From: an uncultured virus (IMG/VR IMGVR_UViG_3300046168_000009)
Taxonomy: Duplodnaviria > Heunggongvirae > Uroviricota > Caudoviricetes > Crassvirales
Length of the DNA: 20,000 nt
Virus record (IMG/VR): IMGVR_UViG_3300046168_000009
Direction: 5' to 3' (one strand)
In this document: positions 1-20,000 of the stretch, in pieces
How the letters are laid out: the number at the start of each line of letters is the position of its first letter
How positions within the stretch are numbered: position 1 is the stretch's first letter
Notes under the pieces: generated by a model
Database searches by the model: none
What the model saw: only the letters and a program-made list of their open reading frames with translations
Told to the model about the DNA's origin: nothing
Position numbers and translations under genes: made by a program

Positions 1-1
1 A

Positions 2-2314
2 GATGTTCTAGATGTTAAGTCTAGAGTACAAATAGCTAGAGTTAAGTTTCAAAAAGATTTAGACTTTGAGTTTAATAAAATGATTGAACGAAACAAAGGC
101 GTAAAAGCAGAAGCTAGATATTCTCAAGTTGTAGCTCAAAGACTAGGTAAAAATAAGAAAAGATTTAATTTGTTTTTACCGCCATCAGCAGAAGACTTTA
201 AAGGTTTAACATCTTACATGTTTGCTGGTAAAGGTAAGCAAGGTGAAATGGATCAAGACTTTTTTGATAAAGCTTTAATAAGACCTTACACCTCAGCTGT
301 TGCGGCTATAGAAACTGCCAAGCAAAGAGTATCTAATGATTATAGAAACTTGATGGCTAACTTTCCTGAAATTAAAAAAGTATTAAGAAGCAAAATACCA
401 GGTGAGCAATTTACTTATGACGAAGCTGTTAGGGTTTATTTATGGGATCAAGCTGATTTTGAAATACCAGGTATATCTAATAGAGATAGAAACATACTAA
501 CTAAAATAGTAAGAGAAGATCCTAACTTGCAATCATTTGCTGATGGAATTCTTTTGATTACTAAAAAAGATACTTATGTTGAACCTCCTACTTATTGGCA
601 AGGCCAAACAATACTTGGTGATTTAAATACTATAACAACAAAAGTAAATAGAGCAGAGTATCTATCTGAGTTTAATGAGAATGTAGATGTAATATTTAGC
701 GAACAAAACTTAACTAAAATAGAAGCTGTATACGGTTCTAGAGTTAGAGAGTCTTTAGAAAATATTATATGGAGAATGAAAAATGGAACCAATAGACCAA
801 AAGGTAGTGACAGGCAGACAAACGCTTGGATGAATTGGTTGAATAGATCCATAGGTGCTATAATGTTTTTTAATAGAAGATCAGCTTTACTACAGTTAAT
901 ATCTAGTGTTAACTTTATAAACTGGTCTGACAATAATCCTTTTATGGCTGGTAAAGCTTTTGCAAATCAAAATCAATACTGGTCTGACGTAGTAATGTTA
1001 TTTAATTCTGATAAATTAAAGCAACGTAGAGCTGGTTTAAAAGGTGATATTAATGAAGCTGAAATTGCAGCTGCAGTTAAAGGTTCTAAAAACAAAATGA
1101 GTACCTTTATAAGTATATTATTAAGAAACGGTTTTGTATTTACTCAAGTAGCAGATAGTGTGGCTATAGCAACTGGTGGTGCAACATTTTATAGAAACAG
1201 AATTAATACGTATAAAAAACAAGGGCTAAGTCAAACAGAGGCAGAGACCAAAGCATTTGAAGATTTTTCTAGAACATCTGAAGAATCTCAGCAGTCAGCA
1301 GATCCCTCTATGATATCACAGCAGCAAGCTGGTATGTTAGGTAGGTTTTTACTTAACTTTCAAAACACACCTATGCAGTACACGAGGTTGATGAAAAAAG
1401 CTGGACTTGATTTGGTGAACGGTAGAGGCGATGCTAAAACTAATATATCAAAAATAGTTTACTACGGTATAGTTCAGAATTTAATATTCTCAACATTACA
1501 AAACGCCTTGTTTGCTATGATACCTGGCTTTGATGAACCAGACGATGAGCTAACTGAAGAAGAACAGTTAAAAAAATACGGTGAAGTATTAAGTAAAAAA
1601 GAAGATAGAATAGCAAATAGTATGATAGATACTATATTAAGAGGTTCTGGTGTAGGTGGAGCTGTTATATCTACTATTAAAAACGCTATAAGAAGATATA
1701 ACTTTGAAGAAAAGAAAGGGTTTACAGCTGATCATACATACACGGTATTAGAGCTTGCAAATTTATCTCCAGCGTTAGGGTCTAAATTAAGAAAAATTTA
1801 TTCTGCTATACAAACAAAGAAGTTTGAAAGAGATGTTATAGCTGAAAAAGGATTTAGTGTTACAATTGATGGTAGATTTCAATTAAGCCCGTCATATCAA
1901 GTTGTTGGTAGTGTAGTTTCTGGAGCTGCTAATATACCAATGGATAGAATGGTTGCAGAGATAAATGCTATTACAGAAGCTTTTGATAATAGAAATACTA
2001 TATACCAAAGAGTAGCTTTAGCTTTAGGATTCAGAACATGGGATGTTAATTCTAAAATAGAAGAATTTGATTTAATAAAAGCAGATGCTAAAATTCGTAG
2101 AAAAGAAGAAGGTAAAATAAAAGCTAAAGAAACTAGAAAAAGAAAAGCTCAAGAAAAAGCAAGACTTAAAAAACTAGAAGAAGAAAAATACAATAACATG
2201 AGTGAGGATCAAAAGTTAGAGTATGATCTTAAGAAGGACAAAGAGTTTCAAGAAAAAATAGATAGCGCTATAGAAAAAGCTATGGAAAAACTAGATAAAC
2301 TTTATAACGAATGA
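2..2314 (+). CDS. C-terminal part of a very large phage protein (probably a virion/ejection protein); 5'-truncated by the window
   Basis: The frame of ORF 80..2314 is open from position 2 (DVLDVKSRVQIARVKF...MIERNKG). It is largely helical with a K/E-rich coiled-coil tail and lies directly upstream of the endolysin. Function is inferred from size and context only. Confidence 0.6.
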   Translation, partial: DVLDVKSRVQIARVKFQKDLDFEFNKMIERNKGVKAEARYSQVVAQRLGKNKKRFNLFLPPSAEDFKGLTSYMFAGKGKQGEMDQDFFDKALIRPYTSAVAAIETAKQRVSNDYRNLMANFPEIKKVLRSKIPGEQFTYDEAVRVYLWDQADFEIPGISNRDRNILTKIVREDPNLQSFADGILLITKKDTYVEPPTYWQGQTILGDLNTITTKVNRAEYLSEFNENVDVIFSEQNLTKIEAVYGSRVRESLENIIWRMKNGTNRPKGSDRQTNAWMNWLNRSIGAIMFFNRRSALLQLISSVNFINWSDNNPFMAGKAFANQNQYWSDVVMLFNSDKLKQRRAGLKGDINEAEIAAAVKGSKNKMSTFISILLRNGFVFTQVADSVAIATGGATFYRNRINTYKKQGLSQTEAETKAFEDFSRTSEESQQSADPSMISQQQAGMLGRFLLNFQNTPMQYTRLMKKAGLDLVNGRGDAKTNISKIVYYGIVQNLIFSTLQNALFAMIPGFDEPDDELTEEEQLKKYGEVLSKKEDRIANSMIDTILRGSGVGGAVISTIKNAIRRYNFEEKKGFTADHTYTVLELANLSPALGSKLRKIYSAIQTKKFERDVIAEKGFSVTIDGRFQLSPSYQVVGSVVSGAANIPMDRMVAEINAITEAFDNRNTIYQRVALALGFRTWDVNSKIEEFDLIKADAKIRRKEEGKIKAKETRKRKAQEKARLKKLEEEKYNNMSEDQKLEYDLKKDKEFQEKIDSAIEKAMEKLDKLYNE

Positions 2315-2736
2315 GAACGATAAATAAAATAATAGTACACTGTTCAGCTACACAAGAAGGTAGAGATTTAGATGCTGCAGAGATAAATCGTTGGCATTTA
2401 AAAAGAGGCTGGAACGGTATAGGTTACCATTATGTAGTTTTATTAGACGGTACTATAGAGTATGGTCGTAGTATATACAAACAAGGCGCTCATGTTAAAG
2501 GTGAAAATGAAGGTTCTATAGGAATTTGCTATATTGGAGGCGTTGAATCAGAGCGTGGGTCTAATGGCAAATGGATTGCTAAAGATACTAGAACACCAGA
2601 ACAAAAAGAAAGTTTATTATTGTTAATTAAAACATTAAAGAAGATGCATGTAGAAGCTACAATACATGGCCACAACGAGTTTGCGGCGAAGAGCTGCCCG
2701 TGTTTCGATGCTAATAAAGAATACTGTAATATATAA
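2311..2736 (+). CDS. N-acetylmuramoyl-L-alanine amidase endolysin (T7 lysozyme/Amidase_2 family)
   Basis: Motifs IIVHCSAT, IGYHY, GAHVKG, SIGICYIGG and GHNE...KSCPCF contain the His/His/Cys zinc ligands of T7-lysozyme-type amidases. ATGA overlap with the upstream gene. Confidence 0.93.
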   Translation: MRTINKIIVHCSATQEGRDLDAAEINRWHLKRGWNGIGYHYVVLLDGTIEYGRSIYKQGAHVKGENEGSIGICYIGGVESERGSNGKWIAKDTRTPEQKESLLLLIKTLKKMHVEATIHGHNEFAAKSCPCFDANKEYCNI

Positions 2737-2746
2737 ATATTAAAAA

Positions 2747-3034
2747 ATGGCTTATAAAGTAAAAGGACCTGCTATAAAAGAAAAAGCTTACGAAAAGCAA
2801 AACAGGAAAATGCGTAAAGATTATACTGCTGAAACTGGTAAAAAACTAGGATCAAGACAAACGTCTGGAACTGGAAAGCGTAGAGTTTCTTTTGCTTGTA
2901 GATTTGCTGGTATGGCAGGCGCAATGAAAGATGCTAAAGGCGAACCAACTAAAAAAGCAATGGCTTTAAAAAAATGGGGGTTTGGTAGTGTTGCAGCTGC
3001 TAGAACTTTTTGTAATAAACACAAAGAAAAATGA
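2747..3034 (+). CDS. small basic phage protein, DUF6321-like
   Basis: RRVSFACRFAGM...KDAKGEPTKKAMALKKWG resembles the recalled DUF6321 pattern (RRKSFCARM...ALRKW). Confidence 0.6.
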   Translation: MAYKVKGPAIKEKAYEKQNRKMRKDYTAETGKKLGSRQTSGTGKRRVSFACRFAGMAGAMKDAKGEPTKKAMALKKWGFGSVAAARTFCNKHKEK

Positions 3035-3585
3035 GAGATAAAATTAGAGGAATAAAAGGATTCCATATGGGTGCGGCTAATCCTACACCACTAGATGAAC
3101 TCAGAAGAAAAGATGCGCCTAGAGGTAGTCAAGCTACTATATCCGCTCCTACACCTGAAGATAGTACTTGGCAACAATTTAAAACCTTTGTTAGTAATCC
3201 GTTTGATGGCACTAGAGCTTTGGTAAACGAGGCAAGAGGAGATATAAGAGAAGCTTTTGGTTTAAGTGATCAAGGCGATAGAGATGGAGTTTATGGTAGT
3301 CTTACTAATTTAAGAAGAGCTAATGACTCGGAAGACCAACAAACTAAACAAGCTTTGAATAGATCAAGCACTTTTAATTCTATTTCTTCTATGGTACCAG
3401 CTGCTTTAACGGCTCAAACAGTTTCTGATGCTATTAGTGGTGATGTTGCTGCATTAGCTACTAAAAAATTAAACAAAATACCTGGTGTAAAACAAGTAAT
3501 TAAAAATCCAAAGATAGCTAAAGATGTAGCTAAAACCGCCTACAACACCTTAAAAACAAATAAAAACGTAGTAAGTAAAACATAA
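3031..3585 (+). CDS. hypothetical protein (late module)
   Basis: 184-aa ORF with an ATGA overlap upstream and a TAATG overlap downstream. Confidence 0.75.
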   Translation: MRDKIRGIKGFHMGAANPTPLDELRRKDAPRGSQATISAPTPEDSTWQQFKTFVSNPFDGTRALVNEARGDIREAFGLSDQGDRDGVYGSLTNLRRANDSEDQQTKQALNRSSTFNSISSMVPAALTAQTVSDAISGDVAALATKKLNKIPGVKQVIKNPKIAKDVAKTAYNTLKTNKNVVSKT

Positions 3586-3746
3586 TGGATATACAACAAC
3601 TTAAACTCTACTTAATCAACGGATCAACTTTGGGCGTAACAACATTTACTAAAATAGAAATGGGATTAAAAATAGTTCTTTTACTAGTCACTATAGGCTA
3701 TACTATATCAAAATGGAAAGAAATTAATAACAAAAAAAATAAATAA
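3585..3746 (+). CDS. small membrane protein, holin-like (53 aa; not in the ORF track)
   Basis: Translates as MDIQQLKLYLINGSTLGVTTFTKIEMGLKIVLLLVTIGYTISKWKEINNKKNK, with hydrophobic segment(s) and a basic C-terminal tail. It is translationally coupled and lies near the endolysin. Confidence 0.6.
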   Translation: MDIQQLKLYLINGSTLGVTTFTKIEMGLKIVLLLVTIGYTISKWKEINNKKNK

Positions 3747-3749
3747 ATT

Positions 3750-3890
3750 ATGGGAAAATTATTAGTAAAACTAGGATTATGGATGCAAGCTTGTTGGTTA
3801 AAGCTAATGTGCAAATGGAATTGGTTAGTATCTAAATTAATTGTAGATGTTAAAGATTGTCCAGTAGCAAAATGCGTTTGTAAGAAATAA
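3750..3890 (+). CDS. 46-aa Cys/Trp/Lys-rich amphipathic peptide (not in the ORF track)
   Basis: Translates as MGKLLVKLGLWMQACWLKLMCKWNWLVSKLIVDVKDCPVAKCVCKK and fills the gap between neighbours, with 3-bp and 2-bp spacers. Confidence 0.65.
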   Translation: MGKLLVKLGLWMQACWLKLMCKWNWLVSKLIVDVKDCPVAKCVCKK

Positions 3891-3892
3891 AT

Positions 3893-4243
3893 ATGAAAAG
3901 TATAAACCGTTTAAGGGGAGCAGCTAAAAGAGGCGCGGCTAATAAGTATAGTAATTTTGCACAAACTATACAAAGCGCTATTAGCGCTATGCCAGGAATG
4001 TCACCAACTCCTTTTGCTAGCGAAATTCCATTTTCTACTGAAATATCTGTAGAAGATAGACAAAAGCTTAATGATAAAGCAGACATACAAGTTGGAATAA
4101 ATAACATAGAAGATGTTATGAAAAATGAAGACAACTATAGAAAAAGTGGTAAAATGAAAGGTAAGGCTAAAAGAGAAATTAGAAAAAATCAAAGAGAAAT
4201 AAAGCCTAAAAGAGAAGAATATAGAAAAAAATATGATGAATAA
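3893..4243 (+). CDS. hypothetical protein with a basic C-terminus
   Basis: 116-aa ORF, last gene before the terminator. Confidence 0.65.
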   Translation: MKSINRLRGAAKRGAANKYSNFAQTIQSAISAMPGMSPTPFASEIPFSTEISVEDRQKLNDKADIQVGINNIEDVMKNEDNYRKSGKMKGKAKREIRKNQREIKPKREEYRKKYDE

Positions 4244-4289
4244 GGAACAAAGATAACTGGGCGTACCATACCCAAAAGTTCCTGTAACC

Positions 4290-4326
4290 GAAGGGGATCT
4301 CAAACGAGGTCCCCTTCATTGTTTTT
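4290..4326 (+). terminator. intrinsic terminator between convergent modules (possibly bidirectional)
   Basis: 12-bp stem GAAGGGGATCTC-aaac-GAGGTCCCCTTC (one G-U pair) followed by ATTGTTTTT, at the junction of the + and - strand operons. Confidence 0.8.
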
Positions 4327-6043
4327 ATCCGTCACAGGCAATACAATCTTCACTCATAGCTTGTTGTGCTATATCACCTCTAAGCACTGATTCAGTTCTA
4401 GTATAATATAAAGTTTTAATACCTTTTTTCCATGCTTCAAAATGTACTTTGTTAATCCACTTTGGTGTTGCTATACTAGGAAAAGCCAGGTTCAAGCTAA
4501 CAGACTGATCTACATATTGCTGTCTCAGTCCAGCTTGATTAACTAATTCTAGTTGATTAATCTCCTTAAAAGTTTTAAATACCTCCTTTGCGGGTGTTTC
4601 GTGCGCCAACACAACATCATCAAGCTCAGCAATATTTTGCACACTACCACCATCAGCCATGATCTTATCCCACGTTTCATTGTTATTTATTTTAAGTTTT
4701 CTAAGTAGTTTTACTAGCGTCGGGTTTTTCCTAATGAAAGTCCCTTTTGCACTTTGCTCTGTAAAAACATTTGCAGCCCACGGCTCAATACCAGGCGAAA
4801 CATTTCCACTAAGCTTACTATTGCTAACAGTAGGAGCAACAGCACGTAAATGAGTATTACGTAGACCAGTTCCAGAACACCACAAAGGTTCTCCGTAAGT
4901 TTCTGCAAGTGCCATACTAGCCCTTTCGCTTTCAATTTTAATCTGACTAAAGATTTTCCTAGTTTCAAACTGAGCAAGTAAACCTTCGAACGATATACCT
5001 TTTTCTTGTAGGTATGTGTGCCAGCCCAAAATTCCCAAGCCAAGCGCTCTTCCTTTCGTAGCTGACCTAACCGCGTTTTCAAAGCCTCGTAAGCCTTTAG
5101 CTCTTTGTATAAATTCTTCCATGACCCCGTCAAGAAACCATATACTGTCGTAAATAAGGTTTGTGCCTTTCCACTCTTCATATTTTGCTAAATTTAATGA
5201 TGATAAACAACACACAAAACTATGATTCTCATCTGTATGTAGTGTTATTTCTGAACATATGTTAGTCATATGTACTTTTAATCCATTTTCTTTATAAGCT
5301 TTAGGATTCTTTTTGTTAACATTCCCTTTAAACATAATATACGGCTCGCCAGTTGATTTTCGCTTTCTAAGTAATTTACTCCATCTATTTCTAGCTGCAG
5401 CATCTCCTTGTTCAAGCTTACGCATAAACTTGTCACCAACAATTGCGCATTGATGTAAGTTAAGCGATTGTCTGTTAACATCTCCTTTAGGCTCTCTGAT
5501 TTCAAGCCACTCTTCGAAATCGTCGTGTTCAATGTTAATATTAACTGATGCAGCTCCTCGTCTAACTGATCCTTGATTAGTTGCAAGGATTGTTGAGTCG
5601 TATATTTTGCAGAAAGGTACAACTCCGTCTGATGTTCCATTTCCTGTTATTCTAGCGCCGGCGGGTCTTATTTGATTTATACCGATACCAACTCCACCGC
5701 CGTGCTTAGCGAGTAGCATCATCTCTAAGTTTTTTTGTCCAATATCTTGTATAGAATCAGCCACATCGATACCAAAACAGCTAATAGGTAAGCCACGATC
5801 AGTACCTGTATTGGACAACACAGGACTAGCCAAGCAAAGCCAACCGTTCCAAATATAATCAAAAAAGGTCTGAGCCATTTCAGGCTTGTATAATCTTCTA
5901 GCCACAGTTTTAGCAACACGCATGTAAGCATCACGTGGCGTTTCATCTTGTAGTAAGTATCCACCAGATATTGTTTTTTTATAGACTTCTGTATTTCCCC
6001 ATACTGGGTAGTCTTCTCCTTTAATCCATTCATTATTCCACAT
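4325..6043 (-). CDS. nrdA: class I ribonucleotide reductase alpha subunit (compact, no ATP cone)
   Basis: Motifs ASPVLSN, ISCF, TNICSEI (NxCxE radical site), VCCLSS, TLYY and a C-terminal CIAC. The likely start is MWNNEW at 6043 (TAATG coupling), giving 572 aa. Confidence 0.95.
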   Translation of the reverse strand: MWNNEWIKGEDYPVWGNTEVYKKTISGGYLLQDETPRDAYMRVAKTVARRLYKPEMAQTFFDYIWNGWLCLASPVLSNTGTDRGLPISCFGIDVADSIQDIGQKNLEMMLLAKHGGGVGIGINQIRPAGARITGNGTSDGVVPFCKIYDSTILATNQGSVRRGAASVNINIEHDDFEEWLEIREPKGDVNRQSLNLHQCAIVGDKFMRKLEQGDAAARNRWSKLLRKRKSTGEPYIMFKGNVNKKNPKAYKENGLKVHMTNICSEITLHTDENHSFVCCLSSLNLAKYEEWKGTNLIYDSIWFLDGVMEEFIQRAKGLRGFENAVRSATKGRALGLGILGWHTYLQEKGISFEGLLAQFETRKIFSQIKIESERASMALAETYGEPLWCSGTGLRNTHLRAVAPTVSNSKLSGNVSPGIEPWAANVFTEQSAKGTFIRKNPTLVKLLRKLKINNNETWDKIMADGGSVQNIAELDDVVLAHETPAKEVFKTFKEINQLELVNQAGLRQQYVDQSVSLNLAFPSIATPKWINKVHFEAWKKGIKTLYYTRTESVLRGDIAQQAMSEDCIACDG

Positions 6044-6321
6044 TATGAAAAATATAATATTATGTAGGCAATCGCTACGTTTAAATTTACAAACACTAAG
6101 TTCCACTGTTTAGCCACAAACACTTGAGGTATTGAAATAACACCTGCTATAATATATGTTATCATACCTCTCTCATCAGGTAATAAATGAGGACTAGTCA
6201 TCATAAAAGCAGTTCCCATATACCCTAATCTATTGGCTAATCTTTCAGCCGGACTTAACTTCCTCTGTTTTACTAGGTTTTTCAACCACATCCTTTTTAA
6301 GCTCTTCGATTGCTTTTTCAT
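6043..6321 (-). CDS. small multi-pass membrane protein
   Basis: About 3 hydrophobic segments (LGYMGTAFMM; MITYIIAGVISIPQVFV; LVFVNLNVAIAYIILYF), coupled to nrdA. The start is uncertain because it overlaps the upstream ORF. Confidence 0.6.
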   Translation of the reverse strand: MKKQSKSLKRMWLKNLVKQRKLSPAERLANRLGYMGTAFMMTSPHLLPDERGMITYIIAGVISIPQVFVAKQWNLVFVNLNVAIAYIILYFS

Positions 6322-6460
6322 ACCCAGGCATTTTTTTAATTGTTTCTAATGTTCCTATTGCTAGGTCTTTTACTTGTGTTATTTCGTTAAGAAGATGCTG
6401 TGTCACCCTTACAACCGCATCCATCTTGTTTTTCATCTCTATTAGTTTTGATTCTTTCAT
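6245..6460 (-). CDS. hypothetical coiled-coil protein
   Basis: 71-aa ORF (MKESKLIEMKNK...) in operon orientation. Confidence 0.65.
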   Translation of the reverse strand: MKESKLIEMKNKMDAVVRVTQHLLNEITQVKDLAIGTLETIKKMPGYEKAIEELKKDVVEKPSKTEEVKSG

Positions 6461-7106
6461 GTGGTTTTAATATTTTGTTACTTAATACAAATTTGTTTTT
6501 TGCGTTTTTAAATCCATGAAATGCTACTTGCCTAGGTCCTACTAGTTTTTTTAACTTGTAAAACATAACTAACACTTCTCTGCTTTCTTTAAATTCATTA
6601 GGATATTTGCTATGAAAATAATTACAAGGATAGGATATTAGTCTATTTTGTTTGTGGCCTATAACAGACTTTAAATCCCATTTTGATGTATCATTAGAAT
6701 CAGACATTAAAAGCTTGTTAAAGTCATCTGTAGAACCTCCTGGGTATGTATCTCCAAGATCTTTATGAGACCAAAAAGCTGTACCGTTTAATTCTTTGTT
6801 TTTATTTTTAGACAAATATAGAACTATAGCTTTCTCAGGTTGTTGGCCTTCTATTATCGTGTCATTATGTATACGCCAGTCATTATCTTGCCCTTCTTTA
6901 GCTTGTCTAAAAAAACATAATATATTTTCAACTTGTCTATTTTCTATATATGATATTTTATTTACCATGTAATCTACTAAAAGGCTGTGAGGTTCTTTTA
7001 CCCAAAAAGATTTACCAGGAGTTTTTACCTCCTGATAATCTCTATTATCTAACAACAATGTGTCTAAAAGTTCTTTTTCTAAAAAATTATCTTCTATGTA
7101 AATCAT
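6387..7106 (-). CDS. 2OG-Fe(II) dioxygenase superfamily protein (DUF6445-like)
   Basis: N-terminal IEDNFL, HxD motif WRIHND, AIVLYL, NGTAFW, NRLISY, distal His in YFHS and a 2OG-binding Arg in SREVLVMF. Confidence 0.8.
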   Translation of the reverse strand: MIYIEDNFLEKELLDTLLLDNRDYQEVKTPGKSFWVKEPHSLLVDYMVNKISYIENRQVENILCFFRQAKEGQDNDWRIHNDTIIEGQQPEKAIVLYLSKNKNKELNGTAFWSHKDLGDTYPGGSTDDFNKLLMSDSNDTSKWDLKSVIGHKQNRLISYPCNYFHSKYPNEFKESREVLVMFYKLKKLVGPRQVAFHGFKNAKNKFVLSNKILKPHERIKTNRDEKQDGCGCKGDTASS

Positions 7107-7223
7107 TTATTTTATTTCTTCTTTTTTAATAGATTTATATACTCCATTCCAATTAAGGTCTTTATATATATCTTCATTTGTTATTTCTATTTTACCAAAT
7201 GTCTTCGAAGTCTTCTCCTTCAT
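7107..7223 (-). CDS. possible 38-aa hypothetical protein
   Basis: 3' part of track ORF 7107..7379 starting at MKEKTSK. It abuts the oxygenase start and fills the gap after nrdB. Confidence 0.35.
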   Translation of the reverse strand: MKEKTSKTFGKIEITNEDIYKDLNWNGVYKSIKKEEIK

Positions 7224-8160
7224 TAGCTTTTGAGTAATCAGTCGGCCTAATAGCGAAAAAATCAGTATGAGTGACGCCCCCGGTAAGATGATAAAACCAA
7301 TCAAGATTAGCTGCTGCTTCCTGGTCATACGAGAAATATGATCCAAGATCGATATAACCAAGTTCTGTAAGTTTTTCATTTGTTCTTTTTCTTATAAATT
7401 GTTTTAAGTCATTTGCTTTAATGCCTTCAATGTCACCCATCTCAAACATTTTATCTATATACTTTTCTTCTAAAGTTACCATAGCTTCTGCAGCCGTAAT
7501 TACATCTGCTCTACAATCAGCTAATAAAAACGCATCCTCTTGGCACATGTGCTTAAACAATTGACAACCCATTTTACTGTGTAAGCTTTCATCTCTTACA
7601 GACCATTTCATTTGTTGCCCGATACCCTTAAGTAGATTTCGAAGCTGAAAACTATACAACACTGCAAAAGCACTATACAAGCTAACTCCTTCAGCGAAGG
7701 CTGAAAATACAGCCAAGCTTTTCGCAATGCCAACAGTATTATTACCGTCGTAAGCAACCAAATTATCAAATCTTTCAGCCGTTGCTGGTTCATGAAGAAA
7801 TGCTTCATAGTCTTCTAGTTTTAAAGTTTCATTTAAATAGCTATATGCTACAGCGTGTACAGTTTCCTGCGATCCAAACATCATAGCCATTTGTTGTATT
7901 TCGTGTTTAGGAAACCAACCAACTACCTTCTGTGTCCAGTAATCAGAAACCGCGCACTCCGTCTGCGCGAAGCCGAGCAATATATTGCCGACCAAATTCT
8001 TTTCTTTATCATTTAATTTTTCTTTCCAATCTTTTATATCACTCTGCATTGAGATTTCAGTATGTAACCAAAATGCTTGTGCTTGTTTTAACCAACCTTC
8101 TGTATAATACTCAGGATAATCAAATGGTTTGTACGCTATGCGCTCATCAAATAATCCCAT
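7192..8160 (-). CDS. nrdB: class I ribonucleotide reductase beta subunit
   Basis: FWLHTE, metal ligands E68, E99/H102 (ETVH), E157 (FAEG) and E191/H194 (DESLH), radical-position Y106, and C-terminal TDY. Confidence 0.95.
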   Translation of the reverse strand: MGLFDERIAYKPFDYPEYYTEGWLKQAQAFWLHTEISMQSDIKDWKEKLNDKEKNLVGNILLGFAQTECAVSDYWTQKVVGWFPKHEIQQMAMMFGSQETVHAVAYSYLNETLKLEDYEAFLHEPATAERFDNLVAYDGNNTVGIAKSLAVFSAFAEGVSLYSAFAVLYSFQLRNLLKGIGQQMKWSVRDESLHSKMGCQLFKHMCQEDAFLLADCRADVITAAEAMVTLEEKYIDKMFEMGDIEGIKANDLKQFIRKRTNEKLTELGYIDLGSYFSYDQEAAANLDWFYHLTGGVTHTDFFAIRPTDYSKANEGEDFEDIW

Positions 8161-8306
8161 TACTTATATATTTCTAAAGCTATGTCAATAAAAGGTATAT
8201 ACATAACGTGTGTATCTTGTTTTTCTTCATTATAAGATCTTATTCCAAATAATATACCTGGGTAAAACCCAAATGACAAACTCCAATTTTTTATTTCTTT
8301 ATCCAT
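8160..8306 (-). CDS. 48-aa hypothetical protein (not in the ORF track)
   Basis: Translates as MDKEIKNWSLSFGFYPGILFGIRSYNEEKQDTHVMYIPFIDIALEIYK, with TAATG coupling to nrdB. Confidence 0.65.
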   Translation of the reverse strand: MDKEIKNWSLSFGFYPGILFGIRSYNEEKQDTHVMYIPFIDIALEIYK

Positions 8307-8472
8307 AGCATTTTATTCCATGTTTATTTTGTATCTCTACAAGCTCTTTGTAGATAACTTTATTCCTGTTTTCAAAACTCCATTTCCACCACGTATCTAT
8401 TTTACGTTCAGCGTATTTTTGTCTTGCAATTACTTTCGCGAGGTTAGGATTAACCTTATTGTTTCGTCGCAT
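8299..8472 (-). CDS. 57-aa hypothetical protein (not in the ORF track)
   Basis: Translates as MRRNNKVNPNLAKVIARQKYAERKIDTWWKWSFENRNKVIYKELVEIQNKHGIKCYG and bridges the gap in the operon. Confidence 0.55.
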   Translation of the reverse strand: MRRNNKVNPNLAKVIARQKYAERKIDTWWKWSFENRNKVIYKELVEIQNKHGIKCYG

Positions 8473-8885
8473 TCTTTTTGATTTTGTGGTTTGTATAACG
8501 TAAAAGGACCTATTTTACTTTCTGACATTAGCTTTTTAAACATTTTCCATCTAAGTGGAAATGATTCATTTGCTCGGCCTTTGGTTTCTATTATAAAACC
8601 TTTACCTACAAAATCAGGTGTATATTTTATATTAAGTATTTTTTTATTACCTCTGTTTTTATAATCACCTTTACCATTTCCACAACGTTCAAACGATTCA
8701 AATGGAAAATCAAAAGCTTCTTGAAGTTCAAATGTTTCTCCCTCATACAAAGCTTTGATCTTAGCTTTTTTTAAAGCCATATACATATAACGTTCTAAAC
8801 CTGACGCAAAAGTTATACCATCATATGATATTTTTTTTGACTGTACTGGTCCACGTTTTTTCTTTTTATAAAACTTTTTCATCAT
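8430..8885 (-). CDS. T7 endonuclease I-like PD-(D/E)XK nuclease (Holliday junction resolvase/host DNA degradation)
   Basis: FASGLE...YE...YTPDF...IIETKG matches the T7 gp3 motifs (FRSGLE, YTPDF, ETKG). Confidence 0.85.
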   Translation of the reverse strand: MMKKFYKKKKRGPVQSKKISYDGITFASGLERYMYMALKKAKIKALYEGETFELQEAFDFPFESFERCGNGKGDYKNRGNKKILNIKYTPDFVGKGFIIETKGRANESFPLRWKMFKKLMSESKIGPFTLYKPQNQKECDETIRLILTSRK

Positions 8886-9174
8886 TGACTTCTATATAAT
8901 GTAAACCATCATTTCCGTTTTGACCTATTACATTCATACGATTAAGCATTGCCTCTTCTATTTCATCAGTTAAACAACGTTTAGCTGCTTCAATATATAA
9001 TAATGCATCCATCAGCTCTTCTTGTACGTCAACTAAAAAACGATTAAGGTCTTTTTTCTGACCTTCTATTTCGTCCATCATTGTAGCTCCATATTTCTTT
9101 TGACCTATTAAACTACGTTCGTCCATCTTCCTTAGTACAGTTTGTACTATCTTATCTTCAGTTCTAATTTTCAT
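8866..9174 (-). CDS. small all-alpha NTP-pyrophosphatase-like (MazG-superfamily-like) protein
   Basis: GQKKYG plus an acidic helix QEELMDALLY (EExxD), a pattern typical of small phage nucleotide-pyrophosphatase-like proteins. The fold call is an inference. Confidence 0.5.
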   Translation of the reverse strand: MKIRTEDKIVQTVLRKMDERSLIGQKKYGATMMDEIEGQKKDLNRFLVDVQEELMDALLYIEAAKRCLTDEIEEAMLNRMNVIGQNGNDGLHYIEVNDEKVL

Positions 9175-9940
9175 CTTTTACAAATGTTCCGTTAATCATT
9201 TTACCTGTACGTGCTGATATTTCAGTATAAGCAGAATCAATACAGTCTTCAATAGACATACCTTCCAGCTCTGCTAAATTAGTTAATACAACAACCATAT
9301 CGCCTACAGCGTCTTGTATTTCAGGTTTATCTTTGTTAAGTAAAGCTTTAGCTAACTCACCAGCTTCTTCCATAAGCTTAACATATTGTGTGTGTGAATT
9401 ACCTCCATCATATATACCTCTAACTAATGCCCAGTTTCTAATAAGATCAAATCTTTCACAATCTAAATTATTAGATATACATTTATTAGGATTATGTTTA
9501 GGATTAAAATAAGCTTCATAAAAAGCTTTATTATAAATATAAGATCTATCACTGTTAAACATAGATGTTTTTACGTTTTGCATAATCCATTTAATGTTCT
9601 CTTTTGTTATTTCAAACTGGCCGAACTCTGTTTTCCACGTTAAACCAATGTTATCCGCTAATCTGCCTTTTAATTTGTTGACAGGCACAGGGAATGTTGA
9701 GGTTTGTTCTGTTGCGTTTATTTTCATTTGATTAAATAATTGTTTATATAATTTTCTATCTTTCTTATAGCCATAAGACTGTTGAAGCTCTATTTCGCGG
9801 TCTGATATATAATCTATATCATCTGACTGCTCAAGAACTTCATACTCATTCTCCTTGTATCCTTGCACAAGGGTTACCCTGTTATTAAGATCACGTGTAA
9901 CACCGATCTTTTTACCTGGTATGTGGTATAAATAATACAT
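9164..9940 (-). CDS. fusion protein: GIY-YIG-like N-terminal domain, unknown middle domain and C-terminal MazG-like NTP pyrophosphohydrolase
   Basis: The C-terminal W..VRG...KLMEEAGEL...IQDAVGD..VVL...AY.EI..R.G is clearly MazG-like. The N-terminal YYLYHI..KKIGVT.DL..R....REIE resembles GIY-YIG. The likely start is MYYLY at 9940. Confidence 0.75.
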   Translation of the reverse strand: MYYLYHIPGKKIGVTRDLNNRVTLVQGYKENEYEVLEQSDDIDYISDREIELQQSYGYKKDRKLYKQLFNQMKINATEQTSTFPVPVNKLKGRLADNIGLTWKTEFGQFEITKENIKWIMQNVKTSMFNSDRSYIYNKAFYEAYFNPKHNPNKCISNNLDCERFDLIRNWALVRGIYDGGNSHTQYVKLMEEAGELAKALLNKDKPEIQDAVGDMVVVLTNLAELEGMSIEDCIDSAYTEISARTGKMINGTFVKDEN

Positions 9941-9944
9941 ATTT

Positions 9945-10586
9945 TTAAAGTTTATCGTTATATAAGTGCATGTTATGTGCATGGTGATAATACCACCCTG
10001 TTTCTAAATTCAATCTGTCTGCAATCATTTTTTGCAATGATGAGAATTGGTATTGATCATTACAGAAACCGTACCAGATGTCATTAGAACGCATATAAAC
10101 AGACATATTTAGTTTATCATTTAGTATTGTAAATTGAACCGCGTAAGTACAAGGAGTATCTTTAGAATATTTATCGTATTCTTTAGCATCATAAATACTT
10201 ATTGCAGCGTGTCTAGTATTAGGATTATCTTTTAGTTTAGCCACAACATAATCTATTTGATTGTTTCTTTTCCACTGATAACCATAGTTACTATTTACAT
10301 TACCGTTGCTATCAGCCATGCGTTCCCATATAGGAGGTATTTTACCATATAGTTGACCTAACTTAATTATATTAGGATCTCCAGACAAGTACCATTGCCA
10401 TTCAGCTTCAGCATATTTTAAACTCCAATTACGTTGTTTGTTTGTTATGTGATTCTCTTGTGGATTCATAATATAAAAACCACAATTAAACAAAGCTTTA
10501 GTATTGTCAAAATCTTCTCCATGTTGAATGGTTTGATCTAATAAAAACTCGTATGCTTCGTTTGCGTTTTTAAATCTTGCGTTCAT
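9945..10586 (-). CDS. thymidylate synthase-fold enzyme, dCMP hydroxymethylase/methylase-like
   Basis: Motifs YAEAEW.WY, NSNYG, NTRHA, catalytic DTPCT, MRSNDIWYGFCND and NMHLY. Asp sits at the substrate-specificity position. The likely start is MNARF at 10586 (213 aa). Confidence 0.85.
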   Translation of the reverse strand: MNARFKNANEAYEFLLDQTIQHGEDFDNTKALFNCGFYIMNPQENHITNKQRNWSLKYAEAEWQWYLSGDPNIIKLGQLYGKIPPIWERMADSNGNVNSNYGYQWKRNNQIDYVVAKLKDNPNTRHAAISIYDAKEYDKYSKDTPCTYAVQFTILNDKLNMSVYMRSNDIWYGFCNDQYQFSSLQKMIADRLNLETGWYYHHAHNMHLYNDKL

Positions 10587-10824
10587 ATTTATTATAATAG
10601 TATTTATAAAATTCGTATAGTTTAATCCATATGGTTGTTGGGCCATATGCTTCTGGTGATCTATTTATCTTGCCACCATTGTTGATCTCTATATACCAGC
10701 TCCCGTTCCCAGTCGCGAATGGGGATATAAATATCTTGTTCCTTATACACCAAATATATGCCTTCATGTCCTCCGAGGACTGCGTATATAGACCCATCGT
10801 GTTCTTTTGTTTTTTTGCTGGCAT
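10570..10824 (-). CDS. hypothetical protein
   Basis: 84-aa ORF abutting the primase-helicase stop and overlapping the start of the ThyA-fold gene. Confidence 0.7.
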   Translation of the reverse strand: MPAKKQKNTMGLYTQSSEDMKAYIWCIRNKIFISPFATGNGSWYIEINNGGKINRSPEAYGPTTIWIKLYEFYKYYYNKYERKI

Positions 10825-12549
10825 TTATTCCCATGGCATTGGTTCGTTGTTAATACCTATTGGTTCGTGAGGTATAAAACAACCTGATTTATGTTCCCAT
10901 TTAAAATGTGCTTCAGCGCCGTTTTCACCAAGGTTTTGAAACTTAACTTTTAGCACTTTAGCTTTAACTGTTTTAGCATCATAATCTCTATGAACTAATA
11001 TACCGTGATAACTAGCGTCATACCATTCGCCGCCACCTTTAATGTTGTACATCGTTGGTTCTTCCATCTTACCATCTTTGTCTTTATACATTTTAGTTGG
11101 ATGCGCTACTATAAATACTAACACATCAAACTTTTTTGCAAATACTTCTATTTTAGTTAAGTATTCCATTGTGTATCGGTTAACATCTTCTGTTTTACAA
11201 TCAACGTCTCTTACTTTATTAAACGGATCTATAACTAGGCATTTAATACCTTTACGTTTAACAAGCTCAGCTCCTTTTCGCAACACAGATTCTAGTGTGT
11301 AACGCTCCATATCAATGTGAAAATAGTTAGTATTACAATGATCAGCTATTTGATTCCATTTGTCACCATGTATATCTGCTGCTGTTGGCATACCTTCCCA
11401 GGTTTTACGCATTAATTTGTGAGCATGAAGATACGTCGGCGCATTCTCTGGCGATGCAAAAGCCGTCTTCCAACCGTAGTTACGATTATACCCGACAACC
11501 ATTTGATCAACGAAGTCTGATTTACCGCTACTAGGTATACCAGTGACAGTAATAAATTGACCGGTATAAGTAGAAAATATGTCGTCAAAATTGGATAAAC
11601 CAACTTGATATCCTTTCTTAAAGCCATTACGGACAAAGTCAGTAACCTCATCTTCAATATCCTTGAATGTTGTAACATTTTCGAGTGGTACGGGTCTCGC
11701 GGAGGTAATACGCTGTACCAGTTTTTCTTTGCCATGTTTCTGTAAGTATTCATTAGCATCTTTACAGTCATCAAACGTCGCTAGATAACAAACCTCAGCT
11801 CCAAGTCTACGGACTAATTCTGATTGTAACGCTTGCCCTGCCTCATCTGAATCAACTGCTAGTATGATTTTTTCTTTGTCTTCAAAGTAATCAATACAGT
11901 TATCAAGATAATCTAAATTGTTATTGTTTAATGTTGCGCCATTAGGTACAGATATAACATTTGGTATACCAGCCTCATGTAGTGCTAACACATCCATTTC
12001 GCCTTCAGTTATAATACAATACTCATAACCTACTATACTATTTATATTATAGAACACTTTTTCAGCACCCTTATATAATTTAAAGTTTTTTCTGCCATCG
12101 CGATACTTAACATTAATAAGTTGATCGCCCATGAAATAATTGAACTTTATTGTGTTCTCAGACTTACCGGTTTGCGGCATATACTCAGCACCCTCGCTGA
12201 TTTCTAAATCATAAAGGGTCTGAGTTCCTATACCTCTTGCTTTAAACCATTCAATTACCTTGTCGCTTAAAAACTCAGGATATTCAGTATCACTAGGTGG
12301 ACCAATGGGTCTTACATATTCTTTTTCGCTAGCTCCTTTACGTTGATAAGTATGTAATTGAAATGATGTATTACAATTATGACAAGTTCCGAGACCCCGT
12401 TCCCAATCATAAGACGCACATTTTGCCTTTTGATTCTTGGGTTTTCTATCGTGAGAACAAAGCGGGCATACACCTTGCTTTTTTCCCTCTTCAAGCTTAT
12501 ATTGATTGAATTCATCAATCAAGAATCCATTGATCTCTATTGTCTGCAT
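10825..12549 (-). CDS. primase-helicase (T7 gp4/Twinkle-like)
   Basis: Zinc finger CPLC...CHNC, TOPRIM motifs EGEMD/DSDEAG/KDANE, Walker A GIPSSGKS, Walker B LVIDP and VAHP. Confidence 0.93.
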   Translation of the reverse strand: MQTIEINGFLIDEFNQYKLEEGKKQGVCPLCSHDRKPKNQKAKCASYDWERGLGTCHNCNTSFQLHTYQRKGASEKEYVRPIGPPSDTEYPEFLSDKVIEWFKARGIGTQTLYDLEISEGAEYMPQTGKSENTIKFNYFMGDQLINVKYRDGRKNFKLYKGAEKVFYNINSIVGYEYCIITEGEMDVLALHEAGIPNVISVPNGATLNNNNLDYLDNCIDYFEDKEKIILAVDSDEAGQALQSELVRRLGAEVCYLATFDDCKDANEYLQKHGKEKLVQRITSARPVPLENVTTFKDIEDEVTDFVRNGFKKGYQVGLSNFDDIFSTYTGQFITVTGIPSSGKSDFVDQMVVGYNRNYGWKTAFASPENAPTYLHAHKLMRKTWEGMPTAADIHGDKWNQIADHCNTNYFHIDMERYTLESVLRKGAELVKRKGIKCLVIDPFNKVRDVDCKTEDVNRYTMEYLTKIEVFAKKFDVLVFIVAHPTKMYKDKDGKMEEPTMYNIKGGGEWYDASYHGILVHRDYDAKTVKAKVLKVKFQNLGENGAEAHFKWEHKSGCFIPHEPIGINNEPMPWE

Positions 12550-12559
12550 TTAATTTAAT

Positions 12560-12868
12560 TTAAAATGGTAAATCATCTGCCTGTGCTGCAACTGGCGCTG
12601 CTTGTGCAGGTTGATCTTGTCTTGGCGCTGGTTCAACATTAGTACCGTTAGTCCACACAACTTGTACGTTTCCTAAATATACTTTAGCAACTTTAGCCTC
12701 TCTTTCTTCCTTTGATTGTGCTACAACCACAGGACCGTTGTTACCGAACTGATCTAACTCATCATTTATGGTTATTGTTATCGGTAAGTATTTACCTTTT
12801 TTACCTTCAATTATTTTATCCTTAGGTATATTATTAAGGTTAATACTAGTTTTAATTATACTTGCCAT
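12560..12868 (-). CDS. putative single-stranded DNA-binding protein
   Basis: Beta-rich small protein with a P/Q/A linker and an acidic DDLPF C-terminal tail, next to ERF, RecE and the helicase. Confidence 0.7.
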   Translation of the reverse strand: MASIIKTSINLNNIPKDKIIEGKKGKYLPITITINDELDQFGNNGPVVVAQSKEEREAKVAKVYLGNVQVVWTNGTNVEPAPRQDQPAQAAPVAAQADDLPF

Positions 12869-13047
12869 TATGCGTATTGATTTATTTGATTAAACATCCT
12901 AGCTAACTGATCTTTTGTCGCGTTAGTAGTTCTTCTTATATTGTCTACAGCTTTTACGTGCGTTTGGTTTCTGTAAAAATTATTTACATCAGTTTCTAAT
13001 CCTGTTACACTGCATACTTTTGTTTGGTTTTTTCTGGTTCTTGCCAT
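12868..13047 (-). CDS. 59-aa hypothetical protein
   Basis: The likely start is MARTRKNQ at 13047, just after the exonuclease stop. TAATG coupling to the SSB gene. Confidence 0.65.
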   Translation of the reverse strand: MARTRKNQTKVCSVTGLETDVNNFYRNQTHVKAVDNIRRTTNATKDQLARMFNQINQYA

Positions 13048-13048
13048 A

Positions 13049-13780
13049 TTATAAGGTTTTATTAATAAAATATTGTGTAGGATCAAAGCCTTCAGACTTG
13101 TAAAATAATTCATAAGCCTGAACTGCTCTTTCAACTTTGTCCTTACCACGTTCATAAAATTCTGGTGAGCAGTCAAATATACCTATTTGGCCTGTATTTT
13201 TATCAATGGCAATAAATACCATTTCATAACCAAATAGTTTACTATAAATATAAGCTTGTGAGTCATAATTATACTTGGAAGCTGAATATTTAAATTTATT
13301 AAGATCTGCTGTTGTCTTTAAATCAACAACTAGCTTCTCTGAATGATTTATAATATCTGCTTTACCTTTCCATTTATGACCTTCAAGTTCTGTAATGCCA
13401 GGCACTTCATATTCGCATTGTCCTTCGCGTATAAGATCATAGCATATTTTATTAGCTAACATTTTATCTGTTAGTTTTTCTATATTATCAACCTCGTGTT
13501 GTAACAAACATAGCTCACCGCCTGACATCTCTTTATACACTTTTGTATTTCTAGTTGTAGCCTCTATAATCTTAAACTTTTTAAGTTTGTCAGGTTCTAG
13601 AATAGCCGTGTGGAAATATCCACCAACTAAAAACGCAGGTCTAGCTTCTGAAGCTTTTCCTAGTGCTAAAGGATTTGTAAGCAAAGTACTGATATCTGAG
13701 TTACTAAGATACTTTTTACCAAAGGCACCGTAGTAATGCTCATCATCACGTAGCTTTTCAATTGCTTTTTCTTTATTCAT
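13049..13780 (-). CDS. RecE/exonuclease VIII-like PD-(D/E)XK exonuclease (DUF3799-like)
   Basis: Motifs YY...LSNS, G.YFHTAILEP, KGKAD, VVDLKTT and Y.YD.QA.IY. Confidence 0.85.
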   Translation of the reverse strand: MNKEKAIEKLRDDEHYYGAFGKKYLSNSDISTLLTNPLALGKASEARPAFLVGGYFHTAILEPDKLKKFKIIEATTRNTKVYKEMSGGELCLLQHEVDNIEKLTDKMLANKICYDLIREGQCEYEVPGITELEGHKWKGKADIINHSEKLVVDLKTTADLNKFKYSASKYNYDSQAYIYSKLFGYEMVFIAIDKNTGQIGIFDCSPEFYERGKDKVERAVQAYELFYKSEGFDPTQYFINKTL

Positions 13781-13781
13781 A

Positions 13782-14330
13782 TTATAGTGTTGTTAATGCT
13801 CCTTCTATTTCTTGAGATAGAGCATATTTAGCTTTTATAGCTGATACTTTACCACCTGCTGTTACATATTGAACCGCTTTCTCGTAAGCTGGATCTTTTT
13901 TAGAGGTTAAAGTTGGTTTTTTTGGCGTAAATTTCTTTTTGCCATGATCATTTGTAGCGTCACTATCTGCAGTATCATCAATTAAGAATAAATTACCTAA
14001 TGCGTATTTTTTAGCATACGAAGATGCTGAACCAAATTGCTGAGGTGTTTGCATGCCTTTTTGATTTAAGTCTACACCAACTATAGCTGTAGCTTGTATA
14101 GCATTTTCGCCATCGGATACAGTTGCAGTTGTTTGCATTATAGGCATATTGTGGTTATCGATTAGTTCTTCATTAATCGTTACCGATACTCCTAATTCTA
14201 ATAAAAAGGGTTTTGTTGCTTCTAGGATATCTTCGGCTGATCTGAAGTTGTACTTACCGAAGGAGTTAAATCTACTTTTTTTCGATTTAAACTTTGTTTG
14301 GATTGTCGCTAATTTTTCGTTTATAGTCAT
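13782..14330 (-). CDS. erf: ERF-family single-strand annealing protein
   Basis: Motifs NSFGKYNFRSAEDI and QQFGSASSYAKKYALGNLFLI...DSD (ERF signature G..SSY..+Y.L..LF). Confidence 0.88.
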   Translation of the reverse strand: MTINEKLATIQTKFKSKKSRFNSFGKYNFRSAEDILEATKPFLLELGVSVTINEELIDNHNMPIMQTTATVSDGENAIQATAIVGVDLNQKGMQTPQQFGSASSYAKKYALGNLFLIDDTADSDATNDHGKKKFTPKKPTLTSKKDPAYEKAVQYVTAGGKVSAIKAKYALSQEIEGALTTL

Positions 14331-14395
14331 TCGTTCGTTTTTAAATTTGCTTATTATTATAATTACATGTTTTATTTTAGATTTACATACATAAC

Positions 14396-15151
14396 CTACA
14401 GATAATCAAGCACTTGCGAGTGATCAACATTATCTATTAATTTTTGTACTGCTTGTCTTTTTAACTGTGATATTCTAACATATGCGCTACTACCTTTTAT
14501 ATCTAATATCTTAGCTATACTTTTAGCATCATGCTTATCACAATCTAAGCCGTAGCTTAATCTTAATACTTCATATTCTTTTGTATCTAAATATTTAGCC
14601 ATTAAACTTTTTAAATATAAATTTAATAACTGCATGTTATACGGCTCTGATTTATCTGGTATTTGATAAGCCATATTGTCGTCGTCTGTTGGTTTATCAT
14701 CTATACTTAAAAATATAGAATTAAAAAACATTGCAACCATTTTTTTGTCTTTGCCAAAGTTCTTACGTATCTCATTTAGCTTATGCTCAGGTATACGTAT
14801 ATCACCTCTGTTAATATCAATAGCTCTACGTATCGCACCTCTTATTCTTTTAGATAAAAAAGACTTAAGAGTTTTTTCTTGATCTTCTGATTCTTTTAAT
14901 GTTTGATAATCTAACCTGTCTACTGCTTGTGTTAAACCTGCACAACCATCTTGTATTAAGTCCATTATAGTCATAACACGCAGAGAGCTTGTTGAGTGTT
15001 GAAAATTTTCTAGATTTTCTACTAAGGCATAATATTAAAGATTAATTCATCTTTTTGTAGATAGTAAATCACCAATCTACAACTTCTGGAGATTGCTATA
15101 TAGAACTTAATCTTCTTTTATCTAATATAGTTTTTATATTATATTCTTCAT
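14396..15151 (-). CDS. phage sigma-70-like RNA polymerase sigma factor; 5' part frameshifted in this sequence
   Basis: The intact part 14396..14974 shows region 2 (DLIQDG..GL..AVDR; KRIRGAIRRAID) and the region 4 HTH (LSYGL...IAKIL...RISQLKRQAVQKL). Upstream fragments (NYIR, KDEL, MP/VENL, RKFST, QQA) occur in shifting frames back to an ATG at 15151. Confidence 0.8.
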
Positions 15152-15747
15152 TTAGTATATTTTTTTCTTTTTTAATTGTTTATTTAATTTCTATAATTGT
15201 TCTTTTAGAACATTAAGTAATCCAGCTACTTCCCCATGTTATTTTCTTACTGTCCGTTTAAGATCTAACATGATTGATAAATAAGCTCTTCATCAACTCG
15301 TGATGATCTACTATTAATTTACCTACAATACTTAGTTTTTCCTTATAGTTAACCGTATAGGTTAAATACTACTTTACGTATTTTGTTACAGGTGGTTCAC
15401 CACCTTTTAAACACATCTTCTATCATATCATTTAATATTTTCTTTTTAATAAAAAATGTAACAAAACCATTTTCTTTATCAGCTATAAATCTAAACATGT
15501 GTTCCATTAATAATGGATTACCATGTGGTATATCTTCATTGAGATAATATAAAACAAGCATGTGCCACTTTAATGATTTATACGTAGTTATCTTAGCCTT
15601 ACTATTAAATAAGTGATAACATTGATATGTACCATTAGCGTAGTATTTATATTGTTTGGTTTCAATAGTAGGTATATCAGTATCAGGATCTTTCCTATAT
15701 ACGATGCGTCTATCATTTAACCATTTTATATTTCTTTCGTATGACAT
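15139..15747 (-). CDS. hypothetical protein with a C-terminal HTH-like motif; 3' part frameshifted
   Basis: Track ORF 15397..15747 continues in shifting frames as GGEPP/NKIRKVVF/EKLSIVGKLI/RSSRVDEELIYQ/KKITW/EVAGLL/CSKRTI/EKNILNEE. Confidence 0.6.
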
Positions 15748-15761
15748 TTGCCTATTACTAT

Positions 15762-16100
15762 TTATCTCTTAATCTCTATTGTCACATTTTCCCATTTACC
15801 ACCTTTTAATTTTTTAGAAACTAAAAAATCTATACGTGAGGTCCATCTTTTATTCATTCTGTCTTGCACGGTCCATACTCCATCGAGATCACCCGCGCCT
15901 GTTACTATTACTTTTACGCCAAAAGTATAACCTTCAGCTTCTAAATCCCTGCTTACAGCTATCCACCTATGTGATTGTGGATCTTCCATATTAATGTGTT
16001 TACCACTAGCTGTAATATGTGGAGTACTATCAGTTTGTTCTGGTACCGCATGGTATATTGTCGCAGTAACCAAAATTATCTTTAATGTATTTATTATCAT
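15762..16100 (-). CDS. 3D-domain (MltA-like) protein, putative cell-wall hydrolase
   Basis: Motifs VTAT.Y, ITASG, WIAVSRDL, V.DRM and RIDFL. Confidence 0.75.
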   Translation of the reverse strand: MIINTLKIILVTATIYHAVPEQTDSTPHITASGKHINMEDPQSHRWIAVSRDLEAEGYTFGVKVIVTGAGDLDGVWTVQDRMNKRWTSRIDFLVSKKLKGGKWENVTIEIKR

Positions 16101-16551
16101 ATAGTTTTTCTTTGTTATGCGCTATATGTTTCTTGTCATATACGTAGTATAACCAGTACGCGTGTATAGCACAAGCACGCTTGTATTCATCGGGCATAGC
16201 CTGTGGTGGTTGTGTAAACTTTCCATTAGGCATACCTGGAGGATAACAGGCTAATGGCTCCCAGCATTTAGTAATTGTTAAATGTGTTTTACCATATCTA
16301 GCTGTATATTCCTCACCTAAGGCTATCATATGATTATATAGCCATCTGTAATTATTTTTATTTTGTCTACACCATATTGTTGATGGGTGATTATAATGAG
16401 CTTTTTTATAAGGTACATTATCACCGTTGTCATAATGATGGTGTGCAGTACAAAGCATTTGAGCTGATTCTAATATCATCTTAACCACATGCTTATTATA
16501 TTGTGTCTCTGCAGCTTTATAAGGGTCTTTATCTAAATAAAATATGTTCAT
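16030..16551 (-). CDS. pyrimidine-dimer DNA glycosylase/endonuclease V-family protein
   Basis: Motifs MNIFYLD, HVVKMILESAQML, HYNHPSTIW, EY..RYGK.H and PQAMPDEYK. Confidence 0.8.
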   Translation of the reverse strand: MNIFYLDKDPYKAAETQYNKHVVKMILESAQMLCTAHHHYDNGDNVPYKKAHYNHPSTIWCRQNKNNYRWLYNHMIALGEEYTARYGKTHLTITKCWEPLACYPPGMPNGKFTQPPQAMPDEYKRACAIHAYWLYYVYDKKHIAHNKEKLYDNKYIKDNFGYCDNIPCGTRTN

Positions 16552-16658
16552 CTATATCTTTTGTTTTGTAACCTATTATAGTGTGCGTCTAATAATATAT
16601 GAGCAACTTCTTCGCTGATCATATTATCATTATATAATTTCCATATTACTTTACTCAT
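16548..16658 (-). CDS. 36-aa hypothetical protein
   Basis: Translates as MSKVIWKLYNDNMISEEVAHILLDAHYNRLQNKRYR, coupled to both neighbours. Confidence 0.6.
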   Translation of the reverse strand: MSKVIWKLYNDNMISEEVAHILLDAHYNRLQNKRYR

Positions 16659-17493
16659 AATTACGTAAACATTTAAACATTGGGTGCCTGTAGCTACCTG
16701 CTTTAGTACGTTCAAAGTACGTAAAAGTAGCAATTTCGCCTATGTAGTCGTGAATATTATCTTGAATTTTAGCTAGATCTTTATAAGTAAAGCCTTTACC
16801 TGGAGGACAACCGAATTCTACACCTTTTGCATCTTGCATTAAGAACTTGCCTAGTGTACCTTTACGTTTGCCTTTACCTGCTTCATAACCTACAATGGTA
16901 GCTTCTGCATCATGAAAATCTTTGAATTTCTGTAGACCATAAGAACGTTTGCACTGATATTCAGTGTTTAAACGTAATATAGAACCTTCATAGTCTTGTT
17001 CTAAAAAATTTTTATGCTTTAAATTAGCGTGACCGTTAGATGTTACTTGCCATGTAGGAACATATTTTACACAATAAGAATACATATCACTAACACTTAA
17101 GTTGCGCATTCTTTGTGAATAAAGCTCATTACCATTAGCATAATCGTAACAGTGGAATTGTACTAATTTTTTAGATTTAGAACGCATATAAGCTGTTGGC
17201 TTTTGAGTTCTAACTAATGATATAATTTGTTCGAAGTCGTTACGTAGTTCGTGATTGTATAGTTCACCGTCTAGTATAGCGTCTGGGTGTTCTGCAAACC
17301 AAGGTTTAAGACTTTTTAAAATATGTCTTATATTAAGCCAAGGTTTTCCTGTGCGTGAATAAGCTATTACTTTTCCTGTTTCGTCGAGCTGTATTATACA
17401 GCGAACGCCGTCAAGCTTTGGTTGCATAAACACTTTCTCGGACCAGTCGACAGGTTTTTTGCCTACTTTGTATGCGAGCATTGGTTTTATCAT
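16651..17493 (-). CDS. lig: ATP-dependent DNA ligase
   Basis: Motifs KPMLA, motif I QPKLDGVR, SRTG, DGELY, FHCYD, EGSILR and QKFK, plus an OB domain ending RHP.F..LR. Confidence 0.93.
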   Translation of the reverse strand: MIKPMLAYKVGKKPVDWSEKVFMQPKLDGVRCIIQLDETGKVIAYSRTGKPWLNIRHILKSLKPWFAEHPDAILDGELYNHELRNDFEQIISLVRTQKPTAYMRSKSKKLVQFHCYDYANGNELYSQRMRNLSVSDMYSYCVKYVPTWQVTSNGHANLKHKNFLEQDYEGSILRLNTEYQCKRSYGLQKFKDFHDAEATIVGYEAGKGKRKGTLGKFLMQDAKGVEFGCPPGKGFTYKDLAKIQDNIHDYIGEIATFTYFERTKAGSYRHPMFKCLRNYE

Positions 17494-17726
17494 AATTTAT
17501 TTAATTTATTTTCTATTCTTTTTATTTTATTTTGAATAACTGCACATTTTTGGTACTCTTCTTGCTCTAAATACGAAGACAATAGCGTCATAAGCTTTGC
17601 TAATTCAGCTAATAATTTTTGTTCTTCGTCTTCATCGGGTGGTACAAATGACAAATCCGCGTGAGCTTGTTCGTATAGAATTTGCGCCACGCGTTGTGCA
17701 ATTTTTTCAATGTCTTTGTCTGTCAT
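17490..17726 (-). CDS. small protein with a C-terminal UvrB/UvrC (UVR)-like coiled-coil motif
   Basis: The likely start is MTDKDIE, just downstream of the promoter motif. EQEEYQKCAVIQNKIKRIE resembles the UVR pattern E.YE.AA.IRD.I. Confidence 0.55.
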   Translation of the reverse strand: MTDKDIEKIAQRVAQILYEQAHADLSFVPPDEDEEQKLLAELAKLMTLLSSYLEQEEYQKCAVIQNKIKRIENKLNKL

Positions 17727-17731
17727 ATGTT

Positions 17732-17764
17732 TATTATCATTTTTGATTCGTATTTTGTTTGTAA
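17732..17764 (-). promoter_or_regulatory. putative phage promoter, copy 1 (TTACAAA-N3-AATACGA-N9-GATAATA)
   Basis: Three 7-bp blocks identical to 19693..19725 with the same spacing, ending 5 bp before an ATG. Confidence 0.65.
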
Positions 17765-18213
17765 AGTTTCCAATCGGTATAGTCAAACCTTTCAGGCATA
17801 AACCAACCACTTTTTAATATATCACTTACTTTACTTACAAATACACAAGAATTATTGTATTGATTCCAGCATGTTATCCACACGTCTGGTTTACCTGTCC
17901 ATATTGTGTAAGTGTAGTTATGATCTATATTCTCGTGAGAAGGGTATAAATACTGCGAATTATAATGAAAGTCTTTAACTAAGTGAGACGCAATTCTTGA
18001 TGCATCATTAAACCTAGTAAAACCTTCATCTTCTTGCATATGTTTAACCCAGTTAGCTAGTTCTATAGCTCTGTATTCAGGATAACCATCGTGATGTAAA
18101 TACATATTTACATGGCTTTTGTCACTGATAACGCTTGGATTACAAGCAAAACCTAGGTCATTATCTTCCGCAGCCGACCTTGGGACTACCATAGTTACAT
18201 TTCTTGTACTCAT
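17737..18213 (-). CDS. conserved phage hypothetical protein (Y.HxDGYP motif)
   Basis: The MSTR...YLHHDGYP pattern is common among phage early proteins of unknown function. Confidence 0.7.
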   Translation of the reverse strand: MSTRNVTMVVPRSAAEDNDLGFACNPSVISDKSHVNMYLHHDGYPEYRAIELANWVKHMQEDEGFTRFNDASRIASHLVKDFHYNSQYLYPSHENIDHNYTYTIWTGKPDVWITCWNQYNNSCVFVSKVSDILKSGWFMPERFDYTDWKLYKQNTNQK

Positions 18214-18227
18214 ATTATTTTAATTAG

Positions 18228-18300
18228 GTGCGCAGGGTGGATTCGAACCACCGACCTCTAGCTTATGAGGCTAGCGAGCTACCAACTGCTCTACCGCGCA
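18228..18300 (-). tRNA. tRNA with CAU anticodon (Met/fMet-like); CCA not encoded
   Basis: Complete cloverleaf: UGCGCGG UA GAGC AGUUGGUA GCUC G CUAGC CU CAU AA GCUAG AGGUC GGUGG UUCGAAU CCACC CUGCGCA C. The anticodon is at 18265-18267. Confidence 0.93.
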
Positions 18301-18305
18301 ATTTT

Positions 18306-18575
18306 TTAGTCTAGTAAGACCATGTAGGCATTCACATTGTTTTTTCTAAACCATGTTAACGCTTTTTGAAAGTCATTTATTAGGCTTTTGTCTTCTAGCC
18401 CCATTTCAAAAACAGCTTGTGTACCCATTATGAAATCATAAATGGATAACTCTAGTCCGTTTAGATAAAAATCTTCTTTTGAAAAAGGATTTGTTACTGT
18501 TTCTCCTTTTGTGTATATTTCTCCATTGAACCATTTTGGTATTTCTTGTTTAATTTTCTGTTGTTTCGTATTCAT
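18306..18575 (-). CDS. hypothetical protein
   Basis: 89-aa ORF ending AYMVLLD, in operon orientation. Confidence 0.75.
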   Translation of the reverse strand: MNTKQQKIKQEIPKWFNGEIYTKGETVTNPFSKEDFYLNGLELSIYDFIMGTQAVFEMGLEDKSLINDFQKALTWFRKNNVNAYMVLLD

Positions 18576-18996
18576 AACCTTCTTCTATTAATTCGTTTTC
18601 TACTTCTTGTTTAATATCATTTACATAAGAGTCATATACTTCTGTAACCGCATCTTGTACATAATACTCTTCAAGGTCTTCTACGTATATAAGTTCATTA
18701 TAATCTGTCATAGCTTCTACTAGTTTTTCTGATAAATCACTATCATAGTAGTGTACATCTTCACTTATACATACATTTCTACCATCACCACTTGTTGTAA
18801 CCCATACTTCATAGCCATCTGCTGTGCTTTCACAGTATATACTATAGTCGGGTGTATTGTTCCAGTTGTCTGTTAGCTGAAAATCGTAGTGTTTTTGTAT
18901 TACTTTTAAAGCTTCATCGTGTTCAATATCAAATTTTACACCATGCGCTTCTAGTCTCTTGTCGATTAATTCTTCTGTTAATAGTTTCTTTTTCAT
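18550..18996 (-). CDS. highly acidic hypothetical protein
   Basis: The likely start is MKKKLLTEE at 18996 (4-bp overlap with the upstream stop). The C-terminal half is very D/E/Y-rich. Confidence 0.75.
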   Translation of the reverse strand: MKKKLLTEELIDKRLEAHGVKFDIEHDEALKVIQKHYDFQLTDNWNNTPDYSIYCESTADGYEVWVTTSGDGRNVCISEDVHYYDSDLSEKLVEAMTDYNELIYVEDLEEYYVQDAVTEVYDSYVNDIKQEVENELIEEGYEYETTEN

Positions 18997-19229
18997 TTTT
19001 TTATAATATTTTCGCCATACATAAAAGCATAACTGTTTAAATTCCAAGATTCAAGATCACTATAAGTAATTAGCTCTCTCACATCGTCAATTGTTAGTTC
19101 ATACCACATTAATTTTGACATCAATGTGTATTTTAGTCTTTTTGCAGTGGTGTACTTTCTAGCACTAGCTTGCAAAGCTGATTTAACGTCGGGCAATAGA
19201 TTGTCGTAGACGGTGTTTATTTTACTCAT
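18993..19229 (-). CDS. hypothetical protein
   Basis: 78-aa ORF in operon orientation. Confidence 0.7.
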   Translation of the reverse strand: MSKINTVYDNLLPDVKSALQASARKYTTAKRLKYTLMSKLMWYELTIDDVRELITYSDLESWNLNSYAFMYGENIIKK

Positions 19230-19246
19230 TGTTTATAATTTATAGT

Positions 19247-19672
19247 TTAATAATTCCATACTGATACTCCATTATACATAGTCAAATTTCTCATATTGTA
19301 GTTTCTTTTGCAAAAATCTACTATATACATAAGTCTCGCAAGCGGATCATGTATTAATTCTCTAGCATAACATATAGCTTTTGAAGTTTTTAATTTACCG
19401 TCTTGTATAACAGTCCATCTTTCTTCGCGTTTGTACACTTTGTTTAGCTGATATATTCTATCGCTAGAGTTACATCTTCTAACATAACCTGAAGTATAAG
19501 AAGCTAATTGATCGCCGTTAGGCAACACAAATTGTCTTGTGCCATTTTTCTTCTGTCTTTCAGTAGTCATTTCTTTGATATTATACTCTACAAACATACG
19601 TTTAGCGAATAAATCTACTAATTCTGCACGTCTTTGTTTCCAATTCATATGCTCTTGTTCTAAATCTCTCAT
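19247..19672 (-). CDS. hypothetical protein (Y.SGYVR motif)
   Basis: 141-aa ORF directly downstream of promoter copy 2. Confidence 0.75.
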   Translation of the reverse strand: MRDLEQEHMNWKQRRAELVDLFAKRMFVEYNIKEMTTERQKKNGTRQFVLPNGDQLASYTSGYVRRCNSSDRIYQLNKVYKREERWTVIQDGKLKTSKAICYARELIHDPLARLMYIVDFCKRNYNMRNLTMYNGVSVWNY

Positions 19673-19692
19673 AGTTTTAATTTAATTTATTA

Positions 19693-19725
19693 TATTATCG
19701 ATTCTTCTTCGTATTTAATTTGTAA
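19693..19725 (-). promoter_or_regulatory. putative phage promoter, copy 2
   Basis: Reads TTACAAA TTA AATACGA AGAAGAATC GATAATA on the - strand, ending 20 bp upstream of the ATG at 19672. Confidence 0.65.
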
Positions 19726-19729
19726 TTAG

Positions 19730-19867
19730 TGGACGTGGCAGGAATCGAACCTGCGTTTTCAAAGGGTAATAACTATTGAGTGTTTTTAGTGGAGGGCTAA
19801 GAACCTCATACACTTGCATTATCACTCGCATTACTACTCGATACTTTGAGCTAACCATTTCACGCCC
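19730..19867 (-). ncRNA. 138-nt tRNA-like RNA resembling the tRNA-like domain of tmRNA (mini-tmRNA-like)
   Basis: 7-bp acceptor stem GGGCGUG/CACGUCC with G3-U70, discriminator A, canonical T arm GCAGG-UUCGAUU-CCUGC, and a stemless D loop containing GG. A long irregular helix replaces the anticodon arm. Confidence 0.75.
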
Positions 19868-19871
19868 ATAA

Positions 19872-19931
19872 AGCAGCAATAAGATGCGCGTCATTTACCG
19901 GTGTGTACCCTGACTTATACTTACTACTGCT
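19872..19931 (-). ncRNA. structured RNA hairpin upstream of the tmRNA-like element
   Basis: 12-bp stem AGCAGUAGUAAG/CUUAUUGCUGCU with two G-U pairs that form only on the - strand, and an inner stem GUCA/UGAC. Confidence 0.45.
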
Positions 19932-20000
19932 AAACCGCTTCACAACCGTGCACTACTATTTCAAGCTGTGGTTGTTCTTCACGTATTTGTAACTAGTGAG

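What the first reader, a model, noticed from the sequence alone, without database searches (positions are those of the whole stretch)
19730..19867. Miniature tmRNA-like RNA: alanine-identity tRNA-like domain with no pseudoknot/mRNA domain
Seen on the - strand: GGGCGUG-AAAUGGUUAGC-UCAAAG...CUUUGA-AAAC-GCAGG-UUCGAUU-CCUGC-CACGUCC-A. The acceptor stem has G1-C72, G2-C71, G3-U70 and A73. The T arm is perfect, and the D region has GG but no D stem. The anticodon arm is replaced by a roughly 95-nt nested helix (UCAAAG/CUUUGA, GUAAU/AUUAC, GAGUG/CACUC, AGUG/CACU, GAGG/CCUC) with no 7-nt anticodon loop. Established: G3-U70 plus A73 are the AlaRS determinants, and a stemless D loop with a long P2 helix is the tmRNA tRNA-like domain. 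Bacterial tmRNAs are about 360 nt with an mRNA domain and pseudoknots; versions lacking the mRNA domain are known mainly from some mitochondria. The usual UCGAC and GAC elbow elements are altered here (UUAGC, AAAC). Inference: this may be a phage-encoded alanylatable RNA that decoys SmpB, EF-Tu, AlaRS or tRNA-targeting defence toxins, or that rescues ribosomes without a degradation tag. A tiny frame GCA-AGU-GUA-UGA (A-S-V-stop, 19817-19806) follows AUAAU, but it is one base off the canonical resume context.
Basis: partly seen in the sequence, partly recalled or inferred. Interest (0 to 1): 0.85.

Follow-up and report, generated by a model that had tools for sequence, protein, structure and literature searches.

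The report
Phage mini-tmRNA carrying swappable RNA cassettes
This marine phage carries a real gene for only the alanine-accepting, tRNA-like end of the bacterial ribosome-rescue RNA (a kind known from one mycobacteriophage), and its long arm is filled with folded RNA cassettes that related phages swap, nest and also place outside it, which looks undescribed.

Summary
The element is real (19867-19730, minus strand). It is one of 111 distinct short tag-less tmRNA tRNA-like domains (TLDs) collected here, most from related marine, probably Bacteroidota-infecting phages. In loci chosen by a neighbouring protein, 46 of 47 keep G3·U70, 47 of 47 A73, and none is a full tmRNA. The kind is known (phage DS6A, reported to inhibit host tmRNA), and this scan has noted it on other DNA at least eight times. 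Two features go beyond that. First, most members, this one included, have a D-loop two bases shorter than host-type tmRNAs, so SmpB binding is open. Second, the long arm is not a tmRNA remnant but a slot for nested RNA cassettes. The window's middle cassette lies inside a TLD in 29 of 58 loci and outside in 29, and 83 bases of the insert recur unchanged in another scaffold. The TLD closes an early-region array of such cassettes. The Ala-Ser-Val frame, an intron and copying from rRNA or host DNA are not supported. Best reading: an alanylated competitor of host trans-translation that also carries exchangeable RNA modules. Expression, charging and cassette targets are not shown.

The parts
19730..19867 (-). 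TLD-only tmRNA-like gene, G1 to A73 (138 nt; 141 after CCA repair)
19861..19867 (-). acceptor stem, 5' strand (G1 G2 G3)
19850..19860 (-). stemless D loop with GG and the shortened 3' segment (UUAG plus C)
19844..19849 (-). base of the P2/H2-like arm, 5' strand
19813..19843 (-). middle cassette, 5' half; found inside and outside TLDs in relatives
19790..19812 (-). inner cassette (tip hairpin), replaced by about seven other types in relatives
19765..19789 (-). middle cassette, 3' half
19759..19764 (-). base of the P2/H2-like arm, 3' strand
19755..19758 (-). short variable loop (A)AAC, with the A equivalent to E. coli A334
19738..19754 (-). T arm
19730..19737 (-). acceptor stem 3' strand (U70 C71 C72) and discriminator A73
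19872..19931 (-). array unit directly upstream: 12-bp stem enclosing a recurrent cassette (z -3.35, 0 of 200 shuffles)
19932..19988 (-). second array unit, shared with relatives; fold no better than shuffles (z -0.60)
19989..20000 (-). 3' end of a second, non-alanine tRNA-like scaffold; the rest lies outside the window
19693..19713 (-). repeated early-promoter-like motif right after the TLD (2 matches in the window, 0.04 expected)

Best explanation
The gene encodes a tag-less tmRNA tRNA-like domain (DS6A type) at the 3' end of an early non-coding RNA array. Shown: the fold, its conservation, the alanine identity elements, the lack of a tag frame and the exchange of the arm's contents. Inferred: host RNase P and 3' enzymes cut it out and add CCA, AlaRS charges it, and it then competes with host tmRNA for EF-Tu and SmpB and for stalled ribosomes, lowering tag-and-degrade activity during infection. 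The P2 arm points away from the ribosome, so it tolerates any closed helix. Phages of this group fill it with the same exchangeable cassettes that make up the rest of the array, shuffled by recombination in shared flanks.
For: Loci chosen by the upstream zinc-finger protein: TLD in 56 of 80; of 47 distinct, G3·U70 in 46, A73 in 47, the A334-equivalent in 45; lengths 68-129 nt, no full tmRNA. Covariation in acceptor and T stems. The P2 base pairs 4 of 4 in 43 of 48 distinct end pairs against a mean of 4.5 when ends are shuffled. Relatives at the same locus with a host-type elbow score 53-66 bits on RF00023, above its cut-off of 47, and mixed elbows occur. DS6A's TLD scores 43.5 bits on a model built from 41 relatives. 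Passages of PMC4131195 and PMC11915505 report that the DS6A-type RNA inhibits host tmRNA, perhaps by titrating SmpB. Passages of PMC8363625 name A15, U17, C18, G19 and A334 as SmpB contacts and say H2 points out of the ribosome. No smpB in 5 near-complete related phages, so any SmpB is the host's. Cassette exchange.
Against: The window's elbow departs from all 30 host-type tmRNAs examined and the D-loop segment that contacts SmpB is two bases shorter, so SmpB may not bind. PMC4131195 says inhibition did not need charging, so titration alone does not explain the near-invariant G3·U70. 24 of 80 zinc-finger loci show no TLD within the DNA held (5 are cut short; others have array units without it), so it is dispensable in part of the group. 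No transcript ends, charging or binding are shown (one search gave contigs only). The host is inferred, not identified.
Confidence: 0.52

Rival explanations
1. The TLD is mainly a natural tRNA scaffold. Processing, charging and EF-Tu binding make a stable small RNA whose job is to display the cassettes, which are decoys or aptamers for host RNA-binding or defence proteins. The effect on trans-translation is secondary or lost in the derived-elbow form.
For: 36 of 91 inserts have a copy outside a TLD after one self-match is dropped (37 listed; shuffles 0 in 5 rounds, minus strand 0). Middle cassette 29 inside and 29 outside. A second tRNA-like scaffold in the same arrays also carries variable inserts (29 distinct versions). 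Arrays fold better on the sense strand in 71 of 82 cases and have 18 GNRA of 113 tetraloops against 6 of 88. Cassette loops stay fixed while flanking stems change. Laboratory tRNA scaffolds stabilise RNA placed at the anticodon arm (passages of PMC3753655).
Against: No cassette target was identified: no Rfam riboswitch, ribozyme, leader, antitoxin or CRISPR-repeat hit near its cut-off in 40 loci, no excess of rRNA words, no host copy. Cassettes stand without a TLD half of the time, so the TLD is not needed to carry them. Some members have almost no insert (66-72 nt).
Confidence: 0.24
2. Tag-less rescue: Ala-TLD with SmpB enters stalled ribosomes, accepts the chain and leaves with it, freeing ribosomes for phage mRNA without marking the protein for proteolysis.
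For: Near-invariant alanine identity fits a need for charging and peptidyl transfer. PMC11915505 (passage) notes that mitochondrial tmRNAs without a tag frame persist with SmpB and may help with incomplete mRNAs.
Against: The only experiment on the type reports inhibition (cited in PMC4131195 and PMC11915505; Mao et al. 2009 not seen). No release route after transfer is evident. The elbow is altered.
Confidence: 0.14
3. The TLD only punctuates the early transcript for RNase P and 3' trimming, and the cassettes are neutral or selfish hairpins, or DNA-level recombination sites, that accumulate where insertions are tolerated.
For: Cassettes assort freely and nest at hairpin tips. Closest copies are nearly identical, which fits recent exchange. 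The window encodes an ERF annealing protein and an exonuclease VIII.
Against: Processing does not need G3·U70, yet 46 of 47 keep it where an A-U pair would do. RNA-type loops and strand bias. Conserved unpaired loops with exchanged stems.
Confidence: 0.08
4. An ordinary tRNA with an intron, a tmRNA with a 3-residue tag, or part of the overlapping 59-codon frame (19715-19894).
For: An Ala-Ser-Val-stop frame and a 59-codon ORF exist in the window.
Against: No D stem or anticodon arm would result from removal. Contigs that skip the arm carry 23 or 30 other letters, none a clean joint. The stop is absent from 4 of 4 relatives with the same context; a canonical resume context occurs in 4 of 91 inserts. 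The ORF has no Pfam or PHROG match and insert lengths vary without regard to frame.
Confidence: 0.02

Closest known systems
TLD-only (CDS-less) tmRNA of mycobacteriophage DS6A (tmRNA Website tmID 11587; passages of PMC4131195 and PMC11915505)
   Same: Phage gene; G1 G2 G3·U70 A73; stemless D loop; short closed P2 arm; T arm; no tag frame; CCA not encoded; 43.5 bits on the family model.
   Different: DS6A is 83 nt with a host-like elbow and stands alone between two genes. This RNA has a two-base-shorter D loop, an AAC variable loop, a 91-nt arm of exchangeable cassettes, and ends a modular RNA array.
Standard one-piece bacterial tmRNA (Rfam RF00023), Bacteroidota type
   Same: TLD architecture. 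Sister elements at the same locus share the host-type D-loop ending in UUGAC and pass the Rfam cut-off.
   Different: No pseudoknot ring, resume codon or tag; host-type genes are 371-414 nt; the window element gets no RF00023 match.
CDS-less organellar tmRNAs (mitochondria; about 65-bp Mallomonadaceae plastid genes; passage of PMC11915505)
   Same: No tag reading frame.
   Different: Organellar, with a dedicated SmpB; no RF02544 match was listed for the window.
Engineered tRNA-scaffold expression system (passages of PMC3753655)
   Same: A tRNA-like core with a foreign structured RNA in place of the anticodon arm.
   Different: Artificial, keeps a D stem; here the scaffold is a natural tmRNA TLD and the inserts are nested and exchanged among phages.
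Phage RNA counter-defence elements: RNA anti-CRISPRs, viral sgRNAs, phage tRNAs (search listing; passages of 10.64898/2026.06.01.729453)
   Same: Small phage RNAs proposed or shown to act on host machinery; a possible analogy for the cassettes.
   Different: No sequence or Rfam link was found; the viral sgRNA preprint has no mention of tRNA, tmRNA, Flavobacteria or Bacteroides.

Membership tests
DS6A-type TLD-only tmRNA | 7-bp acceptor stem with G3·U70 and A73 | tested here: met
   46 of 47 and 47 of 47 in protein-selected loci
DS6A-type TLD-only tmRNA | stemless D loop, P2 helix in place of the anticodon arm, 3-nt variable loop, T arm | tested here: met
DS6A-type TLD-only tmRNA | no tag reading frame or pseudoknot ring | tested here: met
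DS6A-type TLD-only tmRNA | SmpB-contact bases of the elbow (A15, U17, C18, G19, A334 in E. coli) | tested here: inconclusive
   A334-equivalent kept in 89 of 91 and a conserved G near the D-loop end, but the segment is two bases shorter than in 30 of 30 host-type tmRNAs; register uncertain
DS6A-type TLD-only tmRNA | expressed, processed, alanylated, inhibits host tagging | not testable with these tools
   one search returned contigs only
Standard tmRNA (RF00023) | mRNA-like domain with resume codon, tag and stop | tested here: not met
Standard tmRNA (RF00023) | score at or above 47 bits | tested here: not met
   no match for the window; closest relative L001 32.3 bits
Two-piece (permuted) tmRNA | acceptor 3' strand precedes the 5' strand in the gene | tested here: not met
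   order is standard; RF04321 15 bits
tRNA, with or without intron | D stem and 7-nt anticodon loop, after splicing if needed | tested here: not met
   no clean joint
Bacterial Y RNA (YrlA) | match to RF02553; ends in the Ro60-binding stem, not the acceptor stem (recalled) | tested here: not met
   no match for the window; ends lie in the acceptor stem
ssrA attachment-site fragment of an integrating phage | 3' piece of a host ssrA, without a 5' partner | tested here: not met
   both halves present and co-varying; sequence differs from host-type tmRNAs; no integrase among 30 window proteins

The most novel reading that the evidence does not exclude
These phages keep a combinatorial library of RNA decoys: dozens of internal-loop cassettes, each a binding site for a host translation, RNA-processing or defence protein, are nested and reshuffled by recombination and displayed on two natural tRNA-like scaffolds, one of them the tmRNA head with an elbow altered away from SmpB. 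The array would be an RNA counterpart of a hypervariable counter-defence gene island in abundant marine phages.
Probability: 0.25. Interest if true: 0.85.

Novelty: new variant of a known kind. Interest (0 to 1): 0.6.

Why it matters
TLD-only tmRNAs rest in print on one phage gene and a few organelles. Here is a family of over a hundred natural variants with matched host-type and altered elbows, which makes it directly testable what such RNAs do to trans-translation and whether SmpB is needed. The nested, freely assorting cassette array was not found in the literature searched. If the cassettes have protein targets, it is a new format of phage RNA counter-measure and a natural version of the tRNA-scaffold method. 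Standard tools miss the window element, so such genes are under-annotated.

Tried and rejected
No whole genome is held for the window. Blastn against isolate phages found only T-arm scraps or a neighbouring tRNA. rRNA mimicry: 10-13 nt pieces of E. coli rRNA occur in the arrays (29 sense, 18 antisense), but shared words of 9-13 nt were within or near dinucleotide shuffles for Bacteroidota and other rRNAs; only E. coli 9-mers stood out (21.8 against 18.0 +/- 0.7 per 1000). Not supported, though a mimic made of two short strands would escape this test. Host origin of cassettes: two arrays against 201 and 301 genomes drawn around G003 gave T-arm hits, AT-rich hits, phage-type contigs in G003 and short scattered matches; five of these were read and none was a CRISPR spacer or leader. 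Host tmRNA interiors: 1 sense and 8 antisense rows of 12-13 nt. The host-type TLD head pattern matched 0 of 301 genomes, so the host was not narrowed. Recalled resemblances (preQ1-I riboswitch, ToxI/CptI antitoxins, twister, T-box, loop E or S7 site, type II-C repeats) come from no call and found no Rfam support. RF00023 scores of 32-41 bits for the derived subtype are weak evidence, since 77-nt host loci, probably tRNAs (not checked), reach 24-35 bits. Model R1 has no room for a long insert and aligned the window from 19829 (42.7 bits). Expression: 20 runs listed, 4 laid; summed contig depth peaks over the array in X1, X10 and X14 but not X9, contigs cannot rank depth and many phages share the cassettes, so it is not counted. 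The upstream zinc-finger protein has no family match at E<0.001. Sigma-70 and terminator scans gave nothing above chance. PMC10690425: readable supplements hold none of my motifs or contig ids, but its alignment archives could not be read and may contain some cassettes. Rows dropped: L092 unparsed; L076 parsed from an internal start and left out's P2 test; the L108 577-nt row is two TLDs; 13 of 120 stretches had no 5' partner.

Full report
Observation. It folds into a 7-bp acceptor stem with G3·U70, a stemless D loop, a 91-nt nested arm, a short variable loop and a T arm (z -2.68, 4 of 200 shuffles as stable). ARAGORN finds only a tRNA-Met at 18227-18300. Rfam gives no match at the element. 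The DNA after A73 is C-U-A, so CCA must be completed by the host; 27 of 30 host-type tmRNA genes also lack an encoded CCA.

Setting. The window is the early and replication region of a phage: amidase, ribonucleotide reductase, thymidylate synthase, primase/helicase, exonuclease VIII, ERF, a sigma-like factor and DNA ligase. The best isolate match of the primase is Cellulophaga phage phi10:1 at 43%, and the sequencing runs that hold the stretch and name a source are marine. A Bacteroidota host is inferred, not shown. The 8 matches in bacterial genome assemblies lie on contigs with the same array units or phage genes.

The family. A generic scan of 29 loci fetched by pattern or by two neighbouring proteins found the element in 24. 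That pattern fixed U70, C71, C72 and A73, so I repeated the count on 80 loci chosen only by the small zinc-finger protein upstream. A TLD follows in 56. Of 47 distinct sequences 46 have G3·U70, 47 have A73, 45 keep the middle A of the variable loop and none encodes CCA; lengths are 68-129 nt. In all 111 distinct short elements were collected. In 41 aligned members acceptor and T stems are paired in every cell, with changes on both sides at acceptor pair 4 and three T-stem pairs. The base of the arm pairs 4 of 4 in 43 of 48 distinct end pairs; shuffled partners give 4.5 on average and 13 at most. The gene is therefore under selection as a folded RNA with alanine identity.

Two elbows. Ten of the 47 have a host-type D-loop end (UUGAC); 32 have the shorter U(U/A)AG with AAC, as in the window; 5 fit neither. 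Host-type members score 53-66 bits on RF00023, the derived ones 33-41, and mixed forms exist. All 30 bacterial tmRNAs from the order of G003 have the longer segment and GGAC. Passages of PMC8363625 place SmpB on A15, U17, C18, G19 and A334. The derived elbow keeps the A334-equivalent and a G near the loop end but lacks two bases, so SmpB binding cannot be assumed. Five near-complete relatives have no smpB.

No tag, no intron. The Ala-Ser-Val stop lies in the innermost hairpin; the four relatives with the same context read through the rest of the RNA without a stop. Contigs from one RNA-labelled run join the same head and tail across 23 or 30 other letters and none gives a clean joint.

The arm is a slot for cassettes. 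Of 91 inserts, 37 match a same-strand copy in the flanks of a TLD; one is a self-match, leaving 36; shuffled inserts and the minus strand give none. Eighty-three bases of the window's insert are identical to the contents of a different stem upstream of another TLD in L115. A metagenome scan for the middle cassette gave 58 loci: 29 inside a TLD and 29 in at least four other stems (9 of the 58 cut short). It encloses about eight inner types, by eye, and seven occur both inside and outside TLDs. The TLD is the last unit of an array running 81-600 nt from the zinc-finger gene in 73 distinct cases, made of closed domains joined by linkers of median 3 nt and built from about 70 recurrent segments in changing order and depth. 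The arrays fold better on the sense strand in 71 of 82 cases, with median z -2.3 in the 28 tested (these sequences are related, not independent). Several cassettes keep their loops while the flanking stems change. The window holds two such units and the last 12 bases of a second tRNA-like scaffold upstream of the TLD.

What the cassettes are not. No Rfam family other than tRNA and tmRNA came near its cut-off in 40 loci. Word sharing with rRNA was at shuffle level apart from one weak excess. No copies were found in 201 and 301 bacterial genomes or inside host tmRNAs. Their targets are unknown.

Mechanism. The best-supported reading (0.52) is a DS6A-type competitor of trans-translation. Passages of PMC4131195 and PMC11915505 report that the DS6A-type RNA inhibits host tmRNA in E. 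coli, perhaps by titrating SmpB; the source, Mao et al. 2009, was not seen. PMC8363625 says H2 points out of the ribosome, which explains why the arm accepts inserts. Against this stand the altered elbow and the report that charging was not needed for inhibition, while G3·U70 is almost invariant here. That leaves room for a scaffold role, in which charging and EF-Tu binding stabilise a carrier for the cassettes (0.24), for tag-less rescue (0.14) and for a processing mark with neutral hairpins (0.08). Passages of PMC10542128 predict defence systems with SmpB-like domains that may recognise tmRNA, a possible target for a decoy; nothing here tests it.

Comparison and novelty. The RNA meets the structural definition of the DS6A kind and fails that of standard, permuted and Y RNAs and of tRNA. 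DS6A's own 83-nt gene has a host-like elbow and scores 43.5 bits on a model of this family. This scan has noted tag-less phage tmRNAs on other DNA eight times in one listing, so the core is not new. The shortened elbow, the exchangeable nested arm and the array were not found in seven literature searches, nor by word or sequence among earlier notes, apart from a cassette chain in a soil phage and a marine cassette system sharing 11 of 102 words. The alignment archives of PMC10690425 could not be read and may hold some cassettes. Verdict: new variant of a known kind, interest 0.6.

Papers seen: passages of PMC4131195, PMC11915505, PMC9004378, PMC8363625, PMC10542128, PMC3753655, PMC7198788 and 10.64898/2026.06.01.729453; abstract start, supplement list and supplement searches of PMC10690425; search listings only for the rest.

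Noticed in passing
window 19989-20000 (-); full copies e.g. L003 upstream of 7460, L012:7606-7722: A second tRNA-like scaffold in the same arrays: 6-bp acceptor-like stem, no D stem, variable insert, a co-varying hairpin with a GACG loop, T arm; 29 distinct versions; no Rfam match near a cut-off. More distant phages have related forms (L331, L341, L344, L354, L357).
   Followed up: partly
window 19829-19811 (-): The middle cassette matches the 5' head of another TLD subtype at 16 of 19 bases; 0 of 1000 shuffles reach 16 against 61 heads (noticed after the fact). It may be a decayed TLD head nested in the TLD.
   Followed up: partly
L003:6975-7160 and 173 viral relatives; upstream of the window: A conserved 62-aa zinc-finger protein ending in WRRK directly precedes most arrays; no Pfam or PHROG match at E<0.001. 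A likeness to TraR/DksA fingers is recalled and untested.
   Followed up: partly
L006:5413-5480, L017: A 68-nt member with A3-U70 and an altered variable loop, a natural non-alanine variant.
   Followed up: no
L108:48-144 and 532-624; L157: Two TLD copies in one phage, the first apparently decayed.
   Followed up: no
L055, L085, L073, L033, L082, L083, L106, L063, L089, L059, L070: Full-length tmRNA genes of 246-433 nt on viral contigs; the 246-nt one in L055 is unusually short yet has a tag-like frame.
   Followed up: no
L040:559-624: A minimal 66-nt TLD with a canonical elbow, 63.4 bits on RF00023, whose upstream DNA differs from the arrays of this group.
   Followed up: no
   Followed up: partly
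window 18227-18300 (-): tRNA-Met(CAT), present in 20 of 29 related loci and often next to the array.
   Followed up: no
L004:4646-4713, L009:4638-4694: Another small T-arm element upstream in two relatives that lack the TLD in the DNA held.
   Followed up: no
G002 (L159-L187): This assembled genome holds full rRNA genes of many unrelated bacteria and a phage contig; it is heavily mixed.
   Followed up: no
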